Source: an uncultured Bacillota bacterium | GTDB taxonomy: Bacteria > Bacillota > DTU025 > MWDF01 | DNA: 64,000 bases | NCBI GenBank assembly: GCA_963823655.1 | Contig: CAWGMK010000013.1 | Span: 1 to 64,000 of the forward strand | Direction: 5' to 3' | Shown: one piece after another, positions 1 through 64,000 of the stretch | How the letters are laid out: each line of letters opens with the position of its first letter | Position numbering within the stretch: the stretch's first letter is position 1 | Made by a program: the position numbers and the translations under genes | The notes under the pieces: model-generated | The model's database searches: none | Told to the model about the DNA's origin: nothing | The model's input: only the letters and a program-made list of their open reading frames with translations

Positions 1-120
1 GACTGAGCGAAGCTCTCGATCAAGCCCTCCCTCTCCGGCGATTACCTTGGCACCTTCGAGGCACGGCAGCTTAAGAGCATCGCGCACACGGAAACCTTCC
101 TGAAATTCCCTGCGGTCCAT
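1..120 (-). CDS. PucR-family transcriptional regulator, N-terminal part (continues off the left edge)
   Basis: Not in the ORF track. The reverse strand from ATG at 120 (GGAGGT at 127-132) reads MDRREFQEGFRVRDALKLPCLEGAKVIAGEGGLDRELRSV, matching the PucR N-terminal domain pattern (V.D.L.LP.L..A.V.AG..GLDR.V..V). Confidence 0.75.
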   Translation of the reverse strand, partial: MDRREFQEGFRVRDALKLPCLEGAKVIAGEGGLDRELRSV

Positions 121-245
121 GGGCATACCTCCGAAAGCTTTGATATTGGTACTGATTTAAATATAGAACAGAACATGCCCGACAGACCATAGCAACGAAT
201 ATTTTATGTAAATCTAGCAAATTAGTCAAAAACAGGAGGTGGCCA

Positions 246-2124
246 ATGAAAGGCTACTGCGGAAAGATCCTACATGTCGATTTGACCGGCGGAAGTTTCT
301 CGGTGGAGGTGCCGGATGAGGCCTTCTACAGGAAGTACATGGGAGGCAGCGCCATCGGTGCCTACTACGCGCTAAAAGGCATCAAGCCGGGCACGGACGC
401 ATACGACCCCGCAAATGTCCTTGTGTTCGCGGCTTCCGCCGCGACGGGTGCGCCACTTAGCGGCGCCTCCAGGTTCAACGTCACTGCCAAGTCGCCTCTA
501 ACAGGGGCTTTGGGCGACAGCCAGGCCGGAGGCTTCTGGGGCACGGAGCTCAAATATGCAGGTTTCGACGCATAGTCTTCACTGGGAGGTCTGCGAAGCC
601 CAAGTTCCTATGGATACATGACGGGCAGTATGAGCTGATGGACGCCTCCGACCTTTGGGGTCTTGAGACGGGGCAGGCGCAGGAGAAGATAAGGCATAGG
701 CTCGGCGATAAGAAAGTCAGGGTGGCGGTCATCGGGCCCGCAGGCGAGAGGCTGGTTAGGTATGCCTGCATAGCCAACGAGCTCAAGCACTAGAACGGCA
801 GGACCGGCATGGGCGCCGTCATGGGTTCCAAGAACCTTAAGGCGATTGCCGTTCGCGGCACGAAGGCGCCTGAGTTTGCGGACCGAGAGGCAATAATGGC
901 GTTGGCTCAGTCGGGGGCCAAGAGGTCGGTCGACCACGGTACATCGAAGTTCCTTAGGGAGCTTGGGACGGCGGGCGTCGTCACGGTCAACCAGACCATA
1001 GGCGGCCTGCCCACCAAGAACTGGACGTCAGGCTCCTTCGAGCACGCCGAGGAGATATCGGGCGATCACATGAACAAGACGATACTTAAGAAGAACGAAT
1101 TATGCTGGGCATGTGCCGTAAGGTGCAAGCGCGTGGTAGAGGCAAGCGAGCCCTATGAGATTGACCCTGAATACGGCGGGCCGGAGTATGAATCCATTGC
1201 CGCCCTCGGTTCATATCTCGCAATAGGCAGCCTTCCGGCGGTGGCCAAGGCGACCGAGCTGTGCAACAGGTACGGGCTGGACACGATATCTACAGGCGGC
1301 ACCCTCGCATTCGCCATGGACTGCTTCGAAGCCGGAATTATTGGGCTTGAGGATACGGGCGGGCTGGATCTAAGGTTCGGCAATGCGGACGCGGCGCTTG
1401 GCATGATCGAGATGATTAAGGATCGAAAAGGTTTCGGCGGCCTGCTTGCAGAGGGCTCCTACAGAGCGGCAGAGAAGCTTGGCAAAGGGGCCCAGCACTT
1501 CACCATCTGCTCGAAAAAGCAGGAGTTCCCGGCGCACATGCCCAGAAATCAAGGCGTCTTTGGCGCTCGCCTATTCTACAAACCCGTTCGGCGCAGACCA
1601 CCAGTCGCACCAGCACGACGGCTCAATCTCATCGGAGGACCTTCCTGAGGCCATGAAGACTCTGGGCTTCTCGAAGACGGTGCCCATGGATGAAGCTCAA
1701 CTTCGAGAAGGCCAAGCTGTGGGTTACACGCAGACGCTGTACAGCGCTTTGGATTTACTTGATCTCTGCCAAGTTCTGCTTCGGCATTAACCTCCTTTAC
1801 GGGTTGGACGACTTGGTAAAGCTGGTAAACGCGGCGACGGGCTGGTCTACTACCCTCTGGGAGCTGATGCAGCTGGGGGAGCGCCGAATCAATACATGCT
1901 GAGGGTATTCAACGCCCGCGAGGGGATGTCGGCGAAGGAAGATACGCTGCCCGAGAGGATATTCAAGCCTCTGATTGGCGGGATAACCGAAGGCAACCGG
2001 ATAGACAGGGGAGAATTCGAGGCCGCGAAGAAGCAGTATTACGAGATCATGGGCTGGAACGCAGCAACCGGCAATCACTCCGACGAAACTTGAGGAGCTG
2101 GGGCTCGGCTGGGTTATGGGTTAG
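246..2124 (+). pseudogene. aor: Aldehyde:ferredoxin oxidoreductase (W-pterin AOR family), fragmented by frameshifts and one in-frame TAG; probably mostly sequencing error
   Basis: AGGAGG RBS. Motifs MKGYCGKIL.VDL, KSPLTG, ELKYAGFD, IGPAGE, GMGAVMGSKNLKA, C..C...C, GPEYE, GLDTIS, LAEG, ERI, FNAREG..D.LP.R and C-terminal KLEELGL lie in several frames. Shifts near 571, 1547, 1695, 1720, 1770, 1896 and 2085; TAG at 791-793. Confidence 0.88.
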
Positions 2125-2245
2125 TCCGAATTAAAACTGAACTTATCTTAAAAGTCAGAGCAAAAACGAAATCCCCGCTAAGTAGGAAGGGACTGTCCCT
2201 AAACATGATAGTTTTCGATTTGGACAGCCTCTCAAAAACAGAACT

Positions 2246-2276
2246 AAAAAATGCCAGGCCCCAAAAAGCCTGGCAT
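2246..2276 (-). terminator. Intrinsic terminator of the transposase
   Basis: Stem ATGCCAGGC/GCCTGGCAT followed by a T run on the minus strand, just downstream of the transposase stop. Confidence 0.7.
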
Positions 2277-2317
2277 TCGTCTATCTATTGAGCTGAAACA
2301 GCCTCGTTCTACATCAT

Positions 2318-3868
2318 TTAGACCTGCATGGCATACCTTTTCATGTTGTATGCCATGAACAACAGTCCGGCTTCTATGCTTACTTTCTTCAGGCCTCTAA
2401 GCTTGAAACGGGTAAATCCCATCGCATGCTTGATTACACTGAAGACGAATTCTGGCTCTATACAGCGTAGCCCTCGCATTTTAATGCCTTCGGGGGAGCG
2501 CAACAAGTTGCTGGCTTTTGTTTTGTGTCTTTCGAGATTCTCATTTACATCAAGCTTGACTGATCTGTAAACAATGTCTTTACTCCTATGCGGACATTGG
2601 TTGCATTGTTCGCAGATGTAGGACTTGATGTTGGATACATATCCCCTGATTGACTTTCTTTGACTTGAGTACTTGTACAGAAACTTGCCGCCGTACCTGC
2701 AGATGTAGGCATCTTCTTGCATATCATAGCTCATGTTTTCCTTGCGGCAGGGGTCTTTGGCATACGATCTTTTCTGTTCCTGATGGAAGCTCTGGTACTT
2801 CACACATGCTTCCACGTCTGCATTTTCCATGAATTCGTAGTTCTCTTCGCTACCGTAACCGGCATCCGCTATTACCCTGTCCGGGTACTTCCCGTATGCT
2901 TGTCTGTACCTCTCAAGGCTAGGCTTAAGGCTGTTCATGTCGTTTTTATCCTGGCTCAGTCCATAATCCACCACATATCTGCCTTCTGTGCCTATCTGCA
3001 GATTGTAACCGGCTTTGAGCTGTCCGTTAAGCATGTGGTCTTCCTTCATCCTCATGAAGGTGGCATCCTTGTCCGTACAGCTCATGCTGCGGCGATTATC
3101 CCCGATGTCCTTCAGTTGACTTTGGTATCGCCGAGCCCTTACAAGCATGTCCTTATCCAGCTTCTTGACTATCTTGCGTGTTATCTTTGTGCTCTTCTTG
3201 TCCTTTTCCTCCAGCTTCTTATTCAATCTGTCGATGAGGTCCTTTATCGCCTCGGGATCATCCTTGACCGTCTGGATCAGATCATCGTCCCCGTACATCT
3301 CGTCTTCTATCTCGTTAGTGTGGTCTATCTCGTCCATAAGGGCCTTTACCTTCTCTGCCAGCTTGTCCCTGTTCTTCTCTACCGACTTCCTCCATACGAA
3401 GCTGTACTTGCTTGCGTTGGCCTCGATCTTCGTGCCATCAAGGAAGTAGTTCTCCAGCTTGAGTTTGCCTTTGGAACCAAGGTAGAGTATCAGTTCCCTG
3501 AATGTGTCGCTTACTACTTCCTTAAGCTGGCCGCGAAACCTGTTAAGCGTCCTGAAGTCAGGCTCGTTTCCCCTCGCCAGCCACATGAAGTGTATGTTCT
3601 CCCTGGCCGCCTTGGCTATTTGACGGCTTGACCATATCTTTTGTGCATATGCGTACATCAGCAGCTTCAGCATCATCCTTGGATTGTAGCTGCTCGTACC
3701 GCCACCTTTGTACATACTGTCAAGATGCTTAAGCGCCATACCTTCCACTGCTGCATCAATTACCCTGCAGAGATGGTTCTCCGGGATCCTGATACTCATC
3801 TCCATGGGCAATGCCAGTTGCATGGCATCGTATGGCTTGAAAACCACCTTGTTATGTCTCTTCGCCAT
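2318..3868 (-). CDS. IS1182-family DDE transposase
   Basis: Intact ORF with motifs IPENHL, GG.SSY.P.MMLK, SSR.I, PDFRT..RFR, DGTKIEANA, TD.DA.FM, GYN.Q, ADAGYGSE.NY, IEP.F..IK and F.LRG. Start placed at ATG 3868 from RBS spacing (ORF track 3874). Confidence 0.93.
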   Translation of the reverse strand: MAKRHNKVVFKPYDAMQLALPMEMSIRIPENHLCRVIDAAVEGMALKHLDSMYKGGGTSSYNPRMMLKLLMYAYAQKIWSSRQIAKAARENIHFMWLARGNEPDFRTLNRFRGQLKEVVSDTFRELILYLGSKGKLKLENYFLDGTKIEANASKYSFVWRKSVEKNRDKLAEKVKALMDEIDHTNEIEDEMYGDDDLIQTVKDDPEAIKDLIDRLNKKLEEKDKKSTKITRKIVKKLDKDMLVRARRYQSQLKDIGDNRRSMSCTDKDATFMRMKEDHMLNGQLKAGYNLQIGTEGRYVVDYGLSQDKNDMNSLKPSLERYRQAYGKYPDRVIADAGYGSEENYEFMENADVEACVKYQSFHQEQKRSYAKDPCRKENMSYDMQEDAYICRYGGKFLYKYSSQRKSIRGYVSNIKSYICEQCNQCPHRSKDIVYRSVKLDVNENLERHKTKASNLLRSPEGIKMRGLRCIEPEFVFSVIKHAMGFTRFKLRGLKKVSIEAGLLFMAYNMKRYAMQV

Positions 3869-4024
3869 AAACATACCTCCGATAAGGCTTCTATACAGGT
3901 ATTATCTCATATTTCGGAGGTTGATTTAATAGTTTAGCTGTCGTTTTAATGAACTACTTCGTGCATAAAGAAAGGGACTGCCCTTTTCTTTTTGGACAGT
4001 CCCATGCTTTATTAGGAGGTCCAG

Positions 4025-4616
4025 ATGAGTAGAGGCAACAGTGTGAGGAATATTGCCGTTTTCATAGTGTCGGTGATATTGGCACTTTCCGCATTGGGCA
4101 CAGGTGCTGCTATCGCCGCCCCTTACAAGGCTGAGAAGGTAGCGGAGAAGCTGATCGTAGACGGTATAGATAATGGGTATGCAGCAACTGCGCTTACTTT
4201 GGGCAAGGGCAGCGTGAAGATGGCATTCTGGCAGGACAGGGTATTCGTATTGGCAAGCATGAAAGGTTCAGGATGGATCGCCGTGGCATTCAACAAGCAG
4301 GGCAAGGGAATGGACGGCTCCAATATGATAATCGGGTATTTGGATGCCGCAGGAAAGGCCGCCGTGAGAAATGACCTTGGCAAAGGATGGTCGCATTCCG
4401 CAGCAGCCAAGCAGGCCGTCATCGAACATGCCATCGTGCAGTCCGACGGGATTACTTACTTCGAGTTCGTCATACCCGCTTTCGTTTGCGGACGGGTTTG
4501 CGCTCAAAGGCTTGGAGGAAGGCTCCATTTACTCACTGGTGCTGGCAGGGAATGAGAGGTCATTCTCGATTAACAGCAAGCATACATGGGCTGCGAAAGC
4601 AGACTTCTCACTGTAG
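4025..4616 (+). CDS. Exported DOMON-domain protein (one frameshift near 4470)
   Basis: AGGAGG RBS, signal peptide, GWIAVAF....GMDGSNMIIGY DOMON signature. The C-terminus (..LVLAG..SKH..) continues in the 4371-4616 frame. Confidence 0.7.
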
Positions 4617-4633
4617 AGAGGCGCGGAGGTTAT

Positions 4634-5278
4634 ATGAGGTCATTCCAAAGGAAGGCATTTCTGCTAATAGCAGTCGTAATGCTGCTTGCTGTAAGCGGCA
4701 TGATTGAGGCTGCAGGTGCTCAGGCGACGCGCGATTTTGAAGTCCCTGAAGTGAAGCTCACGGACCTTTCCAGCCTGCCTGACAACTCCATAAAAGGCCC
4801 TCAATATATCGATATAGGATTGTACAGGCTTAAAGTCTACGGCAACGTTTCTAAGGAGATTAGCTACAGCTATGAAGACATCATTCGAAAAGGCGGAATT
4901 GAAAGATACTCCGTGCTTTACTGCGTCGAAGGCTGGGATGCATCGGTCCTTTGGGTTGGTACGAGGATCATGGACCTCATATCGACAGCGGGGATCAAGG
5001 ACGGCAGCGAAGTAGTCATATTCCACTCATCGGACGGCTACACCACTTCATTGCCCATTTCAGAGATCAAAGCCAAGGAGATGATCGTGGCATATAGGGC
5101 GAATAATGCAGTGCTGCCGATTAAACTGGGTTTCCCTTTGATTGTTGTGGCGGAGGACAAGCTGGGCTACAAATGGGCCAGGTGGGTTATCGGCATGGAG
5201 ATCTCCACCGATTCCAAGTACCTTGGATACTGGGAAGAGATTGGCTTTCCCAACGATGCCGAGGTCAAACCGAAGTAA
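4634..5278 (+). CDS. Exported molybdopterin-dependent oxidoreductase, sulfite-oxidase/MsrP(YedY)-like Moco-binding domain
   Basis: GGAGG RBS before ATG 4634. Motifs YRLKVYG.V, LYCVEGW (Mo-ligand Cys), DGYTTSLP, GFP...AEDKLGYKWARWV, YLGYWE..G. Confidence 0.85.
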   Translation: MRSFQRKAFLLIAVVMLLAVSGMIEAAGAQATRDFEVPEVKLTDLSSLPDNSIKGPQYIDIGLYRLKVYGNVSKEISYSYEDIIRKGGIERYSVLYCVEGWDASVLWVGTRIMDLISTAGIKDGSEVVIFHSSDGYTTSLPISEIKAKEMIVAYRANNAVLPIKLGFPLIVVAEDKLGYKWARWVIGMEISTDSKYLGYWEEIGFPNDAEVKPK

Positions 5279-5431
5279 TGTGCCGAACAAGTGAATAGTA
5301 TTGCGACCTGCGCCATTCCTACTAAAACAATAGGAACGGCTATCGGGCTCAAGTTTTAACCAGCGGTTTCAGGATGAAACCAAGTTAAGGAAACGAAAAC
5401 ACATCAGGGAAATGGATAGGGGATCATTTCG

Positions 5432-5460
5432 AAAGGCTGCACTAAATGCAGCCTTTATTC
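5432..5460 (+). terminator. Intrinsic terminator
   Basis: AAAGGCTGCA-loop-TGCAGCCTTT followed by AT-rich sequence. Confidence 0.6.
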
Positions 5461-5855
5461 ATTTACATGAGATGCATGGACAACCAGCTGGTCATTGAAC
5501 GATGTGGGTTCCCTTTAATCCCATAGTGATGGCAAGAATCTTGAAGATGCATTCGTTTTTTAAGCAATTCGTGATTATTGAGGGTAATAGATACAGGCAA
5601 AGAAATCAGAATCAGATAGGCAATCGTTATTATTGTAGAATCACAGCAGCCGAGCTCATAAGATGGACCATGTACTCGTTTTCGGGGAAGTTACTTAGTT
5701 GAGCCAAGGCCCGAAAAGATTAAGAGCGGCCTGTAGCAGCAACTGTGTGGCCTGGGCTCAAGTTGAATGCGGCCAGCAGGCAGGAACATCGGGGGCTTAG
5801 GTGGTATTATATTCTAAAAGGCAAGTCCGCCTCGTAAAGGACGCGGAGGTACTCT

Positions 5856-6800
5856 TTGCAGACAATTGAGGAGAGGTATTCCATCGGGGCCAAAGCCCTT
5901 ATACTGCTCCTGGCGATAAACATACCGCTAGCGGCGGTGAAGCTTGTCTTCGGCATAAGCTCGATGAGCGCCGCTTTGGTTTCAAGCTCGATACTGACTA
6001 CGATGACGGCCTTAACGACCGTCTCAACTCTAACCGCCATGAGGCTTGCGACAAGGCGCGCCGACAAGCAGAAGTTCTTCGTGCAGAGCAAGCTTGGCGT
6101 GATGTTCTCAAGGCTTGTAGCCACGCTTCTGGTTATTTTCGGAATAGTGATTTCCAGGGGCAATGCAGTGAATTTGATAACCGGGGATTATGCAAGGCCG
6201 AGATGGCCTGCCATCCTCATCGCCGCCATTTCAATAATAATCAAGGAATATGCCTATATAGTGACCAGAAGGGCGGCCGCCAGGACGCACAACAGCGCGA
6301 TAATGACGGAGGCCATAAATCAGAGGATAGATATGGGAGTTGCCGCCGGGGCGATGCTCGGAGCTTTGATCGGCATGTTGTGGGTGCCCGCCCTGGACCC
6401 TGTGATGGGCATGATGATCGGCGCCGCATTGGCCTGGATGGGCCTTCAGCTCTGGTGGACTTCGATCGCAGAGCTTCTGGAGGAGAAACTCGATCCCCAG
6501 CTTATCGGCTCCATCAAGAAAGTGCTTGAGGCCGTGCCAGCAAGAAGCGGCAAGTTCACCCTTAAGGAGGCAACCGCAAGGAAGTACGGCGGCTTCGTAT
6601 ATGTGGAGGTCGTCGTCGGAATGGACCCTTCCATTAGCCTGTTCGAATCGCATTCCGCCGCAGACAGGATAGAAGCCCTGATCAAAAAGGCCTTACCATT
6701 CGTATCGGGCGTTGATGTAGAAGCAGAACCCGTTGATGTGATAGGCGAAGCGATGAGCGATGCAGAGACAGATATGGGCGATGATGAGGTGGTTGAATGA
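5856..6800 (+). CDS. Cation diffusion facilitator (FieF-like) family protein with divergent metal site
   Basis: GGAGG RBS and TTG start; about six TM helices, ALDP..G..IG, and a C-terminal dimerisation domain (RKYG..VYVEV.V.MDP..S..ESH.....IE). Confidence 0.8.
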   Translation: MQTIEERYSIGAKALILLLAINIPLAAVKLVFGISSMSAALVSSSILTTMTALTTVSTLTAMRLATRRADKQKFFVQSKLGVMFSRLVATLLVIFGIVISRGNAVNLITGDYARPRWPAILIAAISIIIKEYAYIVTRRAAARTHNSAIMTEAINQRIDMGVAAGAMLGALIGMLWVPALDPVMGMMIGAALAWMGLQLWWTSIAELLEEKLDPQLIGSIKKVLEAVPARSGKFTLKEATARKYGGFVYVEVVVGMDPSISLFESHSAADRIEALIKKALPFVSGVDVEAEPVDVIGEAMSDAETDMGDDEVVE

Positions 6801-7927
6801 GCGAAAAGGGCATCTTCTTCAAAGGTTTCAACCGAGAACACGCACGTGTCCTCGAAGCCGTAAGGCAGGGGGCAGGCAGCTGGCATGGAGATGACCCGGC
6901 TTCACTGCAGGCGCTTGAGGACCTGATAAAAAACGGCTTGGTGTATAAAGACAGGCATGGAGTTGCCATTGACTCCGAGTACGGCTATCTTCTGGGGATA
7001 GACATCGGGGGCACATCCGCAAAATCAATGCTCATAGACTTTGCCTTCATGCCAGTTGCAGGAAGCTTCAGGAGCGAGGACAGGGGTCAGGATATCGAAT
7101 TATTTAGGGATAACCTCGGAAAGGCCCTTGACGGCACAATGGCATCTGCCAGCCCCAAAAGGATACTTGGCATCGGAATTGCTTTACCCGGCACTGTTGA
7201 CCCGATCAAAGGGAAAGTGCTGTTTACCCCCAACATACAGTTCCTCTCGGGCCTTGACGCGGGGGGCCTGCTTCCTGATAGATACAGGATGAAATGGGAA
7301 GGCGTAAGGATGATGCTGGAGCATGACTGCAAGGCCGCAGTCGTAGCTGAGAAGCTAGCCGGAGGCCCAAAACACTCCAAAAGGCGTGAAGAATCCGTAG
7401 TCTCTGTCACCGTGGGCACCGGAGTAAGCGCGGGCTCCTACATCAACCAGGGCGTTGTAAGAGGGGCCAGCAATACTGCTGGCGAGTTCGGGCATATAAT
7501 CGTGAACCAATCTGACGGGAGGCTTTGCGGCTGCGGAAAAGTAGGTTGCCTGGAGGCCGAGGCGTCAGGAGTAGCCATGCAGGCGAAGTGGCTTGAGCGC
7601 ACTGGAACAAGGGCGGCCGTCGTAGAGATTGCACAGATGGCGATGAACGGCGACGAAGAGGCGCTTGGCCTTTTCAAAGAGACGGGCCATTGGCTCGGCC
7701 TAGGTTTGAGCTATATAGTCAACTTGATGGAACCGGAGCTTATTACACTGTACGGCGGCGTATCGGCGGCATACGACCTCTTCTCGGAATCTCTTAATGA
7801 AACACTGGCAAAATATGCCTGGCCGCTGGCTCAATGGAAGGTGGAAAGGTCCATGCTTGGCCCCGAAATAGTGGGGCTGGGTGCGGCCCTTGTGGTTTAT
7901 GAGGATATTATCTCTTCGGTCCTTTAA
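6797..7927 (+). CDS. ROK-family protein (sugar kinase or repressor)
   Basis: GIDIGGT, GIGIALPG.VD, VGTGV, GEFGH and the Zn motif CGCGKVGCLE; about 60-aa N-terminal extension that may be a degenerate HTH. Confidence 0.88.
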   Translation: MSEKGIFFKGFNREHARVLEAVRQGAGSWHGDDPASLQALEDLIKNGLVYKDRHGVAIDSEYGYLLGIDIGGTSAKSMLIDFAFMPVAGSFRSEDRGQDIELFRDNLGKALDGTMASASPKRILGIGIALPGTVDPIKGKVLFTPNIQFLSGLDAGGLLPDRYRMKWEGVRMMLEHDCKAAVVAEKLAGGPKHSKRREESVVSVTVGTGVSAGSYINQGVVRGASNTAGEFGHIIVNQSDGRLCGCGKVGCLEAEASGVAMQAKWLERTGTRAAVVEIAQMAMNGDEEALGLFKETGHWLGLGLSYIVNLMEPELITLYGGVSAAYDLFSESLNETLAKYAWPLAQWKVERSMLGPEIVGLGAALVVYEDIISSVL

Positions 7928-7946
7928 ACGAGCGGAGGTGCCGGTC

Positions 7947-9677
7947 TTGACGAGAGCACAGCAGAACTACAATAGATGGCATGATTACACTGGCCTGGAT
8001 TTGGAGCTGAGGTATGAGATCGAGGCGATGAAGGGGAAGGCCAATTTGATAGAAGAGGCCTTTGGACAGGGGTTGGAGTTCGGCACGGCCGGCCTGAGGG
8101 GGATCATCGGAGCGGGCACCAACAGGATGAACATCTACACGGTTCGTAAAGCTTCCTTGGGCCTTGCCCGTTACATAATAAAAAGCGTCAGGAAACCCTG
8201 GTCGATAGCCATTTCTTACGACAGCAGGCGACAGTCCAGGCGCTTTGCCGAAGAAGCCGCCAAAGTATTTGCGAATAACGGCATAAAATCCCTGATATTC
8301 GACCAGATGCAGCCGGTGCCGCTGCTATCTTTCGCAGTTCTGCTGAAGAAGGCAAGCGCCGGAGTCATGGTGACGGCAAGCCACAATCCGAAGGAGTATA
8401 ACGGCTACAAAGTCTATTGGGAGCACGGCGGGCAGGTAGTCGAGGAGTTCGCCTATCCGCTTATGGACGAGTTCAACGGGATTGAAGACGAGCTTACAAT
8501 AGAGACCATGGATTTTGACAAGGCAGTAAAAGCAGGTCTGATAGAGCCGCTCGGAGATGATACCAAGGATCTGTACATGGATGCAGTGCTTGGACTTCTT
8601 GCCAATAAACAGGCGATATTGAGGCATGCCAAAATGCCGATTGTCTATACGCCTTTGCACGGAACGGGCTCGAAGCTGGTTCCGGAGGCCCTTAGCAGGG
8701 CAGGCTTTACGGGCATCAGGTATGTTGAAGAACAGATGGTGCCGGACACCGAGTTCAGCACGGTCGCCAAGCCTAACCCTGAGGAGCCTGAGGTGTACAA
8801 GAAGGGCTTGGAACTGGCGAAAGCATGCGGCGCCGACCTAATTATCGCGACCGATCCGGATGCTGACAGGCTCGGAGCCATGAGCCGCGAAAAAGACGGA
8901 ACATTCAGGCTTATCACCGGAAACCAGATGGGCGGGCTTCTCATAGATTACCTGCTCAGAAGGGCCGGCAGCAAGGCGGGTTCTATTAAAAACGGAGTCA
9001 TGATTAAGACAATAGTGACTTCCGACCTTGGGGCGTCGATTGCAAGGAAGGCCGGCGTCGAAGTCATAGATGTGCTTACCGGCTTCAAGTACATAGGGGA
9101 ACTAATAGACAGGTACGAAAAGACGAAAGAGAGGACCTTCATTTTCGGCTACGAAGAAAGCTATGGCTATCTTGCAGGAGGCTTCGTCAGGGATAAGGAT
9201 GCCGTACAAATTGCGCTACTGGTAGCAGAGATGGCAGCATCCCTTGTAGATGAGGGCCTTACCTTGGGCGGCAGGCTCGATGCACTCTATGAGGAGCACG
9301 GGTTCTTCGTGGATGAGGTTGTAAACATAAGCCTGGCCGGGATTGAAGGTCAGAATAAGATTGCAAGGATCATGTCCTCTTTGAGGCATGAGCCTCCGTT
9401 CGTAATCGGTGCCAATAGGATCGTTTCGACGGCCGATTATGAATCCGGCAAGATCAGCTACTCTGATGGCAGAGACGGGCAACCCACCGGGCTTCCTTCA
9501 TCCAACGTACTTAAGTACATGCTTGAGGACGGATCCTGGGTATGTATTAGGCCGTCAGGGACGGAGCCCAAGCTGAAAATCTACGTTGGGGCCAAAGCGA
9601 AGGAGAAGAGGCAGGCTGCCGCAAAAGCAGAGCATCTAAAATCCGCTTCAAAGGAAATTGTGGAGGGCAGGGGATAG
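7947..9677 (+). CDS. pgm: Phosphoglucomutase/phosphomannomutase
   Basis: FGTAGLRG, TASHNP (phosphoserine), DPDADR (metal loop), EESYG, RPSGTEPK; TTG start after GGAGGTG. Confidence 0.92.
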   Translation: MTRAQQNYNRWHDYTGLDLELRYEIEAMKGKANLIEEAFGQGLEFGTAGLRGIIGAGTNRMNIYTVRKASLGLARYIIKSVRKPWSIAISYDSRRQSRRFAEEAAKVFANNGIKSLIFDQMQPVPLLSFAVLLKKASAGVMVTASHNPKEYNGYKVYWEHGGQVVEEFAYPLMDEFNGIEDELTIETMDFDKAVKAGLIEPLGDDTKDLYMDAVLGLLANKQAILRHAKMPIVYTPLHGTGSKLVPEALSRAGFTGIRYVEEQMVPDTEFSTVAKPNPEEPEVYKKGLELAKACGADLIIATDPDADRLGAMSREKDGTFRLITGNQMGGLLIDYLLRRAGSKAGSIKNGVMIKTIVTSDLGASIARKAGVEVIDVLTGFKYIGELIDRYEKTKERTFIFGYEESYGYLAGGFVRDKDAVQIALLVAEMAASLVDEGLTLGGRLDALYEEHGFFVDEVVNISLAGIEGQNKIARIMSSLRHEPPFVIGANRIVSTADYESGKISYSDGRDGQPTGLPSSNVLKYMLEDGSWVCIRPSGTEPKLKIYVGAKAKEKRQAAAKAEHLKSASKEIVEGRG

Positions 9678-9773
9678 CCCTGGCCGAACCCCTTGAAAGT
9701 AGATGGATCAAGAAAATGGCCGCCACGGCAGATGATAATCTCTGCAGTGGCGGCCACTGGATTTCTTTTGGAC

Positions 9774-11354
9774 CTAAGGCATCCAGAACCTGGCATCGGC
9801 GGGGGAGAAGGCCTCCATCCGGACGTCCCTGTCCTCATTATAGGAGGCGTGCCTGAGCATGAGGAACACGGCCTCGGCGTCATCCTTCCTTCCGATAGCT
9901 TCGGCAATCTCTATTGCCGTGAACCTTTCGCTCCTGTGCCCGGACAGGAATTCCAATGCGCCTTCAAGACATAGAAGTGCCTGGCCCGCGCTCAATTTTC
10001 CGGCCTCTACGCCAGGCTGGTGATAGGCATTGACGCCTACCATCGAGGCGTAGAATCCGACGCTTCTTTCGAAAAGAGCAATGAGCAAGCCCAGGTAATA
10101 GGCATTCGCCTCCGGCACCGTCAGGACTATAGATGGGCGGTTCTTCATGGCAAGCGCCTGCCTAGTGCCTGACATGAAGGCTGTCAGGTAATCGCCGCTC
10201 GTGTTCTTGCCGTCCACTAGCATGGAGGGACCCAGCCTGTCTCGAAGCACCTCGACGAAGGTGACCAGGTAGTGATCTGGCCCCTCGACCAACTGCTGAA
10301 CATAGGAGTGCTGGTCGGTTGATCCCTTATTGCCGAAGATCGTTATGCCCTGGTTCACCTTGTTGCCTTTCTGATCAAGCTCCTTGCCCAGAGATTCCAT
10401 TATCAGCTGCTGCAGATACTTCGCAAAGAGGGCGAACCTGTCCTTGTACGGCAATACGACAAGTGAGCGCTTGGATTTCCCCTCTGTTGCAATAAGCCAG
10501 GAGAGGGCAATTATCATTGAAGGGTTCTTCCTCCAATTGGGCGATCTGCCTAGTGAATCGCAGTATTTTGCCCCATCGAGGAGGGCGTCAATATCCACGC
10601 CCTGCAAGGCGGCGGGAAGAAGCCCGACTGCCGACATGAGGGAAGTACGTCCGCCCACCCAATCCCACATGGGAAGCCTTGCCAGCCATCCTTCAGTCTC
10701 GGCTGTCCTATCCAGCGCGCTGCCCCTTTGCGTCACAGCTATGGCCTGCTTCTCGAAAGAGTTTCCGGAAGACACCATCCTCTTCTTGGCCTCGATCATC
10801 CCGTTCCTGGTCTCGGCCGTCCCGCCGCTTTTGGACACGACGATGAACAGCACCGAATCCAGGGAATCATCTAAGGAGGCGAAGACCCTGTCGAAGCCGT
10901 CGGGGTCCGTGTTGTCCAGGAAATAAGCCTTCAAGCTGTCGCTGCTTGAACCAAGCGCGTTTGAGACAAGCTGGGGGCCGAGGGCTGAACCGCCGATGCC
11001 TATCAGTACGAAGCTTTGGAAAGGCTTGCCTGACGGGGACTTTATCTTCCCGGAATGTATCTCGGAAACGAACTTCTTGATGAATGAGAGGTTCTCGGTT
11101 ATCTCCGCCGATATTGAAGGGTCGGGACAAAGGGAAGCATCTCTCAGCCAGTAATGTCCGACCATCCTCCCTTCGTCGGGATTGCCTATGGAACCTGCTT
11201 CGATCTCTGCGAGGGCTTGAAGCGCCGATAAGGTTTTCGCCCTATATGCGTCAAAGCTGTCGGCCGATTGGGCCGCCTTGCTGTAGTCTATGAAAAGGCA
11301 GCCGTTTTCGTCCGTGTAGTTCATGCCGGCATATTTCTGCCACGTCCCTGGCAT
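9774..11354 (-). CDS. pgi: Glucose-6-phosphate isomerase
   Basis: GIGGSALGP, SKSGGT.ET, VGGRTS, QQL.MESLGK, GSTDQHSY, HQPGVEAGK; start ATG 11354 after GAGGTG. Confidence 0.95.
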   Translation of the reverse strand: MPGTWQKYAGMNYTDENGCLFIDYSKAAQSADSFDAYRAKTLSALQALAEIEAGSIGNPDEGRMVGHYWLRDASLCPDPSISAEITENLSFIKKFVSEIHSGKIKSPSGKPFQSFVLIGIGGSALGPQLVSNALGSSSDSLKAYFLDNTDPDGFDRVFASLDDSLDSVLFIVVSKSGGTAETRNGMIEAKKRMVSSGNSFEKQAIAVTQRGSALDRTAETEGWLARLPMWDWVGGRTSLMSAVGLLPAALQGVDIDALLDGAKYCDSLGRSPNWRKNPSMIIALSWLIATEGKSKRSLVVLPYKDRFALFAKYLQQLIMESLGKELDQKGNKVNQGITIFGNKGSTDQHSYVQQLVEGPDHYLVTFVEVLRDRLGPSMLVDGKNTSGDYLTAFMSGTRQALAMKNRPSIVLTVPEANAYYLGLLIALFERSVGFYASMVGVNAYHQPGVEAGKLSAGQALLCLEGALEFLSGHRSERFTAIEIAEAIGRKDDAEAVFLMLRHASYNEDRDVRMEAFSPADARFWMP

Positions 11355-11376
11355 ACTAACACCTCTTCCCAAATCG

Positions 11377-12855
11377 CTATCTATCGCCAAGGCGCCTGTA
11401 AAGGGCCATGTATTCTGCCGCCGAGCGCTCCCAGCTGCTGTCGTAGGACATCGCATTGTGCATTAGCTTGTCCCATGTGCTACGCTCGTGCCTGAAGGCG
11501 GCGATCGAACGCCAGATGGTGTCCAGAAGCTCATGCGCATTGTAGTTCGTGAAGCTAAAACCGGTGCCCTCGCCGGTGAACTTGTTGAACGGAATGACTG
11601 TGTCCTTCAGCCCGCCCGTCTCACGAACAAGCGGCAGGGAACCATACCTCATGGCAATCAGCTGGCTGAGGCCGCAAGGCTCGAAGGCGGAAGGCATCAG
11701 GAAAATGTCGGAACCTGCATAAAGCTTTCTTGCCAGGTCCTCGTCGAAATACATCTTGGCCGCAACCCTTCCGGGGTACTTGGCCGCCAAAGTCCTGAAG
11801 AAATCCTCATACTTTGGGTCTCCCGTGCCCAGGACCGCAATTTGCACTTCTGGATCCTGCAGCACTTCCTCGGCGACCCTGATTATGAGATCCAGCCCTT
11901 TTTGTGCCACCAGCCTGGAGATTATCGCCATCAGTACTTTATCTTTGCCGTGGTTGAGGCCTAGCATCTGCTGGACTCCGGTCTTGTTGATTTCCTTGCC
12001 CGCCATATGCTCGGTGTCGAAGTTCATGAATATGTGCCTGTCGTGCGCCGGATCATACGAATGGGTGTCGATTCCGTTTACAATGCCGGTGAGCTTATCG
12101 GAGTAGAACCTCAGCAGGCCGTCCAGCCCTTCTCCATACCAGGCTGTCTTCATCTCCTCGGAGTAGGTCTTGCTTACTGTCGTAACTGCGTCCGAGAACA
12201 CTATGGCGCCTTTCATCAGGTTTGCCGCACCATTGAACTCCAGCTTGTCGAGCTTGTAGTATTCGGCAAGGGGAAGACCGAGTATGTCATCTATAATGCC
12301 CTTCTGGAATACGCCCTGGTAAGCCATGCTGTGGATTGTGAAAACGCACAGGGCGTCTTTGAGGTGGGAGGTGGCTTTGTAGCCCGCGCTCATCAGAATC
12401 GAAACCGGAGCTGTCTGCCAGTCATGGCAATGCAGCACATCAGGCTTGAACCCAAGCAAGGGAAGCATATCAAGGGCGGCTTTGCTCAGGAAGCTGAACC
12501 TCTCTGCGTCATCGCCGTAACCATACAGGCTCTCTCTCCTGAAGTAGAATTCGTTGTCTACAAAATGCCATTTGATTCCGGCATGCTCTAGCGTCTTAAT
12601 GCCGCAGTACTGCCTTCGCCAACCCAAGCTCAACGTGAACTCGGCCTCGGGAGTCATTCGCTCTCGCCATACATTCCCTATGCTGCCGTAAAGGGGGAGT
12701 ACCACCCTGACTTCGGCGCCGGCTTCGGCAAGTTTGGGCGCAAGGGAGCCGACTACGTCAGCCAAGCCTCCCGTCTTGCAGAATGGGACGGCTTCCGAGC
12801 TGATAAAGAGTATCTTAAGCTTCTCTTCCGCTTTCTTCTTCTTGGTTGGAGACAT
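11377..12855 (-). CDS. glgA: Glycogen synthase
   Basis: KTGGLADV, HCHDWQ, GIVNGID, EPCGLSQL, ETGGL.DT. Confidence 0.96.
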   Translation of the reverse strand: MSPTKKKKAEEKLKILFISSEAVPFCKTGGLADVVGSLAPKLAEAGAEVRVVLPLYGSIGNVWRERMTPEAEFTLSLGWRRQYCGIKTLEHAGIKWHFVDNEFYFRRESLYGYGDDAERFSFLSKAALDMLPLLGFKPDVLHCHDWQTAPVSILMSAGYKATSHLKDALCVFTIHSMAYQGVFQKGIIDDILGLPLAEYYKLDKLEFNGAANLMKGAIVFSDAVTTVSKTYSEEMKTAWYGEGLDGLLRFYSDKLTGIVNGIDTHSYDPAHDRHIFMNFDTEHMAGKEINKTGVQQMLGLNHGKDKVLMAIISRLVAQKGLDLIIRVAEEVLQDPEVQIAVLGTGDPKYEDFFRTLAAKYPGRVAAKMYFDEDLARKLYAGSDIFLMPSAFEPCGLSQLIAMRYGSLPLVRETGGLKDTVIPFNKFTGEGTGFSFTNYNAHELLDTIWRSIAAFRHERSTWDKLMHNAMSYDSSWERSAAEYMALYRRLGDR

Positions 12856-12874
12856 GAACAACACCCCGTTTCGT

Positions 12875-14014
12875 TTAAAGGCGGCTTTCCTTGCCGACTA
12901 CAAGCGGCCTGCCGCCTGAGCTGTCGATCTTCAAAGTGATGCCTGAGCTGATTATGACTTCGCTGTCCAGGATGGAATTCTCGATATGAACATTGCCTTC
13001 GATACGGCAGCGCCTGAGCAGCACGCAGTTCTTAACGACAGAGCCCTCGCCTATAAAAGTGTTCCTGGATAGGATGCTTCCCTCCACATTGCCATGAAGG
13101 TGGCAGCCAGACGATATTATCGAGTCCTTGACGACGGCAGTGTCGTAGTACTTCGTGGGCGGCCTGTCGATAGAGCGTGTAAACACGGGCCCGTTCTCAT
13201 AGAAAAGGGCATTTCGAACCCAGTCCTCTTTTAGCTCCATATTGCTGTCGTAATAATTCAGTATGGTGTTGACCTTTGCGGCATAGCCCTTGAAAGGATG
13301 CCCGTAAACCCTCAATGATCTGATGTTCTCGGTTACGATGTCGCACAAATCCTTCTGGCCGCCCGATGCCATGGCCAGGTTAATACAGTCGATGAGCAGG
13401 TCCTTTTTCAAGATGACAGTTTCCATCGAAAGATGGTTGTCGCCTACTTTGGGCTTGAGACCGGTACCCAGAAGCCTTCCATCTCGCCCTATGTTCATGT
13501 ATTCAAGGTATTGGTAGCGCTCCGGATTGGAGACGTATCGCTCGTCGCACTCCTCATCCTTGTAGAGTATTGTAATGTCAGCCCCTTTGTTCACGTGAGC
13601 ATCCAACAGCTGCTTATAGTCAATCCTGTACAAAAGGCCGCACCCGGTAAGGAGCACGTAGTTCTGCCTGGCCTTCTTTATCATGTCAAGGTTCATTGAA
13701 AGGTCTTTCAAATCGAAGCGCATCTCGGAATTGTACAAAGCAGGGCTTGCAGTCGGTAGTATCTTCAGCCCGTCCGTTTTCCTGTCAAGGCCCCAAGCCA
13801 TTCCTGAGCCGAGGTGCTCAAGCAGCGTGCTGTACTTGTTGTAAATCACGACGCCCACATGCTTTATGCCGGATAGGACCATATTGGAGAGGGGGAAGTC
13901 GATAAGCCTGTACCTGCCGCCGAACTGGACGGAGGGAAGGTTCCTTGTCCTTGTAAGTTCGCCCAGCGAAAGGTCGGGTTTTGTATCCATGATGATACCG
14001 AGGATGTCGTTCAT
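12875..14014 (-). CDS. glgD: Glucose-1-phosphate adenylyltransferase subunit GlgD
   Basis: GlgC paralog lacking LAGG.GSR; [22 protein letters not shown], hexapeptide C-terminus; directly downstream of glgC. Confidence 0.9.
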
Positions 14015-15234
14015 GCCGGGTCACCTTCCTTCCTGTGAGGATCAGTTGATGAGTTCAATGTCGCGCCTGGGAGCACGCATGAGCCCATGCATACTTCCTC
14101 GCCGCTGGCCACGACCGTAATCGGATCATCCTTTGAAGGGACGTCCTGGCACGAGCCCACCCTGCAGTTGTCCCCGATTACCGCATGCTCGCCGATAATC
14201 GACCTGCCGACCTTCACGCCGGCACCAACTCTTGATGACGGTAGCAGTATGCTGTCGCGCACTACCGATCCGGGGCCTACTCTTACGCCTGCAAAAAGGA
14301 CGCTGTTGTAGACATCTCCCTCGATAACGCAGCCATCGGTTATTATGCAGTTTCGCACCTGCGCCGACGAAGACAGGTAATGAGGGGGCAGCACGGGGGA
14401 GCGGGACAGCAGCCTCTTCTCCTGGCCGCAGATGTCGAATATGGGGTTTTCCCCAAGCAGGTCCTGATGCGCCGAGTAGTACGATTCAATCGTACCAACG
14501 TCTTTCCAGTAGCCTTCGAAACGATAGGCGAAGAGCTTCCGCTGGGCTTTCAGGATTGCGGGGATGACATCTTTCCCGAAATCGTGAGATGAGCTCTCCA
14601 GCTTGTCGTCCTTTGCCAGGAACTCCTTAAGAAGCTGCCAGTTGAATATATATATGCCCATAGAGGCGAGGTTGCTCTTGGGCTGTTTGGGTTTCTCATG
14701 AAATTCGGTGATTCTGCCGTCCGGAGTAGTATCCATGATCCCGAAGCGCGAGGCCTCCTCCCAAGGGACTTCCATAACGGCTATCGTGGCATCCGCGGCG
14801 CGCGCCTTATGGCTTGCGAGCATAAGAGAGTAGTCCATCTCATAGATGTGATCGCCTGAGATTATCAGCACATAATCCGGGGCATAATGGTCGATGAAGT
14901 CAGAGTTCTGATAGATGGCGTTTGCGGTTCCTGCATACCAGCTTCCGCCGCTCTCCCTTGTGAATGGGGGCAGGATGCTCACGCCTCCGCCTTCTACCGC
15001 AAGGTCCCATGCAGTGCCTATACCTACGTGCTCATGAAGCATGAAGGGCTTATATTGTGTAAGGACCCCGACTGTGTCGATGCCGGAAGCGGTGCAGTTG
15101 GACAGGCTGAAATCTATTATCCTGTACTTTCCTCCGAAGGGCACTGCCGGTTTGGCGAGGTCTCTTGTCAGAGCGCCGAGCCTGCTGCCCTGACCGCCGG
15201 CAAGGAGCATTGCGATCCATTCCTTGCGAGCCAT
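14011..15234 (-). CDS. glgC: Glucose-1-phosphate adenylyltransferase
   Basis: [52 protein letters not shown]. Confidence 0.96.
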
Positions 15235-15252
15235 GGCTAACTCCCCCTGTTC

Positions 15253-17680
15253 TTAGTCTATTGTCCCCATCTTCCAGATAAACTTCTGCGTACCTTCTTA
15301 TGGTAAGATCGCTTGAAAACCTGCCCGATCTTGCGATATTCATAAGGGACATGCGGCCCCAGCGGCTTTTATCGAGATAGGCGGGCTCCACTTTGTCTAT
15401 TGCCTCCAGGTAGGCGGGGAAATCCTTTAAAGTGAGGAATTCATCGTTCTCATCCAGCAGATGTGTCCTGATCCTGTCGAACTCATGCCTTCCGGCCGGC
15501 AAGGTGCCGTCGGAGAGCTGGTCAAGCACCTGCCTGATCCTGTCGTCGGAGCAATACAGGTCCCAGGACCTGTAGGTATGTGAGCTGTATAGCGCCATGA
15601 CCTCTGCCGGATCCAGGCCGAATACAAGCATATTGTCCGGGCCGACCTCTTCGAAGATCTCTATGTTTGCGCCGTCCATGGTGCCAAGCGTTACTGCCCC
15701 GTTCATCATGAGCTTCATGTTGCCGGTGCCGGAGGCCTCCTTGCTTGCGGTTGAGATCTGCTCGGATATGTCGGCAGCGGGGATGATGCGCTCTGCCAGC
15801 GACACCCCGTAATTTTCAAGGAACAGGACTTTTATCAGGTTATTCACCGATGCGTCGGAGTTGATCATATCCGCGATGGAGCTTATTAGCTTGATGGTAT
15901 CCTTCGCAAGATAGTATGTCGGGGCCGCCTTGCCCGCGAAGATGTATGTGCGGGGCAGCATATCCTTCAGTTCGCCGGCTTTGAGCCTGTTATATGTGTC
16001 CAAAATGCTCAGGGCGTTCATCAGCTGCCTCTTATAGGCATGGATGCGTTTGATGTGCACATAGAATATCCCGTCGGGGTCTATCGATATCCCCGTGGCG
16101 CCTGCGACATACTGCGCAAGGCGCGCTTTATTCTGCCTTTTCACCGCGGCCAGCTTCTCTTTGAAAGAGGCATCCTCTGCGAGAGGCTCCAGGTTCCTCA
16201 ACTTTAGTGGATCTTTTAGCCAGTCTTCGCCGATTGCCGAAGTGATCAGCCCGGTAAGCCCAGGATTGGCCTTAACAAGGAAGCGCCTCGGAGTGATGCC
16301 GTTGGTCATGTTAGTGAACTTATCCGGATAAGCTTCTGCGAAGTCGCGGAAGAGATGCTCCTTCAGGATCGCCGAGTGGACTTTCGCCACGCCATTGACC
16401 ATTCCGCTGCCGAAGATGGCCATATTCGCCATGAAAACATGCCCGTCCTTCAGGATGAACATCCTTGACTGCTTGTCGAGCATGCCGGGGTAGAGGGACT
16501 CCAGCTCCTGCCTGAGGCGCCTTTGCATCTCTTCGACTATCATGTAGATGCGCGGCAGCAGGTTCCTGAAAATATGCTCAGACCAGCGCTCGAGCGCTTC
16601 GGGCATGATCGTGTGGTTGGTGTAGTTCACGGTCCTTCTGGTAATATCCCAGGCCTGTTCCCATGTCATCGCCTCTTCATCCATCAGGATGCGCATCAGC
16701 TCGGGGATGCACAGGGCTGGGTGCGTGTCATTGATTTGAATGACTGCATGCTCAGGCAGGTCGGCAAGGGTCCCGAAATTCTCCTTGTGATGTCGCAGGA
16801 TGCTCTGCAGCCCGGCCGAAACGAGGAAGTATTGCTGCTTGAGCCTCAGCTTCTTGCCCTCGGGGCTGGAATCGTCGGGATATAGCATGTCGGATATGGC
16901 CTCAGCCTCATGCTTGCTCTTCATTGCGGAAGAGTACTCGCCGCGGCTGAATATCGAGAAGTCGAAATCCTTCGTCGATGCCTCGGATTCCCAGAGCCTA
17001 AGGGTGTTGACCACACGGTTCATGTACCCGACTATTGGTACGTCATAGGGCACGGCGCGGACGATTTCGCATCCTTCGTGGAGGAACACCATCCGCCCAT
17101 AGACGAAATCGGCCCTTACATTGCCCCCGAAACGGACATAGACTGCCCTTTCCGGCTTCTGGACCTCCCATACGTTCGAGTACATAAGCCAGTTGTCGGG
17201 CATTTCGACCTGGTAACCGTCTACTATCCTCTGCCTGAAGAGGCCGTACCTGTATCGGATCGAACACCCATGCCCGGGAATCCCAAGCGATGCCATGCTG
17301 TCCAGGAAACAGGCGCCCAGCCTGCCCAGGCCTCCTGTACCAATAGCCGGGTCAGGCTCCTCCTCGGAAAGGGCTTCCAAGCTTATGCCCAGATCCCCCA
17401 GCGACTTCTCGGCCAGATCCTTGAGCCCCAGGTAGATGAGGTGGGATATCAGAAAACGGCCGGGCAGGAACTCCATGGAGAAGTAATAGACCTGCTTCTT
17501 TTCGCGTGCCTGCACATCTCCTTTGGCTTCTACCCAATTCTTAAGGGCCATGTCCCTTACCATGGAGGCCAAGGCCGTATATCTGTCACGATTAGTGGTA
17601 GCTTCCAGAGGTTTTCCGAAAGAAGACTGAAGCCTTTCTATAAAGGCCTCCTTAAAGTCCTGGGAAGTAATTAATGCCAT
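15253..17680 (-). CDS. glgP: Glycogen/maltodextrin phosphorylase (frameshift near 15282; true stop probably 15253)
   Basis: GGLGRL.ACFLDS, LRLKQQYF, QINDTHP, KRIH.YKRQ, EASGTGNMK (PLP lysine), FSSD.TI..YA. The shifted frame gives IWKMGTID* just before the glgC RBS. Confidence 0.95.
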
Positions 17681-17731
17681 GTTGTGCCGTCCTTGTTGTA
17701 TTTTTAAATCGCCTGTTAATCACATAAACTT

Positions 17732-19681
17732 CTACAGTATGGATGAATTTTCCTGCAATAGTAAACCCCCAGCTTTTTCAGGCAACTTAAGAAAGATCGA
17801 GCCGAGAGGAGGTATCCTCAAAGTAAGCGAATGCCGCATGCCATGTGCTGCTATGTCTTCTGATGCGATATCGCCAACATTCGAGACGCCAGAGCCGCCG
17901 AATTCAACTTCATCTGACGATAGCAGCTGGTGGTATGTGCCACCTTTGGGAACCCCAATACGGTAGCCCTCATATGCCGCAGGAGTGAAATTATGTACGC
18001 ACACGATTATCTCTCCAGTCCGGGATTCCCTTACGAAGGAGACAATGCTCTGCTTGGAATTGTTCGCATCGATCCAACGGAAGCCCTCTTCATATAAATC
18101 CAGCTGCCAGAATGCGGGCTCCCTAATGTAAAGCGCATTCAACTGCCTGACGTATTCCAAGTGGGTCCTATGGGCTTCGAAGGCTAACACCTTTCGATCG
18201 AGCTCCTCATAGTCCCTCCACTCCAAAAACTGCGCAATTTCGCCCCCCATGAAAAGCAGCTTCTTGCCCGGATGGCTCATCATGAAAGCCAATGCCAGCC
18301 GCAAGTTTGCGAACTTCTGCCAATAGTCGCCCGGCATCTTTCCGATAAGGGAGCCTTTGCGGTGCACTACCTCGTCATGCGACAGAGGGAGTATGAACTT
18401 CTCCGAATAATGGTACCACATCGAGAAAGTCAGGAGGTTGTGATACTGGCACCTGTACAAGGGGTCCTTCTTCATGTAGCTGAGGAAGTCGTTCATCCAG
18501 CCCATGCTCCATTTGTAGCTGAAGCCGAGCCCGCCTTCATCGACATGCCAGCTAACCTTGGGCCAGGTGGTAAATTCTTCGGCTATGACAAGGCTTCCGG
18601 GGGCCTCCTTATCCACAGAATCATTAAGATGCCTAAGGAAGGACACATTATCGAGGTTCTCCCTGCCGCCGTACTTGTTTGGCCTCCATTCGCCCGCCTT
18701 TCTGGAATAATCCAGGTATAGCATGCTGGCGACTGCATCAATTCTCAAACCATCGAAGCCGTACTCCTTAAGCCAGAAGATCGCATTGGACACCAGGAAG
18801 GATCTCACTTCACCCCTGGACATGTCATACTGCATCGTGCCCCAATCGGGATGCTCCAAATGTCCGTACAGGCTTGTGCCGTCGAAATTAATCAGGCCGT
18901 GCGCATCCTTGCAGAAGTGGGCCGGAACCCAGTCTAGTATGACCCCAATGCCATGATCGTGCATTTTGCCGACGTAGTATTTTAGGCCGGAGGGCTCCCC
19001 ATGCCTGCTGGTGGGGGCATACAAGCCGGTTGCCTGATAACCCCATGACTGGTCCAGGGGGTGCTCGTTTATGGGCATCAGCTCCACATGTGTATAGCCC
19101 ATTTCTTTAAGGTAGGGGGCCATTTTATCGGCCAGGGAGTAATAGCTCATGAAAGACCCGTCGAACTCCCGCATCCAGGTTCCCAGGTGAGCTTCGTAGA
19201 TGTTCAGAGGCCTTTCAAAATAGGGGGCCTCAGGCCGATCGAGCCCGGGAGGGGGGGATGATAGGAGCTTGGCCCTGTCAACTACTATCGAGGCGGTTGC
19301 GGGCCTGACTTCGGCCGTGAATGCATAGGGATCGGCCTTAAGGTGCGAGCCGCCGTTCCATTCAATTAAGTATTTGTAGATAGTATGTTCACCAACCCCG
19401 GCGAGAAAGCCGCCCCAAATTCCCGATGGGCGGCCCCAGGAGTCACGAACGGGTGACAAAGGGTTCCTCTTGCCGTCCCAGCCGTTGAAAGGACCTGCTA
19501 CAAAGGCTGCCGTGGCGTTAGGCGCCCATACCGCAAACCTTGCCCCAGCGACCCCGTCTTCATTGCAAGAGGTAGAGCCCAAAAACTCATACGCACGGGT
19601 ATGCGTCCCTTCGCGGAACAAGTAGATGTCGTAATCCGTAGGCAATCTCAGCATGCAATTTCCGGCAGGCATGTCAGCCAT
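17732..19681 (-). CDS. glgB: 1,4-alpha-glucan branching enzyme
   Basis: FAVWAPNA, KADPYA, YE.HLG.W, SWGYQ, DWVPAHF, DGLRIDAVASM, SHDEVVH.K.SL. Confidence 0.96.
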   Translation of the reverse strand: MADMPAGNCMLRLPTDYDIYLFREGTHTRAYEFLGSTSCNEDGVAGARFAVWAPNATAAFVAGPFNGWDGKRNPLSPVRDSWGRPSGIWGGFLAGVGEHTIYKYLIEWNGGSHLKADPYAFTAEVRPATASIVVDRAKLLSSPPPGLDRPEAPYFERPLNIYEAHLGTWMREFDGSFMSYYSLADKMAPYLKEMGYTHVELMPINEHPLDQSWGYQATGLYAPTSRHGEPSGLKYYVGKMHDHGIGVILDWVPAHFCKDAHGLINFDGTSLYGHLEHPDWGTMQYDMSRGEVRSFLVSNAIFWLKEYGFDGLRIDAVASMLYLDYSRKAGEWRPNKYGGRENLDNVSFLRHLNDSVDKEAPGSLVIAEEFTTWPKVSWHVDEGGLGFSYKWSMGWMNDFLSYMKKDPLYRCQYHNLLTFSMWYHYSEKFILPLSHDEVVHRKGSLIGKMPGDYWQKFANLRLALAFMMSHPGKKLLFMGGEIAQFLEWRDYEELDRKVLAFEAHRTHLEYVRQLNALYIREPAFWQLDLYEEGFRWIDANNSKQSIVSFVRESRTGEIIVCVHNFTPAAYEGYRIGVPKGGTYHQLLSSDEVEFGGSGVSNVGDIASEDIAAHGMRHSLTLRIPPLGSIFLKLPEKAGGLLLQENSSIL

Positions 19682-19685
19682 CCGA

Positions 19686-22600
19686 TTACCTCCCGCCTGA
19701 TTTTGTGAGGGATTTCAAACGACCAATCAACGACTCATTCATTTTGTTTCTTTCTACGCGCCAGCCCCAATTGCCTTCAGCCGTCGCGGGAGTGTTCATA
19801 CGGGCTTCGGCTCCGAGCACCAGTATGTCCTGCAAAGGGGCCAGGGCCCATCGATATGGTGACTTATAAAGCAAATCGAGCATGAATTCCACATATTGGA
19901 TTTCGTTGCAATCAGCCGCCCTTTCGCACTGGGGCAGGGCTTTCATTGTCCTGTATCTCTGAAGCAGGGTCTCATTGTCATGTGTGCCGGTGTACGCGAC
20001 CCAGTGGCTGTCAGGATGGTCGGTTCCTCTTGGGATATCGTCCATGAACTGGAGCACTTTCATCCCGGGGAACCCCGTTGCTTCTCTTAGGTCAACGACG
20101 TCAGGCGTAATAACACCGAGGTCCTCGACGATTATTGGCAGATCTTTCCTTCCGTCGGCCATGGCGCGGAAAAGCTCAAGTCCGGGACCTTCCAGCCAGC
20201 GTCCGTGCTCCGCAGTGGGCTGGCCGCCCGGAATTGCGTAGAATCCGGCAAATCCACGGAAATGGTCAATTCTGGTATAGTCAAAATCCTCGAATGATTT
20301 TCTCATCCGCATATTCCACCATTCGTAACCGGTTGAAGCAAGCTTCTCCCAACGGTAAACGGGATGCCCCCAAAGCTGCCCGGTCGCGCTGAAGCTGTCG
20401 GGAGGAACGCCAGAAACCAGCAGCGGAGAGCCGTCCTGGTCAAGGCTGAACATATCCTGGTTCGCCCAGACGTCAGAGCTGTCGCCCGATACATAGATGG
20501 CCATGTCACCGATGATTTTTATTCCTAGGCCGTTTGCATGTGTCTTCAGGGCTTTCCATTGTTTGTCGTAAATATACTGGAGGAACTCATGGTACAGGCA
20601 TTCCCGTGCATGATCCGACCTTATCCTGGAAATCGCCTCAGGCTGCCTGGATTTCAGACTTTCGTCCCACTGCTGCCAAGACCTTCCAGGGAATAGGCCC
20701 TTTAGCACCATAAAGACTGAGAAATCGCCAAGCCAGTCCCGATTGGCATCCCTGAATTGCACAAATCCGTCAGTTTCTGGCGAGAACCTGGCAAAGGCTT
20801 TCCTGAACAGACTGTCCTTGTATTCTGCCACCGCTGCAAAGTCAACGAAGCTTTCAGGCAATGACGGCACGTAGGCAGTTTCTGAGCTTTCCAGCAAACC
20901 TTCCATTTCTAGTGTGTAAGGGCTAATCATAAGGGGATTGCCTGCCATGGCTGAGAAACACATGTATGGTGAGTTTCCCAAGGAAGGGGGATTCATCGGC
21001 AATACTTGCCAAAGCTTCTGTCCGGACTCATGCAGCAATTCGGCGAAATCATAAGCTTCGGGGCCGAAATCGCCTATTCCATACCTAGACGGCAGCGATG
21101 TGACATGCATTAACACTCCCGCACACCTTTCCATTGGAAGCTTTGGAAATAGGGGAGGGGAGTTTAGCGTGGTTGCGAAAGCGGCAGATGAGTAAGCACC
21201 TAGTCTCAGCTCCAAGCGCCCATCCATTGCGTGTGCGATAGCAGGGCCGAAGAAGAGGTCCTGGAAGATCGCTGAATTTTGTCCCAGCGAACTGACATCA
21301 AGCTTGAGATTTATTTGTGTATCGCCTGTGTTCATCGCCACCAGTATTACGTCGCGGCCACAGGTCCTCAGAAAAGCGAAAGTGCGACCTTCCGAGCAAA
21401 GCACCTTGAAATTCCCGGATCTTGCAGCCTTGTGCGCCCCTCTTGCCTCGCCCAGGGCCTTATACCACGACAGAAGCTCCTTATCCTCGTGGCCCCAAGG
21501 GTAGGTGCCCCGGTTAAATGGATCCGAGTATCCTTGCATTCCAGCTTCGTCTCCGTAGTATTGCATGGGTGTGCCGGGAAGAAGGAATTGCAGCAGACTT
21601 GCCAGCTTCATCTTCTTCCTGCCAATTTCAAGCGCGTCCAAAGGAAGGGTATATGACTCTCTTGCCTCCTGCCCAATGCTTCCTTCGTCGGGAGCCCCAC
21701 CTAGGAGCGTAAGCGGCCTTGCAACATCGTGAGAGCCGATGATATTCAAGTTGCATCTGAAGTGTTCGGGAGGATAGTTCTCCATAAGAGACCCATAGGC
21801 ACTGCGAAAAGCTGGGGCGTCAATTCTGCCTGCTACGAAGGATAGAATGGCGTCGCGTACCGGATATCCGGTTACGAAATCAAGCTCATGGCCCAGAAGG
21901 TATTCACGCCTTACAGAATAGCTCACTTTGTTAGAGGCGTCGTCCCAGACCTCCCCAATTAGAAAGGCATCTGGATTCTCCTGCTTGACAACCTTTCTTA
22001 GGCGTTTGATGAACTCGTCCGGAAGCTCGTCGGCAACGTCCAGACGCCAGCCGCTGACGCCGGCTCGCATCCACTTCCTTACTATACTATCCTGGCCCTC
22101 GACAAGAAAATCCAGGTAGGACGCGTCTAGTTCATTCACGTTAGGAAGCGTCTTGAAGCCCCACCAGCTGTCATAATCCTCAGGGAAGCTCTTGAATTTA
22201 TACCAAGAGGAGAAGGGGGAATCCTGGGATTGGTATGCCCCCTGCCCGCTGTAATATCCATCTTTGTTGAAGTATATGCTGTCGCTTCCGGTATGGCTGA
22301 ATACACCGTCTAGTATTACCTTCATGCCCCAGACCTGGGCCATTTCGCATAAGCTTCTCAGAGAGCCCTCGTCTCCGAGGCCGGGATCAATTTTTGAGTA
22401 GTCGGCCGTATCGTACTTATGGTTGCTCGGTGATTCGAAAATGGGTGACAAGTAGATTGCGTTGGCCCCCATTTCCCAGAGATAGGGTATTTTCTCTTTA
22501 ATGCCGTCTAGGTTCCCGCCGAAGAATGTCCAGCGCTTAATCGATCCGTCCTTGTAGCCTCTGATATAAAGTGGAATGTCGTACCAGTCGGCGTGCAGCA

Positions 22601-23075
22601 GGGAGCCTTTCCTGAGTCGTGGGACGTAATTGCCGGACTTATTAAACCTGTCCACAAACACATGGTAGACAATCCCTTCGCCAACCCATGAAGGCATGGT
22701 CTGAGGATCATAGACGGTAAGTTGGAAAGGCCTTGGATGATGTTGAACTGTGCGGCTGGTCCCTAAATCGCCTTCGGCCGCGCCTGCGAAGTACTCCTTG
22801 CCGGATGATCTTACTGAGAACCAATACCAGACAAGGCCCGCCTTGTCCGGCGTGAACTCAGCCGTGAAGGATCCCCTGTCCGCAAAGCTGCCAGAGGCTC
22901 TCATCAGTATAGGCGTTCTATGTTCTGAACCTGATATCTCAAGCGTAGCCGACGTGTCCGTTGATGCGCCCCTAACATCCAGGCGAAATTTCACCGTTGT
23001 ACCTGGGCGAACGGCCCCGAATGGCGACTTATATCTTTCATCCCTGCTGTCGTACTCAATCACTAGGCTATCCAA
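19686..23075 (-). CDS. Fused GH13 neopullulanase/amylopullulanase-like domain and GH77 4-alpha-glucanotransferase (MalQ)
   Basis: GH13: LDGVFSH, GWRLDVADE, GEVWD, GSHD, YYGDE. GH77 (after about residue 650): GVLMH.TSLP, LWQVLP, GQLWG.P.Y.W, RIDHFRGF, EDLG, YTGTHDN, RMNTP. Confidence 0.92.
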   Translation of the reverse strand: MDSLVIEYDSRDERYKSPFGAVRPGTTVKFRLDVRGASTDTSATLEISGSEHRTPILMRASGSFADRGSFTAEFTPDKAGLVWYWFSVRSSGKEYFAGAAEGDLGTSRTVQHHPRPFQLTVYDPQTMPSWVGEGIVYHVFVDRFNKSGNYVPRLRKGSLLHADWYDIPLYIRGYKDGSIKRWTFFGGNLDGIKEKIPYLWEMGANAIYLSPIFESPSNHKYDTADYSKIDPGLGDEGSLRSLCEMAQVWGMKVILDGVFSHTGSDSIYFNKDGYYSGQGAYQSQDSPFSSWYKFKSFPEDYDSWWGFKTLPNVNELDASYLDFLVEGQDSIVRKWMRAGVSGWRLDVADELPDEFIKRLRKVVKQENPDAFLIGEVWDDASNKVSYSVRREYLLGHELDFVTGYPVRDAILSFVAGRIDAPAFRSAYGSLMENYPPEHFRCNLNIIGSHDVARPLTLLGGAPDEGSIGQEARESYTLPLDALEIGRKKMKLASLLQFLLPGTPMQYYGDEAGMQGYSDPFNRGTYPWGHEDKELLSWYKALGEARGAHKAARSGNFKVLCSEGRTFAFLRTCGRDVILVAMNTGDTQINLKLDVSSLGQNSAIFQDLFFGPAIAHAMDGRLELRLGAYSSAAFATTLNSPPLFPKLPMERCAGVLMHVTSLPSRYGIGDFGPEAYDFAELLHESGQKLWQVLPMNPPSLGNSPYMCFSAMAGNPLMISPYTLEMEGLLESSETAYVPSLPESFVDFAAVAEYKDSLFRKAFARFSPETDGFVQFRDANRDWLGDFSVFMVLKGLFPGRSWQQWDESLKSRQPEAISRIRSDHARECLYHEFLQYIYDKQWKALKTHANGLGIKIIGDMAIYVSGDSSDVWANQDMFSLDQDGSPLLVSGVPPDSFSATGQLWGHPVYRWEKLASTGYEWWNMRMRKSFEDFDYTRIDHFRGFAGFYAIPGGQPTAEHGRWLEGPGLELFRAMADGRKDLPIIVEDLGVITPDVVDLREATGFPGMKVLQFMDDIPRGTDHPDSHWVAYTGTHDNETLLQRYRTMKALPQCERAADCNEIQYVEFMLDLLYKSPYRWALAPLQDILVLGAEARMNTPATAEGNWGWRVERNKMNESLIGRLKSLTKSGGR

Positions 23076-23112
23076 AATATCGACCTCCGATAGTTTAGCG
23101 CTTTCAGTCGAA

Positions 23113-23142
23113 GAGGGACAGCCCTGATAGGCTGCCCCCCTC
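23113..23142 (-). terminator. Intergenic hairpin after msmX (weak terminator or mRNA stabiliser)
   Basis: GAGGGACAGCC-loop-GGCTGCCCCCCTC with a poor U tract. Confidence 0.4.
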
Positions 23143-23163
23143 GCTTTGTAACATATAGACTGC

Positions 23164-24270
23164 TCAATTCACGATTACTAATTCTGTGGCCTTATCGAAA
23201 AGGTTTACCCTAGTTGCGTCAATTGCGAATTTCATCCTTGCTCCTACTTTTGCGGGAGACTTCGGCTCTACCCTGGCTGTGATCTTCTGCCCGTCGGATA
23301 ACAGGTACAGGAATGTATCGGAGCCAAGCGGCTCTACTACATCCACGTCGGCTTCAATCGTGCTGTCCTTCAGCATCGCCACCTTATCGGGGGCATCGAA
23401 GACGAATTCGGGCCTTATCCCCATGATTACTTCCTTGCCTGCATATGCCTTTGCGGCCTCGGCCTTTTCGCGAGGAAGCAATACGGAGTTCTTTCCATAG
23501 CGGGCAAATAGCCTGCCGTCCTCCTCAACGAGCTCCACTTTAAGCATGTTCATTTGAGGAGATCCTATGAAGCCGGCCACAAATAGGTTATTCGGCCTGT
23601 CATAGAGGTTGTTCGGGCTGTCAACCTGCTGAATGAGCCCGTCTTTCATGACCACGATCCTTGTGCCCATGGTCATGGCTTCCACCTGGTCATGGGTAAC
23701 GTAGATGAAGGTCGTGCCAACCTGCTGGTGCAACTTGGATATCTCCGTGCGCATCTGGGTCCTGAGCTTTGCGTCCAGGTTGGACAGGGGCTCATCGAAA
23801 AGGAAGACTTTCGGGTTTCGCACAATAGCGCGGCCCACGGCCGCCCTTTGCCTTTGACCTCCTGAGAGCTCCTTGGGCTTTCTTGCAAGAAGCGCGCTAA
23901 GATCGAGTATCCTTGCCGCTGCATCTACTTTCTGCAGCCGCTCCTCTTTGGGAAACTTCCTCAGCTTAAGGGAGAAGCCCATGTTCTCGGCTACTGACAT
24001 ATGAGGGTAAAGGGCGTAATTCTGGAAAACCATCGCTATGTCGCGATCCTTGGGGTGGACGTCATTTACAAGTTTGTCGTCGATCCTAAGTTCGCCGTCA
24101 GTAATCTCCTCAAGGCCTGCGATCATCCTCAAGACCGTAGACTTTCCGCAGCCCGAAGGGCCTACAAGGATAATGAACTCCTTGTCCGAGATCTCCAGAT
24201 TGAAATCAGTAACAGCCTGAACTCCTCCGGGATAGACCTTCGTAATGCCGCGAAGCGAAAGGCGTGCCAT
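23164..24270 (-). CDS. msmX: Sugar ABC transporter ATP-binding protein (MsmX/MalK)
   Basis: GPSGCGKS, VFQNYALYPHM, LSGGQRQR, FDEPLSNLDAKLR, TOBE C-terminus; GGAGG RBS before ATG 24270. Confidence 0.93.
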   Translation of the reverse strand: MARLSLRGITKVYPGGVQAVTDFNLEISDKEFIILVGPSGCGKSTVLRMIAGLEEITDGELRIDDKLVNDVHPKDRDIAMVFQNYALYPHMSVAENMGFSLKLRKFPKEERLQKVDAAARILDLSALLARKPKELSGGQRQRAAVGRAIVRNPKVFLFDEPLSNLDAKLRTQMRTEISKLHQQVGTTFIYVTHDQVEAMTMGTRIVVMKDGLIQQVDSPNNLYDRPNNLFVAGFIGSPQMNMLKVELVEEDGRLFARYGKNSVLLPREKAEAAKAYAGKEVIMGIRPEFVFDAPDKVAMLKDSTIEADVDVVEPLGSDTFLYLLSDGQKITARVEPKSPAKVGARMKFAIDATRVNLFDKATELVIVN

Positions 24271-24404
24271 CAGACGACCTCCATTCAATTGCGATGGTAA
24301 GATATATACATTAACATTTTATACACCCGGGCCACTTATTGGCAATATCAACCGGGCAACCGAGCTTTATGCCCAATTAAAGCGCATACAAGGTAACAGT
24401 CAGC

Positions 24405-24432
24405 TTGACTTGCCACTTAGAGCATGTAAAAT
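24405..24432 (+). promoter_or_regulatory. Putative sigma70 promoter of the malE-F-G operon
   Basis: TTGACT-N16-TAAAAT upstream of the substrate-binding protein gene. Confidence 0.5.
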
Positions 24433-24451
24433 TAAGTTAGTGGAATATAAA

Positions 24452-24469
24452 TGGTTGAATATTCAACCA
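24452..24469. promoter_or_regulatory. Perfect 18-bp palindrome, candidate operator
   Basis: TGGTTGAATATTCAACCA lies between the predicted -10 box and the AAGGAGG RBS. Confidence 0.65.
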
Positions 24470-24490
24470 ATAAATAAGGAGGCAAGACCG

Positions 24491-25717
24491 ATGAAGAGAA
24501 TCCTAGCTCTGGCCATTGTAACGGTAGTAATGGCAGCCATGGTAGTCAGCGCGGCCACAACCAAGCTTGCATTCTGGGAGCAGGATGACCCGTCCGCCCA
24601 GGTAGTAATGGACGAGCTCATTGCCTTGTTCGAGAAGGCGAACCCCGACGTCAAGGTCGAGAGGTCCCATTTCGAGACCGAAGACTTGAGGAAGAACTTC
24701 ATTGCCACCGCAATCGGCAGCGAGGGCCCCGATGTGGTATTCGGCCCCAATGACAACATGGGCGTGTTCGTGCCCGGCGGTTTCGTACTCTCTATGGAGA
24801 AGGTATACGGCAAGGCATACCTAGAGAAGAAGTTCGACGCCAATGCGCTTGAAGCATCAATGTATGAGGGCGAAATCTTCATGCTTCCCGACCGCAACGG
24901 CAACGAGCTGTGCCTCATCTACAACAAGAAGCTCGTACCAAATGCCCCCAAGAGCATGGAAGAGCTTATAACAATCACCAAAAAGCTGCAGGCCGACAAG
25001 AAAGTCGAATACGGCCTAGCCTTCAATACAACAGAGCCCTTCTTCACAGTACCGTTCCTCGGCGCCTTCAACGCATTCGTGCTGGCGAACCCCTCTTCAG
25101 AGAAGAACGCCAAACCTACGCTGGATAACGTGGGCTTCGCCAAGATGTTCGCTTATCTGAAGAACCTCATGGATACGAAGATCGCGGCTCGCGGAGTCGA
25201 CTACGGCGCGGCCGAAGGCCTCTTCAAAGAGGGCAAAGTAGCATTCCTTATCAACGGCCCCTGGTCGTTCGCAGGCTATGTTGACGCCGGGATGAGCATC
25301 GGCATATCGAGGATACCGTCCGTATACGGCGTATATCCCAAGTCCTGGACGGCAGTCAAGGGCTACAACATCGCCGCAAACACAAAGAAGCTTGACATTG
25401 CCAAGAAGTTCGTAGACTTCATGACAAGCACCGAAGCCCAGATAAAGCTCGTACCTGCCCACAACCAGATACCGACAACCCCTGAGGCAATAAATAGCGC
25501 AGCAGTGAAAAACAATGTGCTGCTGTCCTCACAGGCTGAAGCAGTAAAGTTCGGCATCCCGATGCCGATAGTGCCGCAGATGAGAGCTTGCTGGGACGCC
25601 CTTAAGGCAGTCCAGGCAGACGTATTCTCCAACCAGCTCAAGGCAGAAGATGCACCGGCAAAGGCGCAGAAGCTGGCCCTTGATGCTCTCAAGCAGATGG
25701 GCATAACAGTTAAATAG
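24491..25717 (+). CDS. malE: Maltose/maltodextrin ABC substrate-binding protein
   Basis: AAGGAGG RBS, cleavable signal peptide, GPD..FGP.D, LIYNKKL, F.EGK.A..INGPW, PMP..PQM...W; lies in a starch locus. Confidence 0.85.
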   Translation: MKRILALAIVTVVMAAMVVSAATTKLAFWEQDDPSAQVVMDELIALFEKANPDVKVERSHFETEDLRKNFIATAIGSEGPDVVFGPNDNMGVFVPGGFVLSMEKVYGKAYLEKKFDANALEASMYEGEIFMLPDRNGNELCLIYNKKLVPNAPKSMEELITITKKLQADKKVEYGLAFNTTEPFFTVPFLGAFNAFVLANPSSEKNAKPTLDNVGFAKMFAYLKNLMDTKIAARGVDYGAAEGLFKEGKVAFLINGPWSFAGYVDAGMSIGISRIPSVYGVYPKSWTAVKGYNIAANTKKLDIAKKFVDFMTSTEAQIKLVPAHNQIPTTPEAINSAAVKNNVLLSSQAEAVKFGIPMPIVPQMRACWDALKAVQADVFSNQLKAEDAPAKAQKLALDALKQMGITVK

Positions 25718-25747
25718 CCTTTCTCTTAGTCCTTTCTAGCGGGCTAT

Positions 25748-25786
25748 AATGGGAGAGGGGGTTATCCAAACGCCCCTTCTCCCATT
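25748..25786 (+). promoter_or_regulatory. Intercistronic stem-loop after malE
   Basis: AATGGGAGAGGGG/CCCCTTCTCCCATT without a U tract, typical of mRNA-stabilising hairpins after SBP genes. Confidence 0.5.
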
Positions 25787-25814
25787 CGCACATAAAGCCT
25801 AGGGGGTAATTAGC

Positions 25815-26726
25815 ATGCAGAATAAGAGGAAGGGCAAGTCTTATGAGCTTGCCAGGCCGAGATGGTATGTGCCCCTGATGTTCCTTTTGCCGGCCATACT
25901 CGTGCTTGTCGCCATGGTGGCATACCCGCTGTATTATGAGGTGAACATCTCCTTCAGGCAGGTGACCCTCTATAACCTTAGAAGCGGGGTCTATCCTTGG
26001 ATCGGTCTGGAGAACTATAAGGACATGTTCGAGGACCCGATGTTCTATTCCACCCTGATAAGGACGCTGGTGTGGACATTCGTTAACGTGGCGGCCCATG
26101 TGCTGGGCGGGTTCTTCCTGGCCATGATCTTGAACAGGAAACTTCCGGGCAAGGCTTTGATTAGGGTGATTCTCATCTTGCCTTGGGCTGTGCCGCAATA
26201 CATCGCCGCAATCGCCATGAGAAACCTGTTCAACGAGACTTACGGGCCAATTAACCTAATTCTCAAAGCCCTCTTCGGCGAGGGTGCCATGGTGATGTGG
26301 CTGAGCAATCCCAGGAATGCATTCGTAGCCGCCATCATAACTAATATCTGGCTGGGGATACCGTTCATGATGATGACTTGCCTGGGAGGCCTGCAGTCGA
26401 TACCGCAGGAGCTTTATGAGGCTGCTGACATCGATGGAGCAGGCTGGTGGCAGAAGACCAGGAATGTCATCCTTCCTCTTATGAAGCCGGTGTTGACACC
26501 GGCGATTGTGCTGGGAACCATCTGGACTTTCAATATGGTGAACGTCATATACATCCTCACATACGGATCTACCCATGAGGCGGCCCAGATTCTGGTCTCA
26601 ATGATATATAAGAGGGCCTTCGAGTTCTTCCGTTACGGTTATGCAGCCGCCATGTCGGTAGTCGTGTTCATTATACTGATCGGCTTCTCGAGCGTATTCA
26701 TACGCGCTCAGAAGCTCGATGACTAG
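25815..26726 (+). CDS. malF: Sugar ABC permease (MalF-like)
   Basis: IGLENY, ILPWAVP, EAA motif LYEAADIDGA..WQK, YGYAAA. Confidence 0.85.
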   Translation: MQNKRKGKSYELARPRWYVPLMFLLPAILVLVAMVAYPLYYEVNISFRQVTLYNLRSGVYPWIGLENYKDMFEDPMFYSTLIRTLVWTFVNVAAHVLGGFFLAMILNRKLPGKALIRVILILPWAVPQYIAAIAMRNLFNETYGPINLILKALFGEGAMVMWLSNPRNAFVAAIITNIWLGIPFMMMTCLGGLQSIPQELYEAADIDGAGWWQKTRNVILPLMKPVLTPAIVLGTIWTFNMVNVIYILTYGSTHEAAQILVSMIYKRAFEFFRYGYAAAMSVVVFIILIGFSSVFIRAQKLDD

Positions 26727-26741
26727 AAGGAGGGAGCAGGG

Positions 26742-27614
26742 ATGGCCATCAGCTGGAAAGCAAGGTTGAAGGAGCACTTCGAGAAGAATGATTCCTGGGT
26801 CAAGATAGTCGCAATATACCTGTTCCTCCTCCTGTGCTGCTTTATGACGATATACCCCATAAGCTTCATATTCACGGTCTCGCTAAGGCCGGGAAATCAG
26901 CTGTTCTCTACTTCGTTGAAGCTGATACCGGACAATGCCACATTCCAGAATTACATAAACGCCTTTACGAAGTACCCTATGGCCCGCTGGATGCTAAACA
27001 GCCTGCTGGTAGCGACCGTCACCGCGATATTCGCCGTGATTATCTCGGTTAACGCGGGCTATGCCTTCTCCAGGTACAGGTTCTTCGGAAGGAAGTTCGG
27101 AATGACCCTTCTTCTGGTAACGCAGATGTTCCCGGCTCCCATGCTGCTGCTTCCCGTATATCTGATGTTGGCCAAACTGAAGCTGACGAACAGCTACATA
27201 GGGCTGATATTGTGGTACGTTTCGACAGCGGTACCGTTCAACATCTGGCTGATGAAAGGGTATTTCGACACGATCCCGAAATCGCTCGAAGAGAGCGCTT
27301 TCATCGACGGAGCCAGCGTATTAAGGACTTACTGGTCGATAATCCTTCCCCTGGCAAAGCCTGCAGTGGCGTTATGCGCGCTGTTCGCTTTCATGGGGGC
27401 CTGGTCCGAGTTCATAGTCGCAAGGATACTCATCCAGAGCAAGAGCATGTTGACCCTGCCAGTAGGGTTGATCGCCCTACAGGGTTCGTTCTCCACGGAG
27501 TGGGGTACGTATTCGGCAGCGGCGCTTGTGACTGCCATACCTGTAACGGTGTTGTTCATTTCTCTGTCGAAGTACCTGGTAGGCGGACTGACTCTGGGAA
27601 GCGTTAAGGGCTAG
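26742..27614 (+). CDS. malG: Sugar ABC permease (MalG-like)
   Basis: AGYAFSR.RF.G, QMFP, KGYFDTIP.SLEESA.IDGA, GLT.GSVKG. Confidence 0.88.
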   Translation: MAISWKARLKEHFEKNDSWVKIVAIYLFLLLCCFMTIYPISFIFTVSLRPGNQLFSTSLKLIPDNATFQNYINAFTKYPMARWMLNSLLVATVTAIFAVIISVNAGYAFSRYRFFGRKFGMTLLLVTQMFPAPMLLLPVYLMLAKLKLTNSYIGLILWYVSTAVPFNIWLMKGYFDTIPKSLEESAFIDGASVLRTYWSIILPLAKPAVALCALFAFMGAWSEFIVARILIQSKSMLTLPVGLIALQGSFSTEWGTYSAAALVTAIPVTVLFISLSKYLVGGLTLGSVKG

Positions 27615-27636
27615 TGTTAGTTCAACATTAGTAATG

Positions 27637-27661
27637 AAGGCCGCCTCTAAAGGCGGCCTTT
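27637..27661. terminator. Terminator between convergent malG and amylase genes
   Basis: AAGGCCGCCT-CTAA-AGGCGGCCTTT. Confidence 0.7.
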
Positions 27662-27699
27662 GCTGTACTTCTATGGCAATTAGCTTTAGATCATCTGTC

Positions 27700-29099
27700 C
27701 TATTTTAGCTTGAGAATATAGACCGATTTCGGTGCCGCGGTTATTTTAATCACGCCTTCGGAAATCTGCCCCGAGATGCCACTTTCGAAAATGTCCGCAA
27801 AACCCGAAAAACCTTCAGGGGAGGGCAGTTTCAAAGCGAACTCTTTCTCCTCATAGCTTAGGTTCAGGAGCAACACTGTAGAGCCGCCCTCGAAGGACCT
27901 TTGATATGCAAAGCCGTTCGTGCCAAGATTGATAAGACTGATATCTCCGAAAACCAGCTCAGGGTTCTCTTTCCTGATCCTGGTTAGCGTCCTTACGACT
28001 TGGGTCATTGAGTTCTCCTCAAAGACCATGTCGCGCCTATTATCAGGGTCATTGCCGCCGGGAAGCGCAACTTCGGTGCCGTAATAGACAATCGGGATCC
28101 CGGTATAGGTCATCACAACTGATAGATGCCTGTTTCAGCCTCAGTTCAGGGTCATCTAGCCTGTGGATGAAGCGCTGTACGTCATGATTGTCAAGGAATG
28201 TGCCCATCAGCTCGCGTCTGGTGTACTGCCTGCCCGCCATGACCGCGTTCCAAAGCCCGATAGAGCCCTTATCCTTGCCGATGGAATCGCTTATCCCATA
28301 ATACATGGGGAAATCCAGGAAGCCGTCAATTCCTGTTTCGCTATAGCCGTCTATGAAAAACGCCCTGCTGTCGAATATCTCTCCCATCATGAAGAAATCA
28401 GGATACGTCTCTTTAATCGCCCCTGCGTACTGCGTCAGATACTCTTTCTGTACATGTTTGACGGTATCGAGCCTGAAGCCGTCGATGCCCGTCTCCCTGA
28501 TCCAGTACTTCGACATGTCGATTAGATAGCTCATCACTTCAGGATTAGCCTGGTTGAAATCCGGAAGGCCTGCAAGCCAACCGTTTTCGACCTGCGTCTG
28601 ATTGTTCCAGTCGTCTAATTGCGGCCCTTGCATGGAACCAGTCGGGCTTATCATAGACATAAGGATGGAGCGAACCGGTATGGTTGATAACGATGTCCAC
28701 GATGACTTTCATGTCAAGGCTATGGGCTTTAATAACCAGGTCCTTGAGATCCTGCATGGTCCCCAGATGTTCGTCCACAGCGTAGAAGTCGGTCGCCCAG
28801 TAGCCATGGTAGCCGCCCGATTGATTATCGACGACGGGCGTAATCCAGACCGCCGTAAAGCCGAGCGACTTGATGTAGTCGAGCTTGTCTGTCAGGCCGG
28901 GCAGATCCCCTCCGTGGTAGCCAGAAATGTCCTTCTTGTTCACATATGCCTCATTAGGCGCAGCGTCGAAGAACCTGTCCGTCATCACGAAGTAGATGAT
29001 GTCTTCCCTTCCGATTGGCTCAACAGCAAGCGCTCCGAATGATAAAATCAAGATTAGGGCCGCGGAGAAAATCGTCAGCAACCCGCTTCGCCTAGTCAT
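27700..29099 (-). CDS. Secreted GH13 alpha-amylase (frameshifts near 28620 and 28125)
   Basis: Three consecutive ORFs carry a signal peptide, IYFVMTDRF, YHGYW, DIVINH, GFRLDTVKH, GE, FLDNHD and GIPIVYYG.E. Confidence 0.88.
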
Positions 29100-29187
29100 A
29101 GCAAACACCTCCGAGTTTTCCTATGAGGTGATTATAACATTGTGCATAATCCATTGCAGCGCTCAAGGCGCCGAAGGAGGTCTCCGC

Positions 29188-29640
29188 ATGAGGAGGAAGG
29201 ACCGGCTCATTGAATCAAAAGAAGAGGTTGAGGCCATACTGCGCGAAGAAGAGGTAGGGTATATGGCAAGTTGCGGGGCAGATGGGCAGCCTATGGCGAC
29301 TCCCGTAAACTATGTATACTTCGATGGCAGGATCTTCTTCCATTGTGCCCTTACCGGCAGGAAGCTCGACAATATCAGGCAGAACCCGAAAGTGGGTTTC
29401 ACTGTGGTCAGGGATGTCGAAATCGACAGGATCAATATGACCACGTATTACTCCAGCGTCATGATAGAAGGGACAGCTTGCATAGTTGAAGACCCCGAAA
29501 CTAAAATGGCGGCAATAGAGGAGATAACACGCAGGCTCGCAGCGCCTGGCGAGGAATGCAATGACAAGACGGGCATGAGGACCGCAATCGTGGCTATCGA
29601 AATTGCTTCAATGGTCGGGAAAAGAAACAGGCCCAAGTGA
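29188..29640 (+). CDS. Pyridoxamine 5'-phosphate oxidase-like flavin-binding protein (NimA/NimC family)
   Basis: AAGGAGG RBS; MRRKDR.I, P.NYVY...IFFHCA..GRK.DNI..NP.V.F, Y.SV...G.A. Confidence 0.85.
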   Translation: MRRKDRLIESKEEVEAILREEEVGYMASCGADGQPMATPVNYVYFDGRIFFHCALTGRKLDNIRQNPKVGFTVVRDVEIDRINMTTYYSSVMIEGTACIVEDPETKMAAIEEITRRLAAPGEECNDKTGMRTAIVAIEIASMVGKRNRPK

Positions 29641-29707
29641 TGCGGATGCTACCGGGTTATGATAGAATTTTCCCGTAGTTGCATACCGCAATATAGGAGG
29701 TCGGAAT

Positions 29708-30904
29708 ATGAAGCTTGCAAAGAGATTGCAGAGGCTGGGCACGGAGAACGCATTTACAGTTCTTGCTAAGGTTAACAAGCTAAAAGCAGAGGGCCATGAC
29801 ATAATTTCCTTCAGCATCGGGGAGCCGGATTTCGATACGCCGCGCAATATTATCGACAAGTGCCATGAAGCGCTCGATAAGGGCATGACCCACTACACCG
29901 CATCCCAGGGCCTTTTGGACTTCAGGAAGGCCGTTGCGGAATATGTCTCCAAGACCAGGGGAATCAGCGTCGTACCTGAAGAAGTAGTAGCGGTCCCGGG
30001 CGGCAAGCCGATAATCTTCCATTCGCTCCTGGCATGCGTTGATGAGGGCGATGAAGTGCTCTACCCGAACCCCGGATATCCGATCTATGAATCCGTAATC
30101 AACTTCGTCGGAGCCAAGGGAATACCGGTCCCGATAGTCGAGGATCGGGACTTCTCCATCGACGTGGACGGCCTTGAAAAGCTGATCACGCCCAAGACTA
30201 CATTCATGATCATCAACAGCCCCCATAACCCGACGGGCGGCTCGATACCCAAGAAGGACCTGGAGAAGATCGCAGAGCTTTGCGTAAAGTACGATATCAC
30301 CGTCCTTTCGGACGAAATCTACTCAAGGCTCATCTTCAAAGGTGAACACACCAGCATTGCATCGCTGCCCGGTATGAAGGAGAGGACGATAATCCTGGAC
30401 GGCATGTCCAAGACCTATGCTATGACCGGCTGGAGGCTGGGCTATGGTGTAATGCCTGCCAAGATAGCAGAAGCTGTGACTCAGCTAGTGACCAACGACG
30501 AGTCATGCACCGCGACCTTCACCCAGGTGGCCGGCATAGAGGCCCTTCTTGGCTCACAAGCAGGAGCTGATGACATGAAGGCCGTTTTCGCGAAGCGCAG
30601 AGAGGTTATCGTAGAGGAACTAAGGAAGGTGCCGGGGTTCAAGTGCCACATGCCCAACGGCGCATTCTATGTGTTCCCTAATGTTACCGAGGCTTGCCGC
30701 TTGATAGGGTGCAAGGACTCGAAGGAACTTGTGGACAAGCTCCTATTCGAAGCCGGCGTCTCCGTGCTCCCGAGGACATCTTTCGGAGTGAAGAACATCG
30801 GGGAGAAAGAGGAGTACATCCGTCTCTCCTACGCCACATCGACTGAGAACATAGTAAAGGGCGTCGGGCGTATAAGAGAGTACATAAAGTCGCAGATAAA
30901 GTAG
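29708..30904 (+). CDS. Class I PLP-dependent (aspartate-type) aminotransferase
   Basis: GEPDFDTP, NSPHNPTG, SDEIY, SKTYAMTGWRLGY, GAFYVFP, IRLSYA. Confidence 0.93.
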   Translation: MKLAKRLQRLGTENAFTVLAKVNKLKAEGHDIISFSIGEPDFDTPRNIIDKCHEALDKGMTHYTASQGLLDFRKAVAEYVSKTRGISVVPEEVVAVPGGKPIIFHSLLACVDEGDEVLYPNPGYPIYESVINFVGAKGIPVPIVEDRDFSIDVDGLEKLITPKTTFMIINSPHNPTGGSIPKKDLEKIAELCVKYDITVLSDEIYSRLIFKGEHTSIASLPGMKERTIILDGMSKTYAMTGWRLGYGVMPAKIAEAVTQLVTNDESCTATFTQVAGIEALLGSQAGADDMKAVFAKRREVIVEELRKVPGFKCHMPNGAFYVFPNVTEACRLIGCKDSKELVDKLLFEAGVSVLPRTSFGVKNIGEKEEYIRLSYATSTENIVKGVGRIREYIKSQIK

Positions 30905-30917
30905 GATATCAGAGCCT

Positions 30918-30946
30918 GCCGCCCTCTTAATTGGGGGCGGCTTTTT
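30918..30946 (+). terminator. Intrinsic terminator
   Basis: GCCGCCCTC/GGGGGCGGC stem followed by TTTTT. Confidence 0.75.
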
Positions 30947-31021
30947 ATCTTTGTGCACTTAGAAGCCCCAACCGGAATATGGTATAATTTTATATTATTC
31001 CCGTAACTACGAGGTATATCG

Positions 31022-32419
31022 ATGGCGAAGAAGTATATCAGGGACTTTACCGAGGGCAGCATCGCAGCCCATCTGCTGGCATTCGCAGCACCTATGCTTT
31101 TCGGAAACATTTTCCAGGCGTTGTACAGCACAGTCGACAGCTTCTGGGTGGGGAGGTTCCTGGGATCTGAGGCTCTTGCCGCAGTATCTGTGGGCTTTCC
31201 GATAATCTTCGCCCTTACATCGCTTGCAATTGGACTGACGATTGCGACGACCACGCTCGTTTCCCAAAGCTTCGGCGCCAGGAATTACTCCGAAATCGCG
31301 CATATCTCTGCGAACACAATAACTATATTGAGCCTTCTGGGAATTGCCCTGGCTCTGCTTGGCTTTCTGTTCAGGGGGCAGCTGATAGACCTGATAGGTA
31401 CCCCCGATAACATCAGGGCGATGGCGGTCTCTTACCTTGGAGTCTGTTGCCTGGGATTTCCTGTTGTCTATATCTACAATGTCGGAGGTGCGATACTAAG
31501 GGGAATGGGAGATTCCAGAACCCCGCTGACAGCCCTTATCGTCGCGACCGTTGCGAACATAATCCTGGATCCACTCATGATATTCGGATACGGGCCATTC
31601 CCCAAAATGGGCGTCTCAGGTGCGGCGCTGGCTACGATAATCGCTCAGACCATCGCGTCTGTTGTTGTCATGTTTGGAGTTTTCAGGACGATTTCCTTCA
31701 AGAGGAGAATCGTTGATTTCTTCAAACTCGACAGGAGGATAACGCTCCTGACTTTCAAAATTGGCCTGCCGTCTGCCATACAACAGTCTTTCGTGTCGTT
31801 TGGCGCGATGGCCGTGGTTTCAATTGTGAACAGGTACGGCTTTATCCAGGCGGCGGCGCTTGGAGTGGGTAACAGGCTGGATCAGTTCACCCTGATGCCT
31901 GCTATGAGCATAAGCACGGCTGTAAGCGCTTTGGTCGGGCAGAATTTGGGGGCCAACAAGATAGAAAGGGTGAAGGAGACGGTCGTTACAGCAGGCAAGA
32001 TGGCCTTCGTCATCGCCTTTTTCACCTTTGCGATAATGCAGATTTTCCCCAGGCAGGTTTTCTCGTTTTTCAACAGGGACCCTGAGCTTCTGGACGCAGG
32101 CGTAACGTACATGAGGTATGTCTCCTTGGTATATCTGCCATTGTCGCTGCACTTCGTCCTGCAGGGGGTATTAAGAGGCGCGGGGGATACGATACCCGCG
32201 ATGCTCATAACGCTAGGAGCCCTTTGGCTCATCAGAGTGCCTGCCGCAATATTGCTATCAGGTGTCGCGGGCATGGGCGTTTCGGGGGTTTGGCTGGCGT
32301 TTCCGATCAGCAGCTTCTTCACTTTGATTACGAACTATATATACTACAAATATGGAAAATGGTCGAAAAGGCGGCTGGTTGGCCAACCGGTCTCCGCAGC
32401 CGGACTAGAAGAGCTTTAG
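31022..32419 (+). CDS. MATE-family efflux transporter
   Basis: T.G.I...L..FA.P, VD..WVG..LG..ALAA, LRG.GDS.TP, GV.GAA.AT, GQN.GA; about 12 TM helices. TGGTATAAT extended -10 box upstream. Confidence 0.92.
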   Translation: MAKKYIRDFTEGSIAAHLLAFAAPMLFGNIFQALYSTVDSFWVGRFLGSEALAAVSVGFPIIFALTSLAIGLTIATTTLVSQSFGARNYSEIAHISANTITILSLLGIALALLGFLFRGQLIDLIGTPDNIRAMAVSYLGVCCLGFPVVYIYNVGGAILRGMGDSRTPLTALIVATVANIILDPLMIFGYGPFPKMGVSGAALATIIAQTIASVVVMFGVFRTISFKRRIVDFFKLDRRITLLTFKIGLPSAIQQSFVSFGAMAVVSIVNRYGFIQAAALGVGNRLDQFTLMPAMSISTAVSALVGQNLGANKIERVKETVVTAGKMAFVIAFFTFAIMQIFPRQVFSFFNRDPELLDAGVTYMRYVSLVYLPLSLHFVLQGVLRGAGDTIPAMLITLGALWLIRVPAAILLSGVAGMGVSGVWLAFPISSFFTLITNYIYYKYGKWSKRRLVGQPVSAAGLEEL

Positions 32420-32431
32420 GAGGGATTTGCC

Positions 32432-34241
32432 GTGAGCAAAGAGCCAAAGCGCGTACCTACGAGGGATGAAGTACCAACTTCTATGAAATGGAGGCTTGAA
32501 GACCTCTATGCCACCGATGAAGCCTGCGAAAAAGACATGGAGCTGGCAAAGGAGCTGGCAGGAAAGCTGGCAGGCTTCGCCGGCAAAGTAGGCGAATCTG
32601 CTCAAACCCTGAAAGGGTGCATTGAAACAGCGCTGGAGCTGGGAGACATCGTGGAGGCGTGTTTCATCTACTCTAAGATGAGGCAGGACGAAGACACTTC
32701 AGTGGCGAAATACCAGGACCTTCAGGGAAGGGCTTCTGCTCTCGCCGTCCATGTAAGGAGCATCAGCGCCTTCTTCGAACCTGAAGTATTGGCAATCCCG
32801 AAGGACGTGCTAGCCGGCTATCTTAAGCAGGAACCGGGGCTCGATATGTACAAGCACATGCTCGATGACATAATCCGGAAGAGGGAGCATACTCTCAACT
32901 CCGCAGAGGAGAAGATTGTAGCCCTGGCTTCCGATGTCGGCCGCGGGGCAAGCAATGTCTATACTATGCTCAACAACGCCGATATAAGATTCCCGGAGAT
33001 AGAAGACGAGGATGGCAACAAGGTAGAGCTCACAAAGGGCCGCTATAGCACTTTCATGGAGAGCCGCAACCGCAAAGTCAGGGAGAGCGCTTTCAATGCC
33101 ATGTACGATTCTTACGGTGCTCTAATCAACACAATCGGGGCCAATTTGGACTCCGAGGTGAAGAAGAACATATTCAACTCCAAGGTGAGAGGCTACGAGA
33201 ATGCCCTCTCCTCCTCGCTGGACAGGAACAACATCCCGGTAAAAGTATATGAGAACAACATCGCCGCGGTAAGAAGCAGGCTGGACCTGCTGCAGCGCTA
33301 CATGGGGCTAAGAAAGCGCCTGCTGGGGCTCGATGAGCTTCATATGTGGGACCTGTACGTTCCCATGATTCCCTCGGTAGATATGAAAGTAACCTACGAC
33401 GAGGCGGTAGCGATTGTCAAAGAAGCAGTCAAGCCTCTGGGGGATGAGTACTCCGAAGTGCTGGCAAACGCCCTTGACAGCAGGTGGGTTGATGTAGTCG
33501 AGAACAAAGGCAAGCGTTCGGGGGCCTATTCCTGGGGAAGCAGGAAGGCCCATCCGTATGTGCTCCTTAACTGGCAGGATAATATAAACAACCTATTCAC
33601 GCTCGCCCATGAGATGGGCCATGCCATGCATTCCTGGTACACATGGAAGACCCAGCCTGTGGCATATGCCGACTACCCCATATTCCTAGCCGAGGTAGCC
33701 TCCACATTTCAACGAGGCGCTTCTAAACAGCCATCTTCTTGGCAAGATAACCGGCAAACAGGAGAGAATGTACCTGTTGAACCATTACCTGGAGGAGTTC
33801 AGGGGGACCGTATTCCGCCAGACCATGTTCTCCGAGTTCGAGAAGAAGGTCCATGACGTAGTCGAGCGTGGCGGGGCGCTTACCGCAAGCTCCTTGTCCG
33901 AGATCTACTCTTCCATAAACAAGGATTACTTCGAGCCCGCGGTGAAGATAGACGCCAAGATCGCCATGGAGTGGGCGCGGATACCGCATTTCTACATGAA
34001 CTTCTATGTATTCCAGTACAGCACTGGCTTCTGTTCGGCAGTATCGCTTGCTAAAAGGGTAATGGCGCAAGAGGCCGGTTCGCGCGAAAAGTACTTGAAG
34101 TTCCTTTCCTCCGGCTCCTCGGATTACGCCATCAACCTTCTGAAGGAAGCCGGCGTGGACATGACGACACAGCAGCCCATACTCGATGCCCTCGACGTAT
34201 TCGAAGGATTGCTGGACGAGATGGAGGCAATGCTTAAGTAA
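32432..34241 (+). CDS. pepF: Oligoendopeptidase F (M3B), frameshift near 33709
   Basis: W.L.DLY, GKRSGAYS.G, TLAHEMGH..HS, AEVAST, then FRQTMF.EFE and WARIPHFY in the next frame. Confidence 0.93.
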
Positions 34242-34301
34242 AGGCCTTCGAAGCGGCATCAGGCATTGGGATGGAGTAACGACATTGCGGGGTGACTTGT
34301 A

Positions 34302-35279
34302 ATGCCGGCGAACCTAACGCCACAGTATCAGGCAGCAGAGGATGCATTCAAGGCGGCCGAGACCCATGAGGAGAAGCTGGCCGCCCTAGAAGAGATGCTG
34401 AAATCCATACCCAAGCACAAGGGTACGGAGAAGATGCAAGCCGAGCTCAAGAAGCGGATCTCCAAGATGAAGACGGAGACCGCCCACGAGGAAGGCAAGA
34501 AAACGGGGAAGGTGGACCCTTACAGGGTCGTCCGCGAAGGCGCGGCGCAAGCTTTCGTAGTGGGCCCGGTTAACTCTGGAAAATCGTCCATAGTGGGCTG
34601 GCTGACGAATGCGAAGGTGACGGTGGCAGAGTACCCGTTCTCAACTGTTGTGCCTATATCGGGCATGATGCTTTTTGAGGATATCAAGTTGGAGCTGGTG
34701 GATACGCCTGCTATCATCCCTGACGATCCTGTGCCGGCGCTGTTTTCGAATGCCAGGCTTGCGGATGTACTGATTGTCGTACTGGATTCCTCAAGCGAAG
34801 ATCCGCTGGGGGATTTGAGCGCAATAGTGGATTTGCTGACAGATAGGAAAGTATTAGTCGAAAGCAGGGACGCGTCACATGCCGGGATTACCCCGGACAG
34901 GATGCTTATTGCGTGCAATAAGGCAGACATACAGGGCGATGAGGAGAATATTGGCATCCTGAAGGAGCTTTACCCCGCTTTCACATTCCTCAGGTGTTCC
35001 GCGTTAACCGGGGAAGGGCTATCCGAGCTTCCGAGGATTGTATTCGAAAAAGCGGGAATTATCAGGGTGTATGCAAAGCCGCCCGGCGGGAAGCTGGAGA
35101 GGAAGGACCCATACGTTGTCAAGAAGGGCTCCTGTGTCGAAGATGTCGCAGAGGCAATCCATAAGGAGCTTAAAGGCAGGTTCAAGAGCGCCAGGCTCTG
35201 GGGTTCATCTAAGTTTTCGGGCATGTCTGTGCACAGGGATTTCATAGTATCGGACGGGGACATCATTGAGTTCGACTGA
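34302..35279 (+). CDS. DRG/RBG1-like Obg-superfamily GTPase with C-terminal TGS domain
   Basis: MPANL.P.Y N-terminus, PKHKGTE, G1 GPVNSGKSS, G2 YPFST, G3 DTPA, G4 NKAD, G5 SAL, TGS domain (IRVY.K.PG ... IH ... DGDIIE). Confidence 0.85.
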   Translation: MPANLTPQYQAAEDAFKAAETHEEKLAALEEMLKSIPKHKGTEKMQAELKKRISKMKTETAHEEGKKTGKVDPYRVVREGAAQAFVVGPVNSGKSSIVGWLTNAKVTVAEYPFSTVVPISGMMLFEDIKLELVDTPAIIPDDPVPALFSNARLADVLIVVLDSSSEDPLGDLSAIVDLLTDRKVLVESRDASHAGITPDRMLIACNKADIQGDEENIGILKELYPAFTFLRCSALTGEGLSELPRIVFEKAGIIRVYAKPPGGKLERKDPYVVKKGSCVEDVAEAIHKELKGRFKSARLWGSSKFSGMSVHRDFIVSDGDIIEFD

Positions 35280-35334
35280 TAGCAGCGTCATAATCATATG
35301 ACATAGGGAATGGACAAAAGGGAGGGCGTTTCAT

Positions 35335-36579
35335 TTGGAATTGGCGAATCTGTTAAAAGAGGGAATAGAGGAGAAATTCATCAGGTATTGCAAGATAGAT
35401 ACCACGAGCATCGTCGGCAGCGATAAGAACCCGAGCAGCGAAGGACAGTGGGAGTTGGCGAAGATGCTGTCCGACGAGCTCGTTATGCTGGGTGTAGAGG
35501 GCGTAGAGACCACCGACAAATGCTTCGTTCTCGGACATATTCCTTCAAATGTGTCAGGAAGTCCGCCCGCTGTAGGTTTCCTTGCTCATATGGATACGGT
35601 CGAAGGCGTGCCTGGGGCAAATATCAAGCCCGTAATACACAAGAAATGGGACGGCAAGCCGATTAGGCTGGCCGATGGGATTGAACTTGGCCTGCACACT
35701 AGCCCCGAGCTTGAAAAGGCCGTCGGCAAGGACTTGATAACATCCGACGGTACAACTCTGCTGGGTACGGACGATAAAGCCGGCATCGCCCAGATAATGC
35801 ATGCACTATGCATGATGAAAAAGGATCCTTCGATTAAGCACGGCGAAGTGTGGGTTGCTTTCACCCCTGACGAAGAGGGGGCAAACGGAATTGAGCACTT
35901 CCCGGTTTCGAAATTCGGAGCGAAGAGGGCATATACGATCGACGGCGGGATGCTGGGCGATTTCCAGGATGAGACATTCACGGCGATCAACGGAAAGCTG
36001 ACGGTGTTTGGCGTGTCCAACCACCCGGGCACGGCCCGTGGACGGATGACCAATGCGATACATGTACTATCAGAGATAATCAGCCTGATCCCCTCGGGGG
36101 AAAGGCCGGAGACGACATCCGACAGGGAGGGTTTCATCCACCCGACAGAGATTGCGGGAAGCGTTGAAGAGGCCCACGCCGATCTGATAATCAGGGATTT
36201 CGAGATGGATAAGGTGAAGAACCGGGAGAAAACCTTTGTCGATGCGGCCAGGGCGATAGCTGCAATGTACAAGGGCACAAGGCTTGAGTGGCAGAGCAAG
36301 ATAGGCTACAAGAACATGAGGGATGTTATTGATTCCGAGCCTCGCATATCGGATCTTGCCAGGAAGGCGATCAAGATGGAGGGGCTGGAATTGGACGAGA
36401 AGCCCATACGCGGCGGCACTGATGGTTCCAGGTTGAGCTACATGGGAATACTTACGCCCAACCTCTTCACCGGAGGCGGCGATTCCCACAGCAGGAACGA
36501 GTGGGCTTGTATCCAGTGGATGGAAAGCGGCAGCAAGGTGCTAATCAGGCTCATGGAGCTGTGGTCAAAGGAGAAATGA
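35335..36579 (+). CDS. pepT: Peptidase T (M20B tripeptidase)
   Basis: F.RY.KIDT.S, GFLAHMDT, DGTTLLG.DDKAG, FTPDEE, HPG.A, IRGGTDG..LS..G..TPN.FTGG. Confidence 0.92.
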   Translation: MELANLLKEGIEEKFIRYCKIDTTSIVGSDKNPSSEGQWELAKMLSDELVMLGVEGVETTDKCFVLGHIPSNVSGSPPAVGFLAHMDTVEGVPGANIKPVIHKKWDGKPIRLADGIELGLHTSPELEKAVGKDLITSDGTTLLGTDDKAGIAQIMHALCMMKKDPSIKHGEVWVAFTPDEEGANGIEHFPVSKFGAKRAYTIDGGMLGDFQDETFTAINGKLTVFGVSNHPGTARGRMTNAIHVLSEIISLIPSGERPETTSDREGFIHPTEIAGSVEEAHADLIIRDFEMDKVKNREKTFVDAARAIAAMYKGTRLEWQSKIGYKNMRDVIDSEPRISDLARKAIKMEGLELDEKPIRGGTDGSRLSYMGILTPNLFTGGGDSHSRNEWACIQWMESGSKVLIRLMELWSKEK

Positions 36580-37487
36580 CATTGGAGCCCTACGGGGAAG
36601 AGTACAAGGAATGTAAGATCTGTCCCAGGGAATGTGGGGTCGACAGGACTGTCGGCCCTTCTGGATTCTGCAACTGCGGCTCCGTTCCCCATATCGCCCA
36701 TTTCGGCCCTCATAACTGGGAGGAACCCCCGATTAGCGGCTGGCTCGGTTCAGGCACGATATTCTTCTCAGGGTGCAACCTGGGTTGCTCATTCTGCCAG
36801 AACAAGGAGATTTCCAGATATGAAAGAGGAATTATGCTCGACTCAGAGGGCATTGCTGACATAATGCTCAAACTGGGCGGGGAATGCCACAACATCAACC
36901 TGGTGACGGCGGCCCACCATGTGCCTGCAGTGGCGAAGGCATTGGAGTCTGCACGCAGCAGGGGCTTGAAAGTGCCAGTTGTGTATAATACCGGCTCCTA
37001 CGAGAAAGCCTCGGCGATCAGGCGCCTGGAAGGCCTGGTGGACATCTACCTGCCCGATCTTAAATACGCATCCCGAAGGCTGGGAAGCGCATTATCAAAT
37101 GCTCCGGACTACTTCGAAGTAGCAACCGAGGCAATCATAGAGATGCACAGGCAAGTGGGTCACTTGATGCTTGACGACGACGGCATTGCGGTAAAAGGGA
37201 TGCTTATCAGGCATCTGATTATGCCCGGCGAGACCGAGGACTCCTTCTTGGCTCTCGAATGGATAAGAAAGAACATCGGCAAATACGCAAACATCAGCAT
37301 AATGTCGCAGTATACACCGGACTTCCTGGATGATCAGGGTTCGGCTTATGCAAGACTGATAAGCGATGCCGAATATTCGGCAGTTATAGGCAAAGCACTT
37401 GATCTGGGTTTGGAGAACATCTTCACCCAGGAGCTTACTTCCGCCAAGGCTTCCTACGTCCCTCATTTCAATCAACTAGACCGTTAA
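36576..37487 (+). CDS. Radical SAM protein, PflX-like
   Basis: C.ICPR.C..DR, H.WEEP.ISG..GSGTIFFSGCNLGCSFCQN (CxxxCxxC), VDIYLPD.KY, RHL.MP; ATGA overlap with pepT. Confidence 0.9.
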   Translation: MTLEPYGEEYKECKICPRECGVDRTVGPSGFCNCGSVPHIAHFGPHNWEEPPISGWLGSGTIFFSGCNLGCSFCQNKEISRYERGIMLDSEGIADIMLKLGGECHNINLVTAAHHVPAVAKALESARSRGLKVPVVYNTGSYEKASAIRRLEGLVDIYLPDLKYASRRLGSALSNAPDYFEVATEAIIEMHRQVGHLMLDDDGIAVKGMLIRHLIMPGETEDSFLALEWIRKNIGKYANISIMSQYTPDFLDDQGSAYARLISDAEYSAVIGKALDLGLENIFTQELTSAKASYVPHFNQLDR

Positions 37488-37574
37488 TCATCCTTCAGTC
37501 AACGACTTCTCACCGGCAATAGCGATACACCCGGATCATCCAACGCGCCATAATTTTGGCGGGGGTGATACCTG

Positions 37575-38225
37575 TTGTCTTTCATCAGTTTGGAAGCTGT
37601 CAGTTTTTACCACAGGGATGCCTTGGGCAGGAGGTTAAGCCAAGGAATCGCAGATATTGACCTTAAGGTGGAAACTGGAAAAGTGATATCTCTAGTAGGG
37701 CCCAACGGAAGCGGAAAATCCACTGTCATAAAGCTATGCATGGGCTTCGCAGAGCCAACCAAAGGGAAAGTAAGCAGGTCGAAGGGCACATTGCTCAGCT
37801 ACATCAGCGACGGGGGCAGAAGCCTTTATCCCAACCTTAACCTCGTGGAGAATATCGAGTACATGCTGGCAATTAGAGGAATCGGCTATTGCAGCGGCAT
37901 TGGAGATGCTGCCAGGAAGATAAGCTCTTACCTCGGCCTTGATGATATCAGGATCCCGGTCTCATCGATGTCCAGGGGGATGCGGCAGAAGGCTTCGATC
38001 GTTTGTTCCATGCTAACGCCCCATGAGTTCCTTTTCGCAGATGAACCTACCCTTGGGCTTGATTTCGCGTCGCAATGCGAATTCGAGACGATCCTCAGAG
38101 AAGAAAAGGAGCGTGGGCGCGGCGTATGCATTGCCACAAACGACATGGCCATGGCCGGCAGGATTTCTGACGAAATCATAGTCATCTCGAAAGGTAGATT
38201 TACAAAGGGGCAATATGGGCGATGA
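37575..38225 (+). CDS. ABC-2-type exporter ATP-binding protein
   Basis: GPNGSGKS, MSRGMRQK, DEPTLGLD; the H-loop reads ATND. Confidence 0.82.
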   Translation: MSFISLEAVSFYHRDALGRRLSQGIADIDLKVETGKVISLVGPNGSGKSTVIKLCMGFAEPTKGKVSRSKGTLLSYISDGGRSLYPNLNLVENIEYMLAIRGIGYCSGIGDAARKISSYLGLDDIRIPVSSMSRGMRQKASIVCSMLTPHEFLFADEPTLGLDFASQCEFETILREEKERGRGVCIATNDMAMAGRISDEIIVISKGRFTKGQYGR

Positions 38226-38956
38226 GCTTAATCTTATTCGAACTTAAATGCATGTTCAGAAGGAGATTCAAGAATCCGCTATCCCTTGTGATGGAGGCTG
38301 CCGTCGCGGGCGGCATGCTTCTTCTAATTGAAAAGGTCATGTCAGGGATGGGCGGGGATTTGATCGCTTCGAAGCAGATAATGTTTATAGCCTCAATATT
38401 GGCCCTTCCCGCGATTTAGGGCCTCCACAGGCTAATTGCCGAAGAAGCCGCCTATGGAACGATAGAGGCCCTTTTTCAGGTTCCTGGGGGCCCGGTTAGG
38501 GCATTTCTCGCGCGAGACTTAAGTTCCATAGTATCGGTCTTGTTAATTATGCCGCTCATAGCCTTTTCGATATCGAGATTCTCCGCCGTTTCGCCCGTTG
38601 TCTATCTGAAGTATGCCATTCCGATCCTTGTAATGAGGTGCGGCCTTGTAGGAATGGGCATAATCCTGGGGGCTGTGACACTTGTATTCAAGAGGACTGC
38701 CGCAGTAATCAACATTTCCAGCATAATAATGGTGGTTACATCGCTTGGAGCAGGTATCGGGGAGGGAATTCTAGGAAGGCTGGCATCAATGTCGCCTCAC
38801 GGGCTTCTTGCCATTCAACTGCAGAAGGGGATGCAACCGGCAGATATGCTGACGGGGCTAATCATCGTATCAGCGGTATGGATTGGCGCGGGAATCGGGG
38901 TATATAATCTTGCAGTAAGGAGGGCCAGGAGATTCGGCCTTCTTATAGGATCTTGA
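38222..38956 (+). CDS. ABC-2-type permease with an in-frame TAG at 38417-38419
   Basis: ORFs 38222-38419 and 38540-38956 are in the same frame. The gap reads open and contains EEAAYGTIEALF, a permease-like motif; the C-terminus is AVRRARRFG.L. Confidence 0.68.
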
Positions 38957-38969
38957 ACAGAGGTGGAGA

Positions 38970-39647
38970 ATGGGAAATTTGCCCAAGCTATTCTGTTTCG
39001 ACATGGACGGCACAATAACAGCCATCGGAAGCTCATGGGAGCATTTAAGCCGGCAATTGAACATTTGGGATGACAAGGCGGAGCACCATCTGACGGCCTT
39101 TATAAAAGGCGAGATCGACTACATGGAGTTTTGCAGGCTGGATGCAATGGTGCTTGCCGGGCTTGAAAGCTCAAAGGTGCGAAACGCAATAGAGAGCATC
39201 GAAATCGATTTGGGCATCATAAGGCTTACGCAGCACTTGAAGGATAAAGGCGTTAAGCTGGCCCTGATCTCATCGGGCCTCAGCATCCTGGCCGATAGGG
39301 TAAGAAGCCTTGCGCATTTCGATTACGTATTCGTCAATGAGCTTGAAGAGCGCGGCGGTTATATGACTGGCGGCGTGAAAGTCAACGTATCGATAGATAA
39401 CCCGAAGATGACGAAGAAAGCCATCGTAAGCATGCTTGCGGCCAAGGAAGGCCTTGATAAGGCGGACATTGCGGCTATCGGCGACAATTGGGGCGATCAC
39501 GGGATGATAGAAGAAGCCGGGATGAAGTTCTTCATGAACCGCACCCCGGAAGAAGCAAAGAAAGCACTATTCGTTTTCCCCGATATCATCATTGTCCAGG
39601 ACATGGATGACGTCTGCAGGCATCTTGCGTGCATTGAAGCCTCTTAA
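38970..39647 (+). CDS. HAD-superfamily phosphatase, SerB-like (subfamily IB)
   Basis: FDMDGT, SW..L, ISSG, K, GD..GD motifs. Confidence 0.82.
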
Positions 39648-41793
39648 GCCCTGTTAGGGGCCTCCTGTATTCCAGGAAGGGCGCCGCTTGCGCTCTCATC
39701 GGCAAGGCTTTCCTTGTATTGCAGCTGATAAAGGCCGTAATATATGCCCTTGTGGGTTAGAAGCTCCTGATGGGTCCCGCTTTCGCGTATCTTGCCCTTG
39801 TGAAGGACTATTATCCTGTCTGCATGCTGAATGGTCGAGAGCCTGTGGGCTATGACTATCGTTGTCCTGCCCTTTATGAGTTTGGGCAGGGCATCTTGTA
39901 TGAGCGCCTCGGTCTCTGTATCGATGTTGGCAGTAGCCTCATCGAGCACCAATACCGAAGGGTTGAAAGCAAGCGCCCGGGCGAAGGCCAGCAGCTGCCT
40001 CTGACCGGCGGACAATGTTGAGCCCCTTTCAGTCACTTTTGCGTCATATGCTCCGGGAAGGTTCCTGATGAAGTTGTCGGCATTGACATACTCTGCGACC
40101 TGCCTGACCTTCTCATCCGTAATGGCGCTATTGTTAAGCCTTATGTTGGTCTTAATATCGCCGGTGAAGAGGAAGACGTCCTGGAATACGGTCGACAGGT
40201 TGCGCCTCAGATCCTCCAAGGGAATCATGCCTGATATCTATGCCATCTATGAGGATGCTGCCCTTCTGAATATCGTAATATCTGCTCATAAGGCTGATTA
40301 TCGAAGTCTTGCCGGCGCCGGTCGCACCGACGAACGCAATCATCTGGCCAGGTTCAATGGTAAAGCTTACGTCCCTGAGCACCCATTCCTCGCCGATATA
40401 GGCGAACCAGACATTCCTGAACTCGATCTTCCCCGACAACCGGTCAATATGCTTCGCCTCGGGGCTCGTAACAATCTCAGGCTTCTTGTCGAGAAGCTGG
40501 AATATCCTCTCCGAAGAAGCCATCGCAGCCTGCAGAATATTGTATTTCTCCGCCATCTCATTAATCGGATGGAAGAACTGTCTGACGTAGTTAATGAAGG
40601 CGTAGAAGACGCCAATTTGCACTATGCCGGACATTACTCCTCCTGAGCCGTACCAAATCATCAAGGTAAGCGACATAGAGAAAATGAATTCCATGGTGGG
40701 CCTGAATATTGCGTACACCATGGTCTCCCTAAGGCCCGATTTGAAGTAGCTTGAGTTTATCTTGTCGAAATCCTCCTGTACCCTTTTCTCTACGCTGAAC
40801 AGGTGGATGACTTTGATGCCGCTGATGTTCTCGGAAAGTGTTGCGTTAATCTTAGCAAGCGCCGTTCTGAGCTTCCTGTAGGCGTCCATTGCATATTTCC
40901 TAAACAGCATCGTGGCAATGAAAATCAAAGGAAGCAGGGCATAAGATACCAGGGCAAGGCGATAGTCGAGGCGAAGCATGATTATCAGAATGCCGACGAT
41001 CATAAATACGTCTTTAAAGAGGTTCACTAGCACGCTCGTATACATCTCTATCAAGGTATCCGTGTCGTTCGTAACTCGCGTTACAAGCCTGCCGACAGGG
41101 TTTTTGTCCAAAAAGGCCATATCATGGGACATGATGTGGCTGAATATCTGGCCCCTCATCGAATACACGATGTTCTGACCGACCCAGTTAAGAAGCATTA
41201 TCTCGTAATATGTCAGCACGAACCCAATGAGGCCTGTCAGCATGATGATGGCGGCGATATCCCTGATCCTTGCGCTGTCATACTTCTTGTACTGCAGCAT
41301 CTTGGATTTCTCGATCTCAATAGCCCGGAATACTTGACCCTCGGAATCGCTCGCCTGGAGCAGTCCGGAGTTATCCTTGGACAGCATAAGATCGTGCGTC
41401 GATACAGTCCCCATCACAATGACGGGAGTCTTCTGGACAGAAATCACCGTGACTTGATTGAGGCCCGCTACGGATTCGTTTTTGAGCAGAGCCTTCCTGA
41501 CATAGGCCTTGCCATCTTGAACAAGAACGTACTTCTTCATCCACATAATCCGGTACTTCTGTAACAGAGGAGTATTCGTAGACCACGGTGCCGGTTCCGA
41601 TAATATAGTTGTCTATGGCCACCTTAAGCAGGTAAGGCCTTAGCAAGCTTGTGCCTGTAATGCCGAGCAGCATGACAAGGCCTATTGCAAGGTAGAGGAA
41701 ATATGGACGGGCATAGCCGATGAGCCGGCGCATAAGCGCCGCATCATAGGCTTTTCCCAGAACTTCTTCTTCGTGGTAGTTGGCCATCTGCAA
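39644..41793 (-). CDS. Heterodimeric ABC exporter subunit (MdlB-like), frameshifts near 41540 and 40230
   Basis: [47 protein letters not shown] and LDEATANID are split over three ORFs. Confidence 0.88.
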
Positions 41794-41807
41794 TCATACT
41801 GAACCGA

Positions 41808-43559
41808 CTATAAGGCGGCCAGCTCCTCCTCCAATAGTTGTCTGCTGTACATATCGGCATAAATGCCGCCCTGGGCGACCAGATCGTCGTGCTTTCCTCT
41901 TTCAATAACGTTTCCTTCATCAAGGACTATGATCTCGTCCGCATGCTTTATAGTCGAGATCCTGTGCGATATCACTATGCTCGTATGCCCTTTAAGCTCT
42001 TCCGTAAGGGCCTTCAGTATGCTCTCCTCGGTTTGCGTATCAACGGCGGACAGGCAGTCGTCCAGGATCACTATCCTTGGCTTATGGATAAGAGCCCTTG
42101 CGATGGCGACCCGCTGCTTCTGACCGCCTGATAGGGTTACGCCGCGCTCGCCCACCATCGTATCGAACTTGTCAGGGAATTCATTGATGTCCTGGTAGAT
42201 GTGAGCAATCTTCGCGTATTGCTCTACCTTCTCGGAAGGAAGGTCCGTGTCTGCAAATGCTATGTTCTCCCGTATTGTAGTCGAGAACAGGAATGATTCC
42301 TGCGGTACGCAGCCGACCTGCGTTCTCAATGTCGAAAGAGGGATCTTGTTGATATCCACTCCGTCAATGAAAACCGAACCCGCCGGAGGATTATATAGCC
42401 TTGTGAGCACTGACGCAAGGCTGGATTTGCCGCTTCCGAGGCGGCCTACTACAGCGAGCATCTCGCCTGCTTTGACATTCACGTCGAGAGATTTGATCAC
42501 GGGCCTGGAGCCGTCTTTTTCATAACTGAAAGTAAGATTCCTGATGGAAATGTCCCCTTTGATTTCGAAGGGTGCCACGGCGTCCGCATCATCCTTGACA
42601 TCAGGGGTTTCCGTAAATATCTTATTGAGCCTGGCCGCCGACGCCATGCCCCTCTGGATAATATTTATAACCCAGCCCATGCCTATCATGGGCCAGACGA
42701 GCGAACCCAGGTAGCTGTAGAACATTACGAAAGAACCCAATCCGATCTCACCGCTTGCCACCATTGCGCCGCCCTGCCATATGGCGATCACGAAGGCCAT
42801 CGTGGCGAACAGGTTTATCATCGGCTCGAAGACAGCGTCCACTTTCATCAGTGCGACGTTCTTATCGAAGTTGTTCTTTGCGGACTTCATGAAGTTGGCC
42901 GTTTCCAGCCCTTCCTGAGCGAATCCCTTTATTACCCTGATTCCGGATATGCTCTCCTGAGCCCGGTCCGTAAGGTCTGAGAAGGATTCCTGCACCGCTT
43001 TGAAGCGCTGGTTGATGATCTTTCCGAAGTAGAAGACGCTTACTGCGATGAATGGGAAGGGCACCAGACCCAACAGGGCCAGTTTCGTCGGAACGCTGGC
43101 AAACAGCATGACCGTTGTTGCCAGGGTGAGGAAGAGGCTGTCGAAAGTCAGCACAATGCCGGTTCCCAGGCTCTCGCGCACAGCTCTGATGTCATTGGTA
43201 GCATGCGCCATCAAATCGCCTGTCTTGTTTTGCGTGTAGTATCGTTCTGAAAGCTCTGTAAGTTTGCGGAAGAGCATTTTCCGCATCTCATAATCCGCGC
43301 GCCTGGAGGTCCTGTTGACGAACCATCTCCACAGGAAGCGGTTGAGCATTGCGAATGCCCCGATGGCGACCAGCCACCAGACGTAATACATCAGGCTCTT
43401 ATATTCCAATGTGCCGTCCGCAAGGCCGTCTGTAATCGGCCCCAATATCCTCGGGACTACTACTTCACATGCGTCTACGAGTATGAGGAAAATGACACCG
43501 AGCAGGTATCTCCAAAGGTTCTTCTTCAGGAAGGCTTTCAAAAATGCGTAGTGTTTCAC
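41808..43559 (-). CDS. Heterodimeric ABC exporter subunit (MdlA-like)
   Basis: TGDLMAHATND, GRLGSGKS, LSGGQKQR, degenerate Walker B LDDCLSAVD. Confidence 0.92.
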   Translation of the reverse strand: MKHYAFLKAFLKKNLWRYLLGVIFLILVDACEVVVPRILGPITDGLADGTLEYKSLMYYVWWLVAIGAFAMLNRFLWRWFVNRTSRRADYEMRKMLFRKLTELSERYYTQNKTGDLMAHATNDIRAVRESLGTGIVLTFDSLFLTLATTVMLFASVPTKLALLGLVPFPFIAVSVFYFGKIINQRFKAVQESFSDLTDRAQESISGIRVIKGFAQEGLETANFMKSAKNNFDKNVALMKVDAVFEPMINLFATMAFVIAIWQGGAMVASGEIGLGSFVMFYSYLGSLVWPMIGMGWVINIIQRGMASAARLNKIFTETPDVKDDADAVAPFEIKGDISIRNLTFSYEKDGSRPVIKSLDVNVKAGEMLAVVGRLGSGKSSLASVLTRLYNPPAGSVFIDGVDINKIPLSTLRTQVGCVPQESFLFSTTIRENIAFADTDLPSEKVEQYAKIAHIYQDINEFPDKFDTMVGERGVTLSGGQKQRVAIARALIHKPRIVILDDCLSAVDTQTEESILKALTEELKGHTSIVISHRISTIKHADEIIVLDEGNVIERGKHDDLVAQGGIYADMYSRQLLEEELAAL

Positions 43560-43642
43560 AATACCCCCAGGCGCCAGAACGGCAATTCAATATTATACAA
43601 CCGCAAAGCCATATTTCCATACAGAGTTATTAATCAGCTGTC

Positions 43643-43672
43643 AAAAAAAGGGCATCCGACAAGCGGATGCCC
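43643..43672 (-). terminator. Intrinsic terminator of the opp operon
   Basis: GGGCATCCG/CGGATGCCC stem followed by T7 on the minus strand. Confidence 0.8.
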
Positions 43673-43696
43673 GAAGCTGGTTCGTGCCTTACCGCA

Positions 43697-44824
43697 TCAT
43701 AACTTGGACCTTGGATCGAAAGCGTCCCTTAATCCGTCTCCCAGGAGGTTGTAGCACAGCACCGCCGCGAAGATGAATACCCCGGCCAGAAGGTTCCAAG
43801 GTGACCTGGTCAGAGTCTGCAGGTTCATGGCGGAGGTGAGCATGTTGCCCCATGAGGCGTCCGGTTCCTGTATCCCTAAGCCAAGGAATGAAAGGCCGGA
43901 TTCACCCAGTATGTAACCGGGTATGGAAAGGGTCGCGCTGACTATGACGAACGACAGGGTATTGGGAAGTATGTGCTTGGTTATGATCCTCATATCGCTT
44001 GAGCCGATCGCCCTTGCGGCCTGAACGTACTCGCGCGTCTTGATGGAAAGGACCATGCCTCTGATTATCCTCGCCATTCCAGCCCAGCTGATGAAGCTCA
44101 GGATGGCGACTATCAGGAAGTAGCGCATCGTGGAGCTCAGATCCCTTGGCAATACCGCGGCGAGGGCCAACAGAAGATAGAAGCTAGGGATGGACATGAT
44201 TATCTCTGCTAGCCTCATCATAATATTGTCTATCCAGCCGCCGTAGTAGCCTGAGGTACCTCCGAACAGCATGCCTATCGTAAGTGTTATCAGTATGCCC
44301 GCCCATCCTACGAACAGGGAAGCCCTGCCGCCGTAAAGCACCCGGCTGAAGTAGTCCCTGCCGTAGTCATCCGAGCCCATGATGAAAATCAGGCCCTCTT
44401 CGCCGTCCGCGGCCCTTGCCCCGTAAAGGTGGATGTTGGATTTGATGCCCAGGAAACTCCACATATTGCGCGGGTCGTCGCTGCGGGTGAAGAAGCTGAC
44501 GTAGTACTTCTTGTCCTTCACTTCCTCATAGAGCTGGGACAGGGGGTCGTTCATGACCATCGCGTACACGAAAGGCCTGCTGAAGTTCCCGTTTTCGTCC
44601 TTCCAGTACACTTTGCTCGGAGGCTGCAGATAGTTGTTCCTCTGTGTAGCATGCATGTGATAAGGCGCGAGGAAACCTGCAAAGATTACCGCCAGATACA
44701 TGATGATTAGGATGTAGGCTGATATCATGGCAAGCTTATGCCTCTTTAGCCTCATCCAAGCAATTCTCCATGGGGATCTTACTTTCTCAGTATCGCAGGC
44801 CTGCACATCGGTCTTCTTAGCCAT
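43697..44824 (-). CDS. oppC: Oligopeptide/dipeptide ABC permease (OppC-like)
   Basis: W.RLKRHKLA, G.D..GRD.FSR..YG.R.SL, EYVQAARAIG, LSFLGLG, GDGLRDAFDP. Confidence 0.88.
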   Translation of the reverse strand: MAKKTDVQACDTEKVRSPWRIAWMRLKRHKLAMISAYILIIMYLAVIFAGFLAPYHMHATQRNNYLQPPSKVYWKDENGNFSRPFVYAMVMNDPLSQLYEEVKDKKYYVSFFTRSDDPRNMWSFLGIKSNIHLYGARAADGEEGLIFIMGSDDYGRDYFSRVLYGGRASLFVGWAGILITLTIGMLFGGTSGYYGGWIDNIMMRLAEIIMSIPSFYLLLALAAVLPRDLSSTMRYFLIVAILSFISWAGMARIIRGMVLSIKTREYVQAARAIGSSDMRIITKHILPNTLSFVIVSATLSIPGYILGESGLSFLGLGIQEPDASWGNMLTSAMNLQTLTRSPWNLLAGVFIFAAVLCYNLLGDGLRDAFDPRSKL

Positions 44825-44837
44825 TTGCGCTCCCCCC

Positions 44838-45809
44838 TTACTGGTACCTTATGCGCGGATCGGATACTGCCAGCAGTACATCCGCGATAAGGTTGCCTAT
44901 GATTAGGAGCGCTGCGCCCATGACCATGTTGCCCATGGCGAGGTAGATATCTTTCCTCTGCACTGCTTCCAGCATCATCTGTCCCATTCCAGGCCATGCG
45001 ATGATCGTTTCCGTCAGCGCCGCCCCAGATAACAGGCCTCCGAGCTGGAATCCGAATATCGTAATGAGGGGGTTGATAGCGTTTCTTACAGCGTGCTTCC
45101 AGATGACTTTGCCCTCCGAGAGGCCCTTGGACCTTGCCGTAGTGACGTAATCCTGCCTGAGGACTTCCAGGAGGTTTCCCCTCATCTGCCTCATAAGGCC
45201 GGCAACGCCGCCGAAACCGAGCACTATGGTCGGTATGACCAGATGCCTGGCCAGGTCAACGATCTTCTCGGGGAATGTCATCCAGTCGAAACCTATCGAA
45301 GTCATGCCTCCGATCGGCAGGTTCATAAATCGGGTCGTGGCAACGAAATATAATAGCAGTAGCGCCACGAAGAATGACGGGGCGGATATGCCCATGAACG
45401 CGAATATCGTAAGAACGCCATCTGTAAAGGAATATTTCTTGACCGCGGAGATTACGCCGATGGGGATTGCCAGCAACCAGGACACGATCATCGATGTTAT
45501 CGATAGCAGCAATGTATTGTACATCCTGGTCCGTATCAGGAATGAGACTGGGGCTCGATAAGTGAACGAATATCCGAAATTGCCCCTTAGCAGCTGGAAG
45601 AACCAGCGGAAATACTGCTCATAAAGCGGCCTGTCCAGGCCGAAAGATGCACGCATCTGCTCAATGGTCTCCGGTGAGTTGTCTGGATTCATCCTGAGCG
45701 CCGTCAGGAAATCTCCAGGTGCAAGATTCATCACAGCGAAAGCTACAAGGCTAATCCCGATGATTATCGGGATCAGGCTGAGAAGCCTCCTTAGGATATA
45801 AGCACCCAT
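44838..45809 (-). CDS. oppB: Oligopeptide/dipeptide ABC permease (OppB-like)
   Basis: YILRRL, PGD, GLD.P...QY..W, QDYV.TARSKGL, KHA.RNA, DPRIR; ATG 45809 after GGAGG. Confidence 0.88.
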   Translation of the reverse strand: MGAYILRRLLSLIPIIIGISLVAFAVMNLAPGDFLTALRMNPDNSPETIEQMRASFGLDRPLYEQYFRWFFQLLRGNFGYSFTYRAPVSFLIRTRMYNTLLLSITSMIVSWLLAIPIGVISAVKKYSFTDGVLTIFAFMGISAPSFFVALLLLYFVATTRFMNLPIGGMTSIGFDWMTFPEKIVDLARHLVIPTIVLGFGGVAGLMRQMRGNLLEVLRQDYVTTARSKGLSEGKVIWKHAVRNAINPLITIFGFQLGGLLSGAALTETIIAWPGMGQMMLEAVQRKDIYLAMGNMVMGAALLIIGNLIADVLLAVSDPRIRYQ

Positions 45810-45844
45810 TAGTACCTCCAATAAAAAACCGCCCTGGAAGGTTA

Positions 45845-45871
45845 GCGGGCCGGCAGTTCTTGCCGGCCCGC
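45845..45871 (-). promoter_or_regulatory. Intercistronic stem-loop after oppA
   Basis: GCGGGCCGGCA/TGCCGGCCCGC 11-bp stem without a U tract. Confidence 0.55.
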
Positions 45872-45901
45872 GTCACGCCATTCCGGCAGTCTATTAGCCG
45901 T

Positions 45902-47626
45902 TTACGGCTTTATGTAATAGATCTCTTCGAGGTTATGGATCGTTCCGCCGTACGCGGTCGGCTTTACGTTGGCCAGAGTGTTCCTCATGGCTGCGATCGA
46001 CTGAGGGGCCGCGAAGTAGATTAGCGGTACCTGATCGGATACGATCAGCTGCCACTTCTCATAGATGGCCGCGCGCTTGGCGGGGTCAACTACTTTGACG
46101 CCATCGTCAAATATCTTGTCGATCTCAGCTTCCCATGCGGTTGCGGGGGAATCCTGGACGGGGTTCCACATATGCAGTCCGCCGGAGCTGTGCCATACGT
46201 TCCTGCCGTTGTTGGGCTCGACGGAACCGGTAAGGCCGATGATGATGGTATCGAACTCGAAGGTGTCCATAAGCTTCTCGACCAATGTGTTGAAGGTATA
46301 TGTCGTGACCTTGGCGTCGATGCCGGCCTTCTTCAGGTCCTCAACCAGGATGTTGGCTATCTTCATACGGTTGCTGTTCTCGCTGTGGGTGGTCACTTCG
46401 AACTTGACCTGGCGTCCGGTCTTGTCGACCAGCTTGCCGTCCACATACTTGAATCCGCCCTGTGCGAACATGGCCTTCGCCTTGTCGAGGGAGTAGGCGT
46501 ACTGGGTTACGTTCTTGCTCAAGAACTCCTTGTTGGGGGCCGAAACGGCGCTCCACTGGGGTTCAGCGAGTCCTGCATAGACCTGGTTGATGATTGTGGT
46601 CTTGTCTACCAGGTGGGCGACGCCCTTCCTGAAGTACTGGTTGTTGAACCACTCGAACTTCCAGGGCTCCTTGTCCTTTGCGAAGTTCGGGTTCCTGGGG
46701 TTCATATTGAATACGACGAACTCTGTCGAGAATGTCGCGCCGAGGTTGTAAAGGGTGAAGTTCTCCTTCTTCTGGAGATCTTTGAATGTGGCATAGTCGG
46801 TGTTCTTGATGCCGAGTATGTCGGTTTCCGCTGCGCGGAACTTCAGGGTCTGGGTCTCGAGGTTCGGTACGAGCATACGGACGTACCTGGTGATGTACGG
46901 CAGGACCTGGCCCTTGCTGTTCTTCACCCAGTAATTGGCATTGCGCAGATATACTACATATTCATTGGGCTTGTACTGCGCCATTGTGTACATGCCGGTT
47001 CCGACGATGTCCTTGACGGGGGTATTGATGCCCCAGGTCTCGTTGAACTTGCCGGCCTTCCAGGGGGCTTCGAGCTTATGCTTCGGGAGGATCTCAATCA
47101 TGATCTGGCGAAGCAGCGGCGCGAAGGTCGAGGGGAGGGTGAACTCTACGGTATAGGTGTCGATCTTCTTGTACTTGAGGTACTGGCCGTCGATGGTCAG
47201 TACGTCGCGGGAAGAGGTCTGAATGTTCTCGTCGTAAATTACGTCGAAGGAGAAGACCACGTCATCAGCGGTCATTTCCTTGCCGTCGGAGAACTTGACG
47301 CCTTGCCTGAGGAAGAACGTCCATACGAGGCCATCCTCGCTGAACTTCCAGCTCTTGGCCAGGCTGGGGATGACGGCCGTAGTAACGCCGTCGGTTGAGG
47401 TCAGGCCCTCGAATATGGGCGCAAGAATATCGGTTGAAGAGGTCTCAGCTGCAGTCACCGGGTTGAAAGTCTTCGGGTCGGTGATCTGTGCTACAACCAA
47501 CTGGCCGCCGAAGGTGCCTACCGGCATCTCGCTGACCTTGTACTCCGTCGCTGCGGCCATGACCGGCAGCATCATGGAGCCGATGAATAACATCGCCAGG
47601 AAAAGGGACACGGCTCTTTTGAACAT
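45902..47626 (-). CDS. oppA: Family-5 (peptide/oligosaccharide) ABC substrate-binding protein
   Basis: Signal peptide, DPKTFNP, LAKSW..S.DG..WTF.LR.GVKFSDG..TA.DV.F, GTG.Y. Confidence 0.85.
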   Translation of the reverse strand: MFKRAVSLFLAMLFIGSMMLPVMAAATEYKVSEMPVGTFGGQLVVAQITDPKTFNPVTAAETSSTDILAPIFEGLTSTDGVTTAVIPSLAKSWKFSEDGLVWTFFLRQGVKFSDGKEMTADDVVFSFDVIYDENIQTSSRDVLTIDGQYLKYKKIDTYTVEFTLPSTFAPLLRQIMIEILPKHKLEAPWKAGKFNETWGINTPVKDIVGTGMYTMAQYKPNEYVVYLRNANYWVKNSKGQVLPYITRYVRMLVPNLETQTLKFRAAETDILGIKNTDYATFKDLQKKENFTLYNLGATFSTEFVVFNMNPRNPNFAKDKEPWKFEWFNNQYFRKGVAHLVDKTTIINQVYAGLAEPQWSAVSAPNKEFLSKNVTQYAYSLDKAKAMFAQGGFKYVDGKLVDKTGRQVKFEVTTHSENSNRMKIANILVEDLKKAGIDAKVTTYTFNTLVEKLMDTFEFDTIIIGLTGSVEPNNGRNVWHSSGGLHMWNPVQDSPATAWEAEIDKIFDDGVKVVDPAKRAAIYEKWQLIVSDQVPLIYFAAPQSIAAMRNTLANVKPTAYGGTIHNLEEIYYIKP

Positions 47627-47879
47627 CCTTGGAACGCCTCCTTTGTCTTATTAGCTTGCACTTTTCTATTTGGTCTACGTTTAAGTAGCCACACGCGGGT
47701 CAAGATAGATATGACAATTCTTCACGGATACCGTGGAATCCTGCTAATGGGTTATTTTTGCTAATGTTATACTTATCGGGCCGCATAGTCAATATCCGCG
47801 TCGCCCACATACATATAGTATAATTTTACCTAGTGATTATGCAATGAGGCATAATTTGCATCTTTGTACGGGGGTCGAA

Positions 47880-48497
47880 ATGCAGGAACATTATTTTTCG
47901 AAGAAGCCGACGGCGCAGTCGGCGCCTAAGGACATCGCCTATTCATATCTGGGGAAGGCCTTCTCTTTCCGCACCGACGCAGGAGTGTTCTCCAAGACCA
48001 AGGTGGACAGGGGTTCGGACTTGCTCCTTGAGGCGCTCGAGCGCGTTTCTTCCGCCTCATTCCTGGATATGGGATGCGGTTACGGACCTGTGGGGATTTG
48101 TTATGGCGCGGCACATCCTAAATCAAGGATATTCATGGCCGACATTAATGAGAGGGCTTGTGCGCTTGCAACATCGAACGCCTCGGCCAACGGCGTGAAG
48201 GCGGATGTCAGGCAATCGGACGGTTTCGCCTCCCTTGCAGGAATGGAGTTCGACTGCATAGCCATGAATCCTCCGATAAGGGCGGGCAAGGAAATCCTCA
48301 GAAGGCTGATGGCAGAGGCCAAAGCAGCCCTTGTCGACGGCGGGAGGCTCTTCATTGTGATCAGGACCAGGCAGGGGGCGGGCAGTATGAGAGAATTCCT
48401 CACAGAGCTGTTCGGCAACTGTGAAGAACCAGAAAGAGGCTCCGGCTTCAGGGTCCTTGAGTGCACTAAGGGTGCTGCAGAAACGGAGCAAGACTAG
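47880..48497 (+). CDS. rsmC: RsmC/YbxB-like class I SAM methyltransferase
   Basis: HYFS..P, F.TD.GVFS...VD.GS.LL, LD.GCGYG..G, DINERA, NPPIRAGK, QGA.S. Confidence 0.85.
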   Translation: MQEHYFSKKPTAQSAPKDIAYSYLGKAFSFRTDAGVFSKTKVDRGSDLLLEALERVSSASFLDMGCGYGPVGICYGAAHPKSRIFMADINERACALATSNASANGVKADVRQSDGFASLAGMEFDCIAMNPPIRAGKEILRRLMAEAKAALVDGGRLFIVIRTRQGAGSMREFLTELFGNCEEPERGSGFRVLECTKGAAETEQD

Positions 48498-48546
48498 CTT
48501 ATTGAGTGCATGCCAGCTTAGATTTGATTTGTGAAGCCGATTACTG

Positions 48547-49980
48547 ATGGCAGGTGGTAGCGAAGTGGCTGAGTATCTGGCAAATGTGGCCCCAAAGACG
48601 AACATTACGCTTCTATCGTTCGGCTACAAATACGGTGTGCCGAACGACGCGGAATTCCTGTATGACGTGCGGTTCCTGAGGAACCCGTATTATATTCCGC
48701 ACCTGAAGAGCCTGAACGGCAACTTCAGCGCGGTATCCGATTATGTGATGGAAGATCCGCTTACCGAGCAGATCATTAACCAGATAACCCAGGTTGTCTC
48801 ACTGACTGACGAAAGGTACAGGCAGAGGGGCAGGGGCTGGCTGGTGATAGGAATCGGCTGTACCGGAGGAAGGCACAGGTCGGTAGCGGTCGTAAACGAG
48901 CTGAGAAGAAGGCTCGAGCAGGACGGCTACCCGGTGAACGTCCTTCACAGGGACATAGACAAGGAAATCGACGCCTACTTCGGGCAGGATCCTGCATGGA
49001 CAGGGTTCAAACGCAGCCATGAGGAGGAGAGCAAAGGAAGCGGATTGAGGATAGCGGCAATAGGAGGGGGCACGGGGATGCCGGCCGTACTTAGGGGGCT
49101 TAAGCACTTCACCTCCAACATAACCGCGATAGTGACTGTGACCGACGACGGAGGAAGCTCTGGCAGGCTGGTCAAGGAGATGGATATGCCACCTCCGGGG
49201 GATATTAGGAACTGCATACTCGCTATGTCAAACACCGAACCACTTATGGAGAAGCTGTTCCAGTACAGGTTTGCGGCGAACGGGGACATCACAGGGCATG
49301 CATTTGGTAACCTTTTCCTTGCCGCGATGACCGATATTACCGGTGATTTCCAGGAAGCCATCAGGGAATGCTCCACGGTGCTTTCTGTAAGAGGCGAGGT
49401 TGTGCCGGCAACTATGAGCATGTGCCGTTTAAGAGCTGAGATGCAAGACGGCTCCGAAGTATACGGAGAGACCGAAATCAACCGGTACGGCGTCGGAATC
49501 AAGCACCTGAACATGGAGCCTGAGGGGATAAGGGCCCTGCCCACTGCCATAGATGCCATCCTGGATGCTGACCTTGTGGTCATAGGCCCGGGAAGCCTTT
49601 ACACTTCGATAATCACGAATCTTCTCATACCGGGCATCGCCGATGCGCTTCGATCCACCAGGGCAAGGAAGGTATATGTGTGCAATACCATGACCGAGGC
49701 CGGCGAGACCAATCAATACACAGCATGCGACCATCTCAAAGCCATGTTCGACCATGCGGGGCAGGGGATCTGCGATACGATAATCGTAAACAGTTCGCTA
49801 ATGCCTGACGTGCTGCTGGATGCTTACCGCAAAGAGGGCGCGGCCCAGGTGAGCTACGATCCTGTGGCTCTTCGTGCTTTGGGCATGCATGTGCTTGAAG
49901 CGGATGTAGCCTCTGCTGGCGAGCATTACAAGCACGACTCCGGCAAGCTGGCTAAAGCCATAATCAGCCTCATTGCCTAG
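48547..49980 (+). CDS. Fusion of a RapZ/YvcJ C-terminal domain and YvcK/GlmR (UPF0052)
   Basis: Residues ~19-140: SFGYKYGVP..A..L.DVRFL.NPYY, IGCTGG.HRSV, HRD. From residue ~167: IGGGTG, TAIVTV.DDGGSSG.L, PPGDIRNC, GH.FGNL, GPGSLYTS, HD..KLA. One open frame. Confidence 0.9.
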   Translation: MAGGSEVAEYLANVAPKTNITLLSFGYKYGVPNDAEFLYDVRFLRNPYYIPHLKSLNGNFSAVSDYVMEDPLTEQIINQITQVVSLTDERYRQRGRGWLVIGIGCTGGRHRSVAVVNELRRRLEQDGYPVNVLHRDIDKEIDAYFGQDPAWTGFKRSHEEESKGSGLRIAAIGGGTGMPAVLRGLKHFTSNITAIVTVTDDGGSSGRLVKEMDMPPPGDIRNCILAMSNTEPLMEKLFQYRFAANGDITGHAFGNLFLAAMTDITGDFQEAIRECSTVLSVRGEVVPATMSMCRLRAEMQDGSEVYGETEINRYGVGIKHLNMEPEGIRALPTAIDAILDADLVVIGPGSLYTSIITNLLIPGIADALRSTRARKVYVCNTMTEAGETNQYTACDHLKAMFDHAGQGICDTIIVNSSLMPDVLLDAYRKEGAAQVSYDPVALRALGMHVLEADVASAGEHYKHDSGKLAKAIISLIA

Positions 49981-49995
49981 GCGAGGGGATCGAAT

Positions 49996-51060
49996 ATGCA
50001 GCTGTACGAGAAGATGAAAGACGAGCTGGTCAGAATCTCCGGGGAGGATGCCTGCTGCAGATCCGCGGAGCTTTCGGCAATAGCGAAGGTGAACGGCACC
50101 GTTTATCTTTCTTTCGGCAATAAGATGAGGCTGATGCTCAAAGATGCAAGCGCCGCTGTCGCAAGAAGGACCGTGGCATTGCTTGCGGAGGCAGGTTGCA
50201 GGGATGTAGAGATCGTAGTGAGGATGAGGGAGAGGATACACAAGTCCAACTCCTACATTATTAGAATAAACTCCGACGCTACGGTAAAGAAATTGTTGAC
50301 CGAACTTGGCATATATGACGGAAACGGGCTGCTCGATGAGATCCCGAAAAGCATTTTCAAGAAGAGATGCTGCATGAGGGCCTACCTTAGGGGTGTTTTC
50401 CTGGGGGCGGGGTATCTGGGCAAACCGGCTTACGGCCACCACCTTGAGATAGCGGTCGAAAACGGCAGGTTCGCCGAGTCGTTGATTTCATTGATGCAAA
50501 AGTTCGATATGAAGCCAAAAGTCATAGAACGGCGGACCTATCACGTAGTATATCTGAAGGATGGGGACGACATAGTGCAGTTTCTAAACGTCGTCGGAGC
50601 CCATTCCTCCCTGTTAGATTTCGAAAACGCGAGGGTGATGAAGTCCATAAGAAACGATGTAAACAGAATCGTTAATGCTGAGGAGGCCAACATGGGTAAG
50701 ACCATAGAGGCATCCGTAAGCCAGATAGAGGACATCGAACTGATAAAGCAGGCCCTCGGTTTCGGCAGGCTTACACCGCCTCTTGCCGAGGCAGCGCGCA
50801 TAAGGCTCGAGAACCCGGACTCCACCCTTGCCGAGCTTGGCGCGATGCTCAAGAAGCCCATAGGCAAAAGCGGCATGAACCACAGGCTCAGAAGGCTTGC
50901 TAAGCTGGCCTCCGAGCTTCGGGCAGGGATTGAGAACGTTAAAGTTGATTGCTTACGACCCGGGGGGAAAGCCTTGCGAAGATGCGCTTCTGTTCTATGT
51001 TACAGCTATGTGTTCGAATCGTCGTGTTCTCTGCCTGTTCAGGACGAACTTTCAGGTTAA
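49996..51060 (+). CDS. whiA: DNA-binding protein WhiA (about 45 extra C-terminal residues)
   Basis: K.EL....CC..AEL, YLRG.FL..G, HLE, YLK....I..FL...GA, RN.VNR..N.E.AN..KT, R..NP...L.ELG, KSG.NHRLR. Confidence 0.93.
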   Translation: MQLYEKMKDELVRISGEDACCRSAELSAIAKVNGTVYLSFGNKMRLMLKDASAAVARRTVALLAEAGCRDVEIVVRMRERIHKSNSYIIRINSDATVKKLLTELGIYDGNGLLDEIPKSIFKKRCCMRAYLRGVFLGAGYLGKPAYGHHLEIAVENGRFAESLISLMQKFDMKPKVIERRTYHVVYLKDGDDIVQFLNVVGAHSSLLDFENARVMKSIRNDVNRIVNAEEANMGKTIEASVSQIEDIELIKQALGFGRLTPPLAEAARIRLENPDSTLAELGAMLKKPIGKSGMNHRLRRLAKLASELRAGIENVKVDCLRPGGKALRRCASVLCYSYVFESSCSLPVQDELSG

Positions 51061-51133
51061 TTGAGCGCCAACAGACTGATGATTGGCAATCTAACAGCTC
51101 CTCAAGATGAGCAAGATATAACAAATCGGGCTT

Positions 51134-52260
51134 TCACCTTAATGATGCAAAGAAGATGCTCAAAGCAAGCTCATTGAGGGTTCTCATGTCATTTTGGTTC
51201 TTTATGCTTAGTATCTCATTCTGAATTGCAAGGAATGCTTCCACAACATCGGGATCAAAACGGTTTCCTTTTCCATCTTTTGATTATGTTAAGTGATGCT
51301 TCTATGGATAAAGCTTCTTTGTAAGGCCGTTTGTATGTAAGCGCGTCGAATGCATCGGCAACTGCGGTGATTCGACCGGCGATAGGTATCTCATTACCTT
51401 TTAGGCCATAGGGATAGCCATTTCCATCCCATCTCTCATGATGGGATATTGCAATGGCTTCTCCCATTCTAATGCTTTCTGCGTCCGAACCACTCAGGAT
51501 CTCTGCGCCAATGTTCGTATGCCTTTTCATAATCGCCGATTTATCTGAGATCGAGAGTTGTAGGCTTCAGCAAAATGGCATCAGGAATTCCGATCTTACC
51601 TAGATCATGCATGGGGGATGCGGTAAGAATAAGGGCCACGGTCCTTTTATCAAATCCCATCTGACGGGCAATGGCCGCGCAATAGAGGCTTATGCTCCTA
51701 ATATGTTCACCAGTACCTTTATCTTTATATTCAGAAGCCGATGACAGACGGAAGATCGTGTCAAGTGAAGCTGCCTCCAGGTCCTTATGCGCTTGAACAA
51801 TCTCGGCCGTCTTTGATGCTACCTCAGCCTCCAATTCTTTTCTATAGTCATTCATCAATTTATTGTATAGCCCTGATTTTCAGTAGGGATCGAACTCGGG
51901 CTATCGAACTCCGATCTATCAACCGGTTTCGAGATAAAGTCGTCGCAGCCTGCATCAATACCTTTAACTCTGGCTTCTGTCTCCTGCAAAGCTGTAATAA
52001 GGATAATAGGAACCATGACGCCGTAGAGATATCTCTTTCTGATTTTACGTGTAATTTCAAAACCGTCAAGCCCGGGCATTAAAACATCCAGCAGATACTA
52101 GATCTACCATATTGCTCGACCAGATAATTCTTAAGTGCTTCTTCACCATTACTCGCTGTGATGATTTAATGCGTAACTCTCCGAGTTGAAGATACGTTTT
52201 CATCAGTTCAACACTCTGGAGATCATCGTCAACTATTAGAATTATAGGTTTGTTTTTCAT
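51134..52260 (-). pseudogene. Response regulator with HD-GYP phosphodiesterase (RpfG-like), many frameshifts
   Basis: ILIVDDD, LLDV.MPG.DG, G.DDFISKP, EYKD..TG.H, MHDLGKIGIPD.IL.KP, HHERWDG.GYP.GL and [14 protein letters not shown] occur across at least five fragments; the 3' end is approximate. Confidence 0.85.
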
Positions 52261-52616
52261 TTAATTTCTCCTTGAATCCAGGTTTCTTGGTTTCTATATG
52301 AGACATGAAATATTATTAATTACATAAAATATTATATATGGATATTTATTAATTAATGACTACTTTATATACGAATAATATTATCGAACTATGTGAAATC
52401 GCGATTTCTACAAAGACATATTCTGGAATTGCGACCTCTCCTCTAAGGCACCGTTAGCAAATTCTAATTGTTAAGTCTGCCTGCCAATTGTCGGCGCACC
52501 TTTGACACTATTGTTTTCAAACTTGCACTTAAACATATATAATCTTCTTGTGACATTTGGGACCATGCAAGAAATGATGACTGGCATAGTCCTCAAAATA
52601 CCTGTATAGGCGATGG

Positions 52617-52645
52617 TTGACACAGGTATTTGAAGTCAATATATT
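52617..52645 (+). promoter_or_regulatory. sigma70 promoter of the gap operon with an overlapping inverted repeat
   Basis: TTGACA-N17-TATATT; inverted repeat AAATACCTGT (52596-52605) / ACAGGTATTT (52622-52631). Confidence 0.7.
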
Positions 52646-52690
52646 TAACTACATTGAGCGAAATTAAATGCGGAGGTGAAACGCCTTTAA

Positions 52691-53711
<1,021 letters not shown>

Positions 53712-53728
53712 AAGACAGGGGTGTTCCT

Positions 53729-54913
53729 ATGTCTAAGAAGACCATAAGAGATATCGAGCTCAAAGCCAAAAAGGTCCTGGTAAGGGCGGATTTCAATGTA
53801 CCCCAGGATTCCACGGGCGCGATAACCGACGATAGAAGGATCAGGGAGGCACTCCCTACAATTAAATACCTTATGGCCCGGGGGGCCGTAACCATACTGG
53901 CGTCGCACCTGGGCAGGCCAAACGGGGAGGTCAATCCGAAGTATTCCCTGAAGCCGGTGGCTGTGAGGCTGTCCGAGCTTCTGGGTTTCGAGGTTAAATT
54001 GCTTCCTGACTGCGTTGGAGCAGCTGTTAGCCAGGGCGTGGCGCAGACCGGGCCCGGCGGAGTTGTCCTGCTTGAGAATGTAAGGTTCCATAAGGAAGAG
54101 GAGGCCAATGACGAGGCTTTTGCAAAAGAGCTTGCCTCGCTGGCAGATGCCTTCGTAATGGACGCATTCGGGACGGCGCACAGGGCGCATGCCTCAACTG
54201 AGGGCGTCTCCAAGTTCATTCCTGCCGTGGCGGGGCTTCTTGTGGAGAAGGAACTCAGGATAATGGGGGGCGCGCTCAACAAGCCGGCAAGGCCGTTCGT
54301 AGCGCTTCTCGGTGGCGCAAAGGTAAAAGACAAGCTTGCGGTAATCGAGAACCTTCTTGGCAAGGTCGATACCCTGATTATCGGAGGCGGGATGTGCTAC
54401 ACATTCCTCAAGGCGGAGGGTTATCCGATAGGAAAGTCCCTGCTTGATGCCGAGAGGATCGATTACTGCCGCAGGCTGATCGAAATGGCTAAGTCAAAGG
54501 GCGTAAAGCTCTTGCTTCCTGTCGACCATGTTGCCGCTGCCGACATCAGCGGAGAGGGCGCAAGCAGGGTAGTCGATGCAGAAGGCATACCCGAAGGGAT
54601 GATGGGCGTAGACATCGGGCCCAAGACCGGAAGGTTGTTCTCCGATGCCATAAAAGGCGCCGCTACGGTTGTATGGAACGGCCCCATGGGAGTGTTTGAG
54701 GTTCCGGCTTACAGCAAGGGGACGTTCGCGGTCGCCGAAGCTATGGCAGAATCCGAAGCGGTTACTATAGTCGGCGGGGGAGACTCCGCTGCCGCAGTGG
54801 AGAAGCTGGGCTTCGCCGATAAGGTTACGCATGTATCTACTGGAGGCGGAGCTTCGCTTGAGTTCCTTGAGGGCAAGACTTTGCCGGGCATAGCTGCCCT
54901 TCTTGATAACTGA
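53729..54913 (+). CDS. pgk: Phosphoglycerate kinase
   Basis: [55 protein letters not shown]. Confidence 0.97.
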
Positions 54914-54928
54914 TTGGAGGCTTTTGAT

Positions 54929-55693
54929 TTGCGCAGAAGGATAATCGCGGGCAACTGGAAGATGAACAAGGGCGTTGCCGCATCGATACAGCTCGCCGAG
55001 GACGTCGCCAAAAGGTGCGCAGTTCACTGCGCTTCCCTGGACCTGGTTATATGCCCCACTTTCCTGGCCCTTGCCGGGGTCGCCGAGGCTGTAAAAGGGA
55101 CGGGCCTTGGAGTAGGATCCCAGGATTGTTACCATACAGCACAGGGCGCGTTCACAGGTGAAGTGAACCCGGAACTTATCAAGGAAGCCGGTGCAGGATA
55201 CTGCATAATAGGCCATTCGGAGAGGCGCACGCTTATGGGCGAGACGGACAAGGCAGTCAACCTCAAGGCGAAGGCTCTGCTGAAGGCGGGCGTATTGCCC
55301 ATAATCTGCGTCGGGGAGACTCTTGAGGAGAAGCAGGCCGGGGATACTATAAACGTGGTATCGGGGCAAGTGATGAGGGCATTCGCCGGCATCGGGTCGC
55401 AAGACGCAGTTCGCGCCGTCATCGCCTACGAGCCGGTATGGGCGATCGGAACGGGATTGAACGCCACGGCAGCCGACGCGCAGACAGTGTGCAAATCTAT
55501 CAGGGATGCCGTGCAGTATCTGTACGGTGGGGATGTTTCCGACGCCATAAGGATCCAATACGGCGGATCGGTCAAATCGGACAATATGGAAGGCTTCATG
55601 GCCATGCCCGACATCGATGGAGCTCTTGTCGGCGGGGCAAGCCTTAAATCGGATGAGTTCGAAAAGATAGCGGCGGCAGCGGCCACCGCTTAA
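54929..55693 (+). CDS. tpiA: Triosephosphate isomerase
   Basis: AGNWKMN, GHSERR, AYEPVWAIGTG, YGGSV, DGALVGGASL; TTG start after GGAGG. Confidence 0.97.
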   Translation: MRRRIIAGNWKMNKGVAASIQLAEDVAKRCAVHCASLDLVICPTFLALAGVAEAVKGTGLGVGSQDCYHTAQGAFTGEVNPELIKEAGAGYCIIGHSERRTLMGETDKAVNLKAKALLKAGVLPIICVGETLEEKQAGDTINVVSGQVMRAFAGIGSQDAVRAVIAYEPVWAIGTGLNATAADAQTVCKSIRDAVQYLYGGDVSDAIRIQYGGSVKSDNMEGFMAMPDIDGALVGGASLKSDEFEKIAAAAATA

Positions 55694-55701
55694 AGCATTA
55701 A

Positions 55702-57042
<1,341 letters not shown>

Positions 57043-57048
57043 CGATAA

Positions 57049-57960
57049 ATGGATCTTGAGGCGAAATGCAAGGTAATAGAAGAGGAGAGTGCGCTGGCAA
57101 GGCCGAAGGCCGGGCCGGCGCCGCTTTCTGCTATGCCTATGGCAAGGACACGCTACAGGATGCTAGTCTCCGACCTGGACAACACTCTGCTTGATGAGGA
57201 CAAAAGGCCGTGTGAACAGGACCTTGCGGCGATCAGAAGGCTAGTAGAGGCCGGCTTCATATTCACTTTCGCTACTGGCAGGGGACCCGGATCAACATCC
57301 AGGATTTACAGGGAGCTTGGCGCGAACGCGCCTGCGATAATTTTCAACGGCGCCAGGATAGTAGACTTCGCAAACGGAGGCAGAAAGATATTCAGCAGCG
57401 TTATGAGCAGGGGTCCTGCGGTGAAGGCCATCGAGTTCGCCAAGGCCCTAGCAACGACGGTAATGGCGTTCGAAGGTGAGAACTGCCTGGCTTCTACCAG
57501 GAATGAATGGGTGGACTTCTATGAGAAGGCCACATCTTCTGTCAGCCTGCAAGTCGGCGACCTGGCCCATTACGTCTCGCAGATGCCTGAGGGCATAGAG
57601 CTTACTAAGCTTGTGTTTTTCTCTGAGCCCGAAAGAAGAGATGAGATTGTCTCGAAGCTGAAAACCGAGTTCCCCGAGTTCAATTGCGTGGGGACGACGC
57701 CGAATTACTCTGAAGTACTTCCCCCCGGGATTTCCAAGGGCTTTGCACTGGGCAAGCTGGCTAAATACGTGGGGATAGACATGGAATCTATAGTAGCGGT
57801 CGGTGACGCTCCCAATGACATTGAGATGATCAGGGCGGCGGGGTTGGGTGCAGCCGTGGAGAATGCAGACGACTGCGTTAAAGCAGAGGCAGATATTATC
57901 GTAAGGACAGTAGGAACAGGCGGCATAGCCGAGTTGATTTCGATAGCTTTCGGCCTATAA
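57049..57960 (+). CDS. Cof-type HAD-IIB hydrolase
   Basis: SDLDNTLL, ATGR, NGA, SKG.AL, GDA.ND..M; the true start may be at a later Met. Confidence 0.88.
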   Translation: MDLEAKCKVIEEESALARPKAGPAPLSAMPMARTRYRMLVSDLDNTLLDEDKRPCEQDLAAIRRLVEAGFIFTFATGRGPGSTSRIYRELGANAPAIIFNGARIVDFANGGRKIFSSVMSRGPAVKAIEFAKALATTVMAFEGENCLASTRNEWVDFYEKATSSVSLQVGDLAHYVSQMPEGIELTKLVFFSEPERRDEIVSKLKTEFPEFNCVGTTPNYSEVLPPGISKGFALGKLAKYVGIDMESIVAVGDAPNDIEMIRAAGLGAAVENADDCVKAEADIIVRTVGTGGIAELISIAFGL

Positions 57961-57963
57961 AGC

Positions 57964-57992
57964 TTGCAAAGGGACCATGCAATTGTTAAAAT
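57964..57992 (+). promoter_or_regulatory. sigma70 promoter for secG
   Basis: TTGCAA-N17-TAAAAT with an extended -10 TG. Confidence 0.7.
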
Positions 57993-58026
57993 GAAGTTCG
58001 TATAAATCAGTTAGGGGGTCATCCCG

Positions 58027-58257
58027 GTGGAAATACTGAAGATCGTTCTTGTGGTAATACAGTTCGTACTGGCCCTGGGGCTAATTGCAATAGTGATTCT
58101 GCAGCCGGCAAAGGGCGAGGGGCTTGGATCTATAGGCGGAGGCTCGAAGCTGTTCTTCGGAAAGAAGAAGGGTTATGAAGCGGTTCTGGAGAAGGCGACT
58201 ACTTGGGTGGCGGTAGGTTTCATGATAACGTCATTCCTGTTCATCTTCACTAAGTAA
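58027..58257 (+). CDS. secG: Preprotein translocase subunit SecG
   Basis: Two TM segments, ILQ..KG.GL...GG...FG...G....L.K.T; conserved position after eno. Confidence 0.93.
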   Translation: MEILKIVLVVIQFVLALGLIAIVILQPAKGEGLGSIGGGSKLFFGKKKGYEAVLEKATTWVAVGFMITSFLFIFTK

Positions 58258-58284
58258 AAGGGCCGGCATCGAGCAATCAATTTC

Positions 58285-58311
58285 GCCTCGCAGTTCTTTG
58301 CGAGGCTTTTT
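58285..58311 (+). terminator. Intrinsic terminator after secG
   Basis: GCCTCGCA/TGCGAGGC stem followed by TTTTT. Confidence 0.75.
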
Positions 58312-58339
58312 CGTCTAATCTAGGGAGGAATTCCTGCAA

Positions 58340-58894
58340 ATGCTGGATCGAGATTATGCTCTGAAGCTTATAAAAAGCAAGGTGGCCAACAAGAACCTAA
58401 TCAACCATATGCTCGCAGCCGAATTCATAATGAGATCGCTTGCGGAAAGGTTCGGGCAGGACGCGGACTCCTGGGGAATGGCAGGCCTGCTGCACGACAT
58501 CGATTACGATACGACGGCGACCGACATGGGTTTGCACAGCAAGATTGGTTCCGAAATGCTCAGAGCGGAAGGCTTTGCAGAGGACATATGCCATGCAGTT
58601 TATGCCCATAACGGTGCCCACGGGGAGCCCAGGGTCAGTGAAATGGACAAAGCATTGTATGCAGTCGACCCCCTGACAGGGCTTATTGTAGCCGCAGCCC
58701 TAGTGATGCCCGGCAAGAGACTGGCTTCAGTCAGTGCCGAGAAGGTTCTCAACAGATTCAAAGAGAAGGCATTTGCCAAGGGTGCGAACAGGGAACAGAT
58801 CAAAGCATGCTCGGATCTTGGAATGAGTCTTGAAGAATTCATTGGCGAAGGGTTGTTGGCGATGCAGCTCAGGGCCCACGAGATAGGCCTTTGA
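58340..58894 (+). CDS. HD-superfamily (HDIG-type) predicted hydrolase
   Basis: L..H.LA.E..M..LA, W..AGLLHD.DY, H, D.LTGLI.A.AL, K.FA.G.NRE.I. Confidence 0.85.
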   Translation: MLDRDYALKLIKSKVANKNLINHMLAAEFIMRSLAERFGQDADSWGMAGLLHDIDYDTTATDMGLHSKIGSEMLRAEGFAEDICHAVYAHNGAHGEPRVSEMDKALYAVDPLTGLIVAAALVMPGKRLASVSAEKVLNRFKEKAFAKGANREQIKACSDLGMSLEEFIGEGLLAMQLRAHEIGL

Positions 58895-58909
58895 TAGGAG
58901 AGTATTCAC

Positions 58910-59395
58910 ATGTCTCAGCCGGAAGCAGCGGTTAAGGTGTTGGCAACCAACAGGAAGGCGCATAGGAACTACATGATACTTGAGTCCTATGAGGCTGGCG
59001 TTGCCCTTACCGGAACCGAGATACAAAGCGCAAGAAGAGGCAGGGTGAATATTAACGACGCCTGGGTGGAGATCAAGGCCGGCGAGGCTTACCTGATGGA
59101 TTCCCATATATCGGAGTGGGAATTCGGTAACATCTTCAACCACGAACCAAGAAGGGTTAGAAAGCTTCTGCTTCATAAGGCCGAAATCAGGCGGCTTGAC
59201 CAGAAAGTCAGGGAGAGGGGCTTTACAATAACCGCTCTTAGCATGTATCTTTCCAAAGGCAAGGCCAAGGTGGAAATCGGGCTTGGAAAAGGCAAAACGG
59301 GTCTTGACAAGCGCGAGGACATTAAAGAACGCGATATTAAAAGGTCAGTGGATGTTGCGAAGAAATCAGGCCGAGGCGGAGATTCAGACTGGTAG
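58910..59395 (+). CDS. smpB: SsrA-binding protein
   Basis: NRKA...Y.ILE.YEAG..L.G.E, NHEP.R.RKLLLHK.EI, G.GK...DKRE. Confidence 0.97.
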   Translation: MSQPEAAVKVLATNRKAHRNYMILESYEAGVALTGTEIQSARRGRVNINDAWVEIKAGEAYLMDSHISEWEFGNIFNHEPRRVRKLLLHKAEIRRLDQKVRERGFTITALSMYLSKGKAKVEIGLGKGKTGLDKREDIKERDIKRSVDVAKKSGRGGDSDW

Positions 59396-59416
59396 ATTCG
59401 TTAATATATTAGATTT

Positions 59417-59765
59417 GGGGGCGATACGGTTTCGACGGGGAGCGCTGTAACAATCTAAGCGAGCCGAGTTGTCCGAATACTCGTTAAACAAGCGGAAAAA
59501 CAACAAACGACAACAACTACGCTTACGCTGCTTAACTAAAGCGGCCGTCTGAAGCGGTCCCATCCCGGAGGGCTGCAAGGGCGTCAAATAAACCGGGGAT
59601 GCTCTGACGGCAATTCTCGGAGCCGTTGGAAAAGATTATCGAGATAGCAAGGGGGAAGCCGGCCGAAGGGCGTCTTCCAAGCGAAAATTAAACCTGCGGC
59701 TACGCTCGTAGAAGGGGCTGAAACGGCCTTTTCGGACCCGGGTTCGACTCCCGGCGCCTCCACCA
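59417..59765 (+). ncRNA. ssrA: tmRNA; probable tag (A)DNNYAYAA encoded at 59509-59535
   Basis: 5' GGGGGCGATACGGTTTCGACGGG and 3' GGGTTCGACTCCCGGCGCCTCCACCA form an acceptor stem with a G.U pair; tag frame ends GCT GCT TAA; directly after smpB. The resume codon is inferred. Confidence 0.96.
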
Positions 59766-59773
59766 AAAATATC

Positions 59774-59816
59774 ACCACCTATTGATTAAGTGTTTATCGG
59801 TAGGTGGTTTTATTTT
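59774..59816 (+). terminator. Terminator after ssrA
   Basis: ACCACCTATTGAT/ATCGGTAGGTGGT stem followed by TTTATTTT. Confidence 0.75.
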
Positions 59817-60475
59817 AATCGAATACCTTGAGCAGATAAGCTTTCTGCGAATTCACCTTTACTCCATGCTGGCGGGCTCGTTGACGGCAATGACTCTGGG
59901 AACTATTGGAATGTTCAAAGTCGCATGTTTTCAAGCGGTAATCGCTGCTCCAATAGTTTGACTTTGAACTCAGAAGTGCGTTATTCTAAATAAAATTTAA
60001 ACAATAATAGAAATGTAGTGTAAGTGACCTATTCACAGGGAAATACGAGACTATGAAAACCTATTTGATGCGGAAATCCAATTGCCTAACACATTGAAGT
60101 TGTTGCGTACAATCCATCTAATGAAGACCGGAAGGATAGTATGCCGGCAATTGTGTGCCAGTTGCAAGGAATTCACATTTGCTGTTCACCTGCCCATAAT
60201 TAGAAATGAGTGCGGATTTGGCTGTGGGCAGGAGCAGAAGAAATTACATAAGCGGCGGCAAGGAATTGATTACAGATTAATCGACAAGAGCAGATAGTAC
60301 AATAGGAGCTTTAATGCTTGGCTATAATTGTATTGGCCAAAGTAGGGTAATTCTGGTATGAAGCAAATATATAAAATGTGGTTCTTGGGCTTGAGGGATC
60401 CGGCTTTTAAAAAGTTGGTGCCGGAACAACCCGATACTGCAACGCCGGTAGACTCGCTAGTAAGGGGGGCATTAT

Positions 60476-63400
60476 ATGGAGTCGACTGTTTTAAGCGCGT
60501 TATTTAATAATGCCTCACTGTTGCTGGTTCTGACCGTCATTTACGAAGTAACCTATTTTGTGCCATTGAAGTATCGCCGAATGCAGCCAGTGTTCAATGG
60601 GCTCCTGATTGCAGCTATTTGTGCTGCCATTATGAGCATGCCCTTTACGCTGCAGCCAGGTGTGATATACGACACACGGTCGATTTTAATCTGCGTGACA
60701 GCCCTGATATTTGGCGCGATTCCGACGATGATCACCGTTGCTGCAGCCTCAATGATCAGGCTGATTATAGGAGGAACCGGCACATTGCCCGGGCTTGCGG
60801 TCATCATGACTAGCGCGTTAATCGGCCTGGCCTGGCGGCGATGGCTGCATCCGAAATCTACGAAATGGCGATGGTTAAGCGCCTATGCCATGAGTGTCAG
60901 TGTCCATATCACAATGCTTGCTTGCATGCTTCTGCTCCCGTATCCGGACAACCTGAACGTCATTCGTAAAATAGCCTTGCCAATAATGGTTATCTATCCA
61001 ATCGCATCCGTCTTGCTAAGCCTTTTATTAATACGCCAACAGGACATTAGGAACACGCAGGAAAAATTGAAGCAATCCGAAGAGAAGTACAGAAGAATTG
61101 CAGAGAACATATCTGACGTAGTATGGGCAACGGATATGAACCTCAGGACAACGTATCTTAGCCCTTCAATTGAGCATTTAGTGGGGGAAAGCATACAAGC
61201 TCACCTGCTTCGAACCCTGGATGAGAAGTTGCCCCCAGAATCAATTCTTAAGATCCGAGCCCTTTTCGCTGAAGAGATGGAAAAGGAAAAGGACCCTAAT
61301 TGCGATAAGAACAGGACTTTTGCTATTGAACTGGAGCAGTATCGAGCTGATGGGACAACAATTTGGATTTCCATGAATATCTCGATCCTGCGTGATGAAA
61401 AAGGAAAGCCGGTTGGTTTCCAGGGCGTGTCACGTGACATTACGAAACTAAGAAAAGCAGAAGAAGAATTGCGTACGAGCGAAGAAAAACACCGGCGTCT
61501 GTTTGAGACTATGGCAGAAGGCGTCGTATATCAAGCGGCAAATGGATCAATCATCTCGGCGAATCCAGCGGCAGAACGGATTCTGGGCATAACCTTTGAT
61601 CAAATGCAGTGGAAAACCTCCATGGATACAAACTGGAAGGCAATAAGGGAAGATGGCTCTGAGTTGATGGGAAATGAGCATCCGGCCATGGTCTCTCTTC
61701 GCACCGGAGAGCCTTACGGCCCATTTATAATGGGCGTATTCCAGCCGCAGATAAACGAATACGTTTGGCTTTCTATCAACGCTATTCCTTTGTTCCAGCC
61801 CGGTGAAACCACGCCATTTCAAGTATATACGACTTTTCGTGAGATTACGGCAGAACGCATGGCAAATCGCAAGTATCAGCTACTATTCAGTGAGATGATT
61901 GACGCCTTTGCTCTGCACGAAATCATCTGCGACGATGAGGGAAAGCCGGTAGACTATAGGTTTCTTGCTGTTAACCCTTCTTTTGAACTCATGACCGGCC
62001 TAAAATCCGAGGACATTCTGGGCAAAACAGTCATGGAAGTCATGCCAGATACCGAGAAATACTGGATAGAGACTTACGGCAGGGTTGCATTGAAGGGAGA
62101 CCCCATAAAGTTCATCAATTACTCAGCTGCTTTAGAGAAGCACTATGAAGTTAGCGCATATCAACCTTCGCCGAACCAATTCGCGGTTACTTTTTCGGAT
62201 ATCACGGAGCAAATTCGGGATAGGGAAAAGGCAATGGAAAGCCTTTCAAGGCTGAGGAGTCTGCTTGACAACAGCCCCAGCCCAATTGTGATTATCGACG
62301 AGAACGGAAGATTCATTGAGGTATCTGCCGTAGCGGAAAAGATTTTCGGGTTCCCGAAAGAAGAAATCTATATGAAAGAGATCTCTCAGATAGCGCCGCC
62401 GGATATGCTAAAAAAGGCATCATACGCCTTGTCGAAGTCGCCTGCTGACAGCCAACTCCCTGAGAATATTGACGTATTTACTTTAGATGGAAACAGAAGG
62501 TACTTTGAAAGCCGGATCTTCCCGATACACGTTCCGAATAACAGCGCCCGTCTATTCGGATACATCGGAATCGATGTAACAGATCGGATAATGGCCGAAT
62601 ACGCTTTGAAAGAGAACGAGGAGAAGTACAGCAACTACATTGAGAACGCTCCCGACGGCATCTTCGTTGTAAACGGCGACGGACAATATGTCGAAGTGAA
62701 CAGCAGTGCCTCGGCAATAACCGGCTATAGCAGGGAAAAGCTCGTTACGATGTCCATCAGAGACATTACGGCTGACGAGTCGCTGGAATCAGCCTTGCGC
62801 GAATTCGAGGAATTGAAAAGAAAAGGCTACATGAATGCAGAGCTGAAGTTCATCCACAAAAACGGTTCAAAACGATGGTGGAGCGTAAACGCAGTTAAGC
62901 TATCGGAAAATCGATATCTTGGCTTCTCGAATGACATAACAGAGAAGAAGGACTCGGAAGCGAACCTTATCCACATAATTAATCACGACCTGCTTACCGG
63001 CTTGTACAACCGCAGGTTCTACGATGCCGAGCTTAAACGCATCGATACTCCCAGCCAATTGCCGTTATCGATAATCATCGGGGATATCAATGGCTTGAAA
63101 CTTATCAATGATTCCTTCGGACATTTAGAGGGGGATAGAATCATCATTGAAGCAGCGAAGCTCATCAACAGTTGTTGCCGGGAGGGCGATACACTCGCTA
63201 GAACCGGAGGGGACGAATTCAGCATTCTTTTGCCCAAAACCAGTGCTCAAACTGCAAAGGAGCTGTTAAAGGTCATTCAGGCCACCTGCGAACAATACAA
63301 CATGAATGCGCCAGATGAAGTTCATTTTGTCAACCTTTCCCTAGGTACTGATACAAAAGAAACGGCTGACACTGATTTCGTACAGGTCAGCAAAAGAGCG

Positions 63401-64000
63401 GAAGATAATATGAACCAACGCAAGCTCCTGGAGAAAAATAGCTCATACAGTGCAATTCTTTCCTCAATCAAAGCAACAATGCTCGAAAAGAGCCATGAGA
63501 CCGAAAGGCATGCAGAGAGAATCGGCCAACTATCAAAAAAAGTTGGCATTATGCTTAACCTGTCCCAAATAGAGCTTGATCAAATCGAATTACTAGCTAC
63601 GCTGCACGATATCGGAAAAGTTGGGGTATCTGAGCGAATTCTGAAGAAACCTGGCAAGCTGGACGAAAATGAATGGGTTGAGATGAGAAAACATCCGGAG
63701 ATCGGGTACAAAATCGCCATGTCCTCTCCTAATCTTGCGCCAATTGCAGATTATATACTTTGCCATCATGAACGGTGGGATGGGAGCGGCTATCCTCAGA
63801 ATCTCAAGGGCACTAGCATCCCGATGATCTCACGGATCATTGCAGTAGTTGATGCATACGATGCGATGACAGAAGAAAGGGCATACAGGAAAGCCATGAC
63901 ACATGAAGATGCAATTAAGGAAATAGAGAGAAGTGCCGGCTCACAATTCGATCCCCAAATCGTAAAGATATTCGTTAAAGCCATACGCGACGATGTAGGG
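60476..64000 (+). CDS. Membrane-anchored 5TM(LytS/YhcK)-5xPAS-GGDEF-HD-GYP c-di-GMP enzyme (3' end beyond the window)
   Basis: Not in the ORF track because no stop is reached. ATG 60476 follows a G-rich RBS; PG.IYD.R 5TM motif; five PAS units ending DIT/EIT/DVT; HD.LTGLYNR, REGD..ARTGGDEF (63206), LHDIGK and HHERWDG.GYP all lie in one frame. Confidence 0.92.
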   Translation, partial: MESTVLSALFNNASLLLVLTVIYEVTYFVPLKYRRMQPVFNGLLIAAICAAIMSMPFTLQPGVIYDTRSILICVTALIFGAIPTMITVAAASMIRLIIGGTGTLPGLAVIMTSALIGLAWRRWLHPKSTKWRWLSAYAMSVSVHITMLACMLLLPYPDNLNVIRKIALPIMVIYPIASVLLSLLLIRQQDIRNTQEKLKQSEEKYRRIAENISDVVWATDMNLRTTYLSPSIEHLVGESIQAHLLRTLDEKLPPESILKIRALFAEEMEKEKDPNCDKNRTFAIELEQYRADGTTIWISMNISILRDEKGKPVGFQGVSRDITKLRKAEEELRTSEEKHRRLFETMAEGVVYQAANGSIISANPAAERILGITFDQMQWKTSMDTNWKAIREDGSELMGNEHPAMVSLRTGEPYGPFIMGVFQPQINEYVWLSINAIPLFQPGETTPFQVYTTFREITAERMANRKYQLLFSEMIDAFALHEIICDDEGKPVDYRFLAVNPSFELMTGLKSEDILGKTVMEVMPDTEKYWIETYGRVALKGDPIKFINYSAALEKHYEVSAYQPSPNQFAVTFSDITEQIRDREKAMESLSRLRSLLDNSPSPIVIIDENGRFIEVSAVAEKIFGFPKEEIYMKEISQIAPPDMLKKASYALSKSPADSQLPENIDVFTLDGNRRYFESRIFPIHVPNNSARLFGYIGIDVTDRIMAEYALKENEEKYSNYIENAPDGIFVVNGDGQYVEVNSSASAITGYSREKLVTMSIRDITADESLESALREFEELKRKGYMNAELKFIHKNGSKRWWSVNAVKLSENRYLGFSNDITEKKDSEANLIHIINHDLLTGLYNRRFYDAELKRIDTPSQLPLSIIIGDINGLKLINDSFGHLEGDRIIIEAAKLINSCCREGDTLARTGGDEFSILLPKTSAQTAKELLKVIQATCEQYNMNAPDEVHFVNLSLGTDTKETADTDFVQVSKRAEDNMNQRKLLEKNSSYSAILSSIKATMLEKSHETERHAERIGQLSKKVGIMLNLSQIELDQIELLATLHDIGKVGVSERILKKPGKLDENEWVEMRKHPEIGYKIAMSSPNLAPIADYILCHHERWDGSGYPQNLKGTSIPMISRIIAVVDAYDAMTEERAYRKAMTHEDAIKEIERSAGSQFDPQIVKIFVKAIRDDVG

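Follow-up and report, generated by a model that had tools for sequence, protein, structure and literature searches.

A RapZ/YvcJ C-terminal domain fused to a complete GlmR/YvcK in a genus of uncultured Bacillota

The window, a stretch of 64,000 nucleotides from an uncultured Bacillota bacterium, carries at 48547..49980 (forward strand) a gene in which the C-terminal domain (CTD) of RapZ/YvcJ and a complete GlmR/YvcK are found on one polypeptide chain. It is confirmed that this is a genuine fusion that is selectively maintained. A chance match is excluded by the E-values of the domains and by the like architecture in all six other genomes of the genus. The genus as a whole has lost the P-loop N-terminal domain of YvcJ. 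It is rather probable that the fusion is best explained as a hard-wired YvcJ(CTD)-GlmR module that would control the flux of amino sugars and cell-wall precursors.

Gene structure and neighbourhood

The fusion gene is one uninterrupted open reading frame of 477 aa from the ATG at 48547. The surrounding stop-to-stop frame measures 481 aa, leaving four further open codons 5' of this ATG. An alternative start, the GTG at 48565 (forward strand), would give a 471-aa product; a Shine-Dalgarno-like hexamer (AGGTGG) lies 7 nt upstream of it, and the relative P0001 (97% identical) has been called from the equivalent codon. In the Pfam scan the RapZ/YvcJ CTD (48601..48960, forward strand, residues 19-138) matches PapZ_C (PF22740) from model position 2 to 121 of 121 with an E-value of 3.6e-42, and is thus complete. 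The scan places CofD (PF01933) at residues 169-454 (E 6.5e-112) and finds no match in the fusion protein to the P-loop N-domain (PF03668). The YvcK/GlmR domain with the stop codon occupies 49051..49980 (forward strand, residues 169-477), and the NCBIfam model for YvcK (TIGR01826) scores 384.2 bits (cut-off 196) over residues 169-476. The NCBIfam model for RapZ (NF003828) reaches 142.2 bits, which is below its cut-off of 244, and is matched only at positions 155-278 of 278. Both scans and the reading frame thus bear out what an earlier note had read from the DNA, namely a single 477-aa frame that holds a RapZ CTD and YvcK and is devoid of the P-loop domain. The polar linker that it had described between the domains is likewise present (48961..49050, forward strand, residues 139-168, with a conserved core GQDPAWTGF), although it measures 30 aa from one domain envelope to the next and not about 25. 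The identity of a CofD/F420 enzyme was considered and rejected: TIGR01819 reaches 30.8 bits where 257.45 are required, and the structural matches have TM-scores of 0.59-0.68 only.

The CTD aligns ungapped to residues 162-281 of E. coli RapZ, and its AlphaFold2 (AF2) model superposes on 5o5s with a TM-score of 0.92 and an rmsd of 1.6 Å. The GlmR part matches 2hzb with an E-value of 7.6e-94 and, again as an AF2 model, a TM-score of 0.95 (rmsd 1.5 Å). The linker is modelled with a pLDDT below 50, and the pTM of the whole chain is 0.69.

Upstream lies a SAM methyltransferase of the MTS family with an RsmC/RlmG-like small domain (47844..48497, forward strand; PF05175, E 3.3e-43). The intergenic gap (48498..48546) is 49 bp long and too short for the RapZ N-terminal domain. 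The spacing of about 50 bp without room for this domain, as given earlier, therefore stands, whereas 'rsmC' is a loose name for the upstream gene, since it scores 78 bits against the RsmC model NF007023 (cut-off 295). It is a conserved neighbour: by tblastn, this methyltransferase lies upstream at every one of the 14 loci in which the fused gene's start is present, and at no locus where rapZ and yvcK are separate. Downstream, whiA (49996..51060, forward strand) starts 15 bp after the fusion gene; its match to TIGR00647 (272 bits) agrees with the earlier statement that whiA follows as usual, and whiA is present in 75 of the 104 loci examined. A promoter and terminator scan of 47500-51400 returned fewer sites than were found in shuffled sequence and is thus uninformative. 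Two neighbouring genes are split by frameshifts, namely gap (~53184-53257) and a response-regulator/HD-GYP gene (51255-52260).

Distribution, selection and origin of the fusion

There is next to no probability that the gene is an artefact or a pseudogene, that is to say a misassembly, a collapsed deletion or a decaying rapZ remnant joined to yvcK. Such a reading could draw on the chimeric contigs that occur in this assembly and on the two nearby frameshift-split genes. However, the fusion recurs in six of the six other genomes of the genus (five single-frame matches and one contig-end piece that crosses the junction), and contigs from four independent metagenome runs (three studies) span the junction without indels or joints. 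One of them (X1 record 2) runs from 48418 to 49172 free of gaps. Further runs (X10-X20), which have small word shares, were left out of these counts. The stop or frameshift that had been considered for the linker is absent from the contigs of all four runs over 48961-49050. Among these contigs, 30 of the 32 listed substitutions in the open reading frame fall at third codon positions. Sequencing or assembly errors break frames and would not make a conserved in-frame linker. In the closer orthologue pairs, dN/dS is 0.007-0.038 for the CTD and 0.020-0.036 for YvcK, while the linker shows no non-synonymous change in three such pairs at a pS of 0.45-0.64. Strong purifying selection thus acts on the CTD, the linker and YvcK alike (dN/dS ~0.01-0.04); such values, far below 1 in each part, together with the completeness of both domains, argue against an artefact or a pseudogene.

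Among 80 loci of species genomes, six are fused, 58 have separate genes and 16 hold YvcK or part of YvcK only. The six fused loci share an identical 75-nt spacing, with only 12-27 open codons upstream. Open frames of 677-862 aa in five genomes (G008, G027, G028, G034 and G035) were considered as long fusions and rejected, as the DNA shows separate genes. The single match in G007 was discarded too, being in fact two adjacent genes in different frames.

In the order, 14 of 21 genomes have a RapZ N-domain that scores above the cut-off. The only genome of the genus with such a hit is the source assembly (G000); in the six others no RapZ P-loop domain passes the cut-off. A separate full-length rapZ, the presence of which the earlier note had left to be checked, was indeed found in the source assembly. 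However, this sole copy sits in a segment of a chimeric contig (C10, with a probable join near 109 kb) with 68-72% GC (~53% elsewhere) and in all likelihood comes from another organism. A call of presence or absence from this metagenome-assembled genome alone would mislead, as the apparent separate rapZ comes from a chimeric contig.

The architecture is not confined to the window-type family. A second lineage of PapZ_C+CofD proteins without the N-domain comprises 24 protein clusters (P0230 and P0270-P0292), and intact three-domain RapZ-YvcK fusions are represented by P0121, P0295, P0306 and P0316. In a tree of the YvcK domain, the window-type fusions (lineage 1) group apart from lineage 2, and both apart from the three-domain fusions, each clade having an SH-aLRT support of 100%. 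Constraining the two N-domain-less lineages to a single origin lowers the likelihood by 66 lnL and is rejected (p-AU 0.006), in a test that used the simpler model LG+G4 and 60 of the 65 rows (five long-branch rows were dropped) and that was run after the first tree had been seen. The N-domain-less fusion thus appears to have arisen at least twice. With P0230 as query, a search of 401 genomes sampled from the window's phylum, which included no positive control, found no member of lineage 2 at E <= 1e-100, and the search of metagenome contigs returned one weak unrelated locus only. P0007, P0009 and P0011, singletons from one organism with differing junctions that cut the GCTGG loop, were not counted among the established three-domain fusions, and neither was P0008, a singleton with a truncated CTD. 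In P0307 and P0344 the CTD matches are incomplete. Matches in a protein atlas (scores 0.77-0.83) are leads only. The literature searched held no description of a natural RapZ-YvcK fusion. To this extent the architecture is undescribed, as had been supposed, but it is already present in public protein sets, including the second lineage and the three-domain fusions. One member of the window-type family has been named 'RNase adapter RapZ' by NCBI.

Most likely, the fusion originated in an ancestral pair of adjacent rapZ and yvcK genes, in which the rapZ stop codon would have been lost and the N-domain deleted. By the loss of the stop codon, the RapZ tail and the YvcK N-terminus would have become the linker. 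In keeping with this, the linker is similar in sequence to the junction of the sister family, where it recalls the end of RapZ followed by the start of YvcK.

Ligand sites and possible functions

In the hard-wired module, a small PFK-like fold with a phosphate pocket of the C-x5-R type (the CTD) is tethered covalently by the conserved linker to a complete GlmR. Judged from conserved residues, the fusion may do the job of GlmR: it would bind UDP-GlcNAc, possibly act as an accessory uridylyltransferase, and stimulate GlmS or another step towards cell-wall precursors. The residues that contact the UDP-sugar, T14, N218 and Y265 in B. subtilis (T13, N217 and Y264 in B. halodurans), are identical in the fusion (T176, N380 and Y427). 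The putative uridylyltransferase residues D40, D41 and N198 of L. monocytogenes are conserved as D200, D201 and N358, a mapping made by motif position (+3 offset from the B. halodurans numbering) and not by an alignment with the Listeria protein. The equivalent of R301 (B. subtilis; R300 in B. halodurans) is K462, a lysine in seven of seven family members. As R301 is critical for UDP-GlcNAc binding in B. subtilis, this lysine counts against the module.

It was shown that GlmR binds YvcJ only with UDP-GlcNAc, that the K22A variant of YvcJ still binds GlmR, and that the affinity of the separate proteins is weak (KD ~9 µM with 1 mM UDP-GlcNAc; PMC7525490). The YvcJ-derived partner, which joins B. 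subtilis GlmR only at high UDP-GlcNAc, would be permanently attached in the fusion, and the control by the YvcJ N-domain, which depends on nucleotide and UDP-GlcNAc, would be dispensed with. The CTD pocket would provide GlmR with an extra site for phosphate or a phospho-sugar, either regulatory or catalytic. Two observations from other species weigh against the module. In both E. faecalis and B. subtilis, YvcJ needs the Walker A lysine of the N-domain for its known in-vivo activity and for binding UDP-GlcNAc, so that a CTD-only module cannot do what YvcJ is known to do there. Furthermore, GlmR of E. faecalis works by a route other than GlmS.

The pocket itself is a phosphate (sulfate/malonate) site, the loop of which (C105-T-G-G-R-H-R111; 48859..48879, forward strand) corresponds to C247, T248, G249, H252 and R253 of E. 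coli RapZ, where the roles of the residues have been described (PMC5737377, PMC9841335). The C, T, G, H and R of this loop do not vary among the 31 fused sequences aligned, which come from three independent fusion clades, and neither do R42 and Y48. Of the E. coli pocket (H190, T248, G249, H252 and R253), four of the five residues are kept as T106, G107, H110 and R111, in addition to C247 (C105). The equivalent of H190 is Y48, a tyrosine in every one of the 31 fused sequences.

These residues bear on whether one chain might sense both ends of the pathway, with GlcN6P, its first metabolite, bound in the CTD pocket and UDP-GlcNAc, its last, in GlmR, and tune GlmS. Such a dual sensor seems unlikely. 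It would fit the four retained pocket residues and C247, the binding of GlcN6P by the E. coli RapZ CTD (Khan 2020, as reported in PMC9841335) and the largely kept UDP-sugar residues of GlmR. It would also fit, as would the hard-wired module, the presence of glmS in the genome (G000:C10:495507-497333, 799 bits), in which no glmS ribozyme was found (97% completeness). However, H190 has become tyrosine in all fused sequences and the H190A substitution inactivates E. coli RapZ (PMC9841335), GlcN6P caused no thermal shift of E. faecalis YvcJ, and the GlcN6P site of RapZ itself is described as uncharacterised (PMC9841335). Of the single-chain amino-sugar sensor put forward earlier, the pocket and UDP-sugar residues are largely in place, while GlcN6P sensing by the CTD is known from E. 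coli only and E. faecalis YvcJ is negative. It is quite improbable that the fusion is an RNA-binding adaptor, in which a CTD dimer would bind structured RNA, much as that of RapZ binds GlmZ and GlmY, and recruit it to GlmR or couple its fate to UDP-GlcNAc. In E. coli the CTD dimer alone binds sRNAs (PMC9841335), the pocket and the equivalents of K170, R184, R196 (K), R238 and K251 (R/K) are conserved in the fusion, and the pI of the CTD is 8.1 (5.1 for the GlmR part). Against this, the enterobacterial basic tail (RxRxKNxQxRHRTxxKRK) is not conserved: the positions of K270, K281, R282 and K283 hold Y/F, K, E and I/M/L, respectively, and the CTD has no free C-terminus but continues into the linker. 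K194 is replaced by H/E/L/D and R211 by E/Q. There is no evidence of RNA binding by Gram-positive YvcJ (PMC7525490), GlmY and GlmZ are enterobacterial (PMC9841335), and no glmS ribozyme was found. The possible RNA binding raised in the earlier note thus retains the phosphate pocket and the K170/R184 equivalents, but loses its main support, the basic tail.

The CTD could also be a mere oligomerisation or scaffold module that replaces the N-terminal membrane segment of related YvcK proteins and has no ligand or catalytic role. RapZ CTDs do make symmetric dimers (PMC5737377, PMC9841335), unfused YvcKs near the window family are 430-460 aa long with an N-terminal hydrophobic extension, and YvcK takes other N-terminal additions, e.g. 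a HAD hydrolase. We nevertheless regard this scaffold as improbable, as the C-T-G-G-x-H-R loop, R42 and Y48, invariant throughout the 31 sequences, are not required by mere dimerisation, and the sister family of the same order has a short YvcK without extension.

Returning to the hard-wired module, the truncated fusion arose at least twice, which suggests that the physical partnership of YvcJ with GlmR probably rests on the CTD and not on the P-loop domain. A wider claim, that the CTD and GlmR form the true functional core of the yvcJ-glmR module, is more doubtful: the C-x5-R pocket would bind or act on a phospho-amino-sugar beside the UDP-GlcNAc/uridylyltransferase site of GlmR, and the P-loop N-domain would be a dispensable regulatory add-on. 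The function of YvcJ is called unclear or poorly understood (PMC7525490, PMC10986989), and the fusion may serve as a natural experiment suggesting which half of it works with GlmR. As 'Rosetta stone' fusions in which the CTD alone of YvcJ has been retained, these proteins predict that the CTD acts with GlmR and that the conserved phosphate pocket matters. The fusion is also a ready single-chain construct for a structure of the YvcJ-GlmR complex, which is weak as separate proteins.

Comparison with known systems

CofD/FbiA, the 2-phospho-L-lactate transferase of F420 synthesis, shares the Pfam superfamily PF01933 with the fusion, which is not a CofD enzyme. The closest architectures are those of lineage 2 and the three-domain fusions. 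They share the domain order of the window protein and its invariant pocket loop, and in lineage 2 the N-domain is likewise missing. However, they are only 36-44% identical to the window protein, and their linkers measure 19 and 18 aa instead of 30 aa.

E. coli RapZ (5O5O, 5O5S, 8B0I) has the CTD fold in common with the fusion, as well as C247, T248, G249, H252, R253, K170 and R184. In contrast, the fusion is devoid of the N-domain and the basic tail, carries tyrosine in place of H190, and its CTD runs at the C-terminus into GlmR. Without the N-domain, the domain-swapped tetramer that presents GlmZ to RNase E cannot form.

The YvcJ-GlmR (YvcK) system of B. subtilis and E. faecalis, encoded in the yvcJ-glmR-whiA/yvcL operon, shares with the fusion both protein families and their order ahead of whiA, and its UDP-sugar residues of GlmR are largely conserved. 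The fusion differs from it in being one polypeptide, in the absence of the P-loop N-domain (K22/K18; UDP-GlcNAc/NTP) and in the replacement of R301 by lysine.

The fusion gene and its neighbourhood

The gene at 48547-49980 (+) is one uninterrupted ORF of 477 aa with two complete domains. The RapZ C-terminal domain (CTD; PF22740, residues 19-138, Pfam model positions 2-121 of 121, E 3.6e-42) is followed by CofD/YvcK (PF01933, residues 169-454, E 6.5e-112). The C-terminal part scores 384 bits with the NCBIfam YvcK model TIGR01826 (cut-off 196), while the RapZ equivalog NF003828 reaches 142 bits, below its cut-off of 244, and covers just positions 155-278 of 278. The earlier note, which had reported this CTD-YvcK fusion, was right about the structure. 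It was also right that there is no space upstream for the P-loop domain of RapZ (N-domain), as the preceding gene lies at 49 bp and only 4 more codons are open 5' of the ORF. As it had described, whiA follows, 15 bp downstream. The preceding gene encodes a methyltransferase of the MTS family; 'rsmC', the name used in the note, is a loose label, since the RsmC score is well below the cut-off. The order MTS-fusion-whiA is kept in all fused loci. GTG 48565, with AGGTGG 7 nt ahead, is a plausible alternative start: in P0001, a protein 97% identical to the window protein, the equivalent codon is the annotated start.

Further downstream, the response-regulator receiver and HD-GYP (HD_5) gene at 51255-52260 (-) is broken into four ORFs (64, 74, 105 and 91 aa), as a pseudogene or through assembly indel errors. 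The glyceraldehyde-3-phosphate dehydrogenase gene gap (52703-53711, +) is split into overlapping ORFs (52703-53257 and 53184-53711), the frameshift lying directly past the SCTTNCLAP motif, at about 53184-53257.

The presence of frameshifted genes nearby could suggest that the fusion itself is an assembly artefact, yet assembly errors disrupt reading frames and do not generate an in-frame fusion that is conserved, and this explanation is extremely improbable. In a set of 41 genomes (the source assembly and 40 relatives), the fusion was found in all six other genomes of the genus, five times as a single-frame match and once, in G005, as a contig-end piece that spans residues 15-269 and hence crosses the junction. 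When 80 loci were checked by frame in a one-genome-per-species scan, 6 were fused, all from uncultured Bacillota/Clostridia MAGs, the two matches always standing 75 nt apart and no more than 12-27 codons being open upstream. At the others, rapZ and yvcK were separate (58) or only YvcK or part of it was present (16). A stop or frameshift in the linker had been named as a point to check: no indel or joint over the fusion was reported in metagenome contigs (not raw reads) of four runs from three studies, and one contig spans 48418-49172 gap-free. By our count in these contigs, 30 of the 32 listed ORF substitutions, including those in the linker, fall at third codon positions. Nei-Gojobori estimates between orthologues, near synonymous saturation for pairs with the window gene, gave dN/dS values of 0.007-0.038 (CTD) and 0.020-0.036 (YvcK part) in three closer pairs, with zero non-synonymous changes in the linker (pS 0.45-0.64).

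Distribution, origins and loss of the N-domain

When 1.84 billion cluster representatives were searched exhaustively with HMMER, 13,382 matched. Of the 150 best hits, three cover both domains: P0006, from the window protein's own family (lineage 1); P0121 (630 aa), with intact RapZ_N, PapZ_C and CofD; and P0230 (453 aa; PapZ_C and CofD), which shares 36% identity with the window protein. P0230 heads a second N-domain-less lineage of 24 clusters (431-457 aa, mutual identity 50-100%, 19-aa linker) on contigs of up to 4.08 Mb, with PF22740 and PF01933 annotated in 24/24. Its proteins begin precisely with the first strand of the CTD in 16/24 clusters and at an internal Met call in 8/24. Four intact three-domain fusions with an 18-aa linker were found (P0121, P0295, P0316 and P0306, whose source is named as Candidatus Obscuribacterales). 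The architecture is thus less unique than had been thought.

In a YvcK-domain tree of 65 rows (5 from lineage 1, 11 from lineage 2, 5 from three-domain proteins and 44 unfused ones, a random draw out of 335), each of the three kinds of fusion forms a clade of its own (100% SH-aLRT), nested among different unfused YvcKs. When lineages 1 and 2 are constrained to group, lnL falls by 66 (p-AU 0.006; LG+G4, 5 long-branch rows dropped). A search of 401 genomes sampled from the window's phylum did not find lineage 2. Fusion without the N-domain has therefore occurred on at least two occasions. The linker of the window protein, with the conserved core GQDPAWTGF, looks like the RapZ end of the sister family (...HRDIDIGSGDQPASK-stop) joined to a YvcK N-terminus (...LSRRLRVVALGGG), which suggests that a rapZ stop codon was lost.

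YvcK also occurs in other forms. Many YvcKs of related Bacillota (L021-L024, P0010-P0120) have 430-460 aa, with a hydrophobic N-terminal extension of ~100-130 aa that resembles transmembrane helices and would make a membrane-anchored GlmR, versus the 310-330-aa Bacillus type. Further fusions join a HAD-family hydrolase to CofD/YvcK (P0211, 580 aa; P0226, 563 aa) or CofD/YvcK to PrcB_C (P0130, 564 aa).

The check for a separate full-length rapZ gave one match in the source assembly, a 313-aa RapZ followed by YvcK at 36.5-37.3 kb of contig C10. This sole pair lies inside the first ~109 kb of the contig, at 68-72% GC versus 47-58% in the remainder of contig and genome, so the segment is chimeric and most likely foreign. 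Sharp blocks of 65-79% GC (C10:1-~109,000, C6:1-~11,000 and C6:~360,000-397,381) account for ~7% of the assembly (2.3 Mb) and have the look of chimeric joins to a GC-rich organism's DNA. The N-domain exceeds the cut-off in 14/21 genomes of the order and, within the genus, only in the source assembly. In the six other genus genomes (77-98% complete) it stays below: three have matches of 19-21 bits that cover just the P-loop (model positions 1-30), and the other three have none. We conclude that the N-domain was lost from the genus.

The two RapZ domains also occur apart elsewhere, as in the control genomes of Bacteroides thetaiotaomicron (PF22740 over cut-off, PF03668 not) and Synechococcus elongatus (the reverse). 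At a locus of a neighbouring family (G007:C77:27093-31451), rapZ is possibly frameshifted: its N-domain lies in two frames (model positions 2-35 and 51-155), and yvcK begins 15 bp past it in another frame.

Fold, conserved sites and proposed role

AlphaFold2, run on an alignment of 68 rows (pTM 0.69), models both domains with confidence (mean pLDDT 86.5) and the linker (137-165) with pLDDT < 50. Foldseek matches the YvcK part to 2hzb/2o2z (TM 0.95) and the CTD to 5o5s, the RapZ CTD (TM 0.92, rmsd 1.6 A). The alignment of the CTD with residues 162-281 of E. coli RapZ is free of gaps. In the E. coli protein, the sulfate/malonate pocket is described, in the sections consulted, as H190, T248, G249, H252 and R253, with C247 adjacent (PMC5737377, PMC9841335). 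In the fusion protein these map to Y48, T106, G107, H110, R111 and C105. The loop C-T-G-G-x-H-R is invariant in 31/31 fused sequences of three clades and matches a C-x5-R pattern. It is, we presume, reminiscent of phosphatase P-loops. In the GlmR part, the residues given for B. halodurans as T13, N217, Y264 and R300 (B. subtilis T14, N218, Y265 and R301; PMC5482804, in part) correspond to T176, N380, Y427 and K462, the R-to-K change being found in 7/7 family members. D200/D201 of DDGGSSG and N358 are conserved and, by motif-level mapping, probably equal L. monocytogenes D40, D41 and N198 (PMC10128056, excerpt).

In B. subtilis, according to excerpts of PMC7525490, GlmR stimulates GlmS and UDP-GlcNAc blocks this. 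GlmR-YvcJ binding requires UDP-GlcNAc (KD about 9 uM at 1 mM) and is lost in GlmR Y265A and R301A; YvcJ K22A does not bind UDP-GlcNAc but keeps GlmR binding. In E. faecalis, the portions of PMC10986989 consulted report that YvcJ and GlmR are antagonistic, YvcJ K18A is inactive, GlcN6P gives no shift with YvcJ and GlmR does not act via GlmS.

The fusion would hard-wire the association of the YvcJ CTD with GlmR and discard the nucleotide/UDP-GlcNAc control of the N-domain. Because its pocket is invariant, the CTD may supply a phosphate or phospho-sugar site and not mere bulk; a pure oligomerisation module is very unlikely. The functional ideas of the earlier note are possible but mostly unsupported. 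A dual sensor of GlcN6P and UDP-GlcNAc appears unlikely. An RNA adaptor is less probable still: the CTD lacks the basic tail tied to RNA binding in enterobacterial RapZ, a tail that Foulquier et al. (PMC7525490, excerpts) describe as not conserved in YvcJ homologues in general. The hard-wired CTD-GlmR pair may plausibly act by controlling GlmS at the protein level, as glmS is present in the source genome and no glmS ribozyme was detected there.

The full-text passages retrieved contained no description of a natural YvcJ/RapZ-YvcK/GlmR fusion; 'fusion' and 'fused' denote laboratory constructs there. The fusion is a new form of the known YvcJ-GlmR two-protein module, valuable chiefly as a hint from nature that the CTD is the part of YvcJ with which GlmR works.
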